NCBI RefSeq assembly: GCF_963921235.1
Contig: NC_086108.1
Coordinates: forward strand, 75,828,001-75,892,000
From: Mobula hypostoma
Taxonomy: Eukaryota
Length of the DNA stretch: 64,000 nt
Direction: 5' to 3'
A program made the translations under genes and the position numbers. The notes beneath the pieces are model-generated. The model was not told where the DNA came from. It did no database searches and worked only from the letters and a program-made list of their open reading frames with translations. Within the stretch, counting starts at the first letter, position 1. Each line of letters opens with the position of its first letter. Shown here piece by piece: positions 1 to 64,000 of the stretch.

Positions 1-3000
1 CCTGGGGGAAGCGGCAGTGGTCATGCCTCTGGCACAGAGTCTGGCCCTGTGGCTCAGAAGGGTAGGGAAAGGAAGAGGAAGGCAGTAGTGATAGGGGACT
101 CTATAGTTAGGGGGTCCGACAGGTGATTCTCTGGACGCAGGAAAGAAACTTGGATGGTAGTTTGCCCCCCAGGTGCCGGGGTCAGGGAAGTTTCACATCA
201 CATCCAAGATATCCTGTAGTGGGAGGGAGAACAGCCAGAGGTCATGGTACATATTGGTACCAATGACATAGGTAGGAAAAGGGAAGCGGTCCTGAAAAAA
301 TAATACAAAGAGTTAAGAAGGAAGTTGAGAAGCAGGACTGCAAAGGTAGTAATCTCGGGATTGCTGCCTGTGCCACGCAACAGTGAGAATAGGAATAGAA
401 TGAGGTGGAGGATAAATGCGTGGCTGAAGGATTGAAGCAGGGGGCAGGGATTCAGATTTCTGGATCATTGGGACCTCTTTTGGGGCAGGTGTGACCTGTA
501 CAAAAAGGACGGGTTGCACTTGAATCCCAGGGGGACCAATATCCTGGCGGGGAGGTTGGCTAAGGCTACTGGGGAGAGTTTAAACTAGAATTGTAGGGGG
601 TTGGGAACTGAATTCAAGAGACTGGGGAAAAGGAGGTTGGCTCACAAATAGAGAAAGCTTGTAGACAGTGCGAGAAGGAGGGTAGGCAGGTGATAGAGAA
701 GGAGAGAAGGGACGCGCTCAGACCAAAGGTTTGAGATGCGTTTATTTTAAAGCAAGGAGTGTTGTGAACAAAGGCGGATGAGCTTAGAGTGTGGATCAGT
801 ACTTGGAGATACGATGTGCTGGCCATTACAGAGACTTGGATGGCTCAGGGACAGGAATGGTTACTTCATGTGCCGGGTTTTAGATGTTTCAGAAAGGACA
901 GGGAGGGAGGCAAAAGAGGTGGGGGCATGGCACTGTTGATCAGAGATAGTGTCACGGCTGCAGAAAAGGTGGACGCCATGGAGGGATTGTCTACGGAGTC
1001 TCTGTGGGAGGAGGTTAGGAACAGGAAGGGGTCAATAACTTTACTGGGTGTTTTTTATAGGCCACCCAATAGTAACAGGGATATCCAGGAGCAGATAGGG
1101 AAACAGATCCTGGAAGGGTGTAATAGTAACAGAGTTGCCGTGCTGGGCCATTTTAATTTCATAAATATCAATTAGCATCTCCCTAGAGCAAGGTGTTTAG
1201 ATGGGGTGGGGTTTGTTAGGTGTGTTCAGGAAATTTTCTTGACACAATGTGTAGATAAGCTTACAAGAGGAGAGGCTGTACTTGATTTGGTATTGGGAAA
1301 TGAACCTGGTCAGGTGTCAGATCTCTCAGTGGGAAAGCATTTTGATCATATTGGAGTAAGGGGAATTATGAGACTATCAGGCAGGAACTTGGAAGCATAA
1401 ATTGGAAACAGATATACTCAGGGAAACATACGGAAGAAGTGTGGCAAATGTTCAGGGGATATTTGAGTGGAGTACTGCATAGGTATGTTCCAATGAGACA
1501 GGGAAGTTATGGTAGGGTACAGGAACCATGGTGTACAAAGGCTATAATAGACCTAGTCAAGAAGAAAAGAAAAGCTTACAAAAGGTTCAGAGAGCTAGGT
1601 AATGTTAGAGATCTAGAAGATTATAAGGCTAATAGGAAGGAGTGTAAGAAGGAAATTAGGAGCGCCAGAAGGGGCCATGAGAAGGCCTTGGCGGGCAGGA
1701 TTAAGGAAAACCCCAGTGCATTCGACAAGTATGTGAAGAGCAAGAGGATAAGACGTGAAAGAATAGGACCTATCAGGTGCGACAGTGGGAAATTGTGTAT
1801 GGAACCGGAGGAAATAGCAGAGGTACTTAATGAATACTTTACTTCAGTATTCACTATGGAAAAGGATCTTGGTGATTGTAGTGATGACTTGCAGCAGACT
1901 GAAAAGCTTGAGCATGTAGATATTAAGAAAGAGGATGTGCTGGAGCTTTTAGAAAGCATCAAGTTGGATAAGTCGCCGGGACCGGATGAGATGTACCCCA
2001 GGCTACTGTAGGAGGCGAGGGAGGAGATTGCTGAGCCTCTGGCGATGATCTTTGCATCATCAGTGGGGACGGGAGAGGTTCCAGAGGATTGGAGGGTTGC
2101 AGATGTTGTTTCTTTATTCAAAAAAGGGAGTAGAGATAGCCCAGGAAATTATAGACCAGTGAGTCTTACCTCAGTGGTTGGTAAGTTGATGGAGAAGATC
2201 CTGAGAGGCAGGATTTATGAACATTTGGAGAGTTATAATGTGATTAGGAATAGTCAGCATGGCTTTGTCAAGGGCAGGTCATGCCTTACGAGCCTGATTG
2301 AATTTTTTGAGGATGTGAGTAAACACATTGATGAAGGAAGAACAGTAGATGTAGTGTATATGAATTTCAGCAAGGCATTTGATAAGGTACCCCATGCAAG
2401 GCTTATTGAGAAAATAAGGAGGCATGGGATCCATGGGGACATTGCTTTGTGGATCCAGAACTGGCTTGTTCACAGAAGGCAAAGAGTGGTTGTAGACGGA
2501 TCATATTCTGCATGGAGGTCGGTCACCAGTGGAGTGCCTCAGGGATCTGTTCTGGGACCCTTACTTTTCGTGATTTTTATAAATGACCTGGATGAGGAAG
2601 TGGAGGGATGGGTTAGTAAGTTTGCTGAAGACACAAAAGTTGGAGGTGTTGTGGATAGTGTGGAGGGCTGTCAGAAGTTACAGCAGAACATTGATAGGAT
2701 GCAAAACTGAGCTGAGAAGTGGCAGATGGAGTTCAACCCAGATAAGTGTGAAGTGGTTCATTTTGGTAGGTCAAATATGATGGCAGAATATATGGTAAGA
2801 CTCTTGGTAGTGTGGAGGATCGGAGGGATCTTAGGGTCTGAGTCCATAGGACGCTCAAAGCAGCTGCGCAGGTTGACTATGCAGTTAAGAAGGCGTACGG
2901 TGTATTGGCCTTCATCAATCGTGGAATTGAATTTAGGAGCCGAGAGGTAATGTTGCAGCTATATAGGACCCTGGTCAGACCCCACTTGGAGTACTGTGCT

Positions 3001-3520
3001 CAGATCTGGTTGCCTCACTACAGGAAGGATGAGGAAGCCATAGAAAGGGTGCAGAGGAGATTTACAAGGATGTTGCCTGGATTGGGGAGCGTGCCTTATG
3101 AAAACAGGTTCAGTGAACTCGGCCTTTTCTCCTTGGAGCGACGGAGGATGAGAGGTGACCTGATAGAGGTGTATAAGATGATGAGAGACATTGATTGTGT
3201 GGATAGTCAGAGGCTTTTTCCCAGGGTTGAAATGGTTGCCACAAGAGGACACAGGTTTAAGGTGCTGGGGAGTAGGTACAGAGGAGATGTCAAGGGTAAG
3301 TTTTTTACGCAGAGAGTGGTGAGTGCGTGGAATGGGCTGCCGGCAACGGTGATGGAGGCGGATATGATAGAGTCTTTTAAGAGACTTTTAGATAGGTACA
3401 TGGAGCTCAGAAAAATAGAGGGCTATAGGTAAGCCTAGTAATTTCTAAGGTAGGGACATGTTCGGCACAACTTTGTGAGCCAAAAGGCCTGTAATGTGCT
3501 GTAGGTTTTCTATGTTTCTA
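1..3520 (+). mobile_element. CR1-clade LINE, 5' end outside window: ORF1 esterase remnant (1-~585), disrupted ORF2 (AP endonuclease + RT, ~720-3432) and 3' tail
   Basis: ORF1 reads AVVIGDSIVRG (GDSL/SGNH-like). ORF track shows APE motifs (AITETW, GVFYRPPN) and RT motifs (NYRPVSLTS, SQHGF, FSKAFDKVPH, GVPQGSVLGP, KFAEDTK), then a CR1 C-terminus (RPHLEYC, WNGLP). Several stops and frameshifts. Confidence 0.95.
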
Positions 3521-3776
3521 AATTTCTTTAGCCAGAGGGTGGTGAAATTGTGGAATTTGTTACCACGGGCAGCTTTGGAGGCCAGATCGATGGGTGTATT
3601 TAAGGCAAAGCTTGATAGGTTCTTGATTGGACATGGCATCAAAGGTTACAGGAAGAAGCCCGGGGAACGAGGTTGAGGAAGAGAAAAAAGGATCAGCCAT
3701 GATTGAATGATGGTGCAGACTCGATGGGTCAAATGGCCTAATTCTGCTCCTTTGTTTTATGGTCTTATGGTCTTAT
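3521..3776 (+). mobile_element. CR1 3'-end fragment (second subfamily)
   Basis: Encodes NFFSQRVVKLWNLLP...FKAKLDRFL and ends in TATGGTCTTATGGTCTTA. Confidence 0.85.
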
Positions 3777-5128
3777 CTTGGTCTGTCTGCATTTTGCAAG
3801 ATAAGTGAATCATATTTGCTGCCTTCTAAGCTACAGGAAACATTCCAGAGTGTTAAGAATTTTAGAGTTTGATAACCTGAGTAATTACTATCTCCACTGC
3901 AGATTCGGGATGTAGGTCTTTGGGATTTATTGGTTTCTATTCTTTATATTTTTATTTTTCTTCCTTTGTAATACCAATTTCTTTAAATCTTCCATCAGAC
4001 AGGGCCTTTAATATTCAACTTTTCTTGGAGTTTTTTTGGAATCTTTTTTAATGAAGACAGATTTTGTTTAATTTCTCTGCCAGTTCTCTCCTTTTGTGTA
4101 ATAAACAGCTGTGCAATTGGGGATTTCTCATTCCTTAGGCATTGCTGGGATCCAGCATATCAATGGAGAAAGTGACCTTAAAGAAGTTTATGAAGTGCAA
4201 GCCTTTCATCCATTGCTGTGTTTCGAGGAGGCCCTGCTGTTCTTGTTCAGAGGCAAATTGGTATTGTATAAATGAGGTGTCATTTATTGAACCTCACAAA
4301 CTCCAGCAAGGGCAAGGATGGAAGGAACTAGTATGTGTAATGAGTAGGATATGGCCAAGAATAAATTGACCAAATCTTATCCATGTTTTCTATCTTTTGC
4401 ATTTAACTAGTGCTAATAAATGCAATTTATTAAATTAAAACACATTCACACACTTATTCTTAGTATTTCAGAAGTTGCAAACTGCCGCAGTTTTCTTGTT
4501 CCATCTTACAATCATATGGATGGCCTATTTTGGACATACTGAAAAGCATAGACTTGCACAAATCTGTGCCACTGTTGATAGTTGCTCTTGGAACTAATTC
4601 AATGCCATGAATTTGTGAGGCTGTACAACAGACCAACTTACTAAAAAATGGTGATTGCCAAGAACATTATATCTAGTAAGCCTAAGAAAATATCATTTGA
4701 TATGGCACATCCCTGGTGGAGGAGGCCAGGAAGCAAGAAGTGGGGAATGGCAGGTGCCCCATGGTGACTTTACTGATTCGGCTAAATGGGAAACCCACAG
4801 AATCTATGGGCAAGAATTAAGGGAGGGGGTGAATTCCCAAAGCTGACACCTAGTCTAGAATGGATCTGACTTGAATACTTACTTACTTCTTGCAATTAGG
4901 TAAAGTAAACGTGGATGAAATGAATTTAATAATTGACACAAGAGTTCACCAGAACCAAAAATAAGATATGAAAGTTAGACTTCTTGAAAAAGAACATAGA
5001 AACTAAAAACTAACTAACCATTGAGAAGCACAGAAGGAGGTGTGTTCTTCTATGTAGTTTAGTTTTTTTAGTCCAACGCTATGTTATGTGTCCACGTCAT
5101 AAACCACTGCTCATCTAACACTGAGTGA

Positions 5129-5390
5129 CAAAGGAAAGGTACGTCTCACCCTTAGTTTCTCCGGTTAGCGGACAATTTCCTTCCACGCCTCTCTGATGTC
5201 ATGGGGAACCGCGTACGAGGCAAGTTACAGCAGTGGTTTGCCATTGCCTTCTGCCGAGTGAGTTTCCAAAGTGATTACCAGCTCATAACCCAGCACGGAT
5301 GGAAAGCATGCAGGGGAGCTGGCTGGATTCGAACCCAGGACCTTTCGTCCCGAAGTCCGACGCTGATGCCACTACGCCACCAGCTGGGTC
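5129..5390 (-). mobile_element. tRNA-derived SINE with RTE/BovB-like segment
   Basis: Minus-strand A box TGGCGTAGTGG (5379-5369) and B box GGTTCGAATCC (5335-5325); body has GAAGGCAATGGCAAACCACT; 12-bp TSD AA(C/T)ACTGAGTGA at 5117-5128 and 5391-5402. Confidence 0.8.
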
Positions 5391-5856
5391 AATACTGAGT
5401 GAATTTCACCAAAGTAACTGTAAACAATTTCATTGTGAAACAAGGGGTAAATCTTACAGTAATTATGTTGAAATGTGACTCAAAGAATTTCAGAATATAT
5501 AGTTTTGGTGAAGCTGGAAGAAAATTTAATTTAGTGCTTTAATTCATTATCATTGATGTTCAAGATTCTAACAAAGTAAAGCTTCCAAAAGCATGCAGAT
5601 TAATATGGTGTTTAAGAAGTAAATGTTAGGATATCCATCAAATTCTAAATGACCACCAGGGGATTGAAACATTTTTTTGTGGAAGTGCCTAATAGAGCCA
5701 CATGATGAATGGAAGTTCAGAAAGAAAAAGGGGTAAATTTTAAATTTAATCATAATTGATCAGTAAAGAAACATAGAACATAGAAGCAAAAAGGGACATT
5801 CAGTCCTTCAAGGCTTTTTAACATGATCAGGACCAATCATCCAATATATATATATA

Positions 5857-6496
5857 CAGTTGAAGTCAGAAGTTTACATACACCTTAGCCAAATATGTTT
5901 AAACTCAGTTTTTCACAATTCCTGACATTTAATCCTAGAAAACATTCCCTGTCTTAGGTCAGTTAGGATCACTACTTTATTTTAAGAATGTGATATGTCA
6001 GAATAATAGTAGAGAGAATGATTTATTTCAGCTTTTATTTCTTTCATCACATTCCCAGTGCGTCAGAAGTTTACATACACTTTGTTAGTACTTGGTAGCG
6101 TTGCCTTTAAATTGTTTAACTTGGGTCAAACATTTTGGGTAGCCTTCCACAAGCTTCTCACAGTCAGTTGCTGGAATTTTGTTCCATTCCTCCAGACAGA
6201 ACTGGTCTAACTGAGTCAGGTTTGTAGGTCTCCTTGCTTGCACACGCTTTTTCAGTTCTGCCCACAAATTTTCTATCAGATTGAGTTCTGAAAATTATGT
6301 CAAGTCTGGTTCATCCTTGGGAGCAATTTCCATATGCCTGAAGGTATCGTGTTCATCTGTACAAACAATAGTAGGCAAGTGTAAACACCATGGGACCACG
6401 CAGCTGTCATACTGCTCAGGAAGGAGACGCATTCTGTCTCCTAGAGGTGAACGTACTTTGGCGCAAAAAGTGCAAATCAATCCCAGAACAACAGCA
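5857..6496. mobile_element. Sleeping Beauty/salmonid-type Tc1 transposon remnant, rearranged
   Basis: TA followed by CAGTTGAAGTCAGAAGTTTACATACAC outer DR; inner DR at ~6053-6081; transposase C-terminus on minus (WAELKKRVQARRPTNLTQL...VKQFKGNATKY*, 6085-6267); N-terminal paired-like domain on plus (KSGSSLGAIS...VQINPRTTA, ~6302-6496). Confidence 0.92.
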
Positions 6497-7572
6497 TATC
6501 CTAAGGCCTTTGATTCTAGACTCTCCATCTATTGGAGCATCCTTTCTGTATCTAGGCTATCTTGTCTTGTTGGAATTTATGTGTTCCTATGGGATCCCTG
6601 CTTACTCTTTTGTACCGCAGAAAATACAGGCCAAACTAATCTGATCTCTGATTGTATTACTCCTACCTCTGCAGCAATTATCCAAGTAAAATTCTGTTCC
6701 ACTTTCTTCATGGCAAGAACACCCTTCACAGATTTCTAGATGGAATGTTATCAAGATCTAGTACAGTTGCAAGACATCATTGCTCTGGTATTCAAATACT
6801 TCTGCAAAGAAGGTCAATGCTCCATGTGCCATCCTAATTTTTGCTACACGTGAATGTTTGCTTTAAGCAGATGATGCACAAAGGCACTTTTTGTTACTCC
6901 ATGTCTTTTTCAAATGTGTCACCATTTAGATACGAATCTACTTTTCTGGTCTTCAAATCAGTGTAGGTCATCTCAAATTAATCTAAGTCAAACTACATCA
7001 ATCATACATTTGCACACTCACCCAATTTTCCTAAATCATGTTGTAGTCTCTTTGCATCTTCCTCACAGCTCAAGAAAGCTGCACCTCCCAGGACTCCATG
7101 GCTCAGAGCAGATGGTCATGCAATATGGGAAGGTTGGCCAGTCTGGTCAGGACTACTACTCAGAGTTAGAGAAAAATTTAGGCATTGGCAGAATGCATTG
7201 TCAAAGTTAGTACTGAAGCAGTGATAATGTCAATTCTTAAGGCTAAATTGTATAGATTTCTGAAGGAAAGGAAGGTAAAGGAATACAAGAATGGTTATAT
7301 GATCTTATTAAGATTACGTTCATTCCTCAACTACTGATTTGTATCATTGGATCATTACAATGGGTAATTCTTTTTAATTCTAAGTGATAACATTGTTTTC
7401 ATATTAGTTATTTGCAGTAGAAATTGCCTATTCTATATTTTTAAAGATATTCAGGTCAGGTTTAGCATAGAGAATCATGAATTATTCAGTATAGTTTAAT
7501 GGACTGTGGGAAGCATATTAAAAAACTAAGCTCAAATTTTCAGAATGTTCTTAGTTATCAGAAGACAAAGGG

Positions 7573-7820
7573 TGTTGTGTATTTAATATTTCAGTAATAT
7601 TTGAGTAGTATTGTGAGCATATTGTTTGATTAAGCATTCTTTGTTCTTTAAATAATTCAATACAGTTCATATGTAAAAGTACGTGAATGGCATACATCAT
7701 CATGCCACCACATCATACATGCATACTTTACTTCAAGTAAAAGAAAGCTAAGATATGCATTCCCAGCTCCATATTTTCGTTTCCAATTAGTTTTGTGTTC
7801 TGGGGTTTCAAAACATAACA
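7573..7820 (+). mobile_element. Solo LTR, same family as the LTRs at 18152-18401 and 20558-20811
   Basis: TGTTG...TAACA termini; resembles the reverse complement of the two LTRs over its length. Confidence 0.8.
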
Positions 7821-8323
7821 GATGGAACGCAGTTACAGTAATGCCAAGTGCTAAGGTTTGTAAACTAATTTGAATAGAATAAATAAAAATGGTAGTAATA
7901 TTTACTAATTCTATGCACAGATGGAGGGAAAGGACAGGATTAATTGAAATGCAGTTTTTATTCTTCTGTGAAAAACAAAATCAAAATATACTTAACTTTA
8001 GGAATGGTTTAAAACTTGCCGACAAATTAGCATGTTGGTAACCAGTGCTACGGTGTTTCTCTCCATAAAATCCATTCAATGACACGGGTATTTCTTTCAT
8101 TTTAAACTGCTAAATCAACTTTTGTAAAACTATCTGAGAGGCGATTTTAATTTTTTTTAGATTAACTCTCTAAAATAATAAATCAACATCAAACAGAAAG
8201 CTCCAATGTACAAGAAGAGCACATGGTCATATCATCTTCTGTTGTGTAAAAATAGAAAATACTGGAACCACTCAGCAGGTCAGGCAGCATATGTATGGGG
8301 AGAAACAGGGTTAACATTCTAGA

Positions 8324-8460
8324 TGAGAAAATCTGCAGATGCTGGAAATCCAAGCAACACACAGAAAATGCTGGAGGAACTCAGCAGGCCAGGCAGCATC
8401 TACAGAAAAGAGTAAACAATCGACATTTCAGGCTGAGACCCTTGTGTGTGTTGCCTCACG
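8324..8460 (-). mobile_element. Short PLE terminal-repeat insertion
   Basis: CTGCAGATGCTGGAAATCC...GCTGGAGGAACTCAGCAGG motif shared with other PLE ends; flanked by duplicated TTCTAGAT. Confidence 0.7.
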
Positions 8461-9934
8461 TTCTAGATAACAATCATTCAGATTTTCAGTATTTGTATTT
8501 CCATTTGTTTTCTGAGTCTCTAATGTGCATAGTTAGATTTCAACATACTTCTTACTTGCTTTTTCATGGGACTCTTCTCTCATAGCAAAAGCAGTAGAGT
8601 CCTTTGTCCACATGAGGACAAATTAGACTCATTTAATGCTACTAATAGTATCATTAGGAGAGGTTGAGATAAATTGTTTGAAGTGATGCGCTTCTATTTC
8701 ACCATGTCATGAAGTCAAATGTTACATGTGTTTTGTCAATGAGCTTGATTACAAGAGTTGCATTAGCAACTCTTTTTTACACAACAAAAAGAGACCATTG
8801 CATGCAGCTTAGTGTTATTATATCAATCTAAGGCTCTGCCACAGTCTTGCTCTATCAGTGATTCTTGGTTCAAATTTTAAACGATTTAAAGTTAACATTT
8901 TATTTTTGGAGCACCTATGGTCACTTATTTTTGTAGCACAGGAGTTATCTGGAATGTCCTGCTCCCTGCCACTTGGATTCTTTATCCCATTCCCATTCTG
9001 ACCTACCTGCATATGGCCTTTTGCACTGCAGTAATGTGTCCAAAGCTTGAGGAACTTTGGATACAATCATCTTCTGTCAGATCACAGTGCAACCTTCTGG
9101 AGTCAATATGGAATTCACCAACTTTATGTAACTCATTCTTTCAACCCATCTGTATCAGAAATGGCCACTTCTGCTTTCATTATTTTGGCCGTGATTTCCT
9201 CTTGGTATTAGTATAGTGTGGCCTGCTTGCCTAGTCCCACAGCCCAACTAATAGCTATACAGACAAATAAGTGTACTGAGCTCTGCCACACTAAATCATC
9301 TGAGCTCATCTCTATGTTTGCTACATTCCTACTCCATGTTCTTCGTTACTGAAAACTAACCTGTTTTCTTTCTTCACAATCAAGAAAAAATCTGTAGATG
9401 CTTAAAACCAAAGTAATACACACAAAATGTTTTCTCCCTTTCCCAGTTATGATGAAGGGTCTTAAAGGTCTTAAAAATGAACATTTTCTCCATCAGTAGA
9501 TACTGCCTGAACTGCTGTGTGTTCTCAACATTTTCTGGTTTTTATTTCAGATTTGCAGCATATGCAGAATTTTTGCTGATCATTCTGTTTGGAAATAAGA
9601 TGAAGAAAGTTGTGCTACAAAACAACAAGAATCTCATTTGTCCTCATTTTTGTAGCAGGAATTAATTTACTAATTTCTAAATAAATACAATTAAGTAGAA
9701 AATTTCTGCACTAGGTGGCAGTCTATTCTATAGCAACAACTTGTGTGAAGTTACGTTAATCTTGGCTTGAATCTCTATTACCAAATAATTGCGCCATTTG
9801 GGACTTTGATTTGATTCAAGTTCTTCCTTTTGGTTTTTTTCAATTTGTTCATTATATAAAAAAACTTTAATTCTTTTACTCCCAATTCAAAAATGGTTTT
9901 GATTCCATGGTCTTATCATTGTTTAATTTCATTA

Positions 9935-10140
9935 CAGAGGCATGAGAGAGGAACTGGCCAAAGTTAATTGGGAGGGGACACTAACAGAGATGATGGCAAA
10001 ACAGCAATGGCTGGAGTTAATGGGGGCAATTCAGAAGGTGCAGGATAGATACATTCCAAAGATGAAGCAGTTTTCTAAATGGAGGATGAGGAAACCATGG
10101 CTGACAAGGAAAGTCAAAGAAAAAGAAAAGGCATATAATA
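9935..10140 (+). mobile_element. CR1 ORF2 internal fragment
   Basis: MREELAKVNWE...QDRYIPK...KPWLTRKVK matches CR1 linker region seen at 27140-27400. Confidence 0.75.
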
Positions 10141-11197
10141 TAAGGGGTTGCTCCTCCACTCTGAGAGTAGCTTTGTCATGACAGAGGAAGAGGCCATGGA
10201 CCGATATGTCGGAAGGGGAATAGGGATAGGAATTAAAATGGTTGGTCACCAGGATATTTCACTTATTGTGGATGCAGCGGAGATGCTTGACAAAGCAGTC
10301 CCCCATTTTAAGTCCTATCTCACCAATGCAGAGGAGGCCACATTGGGAGCACTGGATAGTAGGCAATCCCAGCAGATTCACAGGTAAAGTGTTGCCTCAC
10401 TTGGAATAACTGTTTGGGGCCCTAATGGATGTCTGGGAGGAGGTGAATAGGCAAGTGTAGCATTTCTATCACTTGAAGGGATACATGCCAGGAGGGAGAT
10501 TAGTGGGGAGGGACAAATGGACAAGAGAATCACAGAGGGAGCGATTCCTACAGAAAGAGGAAAGTTGGGGGGGGAGGTAATGGTGTGTTTGGTGATAAGA
10601 TCCCACTGAAGATGGCAGAAGTTGCATAGAGCGATGTGTTGGATGTAGAGGTTCATGGGGTGGTAGGTGAGGACAAGAGGAACTCTATCCTGGATTGCAA
10701 CACACACAAAATGCTGGAGGAACTCAGCAGGCCAGTCCTGATGAAGGATCTCGGCTTGAAACATCAATTGCTTACTCTTTTCCATAGATATTGCCTGGCT
10801 GCTGAGTTCCTCCAGCATTTTGTGTGTGTTGCTTGGATTTCCAACTTCTGCAGATTTTTTCATGTTTGTACTTCTACCCCTGACAGTTTGTTTCCTGAGA
10901 TGGAGACAGATAGATTGAGAAAGGGGGGGGAGGTGTCAGGTTTGGACCAAGTGAATTTAAGGGCAGTGTGGAAGTTGGAAGCGAAGCTGATGAAGTTGAT
11001 GAGCACAACATGGGTGTATGAAGAAACATAAATGCAGTCCTCAATGTAGCCCAGAAAAAGTTGGGGAGCATTACCGAGTAAGGATAAGAATATGGACTGT
11101 TTCATGTAGCCAACAAAAATGCAGGAAAAGCTGGGGCCCATGCACGTGCCCGTGGCTACCCCTTGAGTTTGGAGAAAGTGGGAGGAACAAGAGGAGA
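10141..11197 (-). mobile_element. Penelope-like element, 3' part (RT motifs to GIY-YIG region), decayed; contains a small inverted PLE insertion at ~10697-10867
   Basis: Minus ORFs HFLQTQGVATGTCMGPSFSCIFVGY, FLGYIEDC, FHTALKFTWS, DRVPLVLTYHP. Confidence 0.85.
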
Positions 11198-11418
11198 TGC
11201 AGCGGCTGCTCAAACAAACTAAGCATTTGGAAACTATGCACGGGAAGGTTAATCCTGTGTGATGCATCTTCTGATCCAATCTAATAATAAGGTTTCAAAA
11301 GTCGAAAGTATTTAATCTTTTATTGAGAAACTAGCAAAACAAACAATCTTGAAGCAATAAAACTAATGCAACTAAAACTGGCGACATAACAAAATATATA
11401 GTTTTAGCTTATTAAACC

Positions 11419-11542
11419 TACTTGTTACATACAACTTTTAGGACACATTCTCCAGATACTTTTTAGGTAACTGTAGCCTTCAGCCAGGAGCAGATATCAT
11501 CAGGTGGTTCCCAACCTTCACAGAGTGTTTCGACCATTAACA
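11419..11542 (-). repeat. HERO 3' copy of ~124-bp terminal direct repeat
   Basis: Aligns by eye with 15496-15620 (shared CCTTCAGCCAGGAGCAGAT.TCATCAGGTGGTTCCCAACCTTCAC.GAGTGTTTCGACC.TTAAC). Confidence 0.92.
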
Positions 11543-11551
11543 ACGACACTC
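11490..11551 (-). ncRNA. Candidate permuted hammerhead-like ribozyme in HERO terminal repeat
   Basis: Minus RNA GAGUG-UC-GUUGUU-AAUGGUC-GAAA-CACUC-(13 nt)-AACCAC-CUGAUGA-UAUCU; stem III perfect, stem I 5/6, stem II weak. Confidence 0.45.
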
Positions 11552-11784
11552 CAGTTGGTGCGCTGACAGTGGTGGCCAAATCACTGCCCAACTGCTCCTG
11601 GCTTCCAGCTTCCCTCTTCTCGCCCACTCCCAATCCAACGAGAGGCTCGTTCTGCCTCTTCCCCCATCCTACGAGCTGCTTGTTTTTCACTCCTTTCATC
11701 CAGGCCGAGCTGACAACAACCGCCATGCTGATTTGACTGGGAAACCTCTGCAGCCGATCTCCACAGGGAACAACCATGCCTGCC

Positions 11785-12145
11785 TACCCAGAAGAAGTTT
11801 AAATCTTCCCTTCGTTGGGAGTTCAGTGGGACCCTTTCTCACTGCTCCCCCTCTGTGATCTCCGCCTCTCTCCAACTCTTCGACCAGATCCTGACCCAGA
11901 CCCGCTACCACAGCCACGTCCCCTTCCTGGGCACTGGGCACTGGGCACCTACCAGCCTTCTCCTTCCTACCCTCCCCCCACCTTCTTTATAGGGCCTCTG
12001 CTCCTTCCCTCTTCAGTCCTGATGAAGGGTTCCGGCCCGAAACATTGACTGATCATTTCCACAGATGCTGCCCGACCCGCTGAGTTCCTCCAGTGTGTTG
12101 TGAGTGTTGCTTTGACCCCAGCATCTGCAGAGTATTTTGTGTTTA
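11785..12145 (+). mobile_element. PLE terminal-repeat fragment inserted in the HERO endonuclease coding region
   Basis: 10-bp TSD CATGCCTGCC at 11775-11784 and 12146-12155; removing it restores CKDKEWQAWLFPVEIGCRGF. Confidence 0.9.
12014..12051 (+). ncRNA. Minimal type I hammerhead motif of PLE terminal repeat
   Basis: CAGTC-CTGATGA-A-GGG ttccgg CCC-GAAAC-ATT-GACTG: stems I and II intact, stem III ACGT decayed to ACAT. Confidence 0.75.
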
Positions 12146-15100
12146 CATGCCTGCCATTCCTTGTCTTTGCACTCCTGCACTAAGGGCTGGTACTTCAAGG
12201 CCTTTCTCTCGTGGGCCTCTTCCCATCCCTCCTCCCACGGCACAGTCAGCTCAACCAGAATTATTTTCCTCTCTTCAGTTGACAACAGTACAATGTCCGG
12301 ACGTAGGGTTGTGTGCACCACATCCGGGAACTGCAGCCTCCTTCCCACATCGACCCTTATCTCCCAGGACCTGGCCGTTAGCAGCAGATTGGGCTTTTGT
12401 TGTTTGGTTATGAAAGGCCTGGCTCCCTCTTTGATGAAGGTGATGGCCTTCCTCAGATCTGTGCCAGCCGTCCTCTTCTTGCATCTCTCTCGTTCTGGTG
12501 TGTCAGCAAGAGCCAGAAGCACCTTATCATGGCGCCACCTATACTGTCCTTGAGTTAGAGCTGTTTTGCATCCAGACTGTATATGAGCCAATGTCCCCTT
12601 TTGACCACAGAGCTTACATTTTGGGTCCTCCCTCATCCCCCATGTGTACAGATGTAATGGTAAAGGAAAGGTGTCATACACGGATCGCAAGAGGAAGGAG
12701 ATACGGAAGGGCTCCAGTCTCCATAACTCTGCCCATGAGATCTTGCGCTTAGGCAGATCCCATTTTGTCCAGGCACCCTGGGACCCTTGTTCCACTGCCT
12801 TTGACATCCGCTTCTCTTCCTCAGGGATCCATACTTCTGCCTGTATCATGTCTCGCCTGTTCCTTATGCTTGCGTTTCCCCACTGCTGGAAGTGAACTGA
12901 GCTGAGGCCTTGCCGCCTGATGCAGGGGTTGCCGATGATATCTCACAGCTTCAGAGAACACACTGCCTCCTCCACAGCTGCGTTGGCTGCCTACTTGCGC
13001 CCAGATCTGGTTGTAACGCCTGCTTGCTTTACCAAGACATCATTGGAATCTCTCAAGCTTCATAAGGTTCTGCATTTTGCCACCTTGAATTCCACCACAA
13101 CAGACGACAGGGAAAGCTGCAGTTGCCCAGATCGAATATAGAGGCCCACGGAAGAGAAGCTTGGGGGAACTCCCAACCATCTCCGCAGGTGCTTGTTGGT
13201 TTTCCTCTCGATGCCCTCAATGGTAGTCATGGGGAACTCATAAAGTGTGAAGACCCAGAGAAGCCTGGGCAGAATGCCGAATTGGTACAGCCAGGTCTTG
13301 AATTTACCCAGAAGTTGGGATTTGTCGATCTTCTTCAGCCATTCATCTGTCTGCTTCACGGCATCGGAGACATTGGCCCCATCTGTCAGTGACACATTAA
13401 ACCACTCTCGCAAGCATTTTATCGGGTTATCTTCGATGGAAGGGATGACCTCACCCTGAACTTTGAGGCTAAACTTGCTGGTAACTTTGCCCTTTCTGAT
13501 CACCATATACCTGGACTTCTTGGCCTTGAAGGACATCCTCACCCAAGTGGCTACATTACCCAGGGTTTCCAATACCCATCTTGCTTGGACATGTGACATG
13601 GTTGTTATAGTGATGTCGTCCATGAACCCTCGTAGAGCCGGCTGAACAATACCCGACTCCAGTGTCGGGCCGCGGGTGACATCTTCTGCTGCTGATAATA
13701 GGAGGTTCATTCCCATAATAAATAGGGTGGGGGAGATGGTGCACCCTGTTGGAATCCCCTTCTGGAGGTCCTGCCGCCTAGTTGTGAAATGGGCTGATGC
13801 AAGTCTGAGTTTGAATCCTCCTAGGTAGCTGGTGATCACGTCTCAAATAGCCACTGGGATGTAGTAGTGGTCAAGTCCTTCTAGGATGAGGTCATGTGGA
13901 ATAGACCCGTAGGCGTTCACGAGGTCGAACCAGACAACTGTTAGGTCGCCTTTTTTCTGCTTTGCCTCACAGATCAAATGGCTGATCATTGAGGTGTGTT
14001 GCAGACACCCTGAAAAGCCTGGAATACCGCCTTTCTGGATGGATGTGTTGATATAGCGGTTCTGCATCATGTAAGAAATCAGCCTTCTTGCGAGCACAGA
14101 AAAGAAAATCTTACGTTCGACATCTAGGAGAGAAATTGTCCTAAACTGGGCAATTGTGGAAGAATCCTCTTCCTTTGGAATAAAGCATCCCTCTGCCAAT
14201 TTCCAACATGATGGAATAGTACCTTTGGCCCAGATCTTTCTCATGACCTTCCACAGCCTCCGAAGAAGCTTTGAGCATTTCTTATACACCTTATAAGGTA
14301 TGACACTTGGACCTGGGGTAGCTGATGCTTTAGCTTTCCAGATGATGTCCTGGATTTCCTGCCATGTAGGCTCCTTCACATTCAGCTCAATTGATGGTTT
14401 TTCTGGTCTACGCACAGCCCAATTGCTTCCTAGTCCCTGACCCCTCTGTGGGTTACTGTGTGCCTCCTGCAGAAACTCCTCTACCTTTGGCTTCGAGCTG
14501 AATAGTATACCAGATTTTTGTCGGCCGAGATTAGTCCTGGTGAAGCTGAATGGATCTCTCACAAACTGCGCTCGCCTTTTCTCTTTCTTCCTTCTTTGCT
14601 GTCGTAGATGTTGCACAGCTTTTCCCACAGCATACTGGTTAAATCCTCAATACCCTCTTTTCGACCGGTGAGCTGGTTTTAAACCTCTTCTTAAGTGCCT
14701 TTAATTCGCCTCTCAAGCGACGAACCTCCTTTTCCCTCCTATTTGGTTGCCGCGGTAACTCGGGCTGGCTTCTCCACTCCATTGAGCCAAATCATTCCTT
14801 AGCTAGATTGTACGCTATGGCCGTGAGTGAGTCGATCTTTCTGTGTACTGGACCTGCTGAGGCAACTTCCAGGATGCCGTCTAGATCATCATCGAACTGC
14901 ATCCAGGCGACGTTGTCTGACGATCTAGGCCATTTGATCCTGTCTTTCCTTGACGAATGGATTGGGGTAGCCGAAGAGGAACTCACTTGGTCTGTTGTTT
15001 GGTGCTGAGGCGACTCAAGTGTGGAGAGATCTTCAGCTCTGTGGGGTGCTTCCCGGCTGGAATTCTCCTTCGTCTCACCACACACTAAGTCTGTGCGTTG

Positions 15101-15495
15101 TTCTTAGGTCACCATTGATCCACATCTAGATCTGCTCTTGAGCCCTGTGATGCTTTTGCAGACTTTCCCACAATGACACCTTACCATGAATTCCCCTCCG
15201 GTCAGTGTTGTTTGCTTTAGTTTCCTCGTAGTCGTGTTTCCTGTTCTGGTCGTTGCCGGTATGACAGTCCCGTTGAGTCTCTCATCCTCCCCCCTTCTTG
15301 GGAGACTCTGGGAGTATTGCTCTTCATGTTCAACTGTAGCTTGAGTGGTGCCCTCTTTCGAGTGCTGCCCACAAAGTTGCTAGTCTTGTGAGCCCGTGCC
15401 AGTCTTTCCTGGAGATCAGCTGTCTCTACAGCGTCACTGACCTTCCTCAGTTGCCATCCAGTCTTTCCTGGAAGTCACTGGTACAAACCAGAGAT

Positions 15496-15620
15496 TACTT
15501 CTTACATACACCTGTTAGGGTGCATTCTCCAGATACCTTATAAGGTAACCGTGGCCTTCAGCCAGGAGCAGATGTCATCAGGTGGTTCCCAACCTTCACC
15601 GAGTGTTTCGACCCTTAACC
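15496..15620 (-). repeat. HERO 5' copy of terminal direct repeat
   Basis: Direct repeat of 11419-11542. Confidence 0.92.
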
Positions 15621-15877
15621 TTTCTTCAACATAATTAAGCATAATTAAACCACTTCAAGTGGTGAAGCGATTTTAAGTGAAATTAAGTAGTCAATAAAAA
15701 AGATATAATTCCCGGCTCACTCCTCAGCTCAAACTCTAACTAACCTAAAACCAAAAGCATGAATACATAACTAAAAACTCTTCTTTTTTTACCTCGCTCC
15801 CCACTACTATCGTGACATAACAAGCGCACAACGTAAAATACAATGCAGATATAAAATAGATACATTTTACTCCTACA

Positions 15878-17215
15878 GGAATAATTGGTGTGGGTAAGGA
15901 CCAGTTCCGCCAGATGGAGGAGGATGGTGGTGGAGAGGAACTGGTTGGGTTTTTTGTTGAGAAAAAAATGGAGAGCTTTAAGGCCTTCTTGATGAGGGAT
16001 AGAAGTGTAAAGAGACTGGACATCCGTGGTGAAAATGAGGTGGCCAGTGCCAGGGAATCGAAAGGTTTTGAGGAGATCAGGAGCATGTGAAGTGTCACAG
16101 ATGTAGGTGGAAAGGGACTGAACTAAGAGGGATAGAATGGAATCAAGGTATGCAGACAGGAGTTCAGTGCAGCAGGACCAGACAGAGACAATGGATCTAC
16201 CCAGACGGTCAGATTTGTGGATATTGGGTAGGATGTAGAAATGAGCGGTGTAGGGTAAGGGAACTGTGAGATTGGTGGACGTGAATGGGTAATCTCCAGA
16301 GTTGATGAGGTTCGTGATTTTGCAGGAGACAATGGTCTAAAGGGATAAGTAAGAGGAGGTGTCTGAAAATTGCCTCAGCAAGGTAGGGGTCAGTACACCA
16401 CACTACAACAGCACCCCCTTTGTCTGGGAATCTGCTGGTAATGTTGGGATTGGTGCAGAGAGAGTGGTGGACAGTGCATTCAGCAGAGCTAAGGAGAGAG
16501 GAGGGCTGAAGTCAAGCGGGTTGATGTCTCATCAGCAATTAGAGATGGAAAGATCCAGAACAGGCAGAAAACAAAGTGATGTGTCCAAAAAGTGGAGGAG
16601 GGTTGGACACATGAGAAGGGGTCATCAGTGCAGGGTGGGGAATTCTTGCCAAAGAAATGAGTTCGGAGATGGAGGCAATGGGATAGAGCTCAGTGTCATG
16701 CGGGTGTGGATCTCACTGAGATGCGGGTGAAGGGGGACAAGTGAGGCCCTTGCTGAGGATAGAACACTCCAAATCAGAGAGGGGAGGGTTGGAGAAGGAT
16801 GAAGACACAGGAGACCGGGCGGAGGGTGCCTGTGACAGCTAGGAAGAACATGGCCTGGAGGTGGAGGTGGCCAAGGTAAGTGCTGGAGCCGGAGCTAGAG
16901 GCTGCATAATTCACGGTCTGAAGATGTCTCAGGTGATTGGAACTGAAACTAGAGATGGTAAGATCTGCGGTCTGGAGCCACCTGGGGTCACTGGAACTGG
17001 AGTAGGTGATGGTGGTATCTACAGTCTGGAGGTATCCAGGGCAATTGTAACCAGACTTGAGGTCAGCAGGATCTGCAACCTAGAGTCATCTGTTCAAGTC
17101 AAGATCTGAGGGACCATGGTCTGGAGGCAGCCCCAGCCATAAGAAATGAAGTTGGAGATGGCTGAATCCACAGTCTGGAATGGTCTGATAGAATCGCAGT
17201 CCAAGCGGTAAGTGT
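15878..17215 (-). mobile_element. Penelope-like element, 5' part (N-terminal region and start of RT), continuation of 10141-11197
   Basis: Resumes the interrupted sequence (GGACCAGTTCCGCCAG); minus-strand remnants of ADKGGAVVVW (CACACTACAACAGCACCCCCTTTGTCTG at ~16400-16427). Confidence 0.75.
16891..17100. repeat. Degenerate 54-bp tandem repeat, about 4 units
   Basis: Units start at 16891, 16945, 16999 and 17053; shared (A)TCT..GGTCTGGAG...GGAACT pattern. Confidence 0.6.
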
Positions 17216-18151
17216 GAGGGGCAGCATGGTTTCCTTAAGGGGAAATATTTCCTGACAAATCTATTGGAATTCTTTGAGGAAATAACAGGTAGGATAGACA
17301 AAGGAGAATCAGTGGGTGTTATTTACTTGGATTGTCAGAAGGCCTTTGACAAGGTGGCACACATGAGGCTGCTTAACAAGATAAGAGACATGCTATTATA
17401 GGAAAGTTACTTGCATGGATAGAAGATAGACTGGTTGGCAGGAAGTAGAGTGGGAATAAAGGGAGACTTTTCTGGTTGACTGCCGGTGACTAGTAGTTTT
17501 CCAAAAGGGTCGATATTGGGACCAATTCTTTTCATGTTATATGTCAATGATTTGAATGGTGGAATTTATACCTGTTGCCAAGTTTGCCGATGATACCAAA
17601 ATAGGTGAAGGAGCAGGTTGTGTTGAGGAAGCAAAGAGTCTGTAGAATGACTTAGGCAAATTATGAGAATGGGCAAAGAAATGGCAGATGGAATATAAAG
17701 TAGGGAAGTATATGATTATGCAGTTTGGTAGAAGGAATAAAGACATAGACTATTTTCTAAACAGGGAGAATATTCAAAGATCAGAGGTGGAAAGGGACTT
17801 GGGAGTCCTTATGCAAGATTCCCTAGAGGTTAACTTGCAGGTTGAGCTGGTGAAAAGGAAGGCAAATGCATTGTTAGCACTCATTTTGAGAGGTCTGAAG
17901 TATAAGAGCAAGGATGTAATGCTGAGGTTTTATGGGCCAGACTGCACTTGGAGTATTGTGAGCAGTTTTGGGTCCTTTATCAAAGAAAAGACTTGCCAGC
18001 ATTGGAGAGGGTCCAGAAGAGGATCATGAGAAAGAGTCCGAATATGAAAGGGTTAATACTTGAGCGTTTGACAGCTCTGAGCCTGTACTCACTGGAGTTT
18101 AGAAGAATGAGGAGGGATCTCATCAAAATCTAACAAATGTTGAAAGGCCCA

Positions 18152-20811
18152 TGTTATGTTTTGTAACTCCAAAACATTATCTAATTGCAAGAAAAAGACA
18201 GGAGACCAAGAGAATGGGTCTTAATTGCTTTTATTTTTACTTTAAGCAAGGCATGCATGAATCACATGGTGGTATGACATATGAAATTCACTTATGTTTA
18301 CATATAACCTGTAATGAATTATTTAAATGAACAAGAATGCTTAATTGAACAATATATTTACAATATTACTTAAATACTACTGAAATATTAAATACACAAT
18401 ACCCCTCGCTGCTTAGCTATCAACTCCAACTCAATATTTATTTATTTATCGAGTTACAGCGGAGAATAGGCTCATCCGGCCCTTCGAGTAATACTGCCCA
18501 GCAACCCCTGATTTACATCAGGGTTCCCAACCTTGCTCATGCTATGGACTCCTACAATTAACCAAGGTGTCTTTGCAGGTTGGGTATCCCTGATTTATAA
18601 TGACCATGAACCTGCCAACTGGTACATCTTTGGACAGTGGGAAAAAAACCAAAGGACCTGGAGGAAAGCCACATGGTCACAGGAAGGACATACAAACTTC
18701 TTACAGAAAGCGACGGGAAAGGAACCTGAGTCACTGGTACTGTAAAGCATTAGAATATAAAATGTAGAACGCGTTTCAACTATATACACAGTATACTATA
18801 TAATACAAGTACTATGCAGACATCCACAGCATAGTAAATTTTTTAATTGCCCCTTTCAGAGCATGGTTCATCTTTGGTCCAATACATTTTCTAACCAGAG
18901 GCACAGAAGTTTGGCAGCAACACCTGTCTGTCCTCTATTGGACAATGGTTCATGGTGTACAGCATAGAGGGAGTTTTGGCATCATCCAGTACCTTTCTTA
19001 ATTTGGATTCAGTTGACTCTGTTGCAGGGAATGTGGCATGCAAATGGTAGTTGTCTCAACCACTCACATCCCCACAATGCTGATCTCCCTGTTTTACCAC
19101 ATACAAGCGCAATGTTGTTTGTTTGTTGTTGCTTTGCACTGTTACAAATGTCATTCCCACATGTTATCGTTTCTCCAATGTAAGTACTTAGTTGGATATC
19201 TGCAAACTACAGTTCAACATCTTGGAAATGCCATTTAAACTCATTTTGTAGAATGAATAGAACAGCTGAGCAAGAGTCCAATTCCATTGTAATTAATTTT
19301 ACTTCTGGTGTGAGCCATATCGCTTGTCTGTTGTTAGTTTTCACACCGTAAATCTCAAGTTGACTTGGTCCTGTGTCATTCTCATCATTATTAGATTTTT
19401 CATCAACAGTGTGCCGTTCAGTGCTTTTTTCTAACTGCAGCTTGACTTTTTATCTTTTTTCTACCCTTGTGCAAAGCAATTATTTTTATCTATTGAACAT
19501 GCTCTTTGTGTGTGTCCCCATTTGTTATGTTTACTGCAAGTTTCATGTTTAAATCTGCATTTGTCTGGTGTATGTGAGCCCCTGTCACAATTGGAACACA
19601 ATATGTTTGGCCAGGCAAGCTTACATCTAGACACTGCAATTTTTTTCACACTCAATTTCATTCCTGACTACATCTCAATTGCATCTCTGTCTGCTGTTCC
19701 CATTGGTATAGCTATTTCAACTCCTCTTTTAACTATAAGTTGTGCTTCTGTTAGTAGCCATTTTTGAATGATTTTTTTGTAAGATTCCACAAACTAAGTG
19801 ATCACTCAGTGCACCATTTAGCCCATTATGAACAGACAGTGCTCAGACAATCTCTTCAATTCAGACACATAGGCTGAAATGGACTCCCTTTCCTTTTGAT
19901 TCCACTTATGAAGACCAGAAGATCATAAGACAGAAAAGCAGAATTAGGCCATTTGTCCCATTGAGTCTGCTTTGGCATTTCATCATGACTGATCCATTTC
20001 CCTCTTAACCCCAATTAAACCCAAAGCATTCTGCAATCCACAATAGTTTTGATTCTAAATGTTCCTGCACTACTTTCACAATACCAGCAAAACTCATTTT
20101 GGCTGGTTTGGTTGGAGGGGTTAAATTTCTAAGCAAACTGTATGCCGTTAAATCCAATGCACTCAGCAGAATTGTGACTCATTTCTCATTGGCTATTTTA
20201 TTTGCTTTAAAGTACTATTCAATCCATTTCATATACAATATACAGTAACCAGTTGTGCTTTCAAGCGTGTCATTCCTTTCCAATGCAGCTAGCCATACTG
20301 CTCTTTTTTGATGATTATTATCACTCAGTACTCACTGTTTATGAAAATGTGAATTCTTCCATTTTTTGCCCTTTTTTTACTTGTTTGTCTTTCTTCATGC
20401 AAAGAAAACTTACTGCTCCAGAGGGGGTGAAAACCTGTTGCATTTTTTAAAAATAGGACCATTTCTTATTACGCTTTTCTAAAAACTCAAACACCTCACT
20501 GCATTTGAACAGGTAGGTAGTCACCTTGGATTCATTTTAAAAATACCTCATCACCCCTGTTATGTCTTGTAACTCCAAAACATTAAACTGTTTGCAGGAA
20601 AAAGATGAGAGCCCAAGAGAATGGGTCTTAGTTTCATTTTTTTTTACTTTAAGCGAGGCGAGCTGGTATTAATTGGTGGCGTCATGATATGTACAATTCA
20701 TTTAGTTTTACATGTAACCTGTAATGAATTATTTAAATGCACAAGAATGCTTAATCAAACAATATATTTATGACTTTATTCAAATACTACTAAAATATTA
20801 AATACACTGCA
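18152..20811 (-). mobile_element. Internally deleted Gypsy-like LTR retrotransposon with two LTRs (18152-18401, 20558-20811)
   Basis: Two ~250-bp direct repeats; PBS-like GGGTGATGAGG inside 5' LTR; purine tract AAGCAGCGAGGGG next to 3' LTR; gag knuckle remnant CSNCDRGSHTPDKCRFKHETCSKHNKWGH; no RT found. Confidence 0.85.
18435..18750 (-). mobile_element. HE1/V-SINE-like SINE inside the LTR element
   Basis: GTACATCTTTGGACAGTGGG...ACATACAAACTTCTTACAG body shared with 28680-28855; (TAAA)n tail on minus. Confidence 0.65.
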
Positions 20812-22119
20812 ACTGAAATAGAGTTGATACAGAGCTAATGTTTCCTGTAGTGGGGAGTCTAGGGCCAGATGGCACAGAAACAGAATAGAGGAATGTCCAT
20901 ACAGAACAGAGATGGAGAAAGAATTTCTTGAGCCAGAAGGTGGTGAGTCTGTGGAATTCATTACCATGGATTGCTGAGGAGGCCAAGTCATTGAGTGTAT
21001 TTAAACCAGAGGTTGATAGGTTCTTAATTAGTAAGAATGTCAAAGGTTATGGGGGGAAGGCAGGAAAATGGGGTTAAGGAGGTTAATAAATCAACCATGT
21101 TGGAATGCAAAGCATACTCAATGGGCTGAATGGTCTTATTCTACCCATATGTCTTATGGTCTTGTGGTCTTATGGTCAAGTCATATTGTAGTTCTTAACC
21201 ATGGAAATAATTACTGGAAAATGCGACATCAGAATAGACTATTGACCACAGCCAGATCTGCTTTTGGTTCATTTCAGGAGATGAATGCATGAAACACTAC
21301 AGGTCTGGTGATGGATTCACATTCTAATGCCACCAGAGAAGTTGTTTCTTCTATTTTGTTTTCAGTTTTGCTGGTCACTTTTTTGCCAGTTTTGATATGG
21401 AAAGGTCATATCCAATAATGATGTGTTGAAGAAAATAAATTTCACGACACCTTCCACGACTTACATGTTAAAAATATGGAAGTATTTGAATGGCTATCCA
21501 TTGGAATTCCTGGTTTTGTTATTATCAGGAAGAGAAAGAACATGTATGCAACAGAAAGACCATTGCTACAAGTGGGTATGATTTCACTTATACAACGATA
21601 GAAAGAGAACAGGTGCCAATTTTTCGCTTGTTTTTTGATATGGCTGTAACTGGTAAGGGCAGCATTTGTTGCTCATTGCATCTGAAGTACTTTCAAAGCA
21701 GCTGTATCTTTGAAGTCTGTGCTCCACCATGGAATCAAATGTCCACCTCTGGAAAATGCACAGATCTAAAACCACAGTCTCCCTCCTTGTCAGTGATAAT
21801 AAAGAAGACAAATGCGCTCAGTTTCAGCAGTTTCGATCCTTTCCGGTTATGCCCTGGAAAATCAGCCAAGGAGCTGTAAAAGCCAGCCATGACGTATTGC
21901 TAGATGTGGTCTTTGCAGAAAATACAACCATCAATTTCTACAGTAGGCTGGGTGACTACTTATTTATTATATGGTTACAAATATTTTAATCCAAGCAATG
22001 ACATCTACGATGACCAAATTTAGCTCTTTGAGTCCATGATTCAATATGTGTCACAGCTTGGTTTGTATCACAACTCCAGCTCGGGCTGTTTTGGAGTTCT
22101 GAAAGTTACTAGTTGACTG

Positions 22120-22445
22120 CAGAATCAGAATCAGGTTTATTATTACTAACATATGTTGTTTTGTGGCAATAGGTCAGTGCAATACATAAAATATACAATC
22201 AATTATACGTTTGAAATAATATATATAGAAAAGAAAAACAAGGAGAGCAAAAGCAGTGAGGTAGTGTTCATCGTCCATTCAGAAATCTGATGGCAGAGGG
22301 GAAGAACCTGTTCCTAAAATGTTAAGTGTGGATCTTCAGGCTCCCGACCTCCTTCCTGATGGTGGTAATAAGGAGAGGTCATTTCCTGGGTGGTGTGCAT
22401 CCTTAAAGATGGACGCCGCCTTTTTGAGGCATCAGAAAGCGATAT
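22120..22445 (-). mobile_element. Rex1/Babar-like LINE 3' fragment
   Basis: AGAATCAGAATCAGG tail and CTGATGGCAGAGGGGAAGAA segment shared with 63380-64000. Confidence 0.75.
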
Positions 22446-22446
22446 A

Positions 22447-23282
22447 ACCATAAGATGATAAGACGCAGGAGCAGAATTAGGCCATTCGGCCCATTTAGTC
22501 TGCTCCACCATTCAATCATGGCCGATACTCTTTTCTCCTCCTCAAACCCATTCCCTGGTCTTCTCCCCATAACTTTTGATGTTGTGTCCAATCAAGAACC
22601 TATCAAGTTCTGCCTTAAATACACCCAACGACCTGGCCTCCACAGCTACATGTGGTAATGGATTCCACAAATTCACCACTCTCTGGCAAAAGAAATTTCT
22701 GTGCATTCCTCTTTTAAATGGACGCCGCTCTATCCTGAGGCTGTGCCCTCTTGTACCTCCCCCTACACCAATCTTCATATCATCTGCAAACTTGGCAACA
22801 AAGCTATCTATTCCATCATCTAAATCATTTACATACAGCATAAAAAGAAGTGGTCCCAACACCGAACCCTGCCCTGATCTCTGGCAGCCAACTAAACAAG
22901 GATCCCTTTATTCCCACTGACTGCTTCCAACCAATCAGCCAATGCTCTAACCATGTTAGTAACTTTCCTGTAATACCATGGGCTCTTAACTTGGCAAGCA
23001 GCCACATACATGGCACCTTGTCAAAGGCCTTCTGAAAGTCCAAACATACAACATTCACTGCATCCCCTTTAAATATGCTACTTGTAATCTCCTCAAAGAA
23101 TTCCAACAGGTTTGTCAGGCAAGATTTTCTCTTAGGGAAACCTTGCTGACTTTGTCCTATCTTCCCTATGTCACCAAGTACTCATTAACCTCATCCTTAA
23201 CAATTGACTCCAACATCTTCCCAACCACTGAGGTCAGGCTAACTGGTCTATAATTTCCTTTCTGCTGCCTCCTTCCTTTCTT
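22447..23282 (-). mobile_element. CR1 LINE fragment with internal deletion
   Basis: GNYRPVSLTS, DFQKAFDKVP, KFADD, RVVNLWNPLP; further CR1 pieces at ~23650-23857 and ~24285-24730. Confidence 0.88.
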
Positions 23283-25036
23283 ATTACACAACACAGATGT
23301 GTATGTGAAATTTAGATGGCTAACATAATGTTTGTGACTGAACCAGCTGTTGGTATAGATGCCAATCTTCCTGTCACAATACCTGCTACCTCCTATATTG
23401 CATTGAGGTGTTTCAGTCTCGGCCAAGACATGGTGAACTGAAAAGAACAGGTTGGCTCATCTTTTCATTGATGCATTCCTGTTGCAATCACTTTCTTAAT
23501 GTGAGGAATGTTTTGGCTTACAACTTGGACAAACAGATATGGTACGGTTTCCCAATGAACCTTTATTATATGAAAGATTCAATGGATGAACCCGCCACTT
23601 CAAAGAACAAGAAACATTTGTATTAGTCACGATGGCAGAGAATTTTATTTTTATTTCTTCTACCAAAGTGCATGACATACACTCCCCGATATTGTATTCC
23701 ATCTGCCACTTCTTTGCCCATTCTCCTACTCTGTCTAAGTTCTTCTGTAGCCTCTCTGCTTCCTCAACACGACATGCACCCCCCCACCTATCTTCATTTC
23801 ATCTGCAAACTTACCCACCAATTCCATCATCCATGTCATTAACATATAAAGTAAAAAGAATGTTAATATATGCATATTTGTTTGTAATCAAAGCTGAATT
23901 GGCAGTGGAAGTAGAGTTTTCCTACTTTTTCAAAATATGGGCTTTGCTGTCAGACATTGAGAAAGTGATGGTGATCCATCTACCTGAAGCACAGCACTCT
24001 AAGATGAAGATAGTCCAGGATATAGACTCAATGATGAAATATCTTCAGGTCAGGAAAGTGTGTGACTTGAAAGTGAACAATAGATTGTGGAATTATCATG
24101 TGTCTGCTACCTTCAATGTTCTTGGTGATAAAAGTCATAGAGGTGGGAAGTGCTGCTAAAGAAGTCTTTGTATGTTGTCACATTGCTACTTGTAGTTGAT
24201 ATAATCTGCAGTCATGGGGAGTGGTCCTGGACTACGCAAATGGATTGGATGCTGTATCATGTACCAACCAAGCTGGTGACCCAGAGTCATAGAGTACTAC
24301 ATAGGTCTTTTGGTCCATCCAGTCCACATAACTTATTCTGCTTAGCCTCTTCAACTCGCACCTGAACCATAGCCCTCCCATTCATGCACTTAACCAAATT
24401 TCTCTTAAATATTGAAATTGAACCCACATCCACCATTTTTGCTGGCAGTTGGTTCCACGCTATCCCCACCCTCTGAGTGAAGCAGCTCCCTGTCAGGTTC
24501 CCCGGAAAGATTTCACCTTTCACTCTTAACCTATAACCTCTAGTTTTAGTCTCACCCAACATCAGTGGAAAAAGTCTGCTTGTATTTTCTCTATCTATAC
24601 CCCTCTTACCTCTATCAAATCTTTCCTCATTCTCCTAAGCTCCAGGGAATAAAGTCCAAAACTATTCAACCTTTTCCTTCAACTCAGATCTTCAAGTTCC
24701 AGTAACATTTTGTAAATTTTCTCCATATTGCTTCGATTTTCAATTTCAATATTTTGTCCAAGGTGGATTGTTTCTTGAGTGCTCTTGAAGCTACACTTGT
24801 CTGGGCAAGTCTATAGCATTCCATCACACTCCTGAAAGCTGAGAGACCCTTCAGCTTTCTGGATGGCTGAAAAGTTTTGGACAGATGAGTAAATAGTCAC
24901 AGGATACTTGCTCACCTGTCTCTGGCCAGCACCAGTAGACATGGTACTTAGGTGATTATACAACTTAAACTGCCAGATTCAGGTAACAAAATATAACAAT
25001 ACTCACCCTCACAGCATTCAATCACGTCATCAAATC

Positions 25037-27403
25037 ATAAGACTATAAGATATAGGAGCAGATGTAGGACATTTGTTCCATTGAGTCTGCTCCACCATTC
25101 AATCACAGGCTGATCCAATTTTCCAGTTATCCCCACTCCTTTGCCTGCTCCCCATACCCTTTTATAGGCATCCGTTAGTCTCTTGAGACCATGGATTTGC
25201 GCCTTGGAAGGTTTCCAGGGCGCAGGCCTGGGCAAGGTTGTATGGAAGACCGGCAGTTGCCCATGCTGCAAGTCTCCCCTCTCCTCGCCGCCGATGTGGT
25301 CCAAGGGAAGGGCACTAGGGCCGATACAGCTTGGTACCGGTGCCATCGCAGAGCAATGTGTGGTTAAGTGCCTTGCTCAAGGACACAACACGTTGCCTCA
25401 GCTGAGGCTCGAACTAGCGACCTTCAAGATCACTAGACCGACTCCTTAACCACTTGGCCACACGCCCTGGCTAATCAAAAACCTATCTGTCTCTGCCTTA
25501 AATACACCCAGTGACTTGGCCTCCACGGCCACTCATGGCAACAAATTCCATAGGTTTACCACCCTTTGACTAAAGTAATTTCTCTGCATCTCAGTTCTAA
25601 ATGGACATCCTTCAATCCTGAAGTTGTGCCCACTTGTCCTAGAATCCCCTACCATGGGAAATTACTTTGCCATATCTAACCTGTTCAGGCCTTTTAACAT
25701 TTGGAATGTTTCTGAGATCGCCTCTCATTCTCCTGAGCTCCAGGGAATACAGCCCAAGAGCTGCCAGACTTTCCTCACACAGTAAACTTTTTATTCCTGG
25801 AACCATTCTTGTGAATCTTTTCTGAACCCTCTCCAATGTTAGTATATCCTTTCTAAAATAAGGAACCAAAAACTGCACACAATACTCCAAGTGTTGTCTC
25901 ACGTGTGCCTTATAGCGCCTCAATATCACATCCCTGCTCTAGAAATGAATGCCAACATTGTATTCACATTCTTCATAACATTTAGGGTATCTTGCACAAG
26001 GACTCCCAAGTCCCCCTGCATCTCTGCGTTTTGAATTCTCTCCCCATCTAAATAATAGTCTGCCTATTTATTTCTTCCACCAAAGTGCATGACCATACAC
26101 TTTCCAACATTGTATTTAATTTGCCATTTCTTTGCCCATTCCCCTAAACTATCTAAGTCTCTCTGCAGGCTCTCTGCTTCCTCAACACTACCCGCTTCTC
26201 CACTTATCTTTGTATCATCGGCAAATTTAGCCACAAATCCATTAATACCGTGGTCCAAATCATTGACATACACCGTAAAGAGCAGCAGTCCCAACACCAA
26301 CCCCCGTGGAACTCCACTGGTAACCAGCAGCCAGCCAGAATAGGATCCCTTTATTCCCACTCTCTGTTTTCTGTCAACCAGCTAATGCTCCACCCATTCT
26401 AGTAACTTCCCTGTAATTCCGTGGGCTCTTATCTTGCTAATCCAAGTACACCACGTCTACTACATCTCCTTTGTCTACCCTGCTTGTAATTTCCTTAAAG
26501 AATTGCAGTAGGTTTGTCAGGCAGGATTTTCCTTTCAGGAAACCACACTGGCTTTGGCCTATCTTCTCATGTGCCTCCAGGTACTCCATAATCTTATCCC
26601 TAAAAATCAATTCCAACAATTCCCCAACCACTGATGTCAGGCTAACAGATCAATAGTTTCCTTTCTGCTGCCTCCCACCCTTCTTAAATAGAAGAGTAAA
26701 ATTTGCAATTTTCCAGTCATCCGGTCCAATGCCAGAATCTCTCAATTCTTGAAAGATCATCGTTAATGCCTCTGCAACTCTCCAGCTAATTCCTTCAGAA
26801 CCCAAGGGTGAATTCCATCAGGTCCAGGAGATTTATCCACCCTCAGACCATTAAGCTTCCTGAGCTCCTTCTCACTCGTAATTTTCATTGCACAAACTTG
26901 ACTTCCCTGACACTCTTGAATGTCCAGTATACTGCAGACGTCTTCCACTGTGAAGACTGATGCAAAATATGCATTCAGTTCCTCTGCCATCTCTGCATCT
27001 CTCATTACAATATCTCCAGCGTCATTTTGTATTCGTCCTATATCTACCCTCAACTCTCTTTTACCCTTTATATACTTAAAAAAGCTTTTAGTATCTTCTT
27101 TGATATTAGTCGCCAGCTTCCTTTCATAATTCATCTTTTCCTTCCTCATGACCTCCTTTGTTTCCTTCTGCAAGTTTTTAAAAGCTTCCCTATCCTGTAT
27201 CTTCTCACTAGCCTTGGCTTCCTTGTATGCCCTCTCTTTTGCTTTTACTTTGGCTCTGACTTCACTTGTCAGCCACGGTAGTGTCCTTCTTCCCTTTGAA
27301 AATTTCTTATTTGGAATATATCTGTCTTGCACTTCCCTCGTTTTTCGCTGTAACTCCGGCCATTGCTGCTCTGCTGTTCATCCTGTAAATGTCCCTTTCC
27401 AGA
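25037..27403 (-). mobile_element. CR1 LINE, ORF2 3' two-thirds plus tail, disrupted
   Basis: DKSPGPDGIHP, SQCGFLKGKSCLTNL, KFADDTK, HLEYCVQF. Confidence 0.92.
25162..25467 (-). mobile_element. tRNA-derived SINE with conserved-core-like central domain, inserted in CR1 3' UTR
   Basis: Minus A box TGGCCAAGTGG, B-box-like AGTTCGAGCC, then GTGTCCTTGAGCAAGGCACTTAACC; CpG-rich, so probably young. Confidence 0.8.
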
Positions 27404-28250
27404 ACCTTCTGCAAGGATCGGTCCCTCCGCGACTCCCTGGTCCACACATTCCTCCGCACAGATCTCCCACCTGGCACTTATCCCTGTAAGCGCAAGTGCT
27501 ACACCTGTCCCTACACCTCCTCTCTTGCCACTATTCAGGGCCCCAAACAGTCCTTCCAAGTGAGGTAACACTTCACTTGTGAGTCTGTTGGGGTCATCTA
27601 TCGCATCCAGTCTCCCGGTGAGGCCTCCTCCACATCGGTGAAACCCGACGCAGATTGGGGGACCGCTTCGTCGAGCACCTCCGCTCCGTCCGCCACAACA
27701 GACAGGATTTCCCAGTAGCCACCCACTTCAACTCTGCTTCCCACTCCCATTCAGGTATGTCCATACATGGCCTCCTCTACTGCCATGATGAGGCTAAACT
27801 CACGCTGGAGGAGCAAAACCTCGTAAATCGTCTAGGTAGTCTCCAGCCCCTTGGTATGAACATAGAATTCTCCAACTTCCGGTAATTCCCTCCCCCTCCC
27901 TTCCCCTATCCCTATGTCACTCTGCCCCCTCCCCCAGCTGCCTATCACCTCCCTCATGGTTCTGCCTCCTTCTACTACCCATTGTGTTTTCCCCTATTCT
28001 TTCTTCACCTTTCCTGCCTATCACCTCCGTGCCTCCCCTCCCCCACCACTTTATCTTTCCCCTACTGGTTTTTCACCTGGAACCTACCAGCCTTCTCCTT
28101 CCCACCCTCCCCCCACCTTCTTTATAGGGCCTCTGCCCCTTCCCTCTACAGTCCTGACGAAGGGTTCCGGCCCAAAACGCCGACCGATCTTTTCCATGGA
28201 TGCTGCCCGACCTGCTGAGTTCCTCCAGCATGTTGTGAGTGTTGCTCTAT
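27404..28250 (+). mobile_element. Penelope-like element 3' part: GIY-YIG endonuclease remnant plus terminal repeat
   Basis: HFTCESVGVIY..., LGDRFVEHLRSV, PVATHFNS, LGSLQPLGMNIEFSNFR*; hammerhead-like motif at 28149-28186. Confidence 0.9.
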
Positions 28251-28599
28251 CCCTTTGGTTACCACTTTGAAAAACTCCAGAAGATTTTTCAGACATGACC
28301 TCCCACATACAAAACCACACTGACTATTCCTGAGCAGATCTGGACTATCCAAGTGAACGTAGATCTCAACTTTCAAAATTCCCTCAAGTTACTTGCAAAC
28401 AATTGAAGTCGGACTTACTGCCTGTAGTTCCCTGGTCTGTCCTTGCTCCTCTTCTTGAACAATGGAACGACGTCAGCCACCCTCTAGTCTTCTGGAACTT
28501 TGCCACCGGCTAATGACAAAACAAATATTGATTAGCTTTATAGATTAGCCTATTTGTCTCATGTACATCGAAACATAGAGTGAAATGCATTCAATTTTG

Positions 28600-28856
28600 C
28601 ATCAACAACCAGCACAGTCTAAGGCTAGTGCTGGAGCATCCCACAATCTGGCACCAACATGACATGCCCACAATTTACTAACCCTAACCCATACGTCTTT
28701 GGAATGTGGGAGGAAACTGAAGCACCCAGAGAAAACGCACACAGTCACAAGGAAACATACAAACTCCTTACAGAGAGCAATGGGATTTGAGCCCTAATTA
28801 GTGATCGCTGATGCTGTAAAGCAAATGCGCTAACCACTACGCTCTCATGCCACCCC
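28600..28856 (-). mobile_element. HE1/V-SINE-like tRNA-derived SINE
   Basis: Minus 5' end GGGGTGGCATGAGAGCGTAGTGGTTAGC; body CGTCTTTGGAATGTGGGAGGAAAC...CAAACTCCTTACAG. Confidence 0.7.
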
Positions 28857-31535
28857 AATCTCTACAAGCACTTCCACAATTCCTTCCCTGACTCTCGTAA
28901 TGTTCAGGGGTGCAGTTGATCACATCCTGATGATTTGCCCAGCTTAGTTCACTTCTAGTCACATTGTCATGGCAAAACACTTCATTAAAAAATTGTTAGG
29001 AACTGAGTTTATGATAGTCAAGGATGCTGTCAATGGAAGAAGATGTCTGTTTTCCAATGTATTTTTTAAGGAAAGGGGATTCAAGAAAATGCAGAACTGT
29101 CACTTTTCAGACAGGATTGGAGAAATGGAATTCAAATTTGTTTGCCAACTTCAAAGAACAAATTGATTTTTAAAAGATCATATGTGACGATGTATATTAA
29201 TTGCAATGAATGCACAACCTTATTAGACAACTGTGCTGCATCTGCCATGACGCTGGCAATATTTATCACTGGTTTTCCAAGCCTGATGATGAGATCTATT
29301 GCAGATTCAGCCCCTATAATAGCAAATTTCACAACCAGAAGATGTACTCAGACAGCTAATTTAGCATTTGAATACCAATGGGAACAATTCAGGCTGAAAT
29401 GACAATTAATTTAAAATGCATCGGTGGCTTTATGCTAAATTGCAGCACAAGTTGTCTCTATGGGGTCACGATTTGTCCTTATGACCACATAGATTTCTGA
29501 AGCAGGTTTGCGCTTTGGAATTTAAATTTGCCAATTTAGTAAGGGCCTCTGCAAATGTCCTTAATGCTCTTAGGCAAACCTGTGCATGTGAGTCCATGAT
29601 CTCACATTATCCATTTATATCTTAGACAATGATTGAGCATGTATGTGTTGGGAAAGAGGGTGGAAGTGGCATGGAGAGGTAGGTGGCAACATGTTACTGC
29701 TTGCACCCCTTTCCACATTTGCACATGCCCCTGTCTGTTAGTGAAAGGAAGGTTCCTTGGAGACTGATTTGTTGCTTTTGTTGATTTTAGTTGATTAATA
29801 TTTATATCCACAAATCCTCAGAGATTAACATGACAGATTCCTTTGGCTCTTTGGCTTTGTGAGATAAAAAATAAAGTAGCTAGTCAATTATTTGGGAAGA
29901 TGACATTATTCAAGAGTTGTTTAAATTAATGATCAAACTGGTTGCTGGCAAAATGTCAGAGAACAATGACTTGTTTATGTGCTTATGTGAGTCCTTCCTT
30001 TAATATCAGGTAAAATGTAATTGATTCATAGTGTATAATGTATAGGACATTATACTGTCAGTGAGGAATCTGTCCCCATTGCTTTAATAGCCCATTATAC
30101 ATAAATGACTGGCAAAAAGACCATTGGAAAAATTGATTAATTCTGACCTCCAGATGGTCAATAGTCAGACTGAACGTGCTCACAAATCTGCTAAAGCGCA
30201 AACAAACCAAACATTCTTTACCAATAATAGAGAACAAGCTATCAAAAGCACCAGCCCAGTAATGGCTCTTTGAAACAAGCATAAAGATGTTGGGCTTATC
30301 AGGACCTGTGTGGGGCAAAAAAGAACTTATTAGTCAATAAATGAATAACCTGATTTGTCTAGACACTGGTGGGTTATTTGTGAAGTGACTGATACCTCTC
30401 CTGATTTTCTGAATTGGGAATAGAATTAAGGAGATTTTTTGAAAAATTATATAGGATGACAAGTATTCCACACTAAAACTCTGTCTTTAGCTCTTTCCTC
30501 TAAAGCTGTTAGTTTAATACTAGTCCCTTTTAGTAGTTCTTAGTGCAGAGATTTTCTAATGGAAACTTCAAGGCATTTTGCCCAGTTTACACAAAGACAT
30601 GCTTCTGTTAAAATTATGAGTGCTTTTTCAACAAAGAAAGAATAATCTTACAGAAATTAATATTTTATGGTTATACCAACCAGAGACAGAGTTTGTCATT
30701 AAAGTGTAAAGTTTAAATGCCATTAATTATTTTGTCCCGCTCAATATACCTTTTCAAAGGGTGAATTGATTCAGACGCAGTTACCTGGGGGTAAATGATA
30801 AGTTATATAGAGAAGTTCATTATTCTGTTATTTCAGCAAAGAATTGTTGGAATTGTACTGTGGACTAGACAATGGGAATTAGAAGAACAAACGAGCAGAG
30901 AGATTGTGGATATTTGTAAGGACAATAGGGTTGTCATAATAGGGTATTTTAACTTTCCGAACATAGAATGGGATTGTCATACATTTAAGGGCTGAGATGG
31001 AGTGAAACTTGGTAGTTTCCTTGGGCAATGTAGAAGAATACAGAGCAGGAGAGGGCAAACCTCCACCTTGCGTAATAGGGTGGGACAGGTGACTGAGTTT
31101 GGAGTGGGGGAGCACTTTGAGACCAGTAATCATAGTTTTAAGATAGTTATGGAAAACAACAGATTCAAGTTTTAAATTGGGGCAAGATGAATTTTGACTG
31201 TATAAGACAGGAGGTTGCAAAGTTTGATTGCTATGGTTGTTTGAGGGCAAAGGGACTGCAGGCAAGTGGGAGACCTTTAAAGGGAGATGGTGAGAGTTCA
31301 GTGTTTGCATGTTCATGTGAGAGTGAGGGGTAAAGCTGGTAGGAGTGGGAAACCATGGATAACAAGGGATATAGAAGCCTTGGAAAAAAGGCCTCTATAG
31401 AGCAGGTACATGCGGATAGGATCAAGTGAATCCCTGAAGGAGTATATGGGGTGCGGAGGTGTGCTAAAGAAGGAAATCAGAAGGGCAGAAGGGGGCATAA
31501 GAAATCCTTGGCAGAAAAGATTAAGGATAATCCAA

Positions 31536-31694
31536 GCAACGCACACAGAATGCTAGAGGAACTCCGCAGGCCAGGTAGCATCTGTGGAAAAGAGTACAGT
31601 CAACGCTTCAGGCCGAGACCTGAGCTGATAGGAGTGGGAAACCATGGATGTGTTGCTTGAATTTCCAGCATCTGCAGATTTTCTCTTGTTTGTG
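31536..31694. mobile_element. Short inverted PLE terminal-repeat insertion
   Basis: 14-bp TSD TAAGGATAA(T/C)CCAA at 31522-31535 and 31695-31708. Confidence 0.8.
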
Positions 31695-32136
31695 TAAGGA
31701 TAACCCAAAGAGATTTTGTAAGTATATTAAGGGAAAGGGAGTAACTAGAGACCCCTCAAAGACCAAAGGGGGCATTTTTGTATGCAGCCACAGGAAATGG
31801 ACAAGGTCTTTTATGAATATTTCTTTTCTGTTTTTGCCATGGATAAAGGCATGAAGAAGTTGGAACTTGGAAAATTAAATAGGGAAGTCGGGGTTATTCC
31901 ACATTACGGCAGAAGAAATTCCAGACATCTTAAAACATAAATAAATCTCTGGGGCCTAACCAAGTACTGTATATCCAGGAATACTGTGGAAGGCTAGAGA
32001 AAAAATTGCAGGAGTCTTGGCTGAGATATTTTCATTATTGTTTGTCACAGGTGAGGTGCCAGTAGGCTGAAGGGTAGCAAATGGTGTGCCTATATTTAAG
32101 AAAGGCAGCAAAGAAAAATCTGGGAAATATAAATCA

Positions 32137-33512
32137 CAGACATCCCACCTCTCCCGGAAGTTCCGGGAGTCTCCCGCATATCGATAGTGGCTCCCTGACG
32201 CCCGGAAATTATATACAATATCCCGGAAATAGATTTTTTTGAGAGGGAGAGGGAGAGGGAGAGCGAGAATCCTGATTGGTCTCTCTTCGTGCTAAGAGTG
32301 GTCCCCAACCACCGGGCCACGAGGAAACGATATGATTTGGCGATATGAAACGATATGAGTCAGCTGCACCTTTCCTCATTCCCTGTCATGCACTGTTGAA
32401 TTTTAACACACGCGAGGTCATCAGTGACCCGAGACGTGCAAAGGAACGGGTCCATGACCCATTTGTGAATGTCCCCGGTGAATCTTCCATGTCAGCGCAG
32501 GAAAAAGATCAACTCCTGGAGCTTGCAAATGACGGTGGGCTGAAAAGTATGTTTGACATAACATCTCTGCCGGCATTCTGGATCAAAGACAAGGCTGAAT
32601 ATCCTGAGATAGCCACGGAAGCACTGAAAACGTTGCTTCCATGTCCAACATATCTCTGTGAAGCGGAGTTTTCTGCAATGAATGCAATGAAAACTAAATT
32701 GCAGAATAGACTGGACATAAGGAACCCCCTTCGAGTATCGCTGTCTCCCATCACCCCTCGATAGGACCGTGCTGTTGCAGGAAAACAAGCCCAGGGCTCC
32801 CACTGATTCAGCGATATTGGTGTGTTGCAATGATTTTATATGTTCATACAGGGAAAATATGCGCTGTGTGTTTAATATCCAAACGTTACTTAAAATGTTA
32901 TGATGTGATTGACTTATCACCTATATTCCGGTTGTGATTAACACCCCCGCCCCCGGTCCGCCGGTCCACAAGAATACAGTCAATATTAAACCGGTCTGCG
33001 GTGCAAAAACGTTTGCGGACTCCTGCTAAGTAGACCTATCAGTTTTCTCTGTGGGCGGTCTTTACAGTCGACCTCAAAAATAATGACAATGTTGCTCGCT
33101 GCACTGTTTGCAGCAGTGACTTTTCTATTGCCCATGGTGGGTTAAAATGTAAAAGACATGTTGAGGTGAGTTTAACAGGTGTCATTCATTCATTAGCATA
33201 GCTAAGGTTATTTAAACTAGCTGGCTAGCTGCTAAGGAGCTAATCTATTGATGTCCTGCTTGATGAAGCCAAACTCCCTGTAGACTTGCTTAAAGTTGTA
33301 ATAGAATAAACATGATAATACAATACAAGTACATATTTTAATGTCACATTTTCTGCATATATCCAACTTGGTTTACAGATTAGACAAAATCACTAAACAA
33401 AGTATTACATACACCCTTGGAGATCGACCATGGGGGGGGGGTTGTGATATGGGGTTGCGGGGGGTGGGGGTGCTACCTCCCTGAAATGAGTTTTTGCAGG
33501 ATGGGATGTCTG
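32137..33512 (+). mobile_element. Non-autonomous hAT-like DNA transposon, family A
   Basis: TIR CAGACATCCCACC / GGATGGGATGTCTG; second copy at 54425-54897; flanks AAATCA / CAATCA. Confidence 0.85.
32296..33025 (+). mobile_element. Buster/Charlie-type hAT deletion derivative, family B, nested in family A
   Basis: Ends AGTGGTCCCCAACC / GTTTGCGGACTCCTG; transposase C-terminus DQLLELANDGGLKSMF...TYLCEAEFS...LRVSLSPITPR. Confidence 0.9.
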
Positions 33513-34514
33513 CAATCAGTACGTGTAAGTCTGACATCTTAGATAGGTAAATTACAGGAGAGGATTCTGAGGGATAAGATATATGTAGATCTGGAAAATT
33601 GGAGGCTGATTAGGGATAGTCAACATGGCTTTGTGCAAAGGACGTTATGACTTACGAACTTGATTTAGTTTTTTTGATGACGCGACCAAATGATTTAATG
33701 AGGGAATGGCAGTAGACATGACCTTTGATAAGGTTCCACAGGGTAGGCTACTCTGGAAGGGTAAATAGCGCGGAATCTTGGGAGAACAGACTAATTGGAT
33801 ACAAAACTGGTTTGATGATAGAAAGCAGAGTGTATTGATGGAAGGTGGCTTCTCGGACTACAGGCCATAACTAGTGGAGTGCCTCAGTGTTCAGTGCTGG
33901 TCCCATTATTGTTCATCATCTATATCAACAATTTGGATGAGAATGTACAGGGCATGGTAAGTAAATTCGCAGATGACACTAAAATAGGTTTTCAAAATTT
34001 ATAGGGGTATTCTTGATCAGCTGAGTAGGTGGGCCGAAGAATGACAAATGGAGTTTAATTAGGATAAGCGCAAGGTGTTGTATTTTATTAAGTCAAATCC
34101 AGGCAGGACTTTCATAGTGAATGACAGGGCAATGGGAAGTGTTGTGGAACAGAGTGATCTTTGAGTGGAAGTGCATGGTTCACTGAAAGTGAAGTCACAA
34201 GTAGGGATGTGAAGAAGGCTTTTGGCATGCTGGCCTTCATGAGTCAGAGTATTGAGTACAAAAGTTGGGAGGTATTGGTATGGTTGTACAGGGTACCAGC
34301 AAGGTTGTATTTGGAGTACTGTATTCTCTTTTGATTACACTGCTCTAGGAAAGATGGTAGTAAACTGGAAAGAGTACAGAAAAGGTTTATAAGGATGTTA
34401 CCAGGACTGAGGTCCTGAATTCTAGGAAGAAATTGGACAGGCTAGTGATTTATTCTTTAGAATATAGGACACTACAAATCAACCTGAAAATTAATCTTCA
34501 GGAAATCCCACATG

Positions 34515-37470
34515 AAGACTCCCAAGTCCCTTGGCACCTCATATTTTAGAACTCTCTCTCCATTTAGAAAATAGTCTACCCTTTTACTTCTCCTGCCAGA
34601 GTGCATGACCATACACTTCCTGACACCATATTCCATCTGCCACTTCTTTGCCCATTCTCCTAATCCGTCTCAGTCCTTCTACAGCCTCTCTGCTTCCTCA
34701 ATACTACCTGCCCCTCCACGTATATTTGTATCATCCGCAAACTTGGCCGCAAAGCCATCAATTCTGTCAACTAAGTCATTGAGGTATAACATAAAAAGAA
34801 CCGGTCTCAAGACAGACTCTTGTAGAACACCATAGTCACCAACTGCTAACCAAAAAAGGCTCCCTTTTTTCCCACTCTTTGCCTCCTGGCAATCAGCCAA
34901 TAGTCTATCCTTGCTAGTATCTTTCCTGTAATACCATAGACCCTTAACTGGTTAAACAACTTCATGTGTGGCACCTTGACAAAGGCCTTCTAAAAATCCA
35001 AGTACACAACATCCACTAGTTCTCCTTTGTCTATCCTGAATTGAATTGACTTTATTACTTACATCCTTCATATACATGAGGAGTAAAAATTGTTATGTTA
35101 TGTCTCCGTCTAAATGTGCAATATGCAATTTATAGTAATTTGTAATAAATAGTATGTACAACAGGACTGTCAATATAACATAGAAATACAATTGTATCAG
35201 CATGAATTAATCAGTCTGATGGCCTGGTGGAAGAAGCTGTCCTGGAGCCTGTTGGTCCTGGCTTTTATACTGTGGTACTGTTTCCCGGATGGTAACAGCT
35301 GGAACAGTTTGTGGTTGGGGTGACTCGGGTCCCCAATGATCCTTCGGGCCCTTTTTACACACCTGTCTTTATAAATGTCCTGAATCATGGGAAGCTCACA
35401 ACTACAGATGAGCTGGGCTGTCTGCACCACTCTCTGCAGAGTCCTGCGATTGAAGGAAGTACAGTTCCCATTCCAGTCAGTGACACAGCCAGTCAGGTTG
35501 CATTCAATTGTGCCCCTATAGAATGTTCTTAGGATTTGGAGGCCCATACCAAACTTCTCCAACTGTCTGAGGTGAAAGAGATGCTGTTATCCTTTTTTCA
35601 CCACGCAGCTGGTATGTACAGACCACATTAGATTCTTGGTGATGTGTATTCTGAGGAGTTTAAAGCTGTTTACCCTCTGAACCCCAGATACACTGATGTC
35701 AATAGGGGTGAGCCTGTCTCCATTCCTCCCGTAGTCCACATCCAGCTCCTTTGTTTTTTTTTCAACATTGAGGGAGAGGTTGTTTTCTTGATACCTCTGT
35801 GTCAGGATGATGACTTCTTCTCTGTAGGTTACCTTGTTATTGTCTGAGATTAGGCCAATCAATGTTGTATCGTCAGCAAATTTAATTAACAGATTGGAAC
35901 TGTGGGTGGTGACAAAGTCATGGGTATATAGAGAATAAAGGAGGGGGCTTAGGACACAGCCCTGAGCGGCACCTGTATTGAGGGTCAGAGGGGCGGAGGT
36001 GAGAGAGCCCACTCTTACCACCTGCTGGTGATCTGACAGGAAGTCCAGGATCCAGCTACACAAGGCAGGGTGAATGCTGAGGTCTCTGAGCTTCTTGTCG
36101 AGCCTGCTTGTCCTGCTTGTTATTTCTTAAAATAATTCCAACAGGTTTGTCAGGCAAGATTTTCCCTTGAGGAAATCATGCTGACTTTGGCCTATTTTAT
36201 CATGTGCTTCCAAATACCCCAAAACCACATCCCTAACAATCGATTCCAATGTCTTCCCAAACACTGAGGTCAGACTAACTGACCTATAATTTCCTTTCTT
36301 CTGCCTCGCTCCCTTCTTGAAGAGTGGAGTGACATTTGCAATTTTCCAGACCTCCAAAACCATGCCAGAATCTATTGATTCTTGAAAGATCATTTCTCAT
36401 GCCTCCACAATCCCTTCAGCCACCTCTTTCAGAAAACTGGCATGTGGACCATCTGGTCCAGATAATTTATCTACATTCAGACCATTCAATTTCCCAAGCA
36501 CCTTCTCCTTGGTAATGGCAACTTCACTCACTCTGCCCCCTGATAGTCTTGAAATTCCAGCAAGCTGCTAGTGTCTTCCACAATGGAGAATGATGCAACA
36601 TACTTATTCAGTTCGTCCGCCATTTCCTTTTGGTATTCTCCTTAATAATATTGGCCAGCTTATCTTTGTATTCCATCTTTTTACGCTTTATAATTCTGTT
36701 AATTTTTAAAAGCTTTCCAATACTCTGACTGTCCACTAATTTAAGCTCTATCATATGCCCTCTTTTTGGCTTTTATGTTGGCTTTGACTTCCCTTGTCAA
36801 CCGCAGTTACGTCATCCTGCCTTCCAAATAGCTCCCAGAAACTCTAGCCATTGCTGCTCTGCTGTCATCCCTGTTAGTGTTCCCTTTCAATCAACTTTGC
36901 CAGTTCCTCTCTCATGCCTCCATAATTCCCTTTATTCCACTGTTACCCTGATACATTTGACTTTAGCTTCTCCTTCTCAAATTGCAGGATGAAATCTGAT
37001 TTATAGTGCAACACCCAATCCAGGACAGCTGATCCCTCAGTAGGCTCAACCCATAGCTGCTCTCAAAAGCCATTTTGTAGGGATTCTACAAATTCTTACT
37101 TTTGGGATCCAGATCCAACCTGATTTTCCCTATCTACTTCATATTGAAATCCCCCATAACTATCATAATATTGCCCTTTTGACTAGGCTGAGTTCTGCAA
37201 GTCCTTCGTCATAGATCAATCTCGGACTGGGCTCTCTGCAAGCCCTTGGTCATAGGGCAATCTCAGACCTTTTTCTATTTCTATATTCCATTGTAATTTG
37301 TAGCCCACATCTTTGTTATTGTTCAGAGGCCTGAATATAACTTCCATCTGCATCCTTTTACCTTGCAGTTTCTTACCTCGACTCACAATGATTCTGCACC
37401 TTCCTCTCCAATGTCACCTCTTTCTACTGATTTGATTTCATTTTTTTACACCAGAGCCACCCTACACCTC
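34515..37470 (-). mobile_element. CR1 LINE (34515-35038 and 36110-37470) split by a Rex1/Babar insertion
   Basis: KFADDT, WKIANVTPLFKKG, GNYRSVSLTS; sequence resumes at TCCTGCTTGTTATTTC. Confidence 0.85.
35039..36109 (-). mobile_element. Rex1/Babar-like LINE, 5'-truncated
   Basis: WILDFLS, TGAAQGCVLSPLLYSLYTHD, IKFADDTT, FYRGTIE, LFQLLPSGKQY, SFFHQAIRLIN; (TTCAA)n tail. Confidence 0.92.
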
Positions 37471-37595
37471 TGCCTCTTTGTTGTTATTGAATTAATTTAA
37501 TCCTGAAGGAATCAAACTAATTTCCGAAACGTCAACTGTACCTCTTCCTATAGATGCTACCTGGCCTGCTGCGTTCACTGGCATTTTTATAAATG

Positions 37596-37621
37596 GTGTG
37601 TGTGTGTGTGTGTGTGTGTGT
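37596..37621. repeat. (TG)n microsatellite
   Basis: About 13 consecutive TG units. Confidence 0.95.
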
Positions 37622-40374
37622 TTGTATATATACACAAATGTAAGAAATTTGTCATCTCTTATGGAGACACTTGGAGACTACAGATGCTGTAATCTAATCT
37701 AGAACAAGAGAAGCAAACTGCTGCTGGAACTCAGTGGGTCAGGCACCATCTGTGGAGGCACAAGGATAGCTGGTGTTCTGGTTTGGGGATCCCTTCCCCC
37801 ATCAGTTCTAAATTGGCAAATTGACAACCTTCATTCATAAACTTGAGAACATCAATCAAAGATTACACCAAGTCTTAATTAGGTACAACATAAAGCTTGA
37901 AGATGGATTAATTATTTTAATCTCTATCTTTTGTTGAATCTAGTGAGAGAATAGTGAGGTCAATGTTAATGTATTCTGAACTGGACAATGTAAGACATTT
38001 CAGCAAATTAATGACAACTATCATTAGCCACTGAGCAGAGAGCAGCTGGTTAAACTCAAACAGTACTTCCAAAAAGATTAAAATTTAATTGATTCATTCA
38101 TTTGATCCCTTGGCAAATATTCGAGTCGTGATTTTGATTTTACTGATGTTATACAGGCAAACATGTTATTGAAACAACCCAAGTAATAACTTGACATCAA
38201 TGTTACACATCAAAAATAATCGATATGTCAGCAAACTGAAATGTTATCTCTAACCTGCTCAGTGTTTCCCACATTTCCTTATTCTATTTCTAGTTAACCA
38301 ACTGGAAGGCACTTGGATATGGCCAGAGGTCAAAAAGGATGCTATTGTAGCAAAAATTCATCTTTCCTTTTCATTCTAAACAATGTTCCAGGAATGTATT
38401 CTGCTCCAGTCCAGGCTTGTTCCAATTCAAAGGGATACATTATAGCACTGCTGTTTTGTTCCAGCTTGTTATGAATTATTTTCTGACTGGTCTGACTTAT
38501 AATTGTTGTGCGTGTTGTGCGTGGAATATATTGCTGGATACTGGATGTCTAAGTGATGTACAGGAAGTATTGCTGCAGAGAGCATGACTATCTTTATAAT
38601 TGAATTCAAATTTTAAAGAGATTTTTGAGCATTTATAGAAAACAATAATGACAGTATGCTACTTTAGCACAGATATTGGGAGGTATTTTATAAGATCTAT
38701 CACTGGTCATAGAAATGGGTGGTTATACAAAATATTATTAAGTGAGTTTCTATATATAGTTGGCATTCAAAAAGATTATGACATGGAAGCCATTTGCTTA
38801 AATATTGGCCAGACAATGTTTGTCACTGAGTGAGTGAGCAATGCAAGAGAGTTATCCCTGAAATGCCAGCATTTTACTAATGTGGCACAGATGAAAGCTT
38901 TTGTTAACTTTGCTTTAACATTGATCGATAAAACCTTGAAGTTAAAGGGGAGCAGGATGATGAGGATATTTTATTGTCATGTCTTTGATCCAAATGATGA
39001 GATGGTCTTTTATCCCTGTAGTTCAGTTTACGCATCAGCATTTACCATTTAAGGTTATTTTTAAAGGATAAGAGAACAAATTCTGAGTTGCAATCTCTCA
39101 AGCCTGATCTTTCATTTAGATGCTTTTAAACTGTCCCCAATGCCTGCCTAAATTGTGTATTAGAGACTTGCATACTCATCAGAAATCTGATCCCAGTAGA
39201 ATAGTTCTGAAACATTGTGTATACACAAATAATCTGGAAACATCAGTTTGTACTGGGTATTCAGTATCCAAACCATCTCACCTTAAAGAGCCACATAAAC
39301 TGAGCTTGTTTGAAGCCACTCAAGGAATAGCCACAAAGCCTTTTGCAAGTCATATTTCTGTGAAGACAGTTGAGAAAGGGGGCTTGGGGATGGTGCGAAA
39401 AATTGGCACTGAACTCCTTTTCTTGAACTCCATGTTTCTCACTCAGCACTGCTGCTAATTTTATTTTTTTGTCAATGTTTATTTGATAAATAACTGACTG
39501 ATTTTGACCAGCCATAAAGAGGTGCAGTTTCAAATGGTAAAGTATGAGTTGTCAAATCTTCAAATCTTAAAGTACTGAATCCTCTACAAGTCTTTGTTAG
39601 AAAGCTGAAGAAGTTGTTCTAGGGCATTAACAAGCATATGAAAACCAAATATAATGGGATTTCAATAATCAGTCAATATACACAGAAAACATGGCAAGCT
39701 GCCTTTGTACCTTAAAAACAATACATACAATTTATTTACTGTCAAATCTTTGATTTTTGCTGTTTGCTACATTCCTTTATCACTTAAGATGGGGCGCTGT
39801 AGATAAGATGAAGGGATCTAAACAAATGATATAAATCATATCAGAGAATCATACAGATGCCATTTAACAGGATAAGTAACTAAAGCACTTTTTACCTAAG
39901 GGGATTTGCTTTTGTTCAAAGGCCCTTTATTCTGCTTGTGAAAATTACTGAAATATTAGCCTCTGAGGAGGAACTCCAAAATTAAGAACACCTGTTTTGC
40001 CACAAAATATGATGCATGGGGCATTTCAGGTCAGGCTGTACGCCCAGAATGTTACTGGAGACCTGGGAATTCAAGTTCACCCAAACGGATACGTGAAAAA
40101 GCAGGGATCCAATGACCAATGCTGTCATCACTCCCCACTGAAAACTCTGCCCAGCACCCAGAATCTCAGACACAATGAAAGGATGTTGCTCTTTTTCAAC
40201 AGTGAAAATATGCAGCCTACTGTTCCTTTCAGAGGCTGAGTTTAGAATGCTTAGCCCATTGGTTTTGACCAAGAGAGGATGCAGGTAGGATGTGAGAATT
40301 GTACCAGCAGTTTGAGTGGTGGGTGCAAAAACTAGTTTAAAACCCAGAGGAAACAAGATAATTTTTTTCTGATA

Positions 40375-41200
40375 AATCTCTTGGTGATTCCCTTGTCCAT
40401 TTATCCCTCCCCACACTTATCTCTACAAGCGGAAGAATTGCTCCACCTGACCATTCACCTCCTCCCTCGCCTCCAATCAGGGCCCCAAAATGTCCTTCAA
40501 GGTGAGGCAACATTTCACCTGCGAGTAGGTTGGGGTCAGCTGCTGCATCTGGTGCTCCTGATGCAGCCCCCTCCACATCGGACAGACCCAATGTAAATTG
40601 GGGGATCACTTTGTCGAGCACTTTCAATCCATCTGCAACAACCAGGATTTCCTGGTGGGAACCATGTTAATTCCAATCTCCATTCACATTCTGTCACATT
40701 GGTCCATGGCCCCCTCCACTGGCATAATGAAGCCACTCTCAGTTTGGAGGAGCAATGCCTCATATTCCATCTGTGTAGCCTCCAACCTGATGGCATGAAC
40801 ATTGATTTCTCTAAGCTTTGATAATTTCCCCTTCCCTCTTCTTCCATTCCCTACTCTTGCTCCCCTCTTTCCTCTTCTCTTCTCCTCGCCAGCCTATCAG
40901 CTCCCCCTGGTGCCCATCCTCCTTCCGCTTCTCCCAAGTTCCACTCTCCTTTCCTATCAGATTCCTTGTTCTTTAGCTCTTTACCTTTTCCACCTATCAC
41001 CTCCCAGCTTTTCACTTCATCAGCCCTCCACCACTCACCTGGCTTCACTTCCTCCTCCCTCACCTTCTTATTCTGACTTCTTCCTCCCTCCTTTCTTGTC
41101 TTAATGAAGTTTCTCAGCCCGAAACAGTTGACTGTTTATTCTTTTCCATAGATGCTGCTTGACCTGCTGAGTTCCTCCAGAATTTTGTTTGTGTTGTTCT
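40375..41200 (+). mobile_element. Penelope-like element 3' part (GIY-YIG remnant plus terminal repeat)
   Basis: LGDHFVEH..., GCCTCCAACCTGATGGCATGAAC, decayed hammerhead near 41096-41134. Confidence 0.85.
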
Positions 41201-44200
41201 GATAAAAGTTCCTGGACCTGAAATACAGATACTGCACAACCTACAGTGGGTGGACATATTTTGTTTTTTTTAGATTTTGAGCATGTGCATTTTTAAAAAA
41301 AATTCTGAAAATATCCCCTCCAGTTCCTTGAAATGATCAAATCCAATTCATGAGCTCATTGGCTACTAAGTTACATGCTAGCTATTCAACATTCTCCCTA
41401 TTTTTTTTATAGCTGCACAGACCAACCATTGCTCTGAGCAGGAAGTTTTTACACAGCCTAAAAACTGCACAACACTTTAAATTTTTTTGTAATATGCATA
41501 CTATGAATATTTAGAATGAAAATTGAAACAATCACATGCTTTTGATTTTATGTATTAATTGACAGGTATAATGAATTACAGTACAATAAAATAAAATATT
41601 TTGACTAGATGACATAGGCCTTCAGTGGGCAGGTGGTTTATTGACAAAGAGTTACCAACTTCCATTCCGTGTTTATTGCTACAATTTGTAACAGTGTTAT
41701 AACTTAAAACACTGACAATGTAAATACGTGAAGCTCTAAAATGTTTCATAGTAAAGATTGTAGTACATTTATTGTTTAGAAAGCTTATGTATTATATTCA
41801 TTAACACATAATTACTTAGATCATATTTCACAATTATATTAACATAGATTTCAAAGTTATATTAACATTATATCAGAAAAGTTCCACTGTGAGGCAACAA
41901 AAGGTCTGTGCACAGAAGTGTTTGAGTTGCAGTGTGGCCATGTACCCGTGCAGATTAGAGGAAACAGTGTGTCCTAGCCAGGAACCATCTAATATAATGA
42001 AGATGTGCATAGAAATCAATACATGCCAGACCAGCTGGCATTGCATTCTACAAAAACTCCATTTATTTTAAAAGATTAAATGAATAACATAGAGCAATAT
42101 CCTACTTTAGCACAGAATCTGCTTGCACTGCATGCAAGATCACAACAGCTTGCTGCATAATTTTTCTCATTATCTTGCCGTGATTCATTTACTAATTACA
42201 TGATGTGTCCTCTGCTTATTGGACTTTTGCCAATGGAACATATTTGTTCCTGTGTACAATGAGTCAAGACCCTTCGTAATCTGAACACCAGATTACACAA
42301 TTGGGAGTGAATTCCTGATCAACATGATCTGCAGAGTCAGATACAGTTTGTGGCCTTGTTTGAATAGAATCATTAACTTGCATGCAAAAGGTAAGGTTCT
42401 CCCCTTCTTTATTTTAATTAATATTAATGCTTTAAATTAACTTACATCTACTAAATGTTTTAATGAAATATACTAACCTTTAATATTTCGCTTTATAAAT
42501 AATTTATAACATTATTCAATTATTTACATATACTTGAATTATATTTTTGTTTCTGATTAACAGATATATTTAGAACAATTAAAAAGTTCCCTGACCCTAC
42601 AAACTGTCAAAATGTCGTCATGGGATTCTGGGGTTGAGCTTCAGGATTCAGTACCTGAAGGCCATTTGCTGCTTATACTTTGCTGTGCTTCGTAGTGTGA
42701 CTGTTGCATGACTTCAAGGCCATCACTAACCATGGCCACAAAAGATTAAGGTCAGTCATAGGAATTACAAAGAACATCCTCAAGGCTGTTGGATTAGGGT
42801 GTGGAATTGTTACTTTCTTTGTATTTTTTCATGTAGTTCGATATTTTCTATGTTTATTGTATTTGTGTATAATCACCTATATATGTGTGTACTTGTAGAG
42901 TGTATTTTTCAGTAATTGCAGTACATTTGTTTCTCTGTTTTTTCTAGAAGCTTCTTAGTTTTCTGTAGTAGCTGTCGTGCCACTTGAATTTAACTGTTTT
43001 ATAGGCTAATTTTTATCAGTGGACTTTTTGTTATCTCTAGCATGAGACAGTCACAACTCTTTTTTTATCTTTGTTTTTGTTTGTTCTGGTAACACTTAAT
43101 AAAACAGCCGAAAGCAACAAGTTTTTGCCTCATTCCTGACTCTGGATCAAAAACACCAGGATCTGATTGGATCCAGTTGATCCATTCAGTTTTTAAAGAT
43201 TTTGTTTTGTATTTTTAATGTTACTGCAACGGTATTACATCTCCTAGATACCTATGAATATGTGACAGCTTCTGGCTGAACAAAATGGATGTGTTAAATT
43301 CTTTTGTGTTGCTGTCACTGAAATCCATTGGCTCAGAAATTTACATACCCATGAGCAAAATCAGAGACTGACTGAAAAAAAGCCACAAGAAAGATCGCTG
43401 AAGCACTTTACTTTTTCGTACTTCAGATATGTTGCCTAAGGGGCTATTGCACATAATATCCCCGCTCTGCACACACAGGTGCAGTTTCGAATGAAATCCC
43501 ACAACTTACATAAATCTTCAAAAAAAAACTTAATTGACTTATAAGGAAATCAAAGCACAGGTAAAATGTTGGGTGAGTCAATGGCTTAATTACTTTGTTA
43601 TATAGAACTCTAAGCAAACTCACAGAAACTTAAACTACTTATTCTGAGTTAATACTTACTATATACATGCCAACATTAGTTTTAATATCATTAAAGAGAC
43701 ACTGTTTGATATCATGATCGTGTATATCGTGGTATAAAACATGCATTCTGTTCATGTATAAATTAAATTGCACTGAAATAGAAATTACTGAGCTGAATCC
43801 ACAGATCAGTAATTATTGGGGTAACTGCTAGGACTTACTGTTCCAATAAAAAAACAGCCAGATTTGGCAGACTCATTAAACCAACCGCCTTCTGATTGCC
43901 ACTTGCTGAGAACTCCAATAGCCCACTGTACCATTGTGTCACTCCTTTAAAGTGGTGGACAGCACACCCCATTAATGAATCGAGTTCTTACAACACAGCT
44001 GGATGGATAAATGGTGTGATCCCAGCCTTTACCAACGTCCTGACTCACTCTGGGATTCCATAGATGATTGAAGTGAATTTGGCGAACTTTGTTCGTATAA
44101 TCATTAGTGCAAAATTCCAGTTAATATTTTGGGCAACAGATTAAATCAAGGCAGAAGATGGCATTTTTTAAGATGATTAAGATGGAGCCCCTGGTGAACT

Positions 44201-45289
44201 TTCTCGACTTTTTGTGGGTTGGGAGAGTGATTGTGAGCTCACATCCACCCCAAATAGATACATAGCCAAAGACAACATGAAGGGTTTACCTGTGTAAGAA
44301 AGGAAGTGACATCTTTCTGTGATCTTGCCATGTGAAGATGCTGCATTGGTTAGCCTGGGATTTAGCTGGTTCATTATTGGACAAAAATAGTGAATGTTGT
44401 GACTACAATTCTTGCAAATTTCTGGCAAACATTCAATTGGATGATAAGTCTATCCAGATTATTTTCTCCTTGAATTGGCCAACATTGGTTTACCATACAA
44501 TAATGTGCAGGTTACATGTGACTTGAATTGTTTACATGGGCTAGCTATATGTTGGCATGATTTTTGCAAGACAGGGAGCATTTCCATTGTCATTGATGGA
44601 TAGATTTTATTTGTGCAAAATAAACATACGCCTGCAACTATGTGCCTATTTTTTTCTAATGACTAATTAATGTCAGCAACCAAAACAAGAGCACTTGGGC
44701 ATCATCACGGATGAGGCAGAAATGCAACAGTGTGTATATGCTGTCAAATTACCTTCATTCAGCATATAGACCATCACCATACCCTCTGCCATCTGGTATC
44801 TGAATGGTGTATGAATGCTACCTACCTCACAATCTTTGCTCTCTTTCTGCTATATATTTCTTATTGTAATTTACTGTGTATTTTATGTATTGCACTGTAC
44901 TGCTGCCGCAAAACAACAAATTTCACAATGTATGCCAGTGATACTAAATCTGATTCTGATTCAGAAACTGGAGTTCAAGCAATCTTTTCTAATAATCAAT
45001 ATTTTAAATAGGCAATATTGGAGAAACGTCTGAAACTAAAAAAGAATTTGGCAGAAATAGGAAAAGCTTCATGCCAGTACATGACCAAATTCAACGGACT
45101 TGATTAAAAAATAGGGAAGTGTTTTTAACCTGGAACAACTAAAAGTGACTACTCTTTATAATTAGGATACTGCAAGAGCTTTAAGACAAACATACATTAA
45201 TTGCTGGTGAATATGGAGCAGTATGGTTAGACCAAATCTGTTTAAACTAGGTTTTAGCATTGTCCATTTTATTTTTTTTTAAAGTCCAG

Positions 45290-46115
45290 CAGAGGCAAAG
45301 TCCCCTTCACCATTGAGCACATCTTCAAGGAGCACTGCCACAAAGCAGCGTCCATCAAGGATCCCCACCATCCAGGCCTTGCTCCTTTCTTGCTGCTGCC
45401 ATCGAGAAGGAGGTGCAGGAGCCTTAGCGCCCACATACCAGGTTCATGAACAGTTATTACCGTGCAAGTATTAGGCTCCTGAACCATAAAACCATAAGAT
45501 ATAGGAGCAGAATTAGACCATTCAACCCATCGACTCTACTCCATCATTCCACCATGGCCGATCCCTGATCCCACTCAACCTCATATACCTGCTCTCTCAC
45601 CATATCCTTTGATGTCCTGACTGACCAGGAAATGATCAACTTCCATCTTATATATATACGCAAAGACTTGGCCTCCAGCCCTGCAGTCTTGGTAGAGCAT
45701 TCCACAGATTTACTACTCTCTGGCTAAAAAAAAACCTGCTTACTTCTGTTCTAAAGGGTCATCCCTCAATTTTGAGACTGTGCCCTCTAGTTCTGGATAC
45801 CCCTACCATAGGAAGCATCCACTCCACACACCTTATCTAGTCCTTTCAACATTCGGTCCTTTCAACCAGTGTGGATAATTTCACTCACCTCAACTCTGAA
45901 CTGATTCTACAACCTAGGAACTTACTTTCAAGGGTTCTACAACTCATTTTCTCAGTATTATTTATTTACTTATTTTTTATTTGAACATTGGTTATCAGCC
46001 TTTATTTGTGTGTAGTTTTTCATTGATTCTTTTGTATTTCTTTGTTTTCCTGTGAATTCCTGCAAGAAAATGAATCTTGTGATATACATACTTAGATAAA
46101 AAATTTACTTTGAAA
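45290..46115 (+). mobile_element. Rex1/Babar-like 3' fragment with a minus-strand CR1 3' end inserted (~45485-45860)
   Basis: GCAGCGTCCATCAAGGATCCCCACCATCCAGGCC coding remnant; ACCATAAGATATAGGAGCAGAATTAG CR1 tail. Confidence 0.7.
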
Positions 46116-48179
46116 TAAACATTTTTTTCTCTTTACAAGCCTATTGAGTGAAAGGTGGTCATTTAGGGGAAACCTGTTTGTTGCTGCTTTGGGAATGAAG
46201 TCCAGGAGTGGGGCAGGTGTACCCAGGAATGGCACTGGAGCATGGCCAGGTGCAGGAGAAGGGGTACAGAGCAAACCACTGTAGGTGCCTGCCAAATGAA
46301 CACCAGTCATCAGTCATTCCTTTCACCAGGGAAGGAAGGGGGGCAGTTGTTTTAGAGCTAGAGATAAAGAGTTCAGGGAGGAAGGGGAGGGGGTGGGGAA
46401 GAGAGGATGTAAATGGCCAGCTGAAAGAAAACAGTGGGATGAGGGGAGAATTAAACATTAAAGATGGGAGGGAGGAGGACAGAGGACAAGGGGGACACTG
46501 GAATCCAGGGATGGTGAGGACAGAGGATGAAAAGGGTCAACATAAAGTTGGATGGCAGAGTTGGAGGTGACAAGGATGAGGCAGTAAGCAAGGGCATTGG
46601 TGTCTGAGTCTGTGTGCGCTTGTGCTTGTGTGTGTAAGTATGTTGATGATAATCTTGTCTGGTCCCTCTTTGGTCAAGAAAGCACAGCAGCATCTACACT
46701 TTCTGAGGAGAGTGAGCAAGTGAACTCCTCCCCCCACCATCTTAATCAATTTTTACAGGAGCACCATTGTAGGTAACCTGACCAGCTGCCACACCCAATG
46801 GCATTGAAATCGCAAGTCCCTACAAAGTATTGTGCAGGCTGCTGAGGCGGTTGCATGTAATAAATTTGAACTTGAACTACAGCAGATCCTCATCTCCAGT
46901 CATCTTAGACCCCTTGCCTATAGATCAAGGCCTCACTCTGTCAAAGCCATATGGAATTGGAATGCAACATTCACTCCATATTAAATAAGGCAACAAGCAG
47001 GCAACATCTTCTCTGCTATATGAACTTCAGGACTCTCACAAATAGTCCAAATATTGATAAATCTGATCATCACTCCAGTGTCATGATCCTGGATTTCTGA
47101 CACTTTGAAACTGATATCACCTCTCTGAATGAGATACAACCGACAGGAGATGGCAACCTCAACGAAAAAATCCAAACCAGATGAAGATGTTTTTTATATA
47201 GTTTGGAATCTCAGTCACTCCCTTTATTGGTTAACTGAACATCACTCTAACATTGAACCAGCACACTATATTCTTCAGTACTAAAGCAGTGGTAAAAGGA
47301 GGAGTCTTACATTGACCTTAAAGAAATCTCAGCCTAGATCCCAGAGGAGACAAACTGATTCTCCTGGACATATTCAAATTAAAGCTGGGTAAAGTCACAG
47401 TTATAGGGTATGATTGGCAAGAAGGGAGAAGGGAAAGCTAACTAAATTGATTTTTCCTGACATAATTCTTGGAGCCTGTTTGATTTATAACTTCTTGTTC
47501 TGGCAGAGAAAGACAAGCAGTACACCTCATCATTACACCCTGATCTGAATACTGGTGCTTGTTGGGTAATATCATCATCTAAGCAAGAGAGCACAAGGAT
47601 GTTTAGATAACACCCAAGCCATGACAGCTACTGAAGACAGATACCCAGACCTAAAACTAGAATTTTGTAATTACTTTTAAAGTGTCAGTTTGAAATTTAA
47701 ACTGACCCTCTAAAAGGTGAATCATTGAAAAATGACAAGTGAAACAAAGACATGAGACCTGCTGAACTAAAAAAGATTTTGGGCAAATAATTTTGCTCGT
47801 GCAACTTTATAATTGACCTCGAGAAGATTGTTGAGAGTATCTTGAATTAATTCATTGATACTCCTGACAGTGCTTGGCTCCGTGTTTGAATGGTGGCAAG
47901 TTTTGTTGAATGTGTCATGGGAATTTCTATTTTTATTTGAGAAATTGCAAATGCAATTGAAGATTGCGCACTCTTGTATACAGAGAAAGGTGATACCCTG
48001 GACATCGATGATCGAAGATGCTGTGATGGTAAAGCCATCAAACGTGAAAGAAAAATGGTTTGCTTCTCTCTTGCTAGAAAGTCATGTCTGGGCACATTTC
48101 TGCCACTTACCAGCCCAGATCTGAATGTTGCATGGGTCTTGCTGCACATAGACACGAGATACTTTATTTGCTGAGGAAC

Positions 48180-48790
48180 CACAAATAAAATTGATGGTGG
48201 AACTCAGCAGTCAGGCAGCATCTACAGAGGAGAATAAGCAGTCAGTGTTTCAGGCTGAGGCCCTTCGTCGGGACTGGAAAGGAAGGCAGAAGAAGCCAGA
48301 AGAAGAGGGTGGGGAGAGGGGAAGGAGTACAAGCTGGTAGATGATAGGTGAGACCAGGTGAGAGGGTGGGTGGGTGGGTGGGGAAGGGAGAATGAAGGAA
48401 GAAGCTGGGAGGTGATGGGTGGAAGAGATAAAAGGTGAAGAAGAAGGAATCTGATAGAGCATAGTGGACTATGGGAGAAAGGGAAGTGAGGACAGATGGA
48501 GATGATGGACAGGTGAGGAGAAGAGAAGGGGTGAAAGGGGAGCCAGAATGAGGTGTGGAAAGCCTTTCTCCCCAGCTGGTTTCACCTAACACCAGCCCGT
48601 TTATATTCCTTCCCCTCTCCTCCCCCACCATCTTATTCTAGTTTCTTCTGCCATTTCTGTCCTGATGATGGGGTCTTGGCCTGAAACGTCGACTACTTAT
48701 TCCCCTCCATAAATGCTGCTTGACCTGCTGGGTTCTTCCAGCATTTTGTGTGTTGCTCTGGATTTCCAGCAGCTGCAGAACTCGTGTTTG
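48180..48790. mobile_element. Inverted pair of PLE terminal repeats (minus 48180-48560, plus ~48570-48790)
   Basis: Hammerhead-like motifs at 48239-48276 (minus) and 48657-48695 (plus, CTGATGA...GAAACGTC). Confidence 0.8.
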
Positions 48791-49319
48791 GAATTGATTG
48801 ATGTGTGATCACGTCCCCACTTGACTTTCAGTGAACAAGCAGCTGTAGATGGCTGGGCCAGGGCAATGCCCCATAGAATTCCTGCAGTGAAGTCCCCGCG
48901 CTCTGTTGATAGACTTTCTACAAATACAAACATATTCGTTTGCATTATGTACGACTCCAGCCTGTGGGGATTTTCCTTTGATTCTCACCGACTTCAGGTT
49001 TACCACCACTCTTTGACCAAATACTGCTTTGTTGTCAAGCGCGGTCATTAACGCGAGGAGAACAGGAATAGCGGATGCATGGGAATATGGTTAAAAATGT
49101 ATCTTGGGACTAAGTCCTGAAGCCACCAATGCATCACTATTGTAGGAGAATCCGCGTCTGCAATTCATCACCACTTCTCAATGGCATTTATTTCACGGAT
49201 AGTCCTTTAAAAATAAGTTCAAAGTATCCAGCACAATAATCCTCGACACTGGACTAGACAATACAATGGCTCTCCCAGTACAGGGCACAATTCCTGACAA
49301 CTAGTTCAAATCCAGATTC

Positions 49320-49554
49320 AATATTTGACCAATCAACTGTTTCAGGGGCGGGTTTGGGTCTCTCTTTCCTCTCTTTCTCTCTCTCGCTGGTTCGGAACGT
49401 GTTGATTTCAGACCCACTGTGGAAACACGTGGCGCTGTTGAGACTGAGGCAGACCTAGCACGTTCTTCTCTTTCTACCTCTGAGTGACTCATTCACGGGT
49501 TATTTATAGCCATCGTCGCCGTTTCGGTCCGAGCTTTCAGCAATAGTAGTGAGA
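49320..49554 (+). promoter_or_regulatory. Candidate Pol II promoter
   Basis: CCAAT 49329-49333, GC box GGGGCGGG 49345-49352, E-box CACGTG 49426-49431, AP-1 TGACTCA 49485-49491, TATA-like TATTTATA 49501-49508; locally CpG-enriched and free of recognisable repeats. Confidence 0.7.
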
Positions 49555-49621
49555 ATGGAGACGGTGGAGCGCTGGAAAATGTGTTTGTGTCTTTTTGTTG
49601 CGGTGATTTTCACTTCTCTCG
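49555..49621 (+). CDS. Candidate first coding exon of a secreted or membrane protein (signal peptide METVERWKMCLCLFVAVIFTSL + 1 nt)
   Basis: Strong Kozak AGAATGG; charged N-region then hydrophobic core; 67 nt ending at phase-1 donor G|GTAGGA; downstream exons not identified in window. Confidence 0.65.
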
Positions 49622-50944
49622 GTAGGAACAGCCACAATTGTTTATTGGTAGATCGTTTTTAACAAGCTTGTCATTCGAATACTGACGTTGTAAATTGTTT
49701 CTTTTACTTAACCTTTTAATTCTAATCAGATGTCGTGTTCAGTTCATTTTCTTTGTATGCAGCCGTTCAAAATGCTTGGGATCAGGAGATTAATGCCAGT
49801 GACCCTTTAGCTTTTCCTTTGTAAGTAATAGTTCCGACTGCAACTTTCCAAGAAATGCATTTTTCAATCTGCGGCAGGGCTGGGGCAGTTTTTTTTTCCA
49901 TCTGTTTCGTGGGTATGACTAGATTGTTTGCTGTATCTTTAACGGTACAACTTAGTATATTTTCAAATCCGTGTCTGTTGTAAGAATTCCAATTGAGCCG
50001 TGTAGACATTTTATGATGCCCTCCAGAAATCTTTCTGATCGAATTTTTACACGGGATGTTTTGAAATATGTCTTTGGGAACAGTCTTTGCGTTTGTTGTA
50101 TTGATTGGGAAGTTGAAGTGATTGCGACCTTCCACTAGCTGAAAGTGAACTCCATAAATAAGCAGTTGTTGCCGTTTTGCTAGTAGAGTGTCAATTCGCA
50201 TCGCACATATAAACTTCTCCCACTTTCTTTTTGGGAAGGGTGATGGATGTCCTGATCACTGGGCCTATGAGTACCGCAGTTCCGGACACTTTATAAAATG
50301 TAAAGCCCCACGTTTGGCTTCATTGGTGTTCCACGGGCCTTTGCTCTTAAGATCAGGAAAAGTTTCATTTTCTACATTAAAATCCGTTTCATCTCAGTGT
50401 ATCGGACCCTGAGATGGCAAGGGTAAACTGCTTAAAATAGTTTTAAAACCAACATGGGAAAAATGCAACTCGCTTTGCATTCCCGGGAAATTTAGGAGGA
50501 GCTTCAGAGACTAACAGCAGCATTTGAGCAAGTATAATATTGCAGCCACGTTCGATATCCATGGCCACTTAATCGACTCAATGTTGCAAAAAATATGGAC
50601 ATCAAAGTTGCTGGAAATCTGAAATTTTAAAAAAACGCAGTTGAAATGATTCAGTGGGTCAGTCAGTATCTGTGGAAAGAGAAACCGGATACTGACAAAG
50701 GGTCGTTGACCTGAACCCTTTATCTCTGTTTCCACAGATACTGCCTGACCTGCTAAAAGTTTCCAGCATTTTCTGTTGAAGTCATCTGGTTGGATAGGAT
50801 TCTGTTAAGACATGAACATATAATTCAGACTGATATTTAATGGTTACTGCCTACAACTGTCTGATCTAGAAGTGAGAAGGTCCCAGTACTGCAGATACTG
50901 GATCTTGTAGGAAAAGAGCAGCAAGTATTTTTGGGAATGGTTCC

Positions 50945-52075
50945 ATAAAACATAGGAGCAGAATTAGGCCATTTGGTCTTTCAAACCTGCTCTGCCATTT
51001 AATCCTGCCCCCCCCCAGCCCCACTCCCCAGCTTTCTCCCTGTAACTTTGCTACCGTGACCAGTCAAGAACCTATCAAGCTCTGCCTTAAATACACCCAG
51101 CAATCTGGCCTCCATGGCTGCATGTGGCAACAAATTCCTCAAATTCACCACCCTTGACTAAAGAAATTTCTCTGAATCTATGTTTTAAATGGATGCCCCT
51201 CTATCCTGAGGCTTTGACCTCTTTTCCTAGACTCTCCCACCATGGGAAACATCCTTTCCACATCTACTCTGTCTAGCCCTTCCAATATTCAAAACTTTTC
51301 AATGAGATCCCACCCCCCCCCCATCCTTCTGAATTCCAGCAAGTACAGGCCCAGAGCAGTCAAATGTTTCCAAATGATAACCTTTTCATTCCTGGAATCA
51401 TCTTTGTGAACCTCCTTGAACCCTCTTCAATACCAGCACATCTTTTCTAAGGTAAGGAGCCCAAAACTGTTCACAATACTCCAGGTGAGACCTCTCCAGT
51501 ACCTTATAAAGCCTCAGCATCTCTTCCTTGCTCTTAATATTCTAGACCTCTTGAAATGAATGCTAACATTGCATTTGCCTTCCTCGCCACCTGCAAGTTA
51601 ACCTTTAAGGTGTTCTGCACAAGGACTCCCAAGTCACTTTGCATCTCAGATTTTTGGATTTTCTCCCCATTTAGAAAATAGTCTGCACATTTATTTCCAC
51701 TACCAAAGTGCATGACCATGCACTTTCCTATATTGTATTTCATTTACCACTTTCTTGCCCATTCTCCTAATCTACCCAAGTCCTTCTGCAGCTCTGTTTT
51801 CTCAACACTACCTGCCCCTCCACCAATCTTCTTATCATCTGCAAACCTGGCAACAAAGCCATCTACTCCATCATTGATAGCATAAAAAGAAGCCGTCTCA
51901 ACACTGCAGAACACCACTAGTCATTGCAGCCAAACAGACAAGGGTCCTTTTATTCCCACTCACTGCCTCCTACCAATCAGCCAATGCTCGAACCATGCCA
52001 GTAACTTCCCTGTAATACCATATGCTCTTAACTTGGTCAGCAGCCTCATGTGTGGTACCTTGTCAAAGGCCTTTG
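50945..52075 (-). mobile_element. CR1 LINE, 5'-truncated
   Basis: MKYNIGKCMVMHFG...KANAMLAFISRGLEY; CR1 tail. Confidence 0.88.
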
Positions 52076-52639
52076 AAAAGAGTGGACGTGAGAAACAAAA
52101 AGGAAGCAATCATTTTGTCAATTTTATGGACTTTGAACTTTGAATTGGCAACCAGAGGTAGAGGAACAGATGTATAGGCAAAACAAAAGTGTAAACATAA
52201 TAGGGTAGTCATTGTTGGGGATGTATTTACACCAAATTGTCTTAGTGTGACAGGCCTAGAGTGAGTAGAATTTTAAAAATGTGTTTGGGGAAGCTTTTTG
52301 AGCCAAGACATGCTTAGACCTGCTGGAGAGGGTTGACGGTAGACCTAACTTCAGCAAGTAGATTGTCAGTGAAACAGCATTTGGGGACATATTGGACAAA
52401 ACTCTTGAAATGTTACTGTTGTTATGGAGGAGAGCAAGGAAAACCAAAAGTTAAGCTGAATTTGAGGGACACTGACATCAATAAGATAAGATGGGTGCAG
52501 TACAAAGTACAGTACTGGAGGAACAGCAGGTCAGGCAGCACCTATGGAGGCGAAATGGAGAGTGGACGGTTTGGGTAGAGACTCTTTAGCTGGACCACAG
52601 TAAGTTTACTTGCAGCTTTTTTCACCATGTTCATGATCA

Positions 52640-53845
52640 GATCGTGTCTAACAAGCCTGATAGAGTTCTTTGAGGAGGTGCCAGGCATATAGATGAGGGT
52701 AGTGCAGTGGATGTGATCTATATGGATTTTAGTAAGGCATTTGACAAGGTTCCACATGGTAGGCTTATTCAGAAAGTTATAAGGCATGGGATCCGGGGAA
52801 GTTTGGCCAGGTGGATTCAGAATTGGCTTGCCTGCAGAAGGCAGAGGGTGGTGGTGGAGGGAGTACATTCAGATTGGAGGATTGTGACTAGTGGTGTCCT
52901 ACAAGGATCTGTTCTGGGAACTCTACTTTTCATGATTTTTATTAACGACCTGGATGTGGGGGTAGAAGGGTGGGTTGGCGAGTTTGCAGATGACACAAAG
53001 GTTGGTGGTGTTGTAGATAGTGTAGAGGATTGTCAAAGATTGCAGAGAGACATTGATAGGATGCAGAAGTGGGCTGAGAAGTGGCAGATGGAGTTCAACC
53101 CGGAGAAGTGTGAGGTGGTACACTTTGGAAGAACAAACTCCAAGGCAGAGTACAAAGTAAATGGCAGGATACTTGGTAGTGTGGAAGAGCAGAGGGATCT
53201 CAGGGTACATGTCCACAGATCCCTGAAAGGGTAGGGTAGTTAAGAAAGCTTATGGGGTGTTAGCTTTCAAAAGTCGAGGGATAGAGTTTAAGAGTCGCAA
53301 TGTAATGATGCAGCTCTATAAAACTCTGGTTAGGCCACATTTGGAGTACTGTGTCCAGTTCTGGTCACCTCACTATAGGAAGGATGTGGAAGCATTGGAA
53401 AGGGTACAGAGGAGATTTACCAGGATGCTGCCTGGTTTAGAAAGTATGCATTATGATCAGAGATTAAGGGAGCTAGGGCTTTACTCTTTGGAGAGGAGGA
53501 TGAGAGGAGACATGTACAAGATAATAAGAGGAATAGATAGTGGATAGCCAGCACCTCTTCCCCATGGCACCACTGCTCAATACAAGAGGACATGGCTTTA
53601 AGGTAAGGGGTGGGAAGTTCAAGAGGGATACTAGAGGAAGGTTTTTTACTCAGAGAGTGGTTGGTGCGTGGAATGCACTGCCTGAGTCAGTGGTGGAGGC
53701 AGATACACTAGTGAAGCTTAAGAGACTACAAGACAGGTATATGGAGGAATCTTAGGTGGGGGCTTATATGGGAGGCAGGGTTTGAGGGTCGGCACAACAT
53801 TGTGGGCTGAAGGGCCTGTACTGTGCTGTACTGTTATATGTTCTA
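52640..53845 (+). mobile_element. CR1 LINE, 5'-truncated, related to 1-3520, inserted among older CR1 fragments (~52160-55130)
   Basis: DFSKAFDKVPH, FADDTK, RPHLEYCVQFWSP, WNALPE. Confidence 0.92.
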
Positions 53846-54424
53846 AAGATAGGATAATGAGGAAAAAAAACTACATCCAAAGGGTTAATTTGTGGTTAGA
53901 GGAGGGTATGTAGGTAAGATTTTAAGTAAATAATTCGCATCTATTTGCTTTTGAAAAGGACATTTATAGTTGGGAAATTCAGAGAAGGGCAGAGTGGTCT
54001 TCCAGAATAAATTGCATCAAAAAGGAGGAGTTGCTAGATGTCTTAAGACAGATGAATCACGAAAGCTTAATGAGAGTTATTTCAGTCTGCATGGAAGGCA
54101 AGGAAGGAAATTGCTGGGGCCCTGACAGAAATTTTCAGAGTTTCTTTGGCCACAGATGAGGTGCCAAAGACCATCAGACAGCAAGTGTTGTGGTTCCCTA
54201 CTGCCCCAAGAAAGCCAGCAGGGAAAAGGCAGTTAATTACAGGCCTGTGAGTATAAGAAATTATTGGAAACAAATCTGCGCGACAGGATTAATTTTCACT
54301 TGTTCAGGTGGGAATTAATCAAGGATAGCTAGTGCAAGTTTAATCGGAGATCCTGTTTGACCAATTGGATTGAACTTTTGACTAATTGTGTAGGTAAGAA
54401 TAGAATGGTTGATGTTGTCTATGT

Positions 54425-54897
54425 CAGACATCCCACCTCTCCCTGAAGTTCCGGGAGTCTCCCGCATATTGATAGTGGCTCCCTGATGCCCGCAAATAAT
54501 ATACAATATCCCAGAAATCAATTTTTTTTTGAGAGAGAGAGCACAATGGCAGAGTGTTCCAAAAAAAGAAAATATAAAACGTACGTCACCCCAGACTACA
54601 CTAAGGTGTACCCCTGCCTAATAGGGGTCAAAAATAATGACAGTGTTGCTCGCTGCACTGTTTGCAACAGTGACTTTTCTATTGCCCGTGCTGGGTTAAG
54701 ACTGTAAAAGACTGTTGAGGTGAGTTTAACAGGTGTCATTCGTTCATTAGCATAGCTAACGTTATTTAAACTAGCTGGCTAGCTGCTAACGAGGTACTCT
54801 ATTGCAGACATCCCACCTCTCCTGGAAGTTCCGGGAGTCTCCCGCAAATTGATGGCGCTACCTCCCTGAAATGAGTTTTTGCAGGGTGGGATGTCTG
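54425..54897 (+). mobile_element. Non-autonomous hAT-like DNA transposon, family A, copy 2
   Basis: TIR CAGACATCCCACC / GGTGGGATGTCTG; N-terminal transposase remnant MAECSKKRKY...ARCTVCNSDFSIA; flanks CTATGT / CTATGG. Confidence 0.88.
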
Positions 54898-55319
54898 CTA
54901 TGGGAACTTCAGTATGACTATCAAAGACGGACAAGAGAAACTGCTCTAAAAAGGCAAGAGCACATGGGATCCAGGGTCAGTTTAGTAGATTAGTTCAAAG
55001 GTGGATTGACGGTAAGGGGCAAAGAGTGATGGTAGACTGTTGTTATTGCAGTTGGGACTCATTGACTAGTGTACTATAGGGATTAGTGCTGGGATCCTTG
55101 ATGGTTGTTTCATATGCTAATGATAAAGTTGATATAAATAAAATTAATAGGGGCATGATGGAATAGATATTGCAAAACTCCTTGTAGCAGAGGTATGGAC
55201 TATCATTCCGTATTGTAAATACTCAGCAGTTCAGGAATCAACTTTGTGGGGGGGCGGGGAAGAGGTATTTTAAGATTCTCTTTTTTTCTCTCAGTATGCT
55301 GAAGTAGCTTTAAGTGGTA

Positions 55320-56250
55320 CAGAGCAACACACACAGATGCTGGAGGAGCACGGCGTAGGAAGACACTGGAATAGAAAGGTGGCGGGGGGGGGTGAAGAAG
55401 GATTATCTAGAAAGTGATAGATGAAGCCAGGTGGGTGGGAGAGGTAAAGGGCTGGAAGAGAAGGAATCTGGTAGGAGAGGACAGTGGACTGTGGGAGAAA
55501 GGGAAGGAGAGGCACATGGGGGAGGTGAAAGACAGGTGAGGAGAAGAGGTAAGAAAAGGGAAGGGTGGGAGGGAAAAACATTACCAGAAGAAGAAATTAA
55601 TGTTCATGCCACGAGGTTGGAGGTTATCCAGAAAGAATATGAGGTGTTGCTCCTCCACCCTGAGATTGCACCTCCACTCCATCTGCCAAAAGCAAAATTT
55701 CCCAGCAGCCAACCATTATACTTCTTACCTCTGTTCCAACATGTTGGTCAAGGCCTGCTCTTTTGCCTCGATAGGGCCATTCTCAGGTGGAAGAGCAATA
55801 CTTCGTATTCAGTCTAGGTAGCCTCCAATCTGATGGCATGAACACCGATTTCTTCTTCTGATAATTTTCCCCCTCCCCCTCCCCCACTTCTATTCCCCAC
55901 TCTGGCCTCGTGCCTCTCCTCACCTGCCTAAACCTCCCCTGGTGCCCCTCCACCTTCACTTTCTCCCATGGTCTGCCCTCCTCTCCTCTGTCCTATCAGA
56001 TTCCTTCTTCTCCAGCCCTTTACCTGCCCACCCACCTGGCTTCACCTGTCACCTTCCAGCTAATCCTTCTTCCTCTTCCCCCTCCCCCCCCCCGCCTTTT
56101 TATTCTGGTGTATTCCCCCTTCCTTTCCAGTCCTGAAAAAGGGTCTGGGCCTGAAATATCAACTGTTTATTCATTTCCATAGACGCTGTTTGATCAGCAT
56201 TTTGTGTGTATGTTGCTGTGGATTATCTGCATCTGCAGATTATCTTTTGT
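55320..56250. mobile_element. Inverted PLE 3'-end pair (minus 55320-55660, plus ~55670-56250)
   Basis: Both halves carry the SLQPDGMN-type endonuclease tail and pyrimidine-rich terminal repeat; decayed hammerhead at 56128-56165. Confidence 0.8.
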
Positions 56251-56778
56251 GTCCAGGTGGTACATTATGAAGATGGCGAGAGACTAGAAAGTGTTGCTGT
56301 TTTAAAGGGTTCGGTCACAAATCTCAAAAAGTGCAGGTACTGCAAGCAGTTAAGGAAACAGCTTCTTGGCCTTCATTGTAAGGGGCATAGAGTACACAAT
56401 TTTTAAAAAAATCATCATGCAATTATATACATGCCTACTGACCAAAGCTGGAATATTGTATGCATGTCTGGTCTCCCTACCTTGAGAACGATGTGGTTAC
56501 AAACAAGGAAAAGCAGCACAGACTCTTTAGTGGATTTCAGAGTTCAATTGTATTTATTGTCACTGACTTATGGTACGAAACCTATTGTTCTACTTCCTCA
56601 AAAAATGCAGACATAAAAATTTATGAAGAAAGTGCAAAAAAAAGAAGTAATATTCACGGACATTTCGGCAATCTGATGGTGGAAGGAAAACTGCTGTTTC
56701 TGGACTAGTTATATGAGAGTTATGCAAGGCAGTGCCTTTTGTACTCAGAAAAACCAATGTCAGTCTTATTGAAGCATA

Positions 56779-57338
56779 TGTAATGCTCAGCTATATCAGC
56801 TCATATTTATCTAGGGGAAACTCCGTCCGCCGCCTAACCGTGTCTCCCGGTTGTGTCGGTTGCTGTGCAATGCCACCTGGTTCGACCTCAAACATCAAAC
56901 ATCAGACAGCACACAATGTACACTTTACAGATTACACTTTATAAATCTTGCTGGGTCTATGAGATTAATAGAGATACAATTTAAAAGAAAACGGTGCCAG
57001 ACTTATCAAAGTTCAATTTCTTCGTGCACACAGTTGGAGCTCAAATACCCGGGGTCTTCTCTCATCGTCCAGAGCGCTTCCAGCATGTCCGTCTTACTCC
57101 CGGTCTCTCCTCCAAAAGCCCACCAAAAACACCGTTTCCCAGCCATATGAGACAGAATATCACCCCAAAAAAGAATAACATGGACACCCGTTGGTTCATT
57201 CCCTCCTTATCATTAGTGATAACCCAAACAAGCTGCTAGAAAAAGAATCACTGTCTCAGTGGTTAACATCACAGAGAAACCATTTTAATTATAACATAAC
57301 AAAAAAGCCGTTTTGATTAACATATGCAGTAACATACA
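56779..57338. mobile_element. Solo LTR (560 bp) inserted in an old CR1 fragment
   Basis: TGTA...TACA termini; 4-bp TSD CATA (56775-56778, 57339-57342); removing it restores CR1-like CTTATTGAAGCATACAAAATTCTTAAGGGG. Confidence 0.8.
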
Positions 57339-58862
57339 CATACAAAATTCTTAAGGGGCTTGGAAGGGTAGGTACAAGGATGCTGTTTATCCCAGCTGAG
57401 GTACCTAGAATGAAGAGTATCTAAAAAAAAAACGCTGTACCGTTCTATAAGTGGTTAGTCAATTTGGTCGAGAATATGGAGAAATGTCTTTCTGCAGTGA
57501 TTAACAGTTAATTCAATTTTCTGAAGGGTCTTTGGAGGTGGAGTCACGGAGAATATTCTATACTAGTGATTAAAGGTTGAAGTAAGAATTGCAAGTCCAG
57601 GTATAATCGTGAATCTTTATAAAACTGCACACTTACAATTGGACTAATTTTGCAATTCATTCTGCAGGACGGATGTTGAAGCAATACTCGGTACAAATCA
57701 ATAAGAGTGCTAACCTCCAGGAGGAAACAAAAAAATATGATGAAATATTCCAAATGTGGGTTGTTACTGTTGCAACAGAGAAGTTTGAGGTGTTTTGAAG
57801 GATGTGTTTAAAGTTTATGCAGAAGTAGCATGGCAAAAAGGAACAGACATTTCCTGTGATTAGGCTGAAGTAAGGGGAGTTGAATCTATGGATTGTACCT
57901 CAGCAGTTAGTGAGTAAACTATGTCAGAGCTTTATATAGGTTATTGAAACTAAACAGATAGAGAAACGGTAGAAGCAGAGGAATGAGATTACTACTCATG
58001 ATAAGGATAAAAACCAGCACTAACAGTTTTTCTATTTTTCATTAGATTTTGCTTGGCAAGTTAAAAGTTGGAGGAATTTCTGGTGGAAATGCTAATTCAA
58101 TTTTTACGCAGGCATTTCATTGGACACCTAGTACATAAGCAGCAGTTTAATTATGCAGAGGAGAGTCAGTTATAGTATTTATGGAAACGTTGGCACATGC
58201 TAGTCCTGGTTTTTGTACACATTGAGTGATGGGCCTAACTAATGATTCCCGAACATCCCTGGAGAAGGCCTGTCCCATCTGACCTTCCCCTTGGGCCTTG
58301 CTAGCCGGTTCTTTCAGAACACTAAACCCCAAGCTACGTGCCAGACCCATCCAGCCCCATATTTGATGGTACAATTTCAAATGAGACCAAAATCGAAAAG
58401 TAGTTGTGGCTTGGGTAGGTGCTGCTGAAACTGTGCCTTGCTCGTATCTATCTTATTATCCCTAAATCAAACCAGCTCACTGCTGGAAATGATCAAGAGC
58501 ACTTGTGATCAAAAGCAAAGTATGTGGTGGTGGAAAAAGATGAAATCATTCCATATAGGCTATGTTCCATCAATTCATCCATTGTCAGAGGAGTTCAAAG
58601 CAAAAATGTAGCTACTTAACACCACAAAGTTGAGCAGTTTTTCCAAGAAGCCACATAGTACCACAGGTTCTTGGCACAATATTTGCTTTTGAGATTTAAA
58701 TGCAGTGACCAGGGTGTTTAGAAGTTGAACTACAAAAAAAAGTTGATCATTTTCATGGTCAATCAACAATTAATATTGCTATCGATGGAATAATGGCCAA
58801 AAATTGGTCATTTGCTTTAATGAATCCAAATTCTTCTCTCACGTGTGACTGGGGCCTTAGAG

Positions 58863-60072
58863 CAGGGGTCCCCAACCTTTTTTGCACTGCGGACCGCTTT
58901 CATGTTGACAATATTCTTGCGGACCGGCTGACCGGTGGTGGGGGGGGGGAGGAGGAGGAGGGGTTTGGTTGCAAACGGACAAGAGTAGCAGTCAAATACG
59001 TTGTGTTTACCAAGAGAAAGACTACAATGACCATGAAGCCTTGCGCGGGCACCAGTGCGCATGTTTGACTTGCACATGCGTGCACGTGCTGATTATTTTT
59101 CTACAAATCGATTTTGGCGATTCTGTTCGGGGGATGGGGTTGTTAATCACGACCAGAATATCGGTGATAAGTGGCTAATACACTCAATTTCGTTTCTAAA
59201 AGGGTTTATCTAACGAATTTAATATTAAACACACACCGCATATTTTCCTTGCGTGAGTATAGCGATAAGTCAATTATCAGGGGAGGCCAGGGGAGCTTGA
59301 AGTAACTGTTGAACGAACTTCCGGTAGAAGTGTCAGAAACAGGTTCAATATTAACATTTAAAGAAAAATTGGATAGGTATATGGACAGGAAAGTAATGGA
59401 GGGTTATGGGCTGAGTGCAGGTTGGTGGAACTAGGTGAGAGTAGCGTTCGGCACGGACAAGAAGGGCAGAGATGGCCTGTTTCCGTGCTGTAATTGTTAT
59501 ATGGTTATATAAGTCAATAGCATCATAACATTTTAAGTAACGTTTGGATATTAAACACACAGTGCATATTTTCCTCATAGGAACATATAAAATCATTGCA
59601 ACGCACCAATATCGCTGAATCAGTGGGAGCCCTGGGCTTGTTTTCCTGCAACAAGACGGTCCTATCGAGGGGTGATGGGAGAAGCGATACTCGAAGGGGG
59701 TTCCTTATGTCCAGTCTAATCCGCAATTTAGTTTTTGTTACATTTCATCGCGGAGATATGTTGGAAATGGAAGCAACGTTTTCAGTGCTTTCGTGGGTAA
59801 CTCAGGATATTTAGCCTTGACTTTGATCCGGAATGCCGGCAGAGATGTTATGTCAAACATACTTCTCAGCCCGCCGTCATTTGCAAGCTGGAGGAGTTGA
59901 TCTCCTTCCCGCGCTGACATGGATGATGCGCGGGTAATGACCTCACATGCGTAATGGCTCTACAGTGGCCGTGACAGGGAATGAGAAAAGGTGCAGCTGA
60001 CTTATATCGCCAAATCATATCGTTTCCTTGCAGCCCGGTACCGGTCCGCGGCCCGGTGGTTGGGGACCGCTG
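58863..60072 (-). mobile_element. Buster/Charlie-type hAT deletion derivative, family B, copy 2, containing a CR1 3' fragment (~59300-59510)
   Basis: TIR CAGGGGTCCCCAACC / GGTTGGGGACCGCTG; perfect 8-bp TSD CCTTAGAG with central TA; transposase C-terminal remnant. Confidence 0.93.
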
Positions 60073-60959
60073 CCTTAGAGGGAGGAAAAACACAAGGTGT
60101 AGAGAAACCAAAAACTTAGACATTTTGAAGTTTGTCAGGTGTGAGCAGAAGACAACAAAGGCCATAGTTGCAGTGATCATATGGGCTCCTTTTGTGATGT
60201 GTTTCTAATGATTTTCTTTGTAACTGAAGCATTGACCATGTCATAGGGAGAAACATGAGCAACCAGTTTAACATGTATTATTCAAAATAATCAATTGATG
60301 TGAATTTGCTTGATGGGAACCATGCATATTCGCATCTGAACCATGATGCTTTTTATTTGTTCAAAGCAAGCATTTATTGTTCATCCATAATTGCTCCCTG
60401 AACTGGTTTGAGATATGCTATTTCAGTTATATCGATCCTCTATTCAGTTTCACTATTAACTTGTTTGCTCATTAACTAAAACACTTCTTAGTTTTAAAGT
60501 AAATCAAAGAGCAACATGACAATTAGGTACATATGAGTTGGCTTATAATTTTATGGACATGAATTTTGATGAAACAGTTCGATATACTTTATAATGTTTT
60601 GATTGGTTTTCTATAAATTGGCTATTGGACATGTGTACCTAAATGGAAAATATCAGAGAAAAATGCCTGAGGTGTCATCTGTGCTATTCTGCAAAAGTTA
60701 ATTGAAATAAATTTTATCCATTCTACATTGGATTTGTTAAGCAGGAAGAATTAAACTAGAATGCAAGGTAGTTATTATGAGTTAATGGCCGCACACTGAA
60801 ACTTAATGCTGTTGTGTGCTTATAAAGTTAATAGGTGATTTCCTCCTGATAGACTTTTCTTGAAACGAATATAACAAACTTTTCTTGCATTTTAAGTGAT
60901 TTTTTATAGATGGAAAGAATATCTAAAAATATTTTGAACTGAAATCTCTCCCATCTCTC

Positions 60960-62225
60960 CATAAGATATCGGAGAAGAATCGGGCCATTTGGCCAATCGA
61001 GTGTGCTCTGCATTTTCATCATGGCTGATCCAATGTTCCTCTCAGCCCCAATCTCCTGCCTTCTCCCCATATCTCTTCATGATCTGACCAATCAAGAATC
61101 TTATCAACCTGTGCCTTAAATATACATACAGACTTGGCCTCCTTAGCTGTCTTGACGACGAATTCCACAGATTCACCACTCTCTGGCTAAAGAAATTCCT
61201 CCTCATCTCCATTCTAAAAGGATGCCCCTCTATTCTGAGGGTGCATCCTCTGGTCTAAAACTGTCCCACCATAGGAAACATCCTCTCCACATCCACTTTA
61301 TCAAGGTCTTTTACCATTTGAAAGGTATCAATGAGGTCACCCCACAATCTTATGAATTCCAGCGACTATAAACCCAGAGCCATCAAACGCTCTTCATATA
61401 ACAAGCCATTCAATCTTGAAATCATTTTTGTGAACCTCTTTGAACCATCTCCAGTTTCAGCATATCCATGCTAAGATGACGGGCCCAAACCTGCTCACAA
61501 TAGTCCAAGTGTGGTCTCACTAGTGCTTTATGAAGTCTCAACATTACATCCTTGCTTTTATATTCTAGTCCTCTTGAAATGAATGCTAACATTGCATTTG
61601 CCTTCCTCACCACAGACTCCACCTGCAAATTAACCTTTAGGGAATCCTGCACAAGGACTCCCAAGTCCCTTTGCACCAGTTTTTTTTCGGATTTTTCTCT
61701 CCCTTTAAAAAATAGTCAGCTCTTTCATTTCTTCTATCAAAGTGCATGACCATACACTAGCCGACACTGTATTCCATTTGCCATTTCTTTGCCCTTTCTC
61801 CTAATCTGTGTCAGTCTTTCTGTAGCATCCCTACTTCCTCAAAACTACCTGCCTCGCCACCTATCTTCATATTGTCTGCAAACTTTGCAACAAAGCTATC
61901 AATTCCTTCATCCAAATCATTAACATATAGCATAAAAAGAATTGGTCCCAGAACAGACCCTTGTAGAACACCACTTGTCACCGGCAGCCAATCAGAAAAG
62001 GCTCCCTTTATTCCCATTCTTTGCCTCCTGGCAATCAGCCACTGTTTTATCCAAGCTAGAATCTTTCCTGTAATACCATGGGGTCGTAGCTTGTTAAGCA
62101 GCCTCATGTGTGGCACCTTGTCAAAGGCCTTCTGAAAATCCAAGTACACAAAATCAACTGAACCTCCTTTGTCTATCCTACTTGTTATTTCGTCCAAGAA
62201 TTCCAACAGAACAACTTTCCCGTTA
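60960..62225 (-). mobile_element. CR1 LINE, 5'-truncated
   Basis: DFQKAFDKVPH, GVLQGSVLGP, KFADNMK, RPHLDYC. Confidence 0.9.
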
Positions 62226-62252
62226 AGGTCCCCATTCAGCAAGTGGCAAGGT

Positions 62253-63378
62253 ACAGTGCCTATAAAAAGTATTCATCTCCCTTGGAAGTTTTCATGTTTT
62301 ACAACATTGAATCACAATGGATTTAATTTGCCTTTTGACACCAATCAACAGAAAAAGATTCTTGCGTATCCGATGAAAATAAATCTCTACAAAGTGATCT
62401 AAATTGACTACAAACATAAAACACAAAATAATTGATTGTGGCAGTATTCACCCTGTTTAATATGTCACACCAACTCATCACTAGTGCAACCAGTTGGTTT
62501 TAGAAGTCACATAATTAGTTAAATGGAGATCACCTGTGTGCAGTCGAGGTGTTTCAATTGATTGTAGTAAAAATGCATATGTATCTGGAAGGTTCAACTC
62601 CTGGTGAATCAGTATCCTGGTTAAAAACTACACCATGAAGACAAAAGAACACTAAACAACTCCATGAAAAGGTTATTGAAAAGCACAAGTCAGGAGATGG
62701 ATACACTGAATATCTCATGGAGTACAGTTAAGTCAATCATCAAGAAATGGAAAGAATATGGCACAGCTGTAAATCTGCCTAGAGCAGGTCATCCTCAAAA
62801 ACTGAGTGACCGTTCAAAAAGGGACGAGTGAGGGAGGCCACCAAGAGGCCTATGACAACTCTGGAGGAGTTGTGAGCTTCAGTGGCTGAGATGGGAGAAA
62901 CTGCACGTACGATAACTGTGACCTGGCTGCTTCACCAGTCGCAACTTTATGGGAGAGTGGTAAAGAGAAAGCCACTGTTTTTGGGGGGGGGGAACGGGAC
63001 ACATAAAATCTCAGCTAGAGTTTGCCAGAAGGTAAGTGGGAGACTCTGAAGTCAGCTGGAAGAAGGTTCTATGGTCTGATGAAACCAAAATTCAGCTTTT
63101 TGTCCATCAGACTAAATGCTATGTTTGGCATTAGCCAAACAGCGCACATCATCAAAAATACGCCATCCTTACCGTGAAGCATGGTGGTGATTGCATTATG
63201 CTGTAGGGATGCTTCACAGCAGCAGGCCCTGGAAGGCTTGTGAGGGTAGAGAGCAAAATGAATGCAGCAAAATACAGGGAAATTCTGGAGGAAAACCTGA
63301 TGCAGTCTGCAAGAGAACTCCTACTTGGGAGAAGATTTGTTTTCCAGCAAGGCAATGACCCCAAGCATAAAGCCAAAG
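62253..63378 (+). mobile_element. Tc1 transposon, left end plus decayed transposase, 3' end lost
   Basis: TA-CAGTGCCTATAAAAAGTATTCA terminus; start ATGAAGACAAAAGAAC at ~62635; VLWSDETK, TVKHGG, MNAAKYREILEENL, FVFQQGNDPKHKAK. Confidence 0.9.
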
Positions 63379-64000
63379 AATCAGATGTAGGTGTATTATC
63401 ACCAACATGTGACGTGAAATTTGTTAACTTAGCAGCAGCAGTTCAATGAAGGAAAAAAATCATAAGTAAATCTTATTCAGTAAACTTTATATGTATATTG
63501 AATAGATTAAAATTGTGCAAAACCCCCCCCCCCAGAAATACTATATATTTTTAAAAAAAGTGAGGTAGTGTCCAAAGGTTCAATGTCCATTTAGGAATCG
63601 GATGGCAGAGGGGAAGAGGCTGTTCCTGAATCGCTGAGTGTGTGCCTTCAGGCTTCTGTACCTCCTTCCTGATGGTAACTGTGAGAAAAGGGCATGCCCT
63701 TGGTGCTGGAGGTCCTTAATAATGGACGCTGCCTTTCTGAGACACCACTCCTTGAAGATGTCCTGGGTACTTTGTAGGCTAGTACCCAAGATGGAACTGA
63801 CTAAATTTATAACCCTCTGCAGCTTTTTTTGGTCCTGTGCAGTAGTTTCCCCCACCTCCCCGTACCAGACAGTACATCTATAGATGTTTGTGAGTGTATT
63901 TGCTGACATACCAAATCTCTTCAAACTCCTAATGAAGTATAGTCGCTGTCTTGCCTTCTTTACGACTACATGGATATGTTGGGACCAGCTTAGATCCTCA
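63379..64000 (-). mobile_element. Rex1/Babar-like LINE 3' end, runs off window
   Basis: RFGMSANTLTNIYRC, KAASIIKD, LFSQLPSGRRYRS, RNSLFPSAIRFLN. Confidence 0.9.

What the first reader, a model, noticed from the sequence alone, without database searches (positions are those of the whole stretch)
11419..15620. HERO retrotransposon bracketed by terminal repeats carrying a permuted hammerhead-like ribozyme
Seen: the element's 3'-terminal ~124 bp (11419-11542) recur directly upstream of its 5' UTR (15496-15620). On the sense (minus) strand the 3' copy reads GAGUG-UC^GUUGUU-AAUGGUC-GAAA-CACUC-13 nt-AACCAC-CUGAUGA-UAUCU. It has the hammerhead core motifs (GUC site, GAAA, CUGAUGA), a perfect stem III (GAGUG/CACUC) and a stem I (GUUGUU/AACCAC; the 5' copy has GGUU, which repairs the mismatch). 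The three strands come in an order that is not type I, II or III: the CUGAUGA strand is last and stem I links directly to stem II. The 5' copy starts at the position equivalent to 11542, 2 nt from the predicted cut (11545/11544). Known: R2 elements use 5' HDV-like ribozymes; PLEs and retrozymes use hammerheads in terminal repeats. Inference: this HERO family is processed out of tandem or read-through transcripts by a pseudoknotted hammerhead variant. I am not aware of this being described. Caveats: stem II is weak (Y.C mismatch at 10.1-11.1, then AUC/GGU) and a GGUU/AACC hairpin competes with stem I.
Basis: partly seen in the sequence, partly recalled or inferred. Interest (0 to 1): 0.85.

Follow-up and report, generated by a model that had tools for sequence, protein, structure and literature searches.

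The report
Split-core hammerhead in retrotransposon tails
A widespread group of animal jumping genes carries in its tail a conserved RNA fold with all the catalytic letters of the hammerhead self-cutting RNA, wired in an unusual order, which likely cuts and rejoins the element's transcript into a circle that would then be copied slightly more than once around.

Summary
The motif lies in the 3' UTR of an R2-group (HERO-like) non-LTR retrotransposon and of 58 of 74 related elements from metagenomes. Core letters are near-invariant, and the helices covary. Stem II, with the canonical G10.1-C11.1 pair, comes from an upstream strand; the bases after CUGANGA form an extra helix (P0) beside a hairpin (P1), a linker-free junction inserted between A9 and G10.1. 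The core order matches the published type-SGC permutation (PMC10085705), but that paper assumes this block is never interrupted. In this genome 59 of 66 long copies run seamlessly into an upstream unit; their 5' ends are scattered, not clustered at the cut, so the window's 5' start there is probably chance, and its ribozyme is decayed. Seamless junctions, target duplications around whole composites and one circularly permuted copy favour a circular or end-clamped RNA template. Cleavage is untested. Two earlier scan notes on other pieces of this genome called the motif non-catalytic; the upstream stem II answers their objection. No report found in ten literature searches.

The parts
11419..15495 (-). 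One unit of an R2-group (restriction-like endonuclease) non-LTR retrotransposon, HERO-like; about 3715 bp without the insert; ORF broken by stops and frameshifts
15496..15620 (-). Partial upstream unit (last 124 nt of the element), starting 2 nt after the predicted cut; lacks P0a, P1, the stem II 5' strand and the cleavage triplet, so it cannot form the whole ribozyme
11589..11603 (-). P0 5' strand (last codons of the ORF)
11565..11588 (-). Hairpin P1 (7 bp; ORF stop codon at 11583-11581; self-complementary hexamer at 11578-11573 in the loop)
11560..11564 (-). Stem II 5' strand (positions 10.1-10.5); decayed in this copy, three of five pairs broken including G10.1
11554..11558 (-). Pseudoknot X 5' strand (links the distal ends of stems II and I)
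11545..11551 (-). Stem III 5' strand, U16.1 and H17; predicted cut between 11545 and 11544
11539..11544 (-). Stem I 5' strand (one mismatch in this copy)
11523..11536 (-). Stem II 3' strand (11536-11532), GAAA (11531-11528), stem III 3' strand (11527-11523)
11511..11515 (-). Pseudoknot X 3' strand
11497..11509 (-). Stem I 3' strand (11509-11504) and CUGAUGA (11503-11497)
11482..11496 (-). P0 3' strand, directly after A9
11419..11447 (-). 3'-terminal hairpin, UGUAU motif and fixed 3' end (likely reverse-transcription start), 125 nt after the cut; no poly(A)
11785..12145 (+). Foreign 361-bp insert in the ORF, absent from other copies; not part of the system

Best explanation
The 3' UTR of this retrotransposon family holds a conserved, covarying RNA fold with the complete hammerhead core, which likely self-cleaves and likely turns read-through transcripts into a unit-length circular (or end-clamped) RNA that would be reverse-transcribed from an internal start for slightly more than one lap. 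Shown by comparison: strand order P0a - hairpin P1 - IIa - Xa - IIIa - UH (cut) - Ia - IIb - GAAA - IIIb - Xb - Ib - CUGANGA - P0b, so A9 is not joined to G10.1; P0 and P1 leave the core at that step with no linker bases. Shown in the genome: long copies are a full unit preceded seamlessly by a variable piece of the previous unit. Inferred: (1) cleavage after H17 (about 0.85); (2) a copy whose upstream piece holds a whole ribozyme (31 of 66) is cut at both sites, releasing a monomer from any read-through transcript; (3) the part before the cut is tied to the part after it by about 31 bp (P0, II, X, III), so the two ends of the monomer would rebuild one ribozyme and be ligated, or be held close enough for the RT to cross the nick; (4) target-primed RT starts 125 nt after the cut, passes its own start and usually stops within a few hundred bases, which regenerates the terminal redundancy in every round (steps 2-4 together about 0.6 given cleavage). 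The window copy is a dead, decayed product of this process.
For: Fold: 36-pair model, 91% of 1035 cells paired, 31 of 36 pairs with changes on both sides, slid controls 34-42% (30 hand-picked rows). Upstream stem II 5/5 paired in 26 of 32 non-redundant loci against 14% in partner swaps, 0 of 20000 permutations as high for five Watson-Crick pairs; P0 of 7 bp or more in 20 of 30 against 10%; X of 5 bp or more in 21 of 32 against 10% (none of these helices was used to select loci). Linker-free P0/P1/II junction in 29 of 42 against 11%. Catalytic signature at positions whose letters were not scored: U16.1 57 of 58, position 17 not G 57 of 58, G10.1 54 of 58, C11.1 51 of 58, N7 and the base after A9 free (controls 0 of 74 reverse complements, 1 of 65 ORF stretches). 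Spread over the whole protein tree and kept up to about 780 nt downstream in long UTRs. Template: 59 of 66 copies reaching the unit start continue upstream, 36 pass the cut, up to 1.5 units; 57 of 57 junctions gap-free while 26 of 51 true 3' ends carry extra repeat units; no poly(A) in 53 of 53; target duplications of about 34-64 bp enclose the composite in 4 of 44; C68a is a circularly permuted copy of one lap plus about 90 nt with an 11-bp duplication; stop rate 3.7 per kb in the first 420 nt of the second lap against 0.5-0.8 per kb in the first lap; ORF restarts after the 3' UTR in 10 of 41 metagenome contigs. Precedent: type-SGC ribozymes with the same I-II helix cleave (PMC10085705); circular intermediates are proposed for Penelope-like elements (PMC6765202).
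Against: No cleavage, ligation or circular RNA was observed; RNA-run contigs were uninformative and some span the cut. No natural hammerhead with helices inserted between A9 and G10.1 turned up in the papers read, and Eckert et al. assume that block is never interrupted, so activity is an extrapolation. 5' ends are not significantly enriched at the cut (5 vs 2.9 within 10 nt, P=0.17; 3 vs 1.0 within 3 nt, P=0.075). 40 of 44 composites show no target duplication. Seven other junction-bearing copies have non-canonical 3' ends without a duplication and without a one-lap length, so C68a is one case. The stop rate falls back to 0.8 per kb beyond -300, which also fits transcription starts in the upstream unit. 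13 of 42 non-redundant loci lack the perfect junction and one long contig (L115) lacks the motif. In a Penelope element a real hammerhead was dispensable for insertion in vitro and uncut RNA was the main template (PMC11167929). Copies were sampled from top-ranked BLAST lists, not a census. Covariation counts are not corrected for relatedness.
Confidence: 0.52

Rival explanations
1. The motif is an active hammerhead, but the insertion template is an uncut, linear read-through RNA from partial-tandem copies (a pseudo-LTR arrangement as in Penelope-like elements); the redundancy would be renewed by homology-guided strand transfer or from master arrays, and cleavage would serve translation, RNP maturation or turnover.
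For: 5' ends scattered with a raised stop rate between +119 and -300 and baseline beyond; small clusters near -250 and -140 in both laps could be transcription starts; direct precedent in the anole Penelope element, where RT starts internally and cleavage is not needed in vitro (PMC11167929); ribozymes can aid cap-independent translation (PMC13725137); the ORF stop lies inside P0a/P1 in this family, so ribosomes could gate folding.
Against: Extensions would erode each round; no array of two or more complete units was seen among the junction-bearing copies fetched, apart from C1a; the permuted one-lap copy C68a with a target duplication is unlikely from such a template.
Confidence: 0.3
2. The fold is a non-cleaving recognition structure for the element's reverse transcriptase that keeps hammerhead-like letters (the reading of two earlier scan notes on this genome).
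For: P0 does hold the strand that a standard type-SGC ribozyme would use for stem II; the fold lies near the 3' end, where R2-group proteins bind RNA (established knowledge); no cut-site signal in genomic 5' ends.
Against: Stem II exists through the upstream strand with G10.1-C11.1. Avoidance of G at position 17 while C, U and A alternate (57 of 58), free N7, fixed A15.1-U16.1 and the I-II pseudoknot are the rules of hammerhead catalysis, kept across proteins of about 35% identity. A separate conserved terminal hairpin plus UGUAU motif is available as a docking signal.
Confidence: 0.13
3. Cleavage defines the 5' end of a linear RNA (as the HDV-like ribozyme does in R2), and longer or shorter 5' repeats are second insertions or truncations.
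For: Three of 66 copies, including the window's, start 0-2 nt after the cut; slight, non-significant excess.
Against: 36 of 66 copies run past the cut seamlessly; junctions never carry the 3' repeats that true insertion ends often have (0 of 57 vs 26 of 51); duplications enclose composites that extend to -88, -251 and -253; none of 26 non-tandem 3'-picked copies starts between +40 and -10.
Confidence: 0.05

Closest known systems
Type-SGC non-circularly permuted hammerhead ribozymes (HRIMA-1 and variants; Eckert et al. 2023, PMC10085705)
   Same: Core blocks in the order S, G, C; short linker from stem I to stem II; a helix joining the distal sides of stems I and II; full core conservation.
   Different: Here the stem II 5' strand lies upstream of the cleavage block, not after CUGANGA; P0 and hairpin P1 are inserted at A9/G10.1, breaking the block that paper treats as uninterruptible. 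Theirs come from metatranscriptomes near hairpin ribozymes; no mention of HERO, fish, vertebrates or reverse transcriptase in the main text, nor of Danio, Branchiostoma or reverse transcriptase in the one supplement held.
Penelope-like elements with hammerheads in pseudo-LTRs (PMC6765202, PMC11167929)
   Same: Partial-tandem insertions, a hammerhead in the repeated part, internal start of reverse transcription, proposed circular or multimeric templates, palindromic loops.
   Different: Different enzyme class: R2-like RT with a restriction-like endonuclease, no GIY-YIG domain in 35 of 35 relatives. Penelope hammerheads are mostly minimal type I; this one is a large pseudoknotted split-core form.
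R2 non-LTR retrotransposons with a 5' HDV-like ribozyme (PMC13708176, PMC13580325)
   Same: Closest solved proteins (9nl3, 9dou, E about 1e-47); single ORF; a ribozyme that would free the RNA from a co-transcript.
   Different: Ribozyme class and position (3' UTR, hammerhead); no fixed target (varied flanks); head-to-tail redundancy; 5' ends not set by the cut.
HERO clade of restriction-like-endonuclease elements (named in PMC7650587, PMC13708176)
   Same: Domain layout; relatives in teleosts, lancelets and bivalves, in line with the listed HERO hosts (lancelet, pufferfish, zebrafish).
   Different: No reference HERO sequence was available, so membership is untested; no ribozyme or terminal redundancy was mentioned for HERO in the passages read.
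Retrozymes (PMC4918200, PMC7229834 seen as listings; passages of bioRxiv 10.64898/2026.07.22.740005)
   Same: Hammerhead-flanked units thought to pass through circular RNA.
   Different: Retrozymes are non-coding and non-autonomous with type I or III hammerheads; this element encodes its own RT and endonuclease.

Membership tests
Hammerhead ribozyme | Core CUGANGA, GAA, A15.1-U16.1, H17 | tested here: met
   every core position 55-58 of 58; N7 free; 16.1 and 17 not scored yet U 57 of 58 and non-G 57 of 58 (core letters C3-A9 and G12-A15.1 were partly demanded by the scan)
Hammerhead ribozyme | Stems I, II, III flanking the core, with covariation and G10.1-C11.1 | tested here: met
   (stem II through the upstream strand)
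Hammerhead ribozyme | Tertiary contact between stems I and II | tested here: met
   helix X, 86.5% paired, 4 of 5 pairs covary; 21 of 32 vs 10% in swaps
Hammerhead ribozyme | CUGANGA directly continuous with stem II (at most 1-2 extra nt, per PMC10085705) | tested here: not met
   A9 runs into P0; G10.1 follows hairpin P1
Hammerhead ribozyme | Site-specific self-cleavage after H17 | not testable with these tools
   only assembled contigs were available
Type-SGC hammerhead | 5'-3' order S, G, C of the core blocks | tested here: met
Type-SGC hammerhead | Stem II 5' strand follows CUGANGA at the 3' end | tested here: not met
   first pair formed in 3 of 32 and 1 of 28; not filed as a member
HERO clade | Single ORF with N-terminal zinc-finger-like motif, RT, zinc knuckle and restriction-like endonuclease | tested here: met
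   (N-terminal CxC...H motif read by eye; endonuclease stretch aligns weakly to R2, domain E 0.12)
HERO clade | No fixed target sequence (recalled as a HERO trait) | tested here: met
   unrelated flanks in 95 5' ends and 53 3' ends
HERO clade | RT phylogeny groups with Repbase HERO references | not testable with these tools
   no reference sequences; none of the cluster names says HERO
R2 clade | 28S rDNA target and 5' HDV-like ribozyme | tested here: not met
   varied flanks; no Rfam HDV or rRNA hit
Penelope-like elements | GIY-YIG endonuclease and telomerase-like RT | tested here: not met
Penelope-like elements | Partial-tandem insertions (works-like feature) | tested here: met
   59 of 66
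Retrozymes | Non-coding, non-autonomous unit | tested here: not met
   RT-endonuclease ORF

The most novel reading that the evidence does not exclude
HERO-like LINEs are autonomous R2-group retrotransposons that replicate through a ribozyme-made circular RNA: a new hammerhead topology, whose catalytic core is opened at A9/G10.1 into a linker-free helical junction, cuts the transcript at two copies and re-ligates the monomer because about 31 bp tie the two ends; the protein primes internally, runs more than one lap and so rebuilds its own terminal repeat, while the palindromic P1 loop dimerises two RNAs by a kissing contact.
Probability: 0.42. Interest if true: 0.93.

Novelty: new variant of a known kind. 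Interest (0 to 1): 0.84.

Why it matters
If it cleaves, this is a natural hammerhead outside the six block orders thought to be possible (PMC10085705), conserved across a clade of animal retrotransposons and invisible to Rfam, so ribozyme surveys have likely missed a large genomic class. It would be a hammerhead in the R2 group, where only HDV-like ribozymes are described in the reviews read. The genomic anatomy gives a direct test of an open question, how partial-tandem retroelements renew their terminal repeats and whether a circular RNA is the template, in a second, unrelated enzyme lineage that seems to have converged on the Penelope strategy. R2-group proteins are being developed for gene insertion (PMC13708176); one that primes internally on a stable circular RNA, and a hammerhead with a free two-helix port at its core, would both be useful parts.

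Tried and rejected
Clustering of 5' ends at the cut: not significant. Second, independent insertion as the source of the 5' repeat: rejected (the window's host repeat is continuous across the site with about 8-10 nt lost). G10.1-to-A as an active subfamily variant: 35 of 117 copies, at a CpG, unlinked to subfamily markers, so decay. Rfam: no hammerhead in the window stretch or in 14 related loci. RNA evidence: all 23 listed runs are contigs; four guessed-RNA runs laid on a tandem junction gave no joints and no usable ends. Protein-based scan of viral contigs: no relative. Energy folding of natural copy L007 recovers P0 (0.72-1.0) and upstream stem II (about 0.8) but not stems I and III, which cross them and cannot be predicted with nested folding. 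The protein tree is the quick version, not the finished one; its 'none' labels were partly wrong because five of those loci carry the motif further downstream. The contig look-up tool for named hosts was closed, so the metagenome loci have no host names; this genome cannot be searched with an RNA model, so non-autonomous carriers were not surveyed. Not held: PMC4509812 (variant hammerheads, 2015), PubMed 11454858 (extra nucleotide in a viroid core; only its title seen), PMC5785218. Fell et al. 2025, the original HERO papers and Repbase were not seen; any of these, and the alignment files of PMC10085705 if they are not in the one supplement held, could bear on novelty.
Full report
Observation. 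The element on the minus strand is a decayed non-LTR retrotransposon: RT and zinc-binding fragments, 171 longer relatives at E up to 1e-10 from teleosts, lancelets, bivalves and unnamed assemblies, and a profile of 35 of them matches R2 proteins best among solved structures. One unit is about 3715 bp; the window copy carries a 361-bp foreign insert. The genome (3.48 Gb, host not identified) gave 1207 candidates for the 3' end, 40 scored. The name HERO fits the domain layout and host range but could not be tested against references.

What is already known. The order cleavage block, GAAA block, CUGANGA block is the type-SGC non-circular permutation, found in metatranscriptomes and shown to cleave (PMC10085705; I read the abstract, introduction, sections 7, 13, 14, 15, the first part of 18, and searched the main text and the one supplement held). 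That paper assumes CUGANGA and its adjacent stem II strand cannot be separated.

The motif is clade-wide. A strict parser (core, stems I and III) hit 37 of the 59 with at least 200 nt downstream, 2 of 1180 shuffles and 0 of 59 reverse complements. A helix-first scan over 1000 nt found it in 58 of 74 (45 non-redundant), with 0 of 74 and 1 of 65 in controls. Of the 16 misses, ten have under 220 nt of downstream sequence, three score just under the cut-off and were found by the other parsers, two end before the distance at which their nearest relatives carry it, and one (L115) lacks it. It occurs on all main branches of a quick tree of 60 C-terminal pieces.

The real fold. The bases before GAAA instead pair with a strand about 20 nt upstream of the cleavage triplet: 92% paired, 30 cells with changes on both sides against 7 in shuffles; 26 of 32 loci 5/5 against 14% in partner swaps. 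The bases after CUGANGA pair with a strand further upstream (P0; 7 bp or more in 20 of 30 against 10%), and between P0a and the stem II strand lies hairpin P1. In 29 of 42 non-redundant loci P0a, P1 and stem II follow each other with no spare base, against 11% in swaps. A fifth helix, X, joins the distal sides of stems II and I (21 of 32 against 10%), as in type-SGC ribozymes. The six-helix model pairs 91% of 1035 cells with both-sided changes at 31 of 36 pairs; slid controls give 34-42% (30 rows chosen by me from the window and the 79 loci, one of them mis-trimmed; relatedness not corrected). At positions whose letters the scan did not score, U16.1 holds in 57 of 58, position 17 avoids G in 57 of 58 while U, A and C alternate, G10.1 holds in 54 and C11.1 in 51, and N7 and the base after A9 are free. 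These are the rules of hammerhead catalysis, which is why I infer cleavage (about 0.85). From established hammerhead structure (recalled), the A9-G12 pair stacks on G10.1-C11.1; P0 and P1 could stack on each other and exchange strands at that step like a four-way junction. That geometry is inference. The P1 loop holds a self-complementary hexamer in 19 of 29 loci, eight different ones, against 17% in shuffled loops, which suggests a kissing-loop dimer. Two earlier scan notes on this genome (e1-8034208, e1-7941993) saw P0 and concluded that no ribozyme can form; the upstream stem II removes that objection, though I could not see their loci.

The window copy. Its 3' motif has three of five stem II pairs broken, including G10.1, and one mismatch each in stem I and P0; 13 of 41 parsed copies in the genome keep core and stems I-III, and the commonest losses are at CpG sites, unlinked to subfamily markers. 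Its 5' repeat lacks the upstream half. It is very likely inactive.

Genomic anatomy. From top-ranked hits of four 5'-region searches and stretches fetched around them I obtained 95 distinct 5' ends; after dropping three rows (two duplicates, one internal deletion), 66 reach the unit start. Of these 59 continue into the 3' end of a previous unit, 36 pass the predicted cut by more than 10 nt and 31 hold a whole upstream ribozyme; 5 stop within 10 nt of the cut against 2.9 expected (P=0.17). Extensions reach 1.5 units. All 57 junctions examined are gap-free, whereas 26 of 51 true 3' ends carry extra short repeats, and none of 53 has poly(A). Target duplications of about 34-64 bp enclose the whole composite in 4 of 44 copies with both ends (L080, L299, L300, and L585 with a 16-nt offset); the rest show none, and the window's own site lost about 8-10 nt. 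So composites are single insertions copied from a continuous template. Stops are about five times as frequent in the first 420 nt of the second lap (47 in 12.7 kb) as in the first lap (4 in 8.5 kb and 13 in 17.1 kb, 26 copies), and return to 0.8 per kb beyond -300. Copy C68a runs from unit position 1487 round to 1576, one lap plus about 90 nt, with an 11-bp duplication; C1a has its canonical last bases joined to position 100 of a following unit. Seven other junction-bearing copies end at odd places without duplications and are not informative. In 10 of 41 metagenome contigs with enough sequence the ORF restarts 262-902 nt after its end, so the head-to-tail junction is a clade trait.

Mechanism. 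I commit to a ribozyme-made circle or end-clamped monomer: two cuts release one unit from a read-through transcript; about 31 bp in this family (P0 15, II 5, X 5, III 6) tie the part before the cut to the part after it, so the ends would rebuild a ribozyme and ligate, or let the RT cross the nick; priming at the fixed site 125 nt downstream and running past the start renews the redundancy. Fold and anatomy are shown; cleavage, ligation and internal priming are inferred (0.52 overall). The main rival (0.30) is an uncut linear read-through template, with direct precedent in a Penelope element whose hammerhead is real but dispensable in vitro (PMC11167929, abstract and passages). A non-cleaving docking fold gets 0.13, and cleavage as the 5'-end maker 0.05.

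Novelty. Ten full-text searches found no paper joining HERO, retrotransposon and hammerhead (0 hits) and no later use of type-SGC. Passages were read in PMC13725137, PMC10162972, PMC6765202, PMC3088659 (core insertions listed after A6, at 13 and near C3, none a helix at A9 in the 12 of 17 passages shown), bioRxiv 10.64898/2026.07.22.740005 (61) and 10.64898/2026.09.16.752053 (63), PMC6155905, PMC13580325, PMC5678591, PMC7650587 and PMC13708176. PMC13725137 notes that variants with additional helices have been reported; one of its three sources was not identified and a 2015 variant paper was not held, so a precedent for an extra helix at this step is not excluded. Subscription journals and Repbase were not searched. 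Rfam misses the motif. Verdict: a new variant of the hammerhead, working like type-SGC but failing one of its defining features, in a retrotransposon group where no hammerhead was found in print here; interest 0.84.

Noticed in passing
window 12014-12051 (+), also 10733-10764 and 9443-9462: Minimal type-I-like hammerhead letters (CUGAUGA, short hairpin, GAAAC) inside the 361-bp insert and in nearby repeats (D5 and D7); resembles the hammerhead repeat of Penelope-like elements (recalled, no Rfam or Pfam hit).
   Followed up: no
window 15740-16336 and 10860-11294 (-): Two ORF pieces that look like halves of one Penelope-type RT (by eye, recalled; no Pfam hit), split by an older 400-bp repeat into which the element then inserted: a three-level nest.
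   Followed up: partly
window 15458-15485 and 15399-15418 (-); L084, L088, L095, L100, L103 just after the unit junction: A conserved hairpin with a GAAAG loop and apparent compensatory changes at the start of the 5' UTR, duplicated 59 nt later in this family (D17). On a circle it would sit directly 3' of the RT start and could be part of the protein-binding site.
   Followed up: no
own-genome copies, 5' ends near -250 and -140 relative to the cut: Small clusters of 5' ends in both laps (second lap: 4 at -253 to -246 and 6 at -147 to -130; first lap: 3 and 3); possible transcription starts or RT pause sites; not tested formally.
   Followed up: partly
L132, L143, L147, L154, L155: Branches with long 3' UTRs keep the same fold about 430-780 nt after the ORF end, so overlap with the stop codon is not universal; their P1 loops that were parsed lack the palindrome.
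   Followed up: partly
P0102, P0104, P0109, P0115: Some relatives carry an extra PF08719 domain (recalled as NADAR), a possible captured accessory domain.
   Followed up: no
L080, L299, L300, L585: When target duplications occur they are long (about 34-64 bp), while most insertions have none; unusual spread for one endonuclease.
   Followed up: partly
L115: A circular 3824-nt contig of a relative with no detectable motif and no Rfam hit; a candidate for a different or lost ribozyme.
   Followed up: partly
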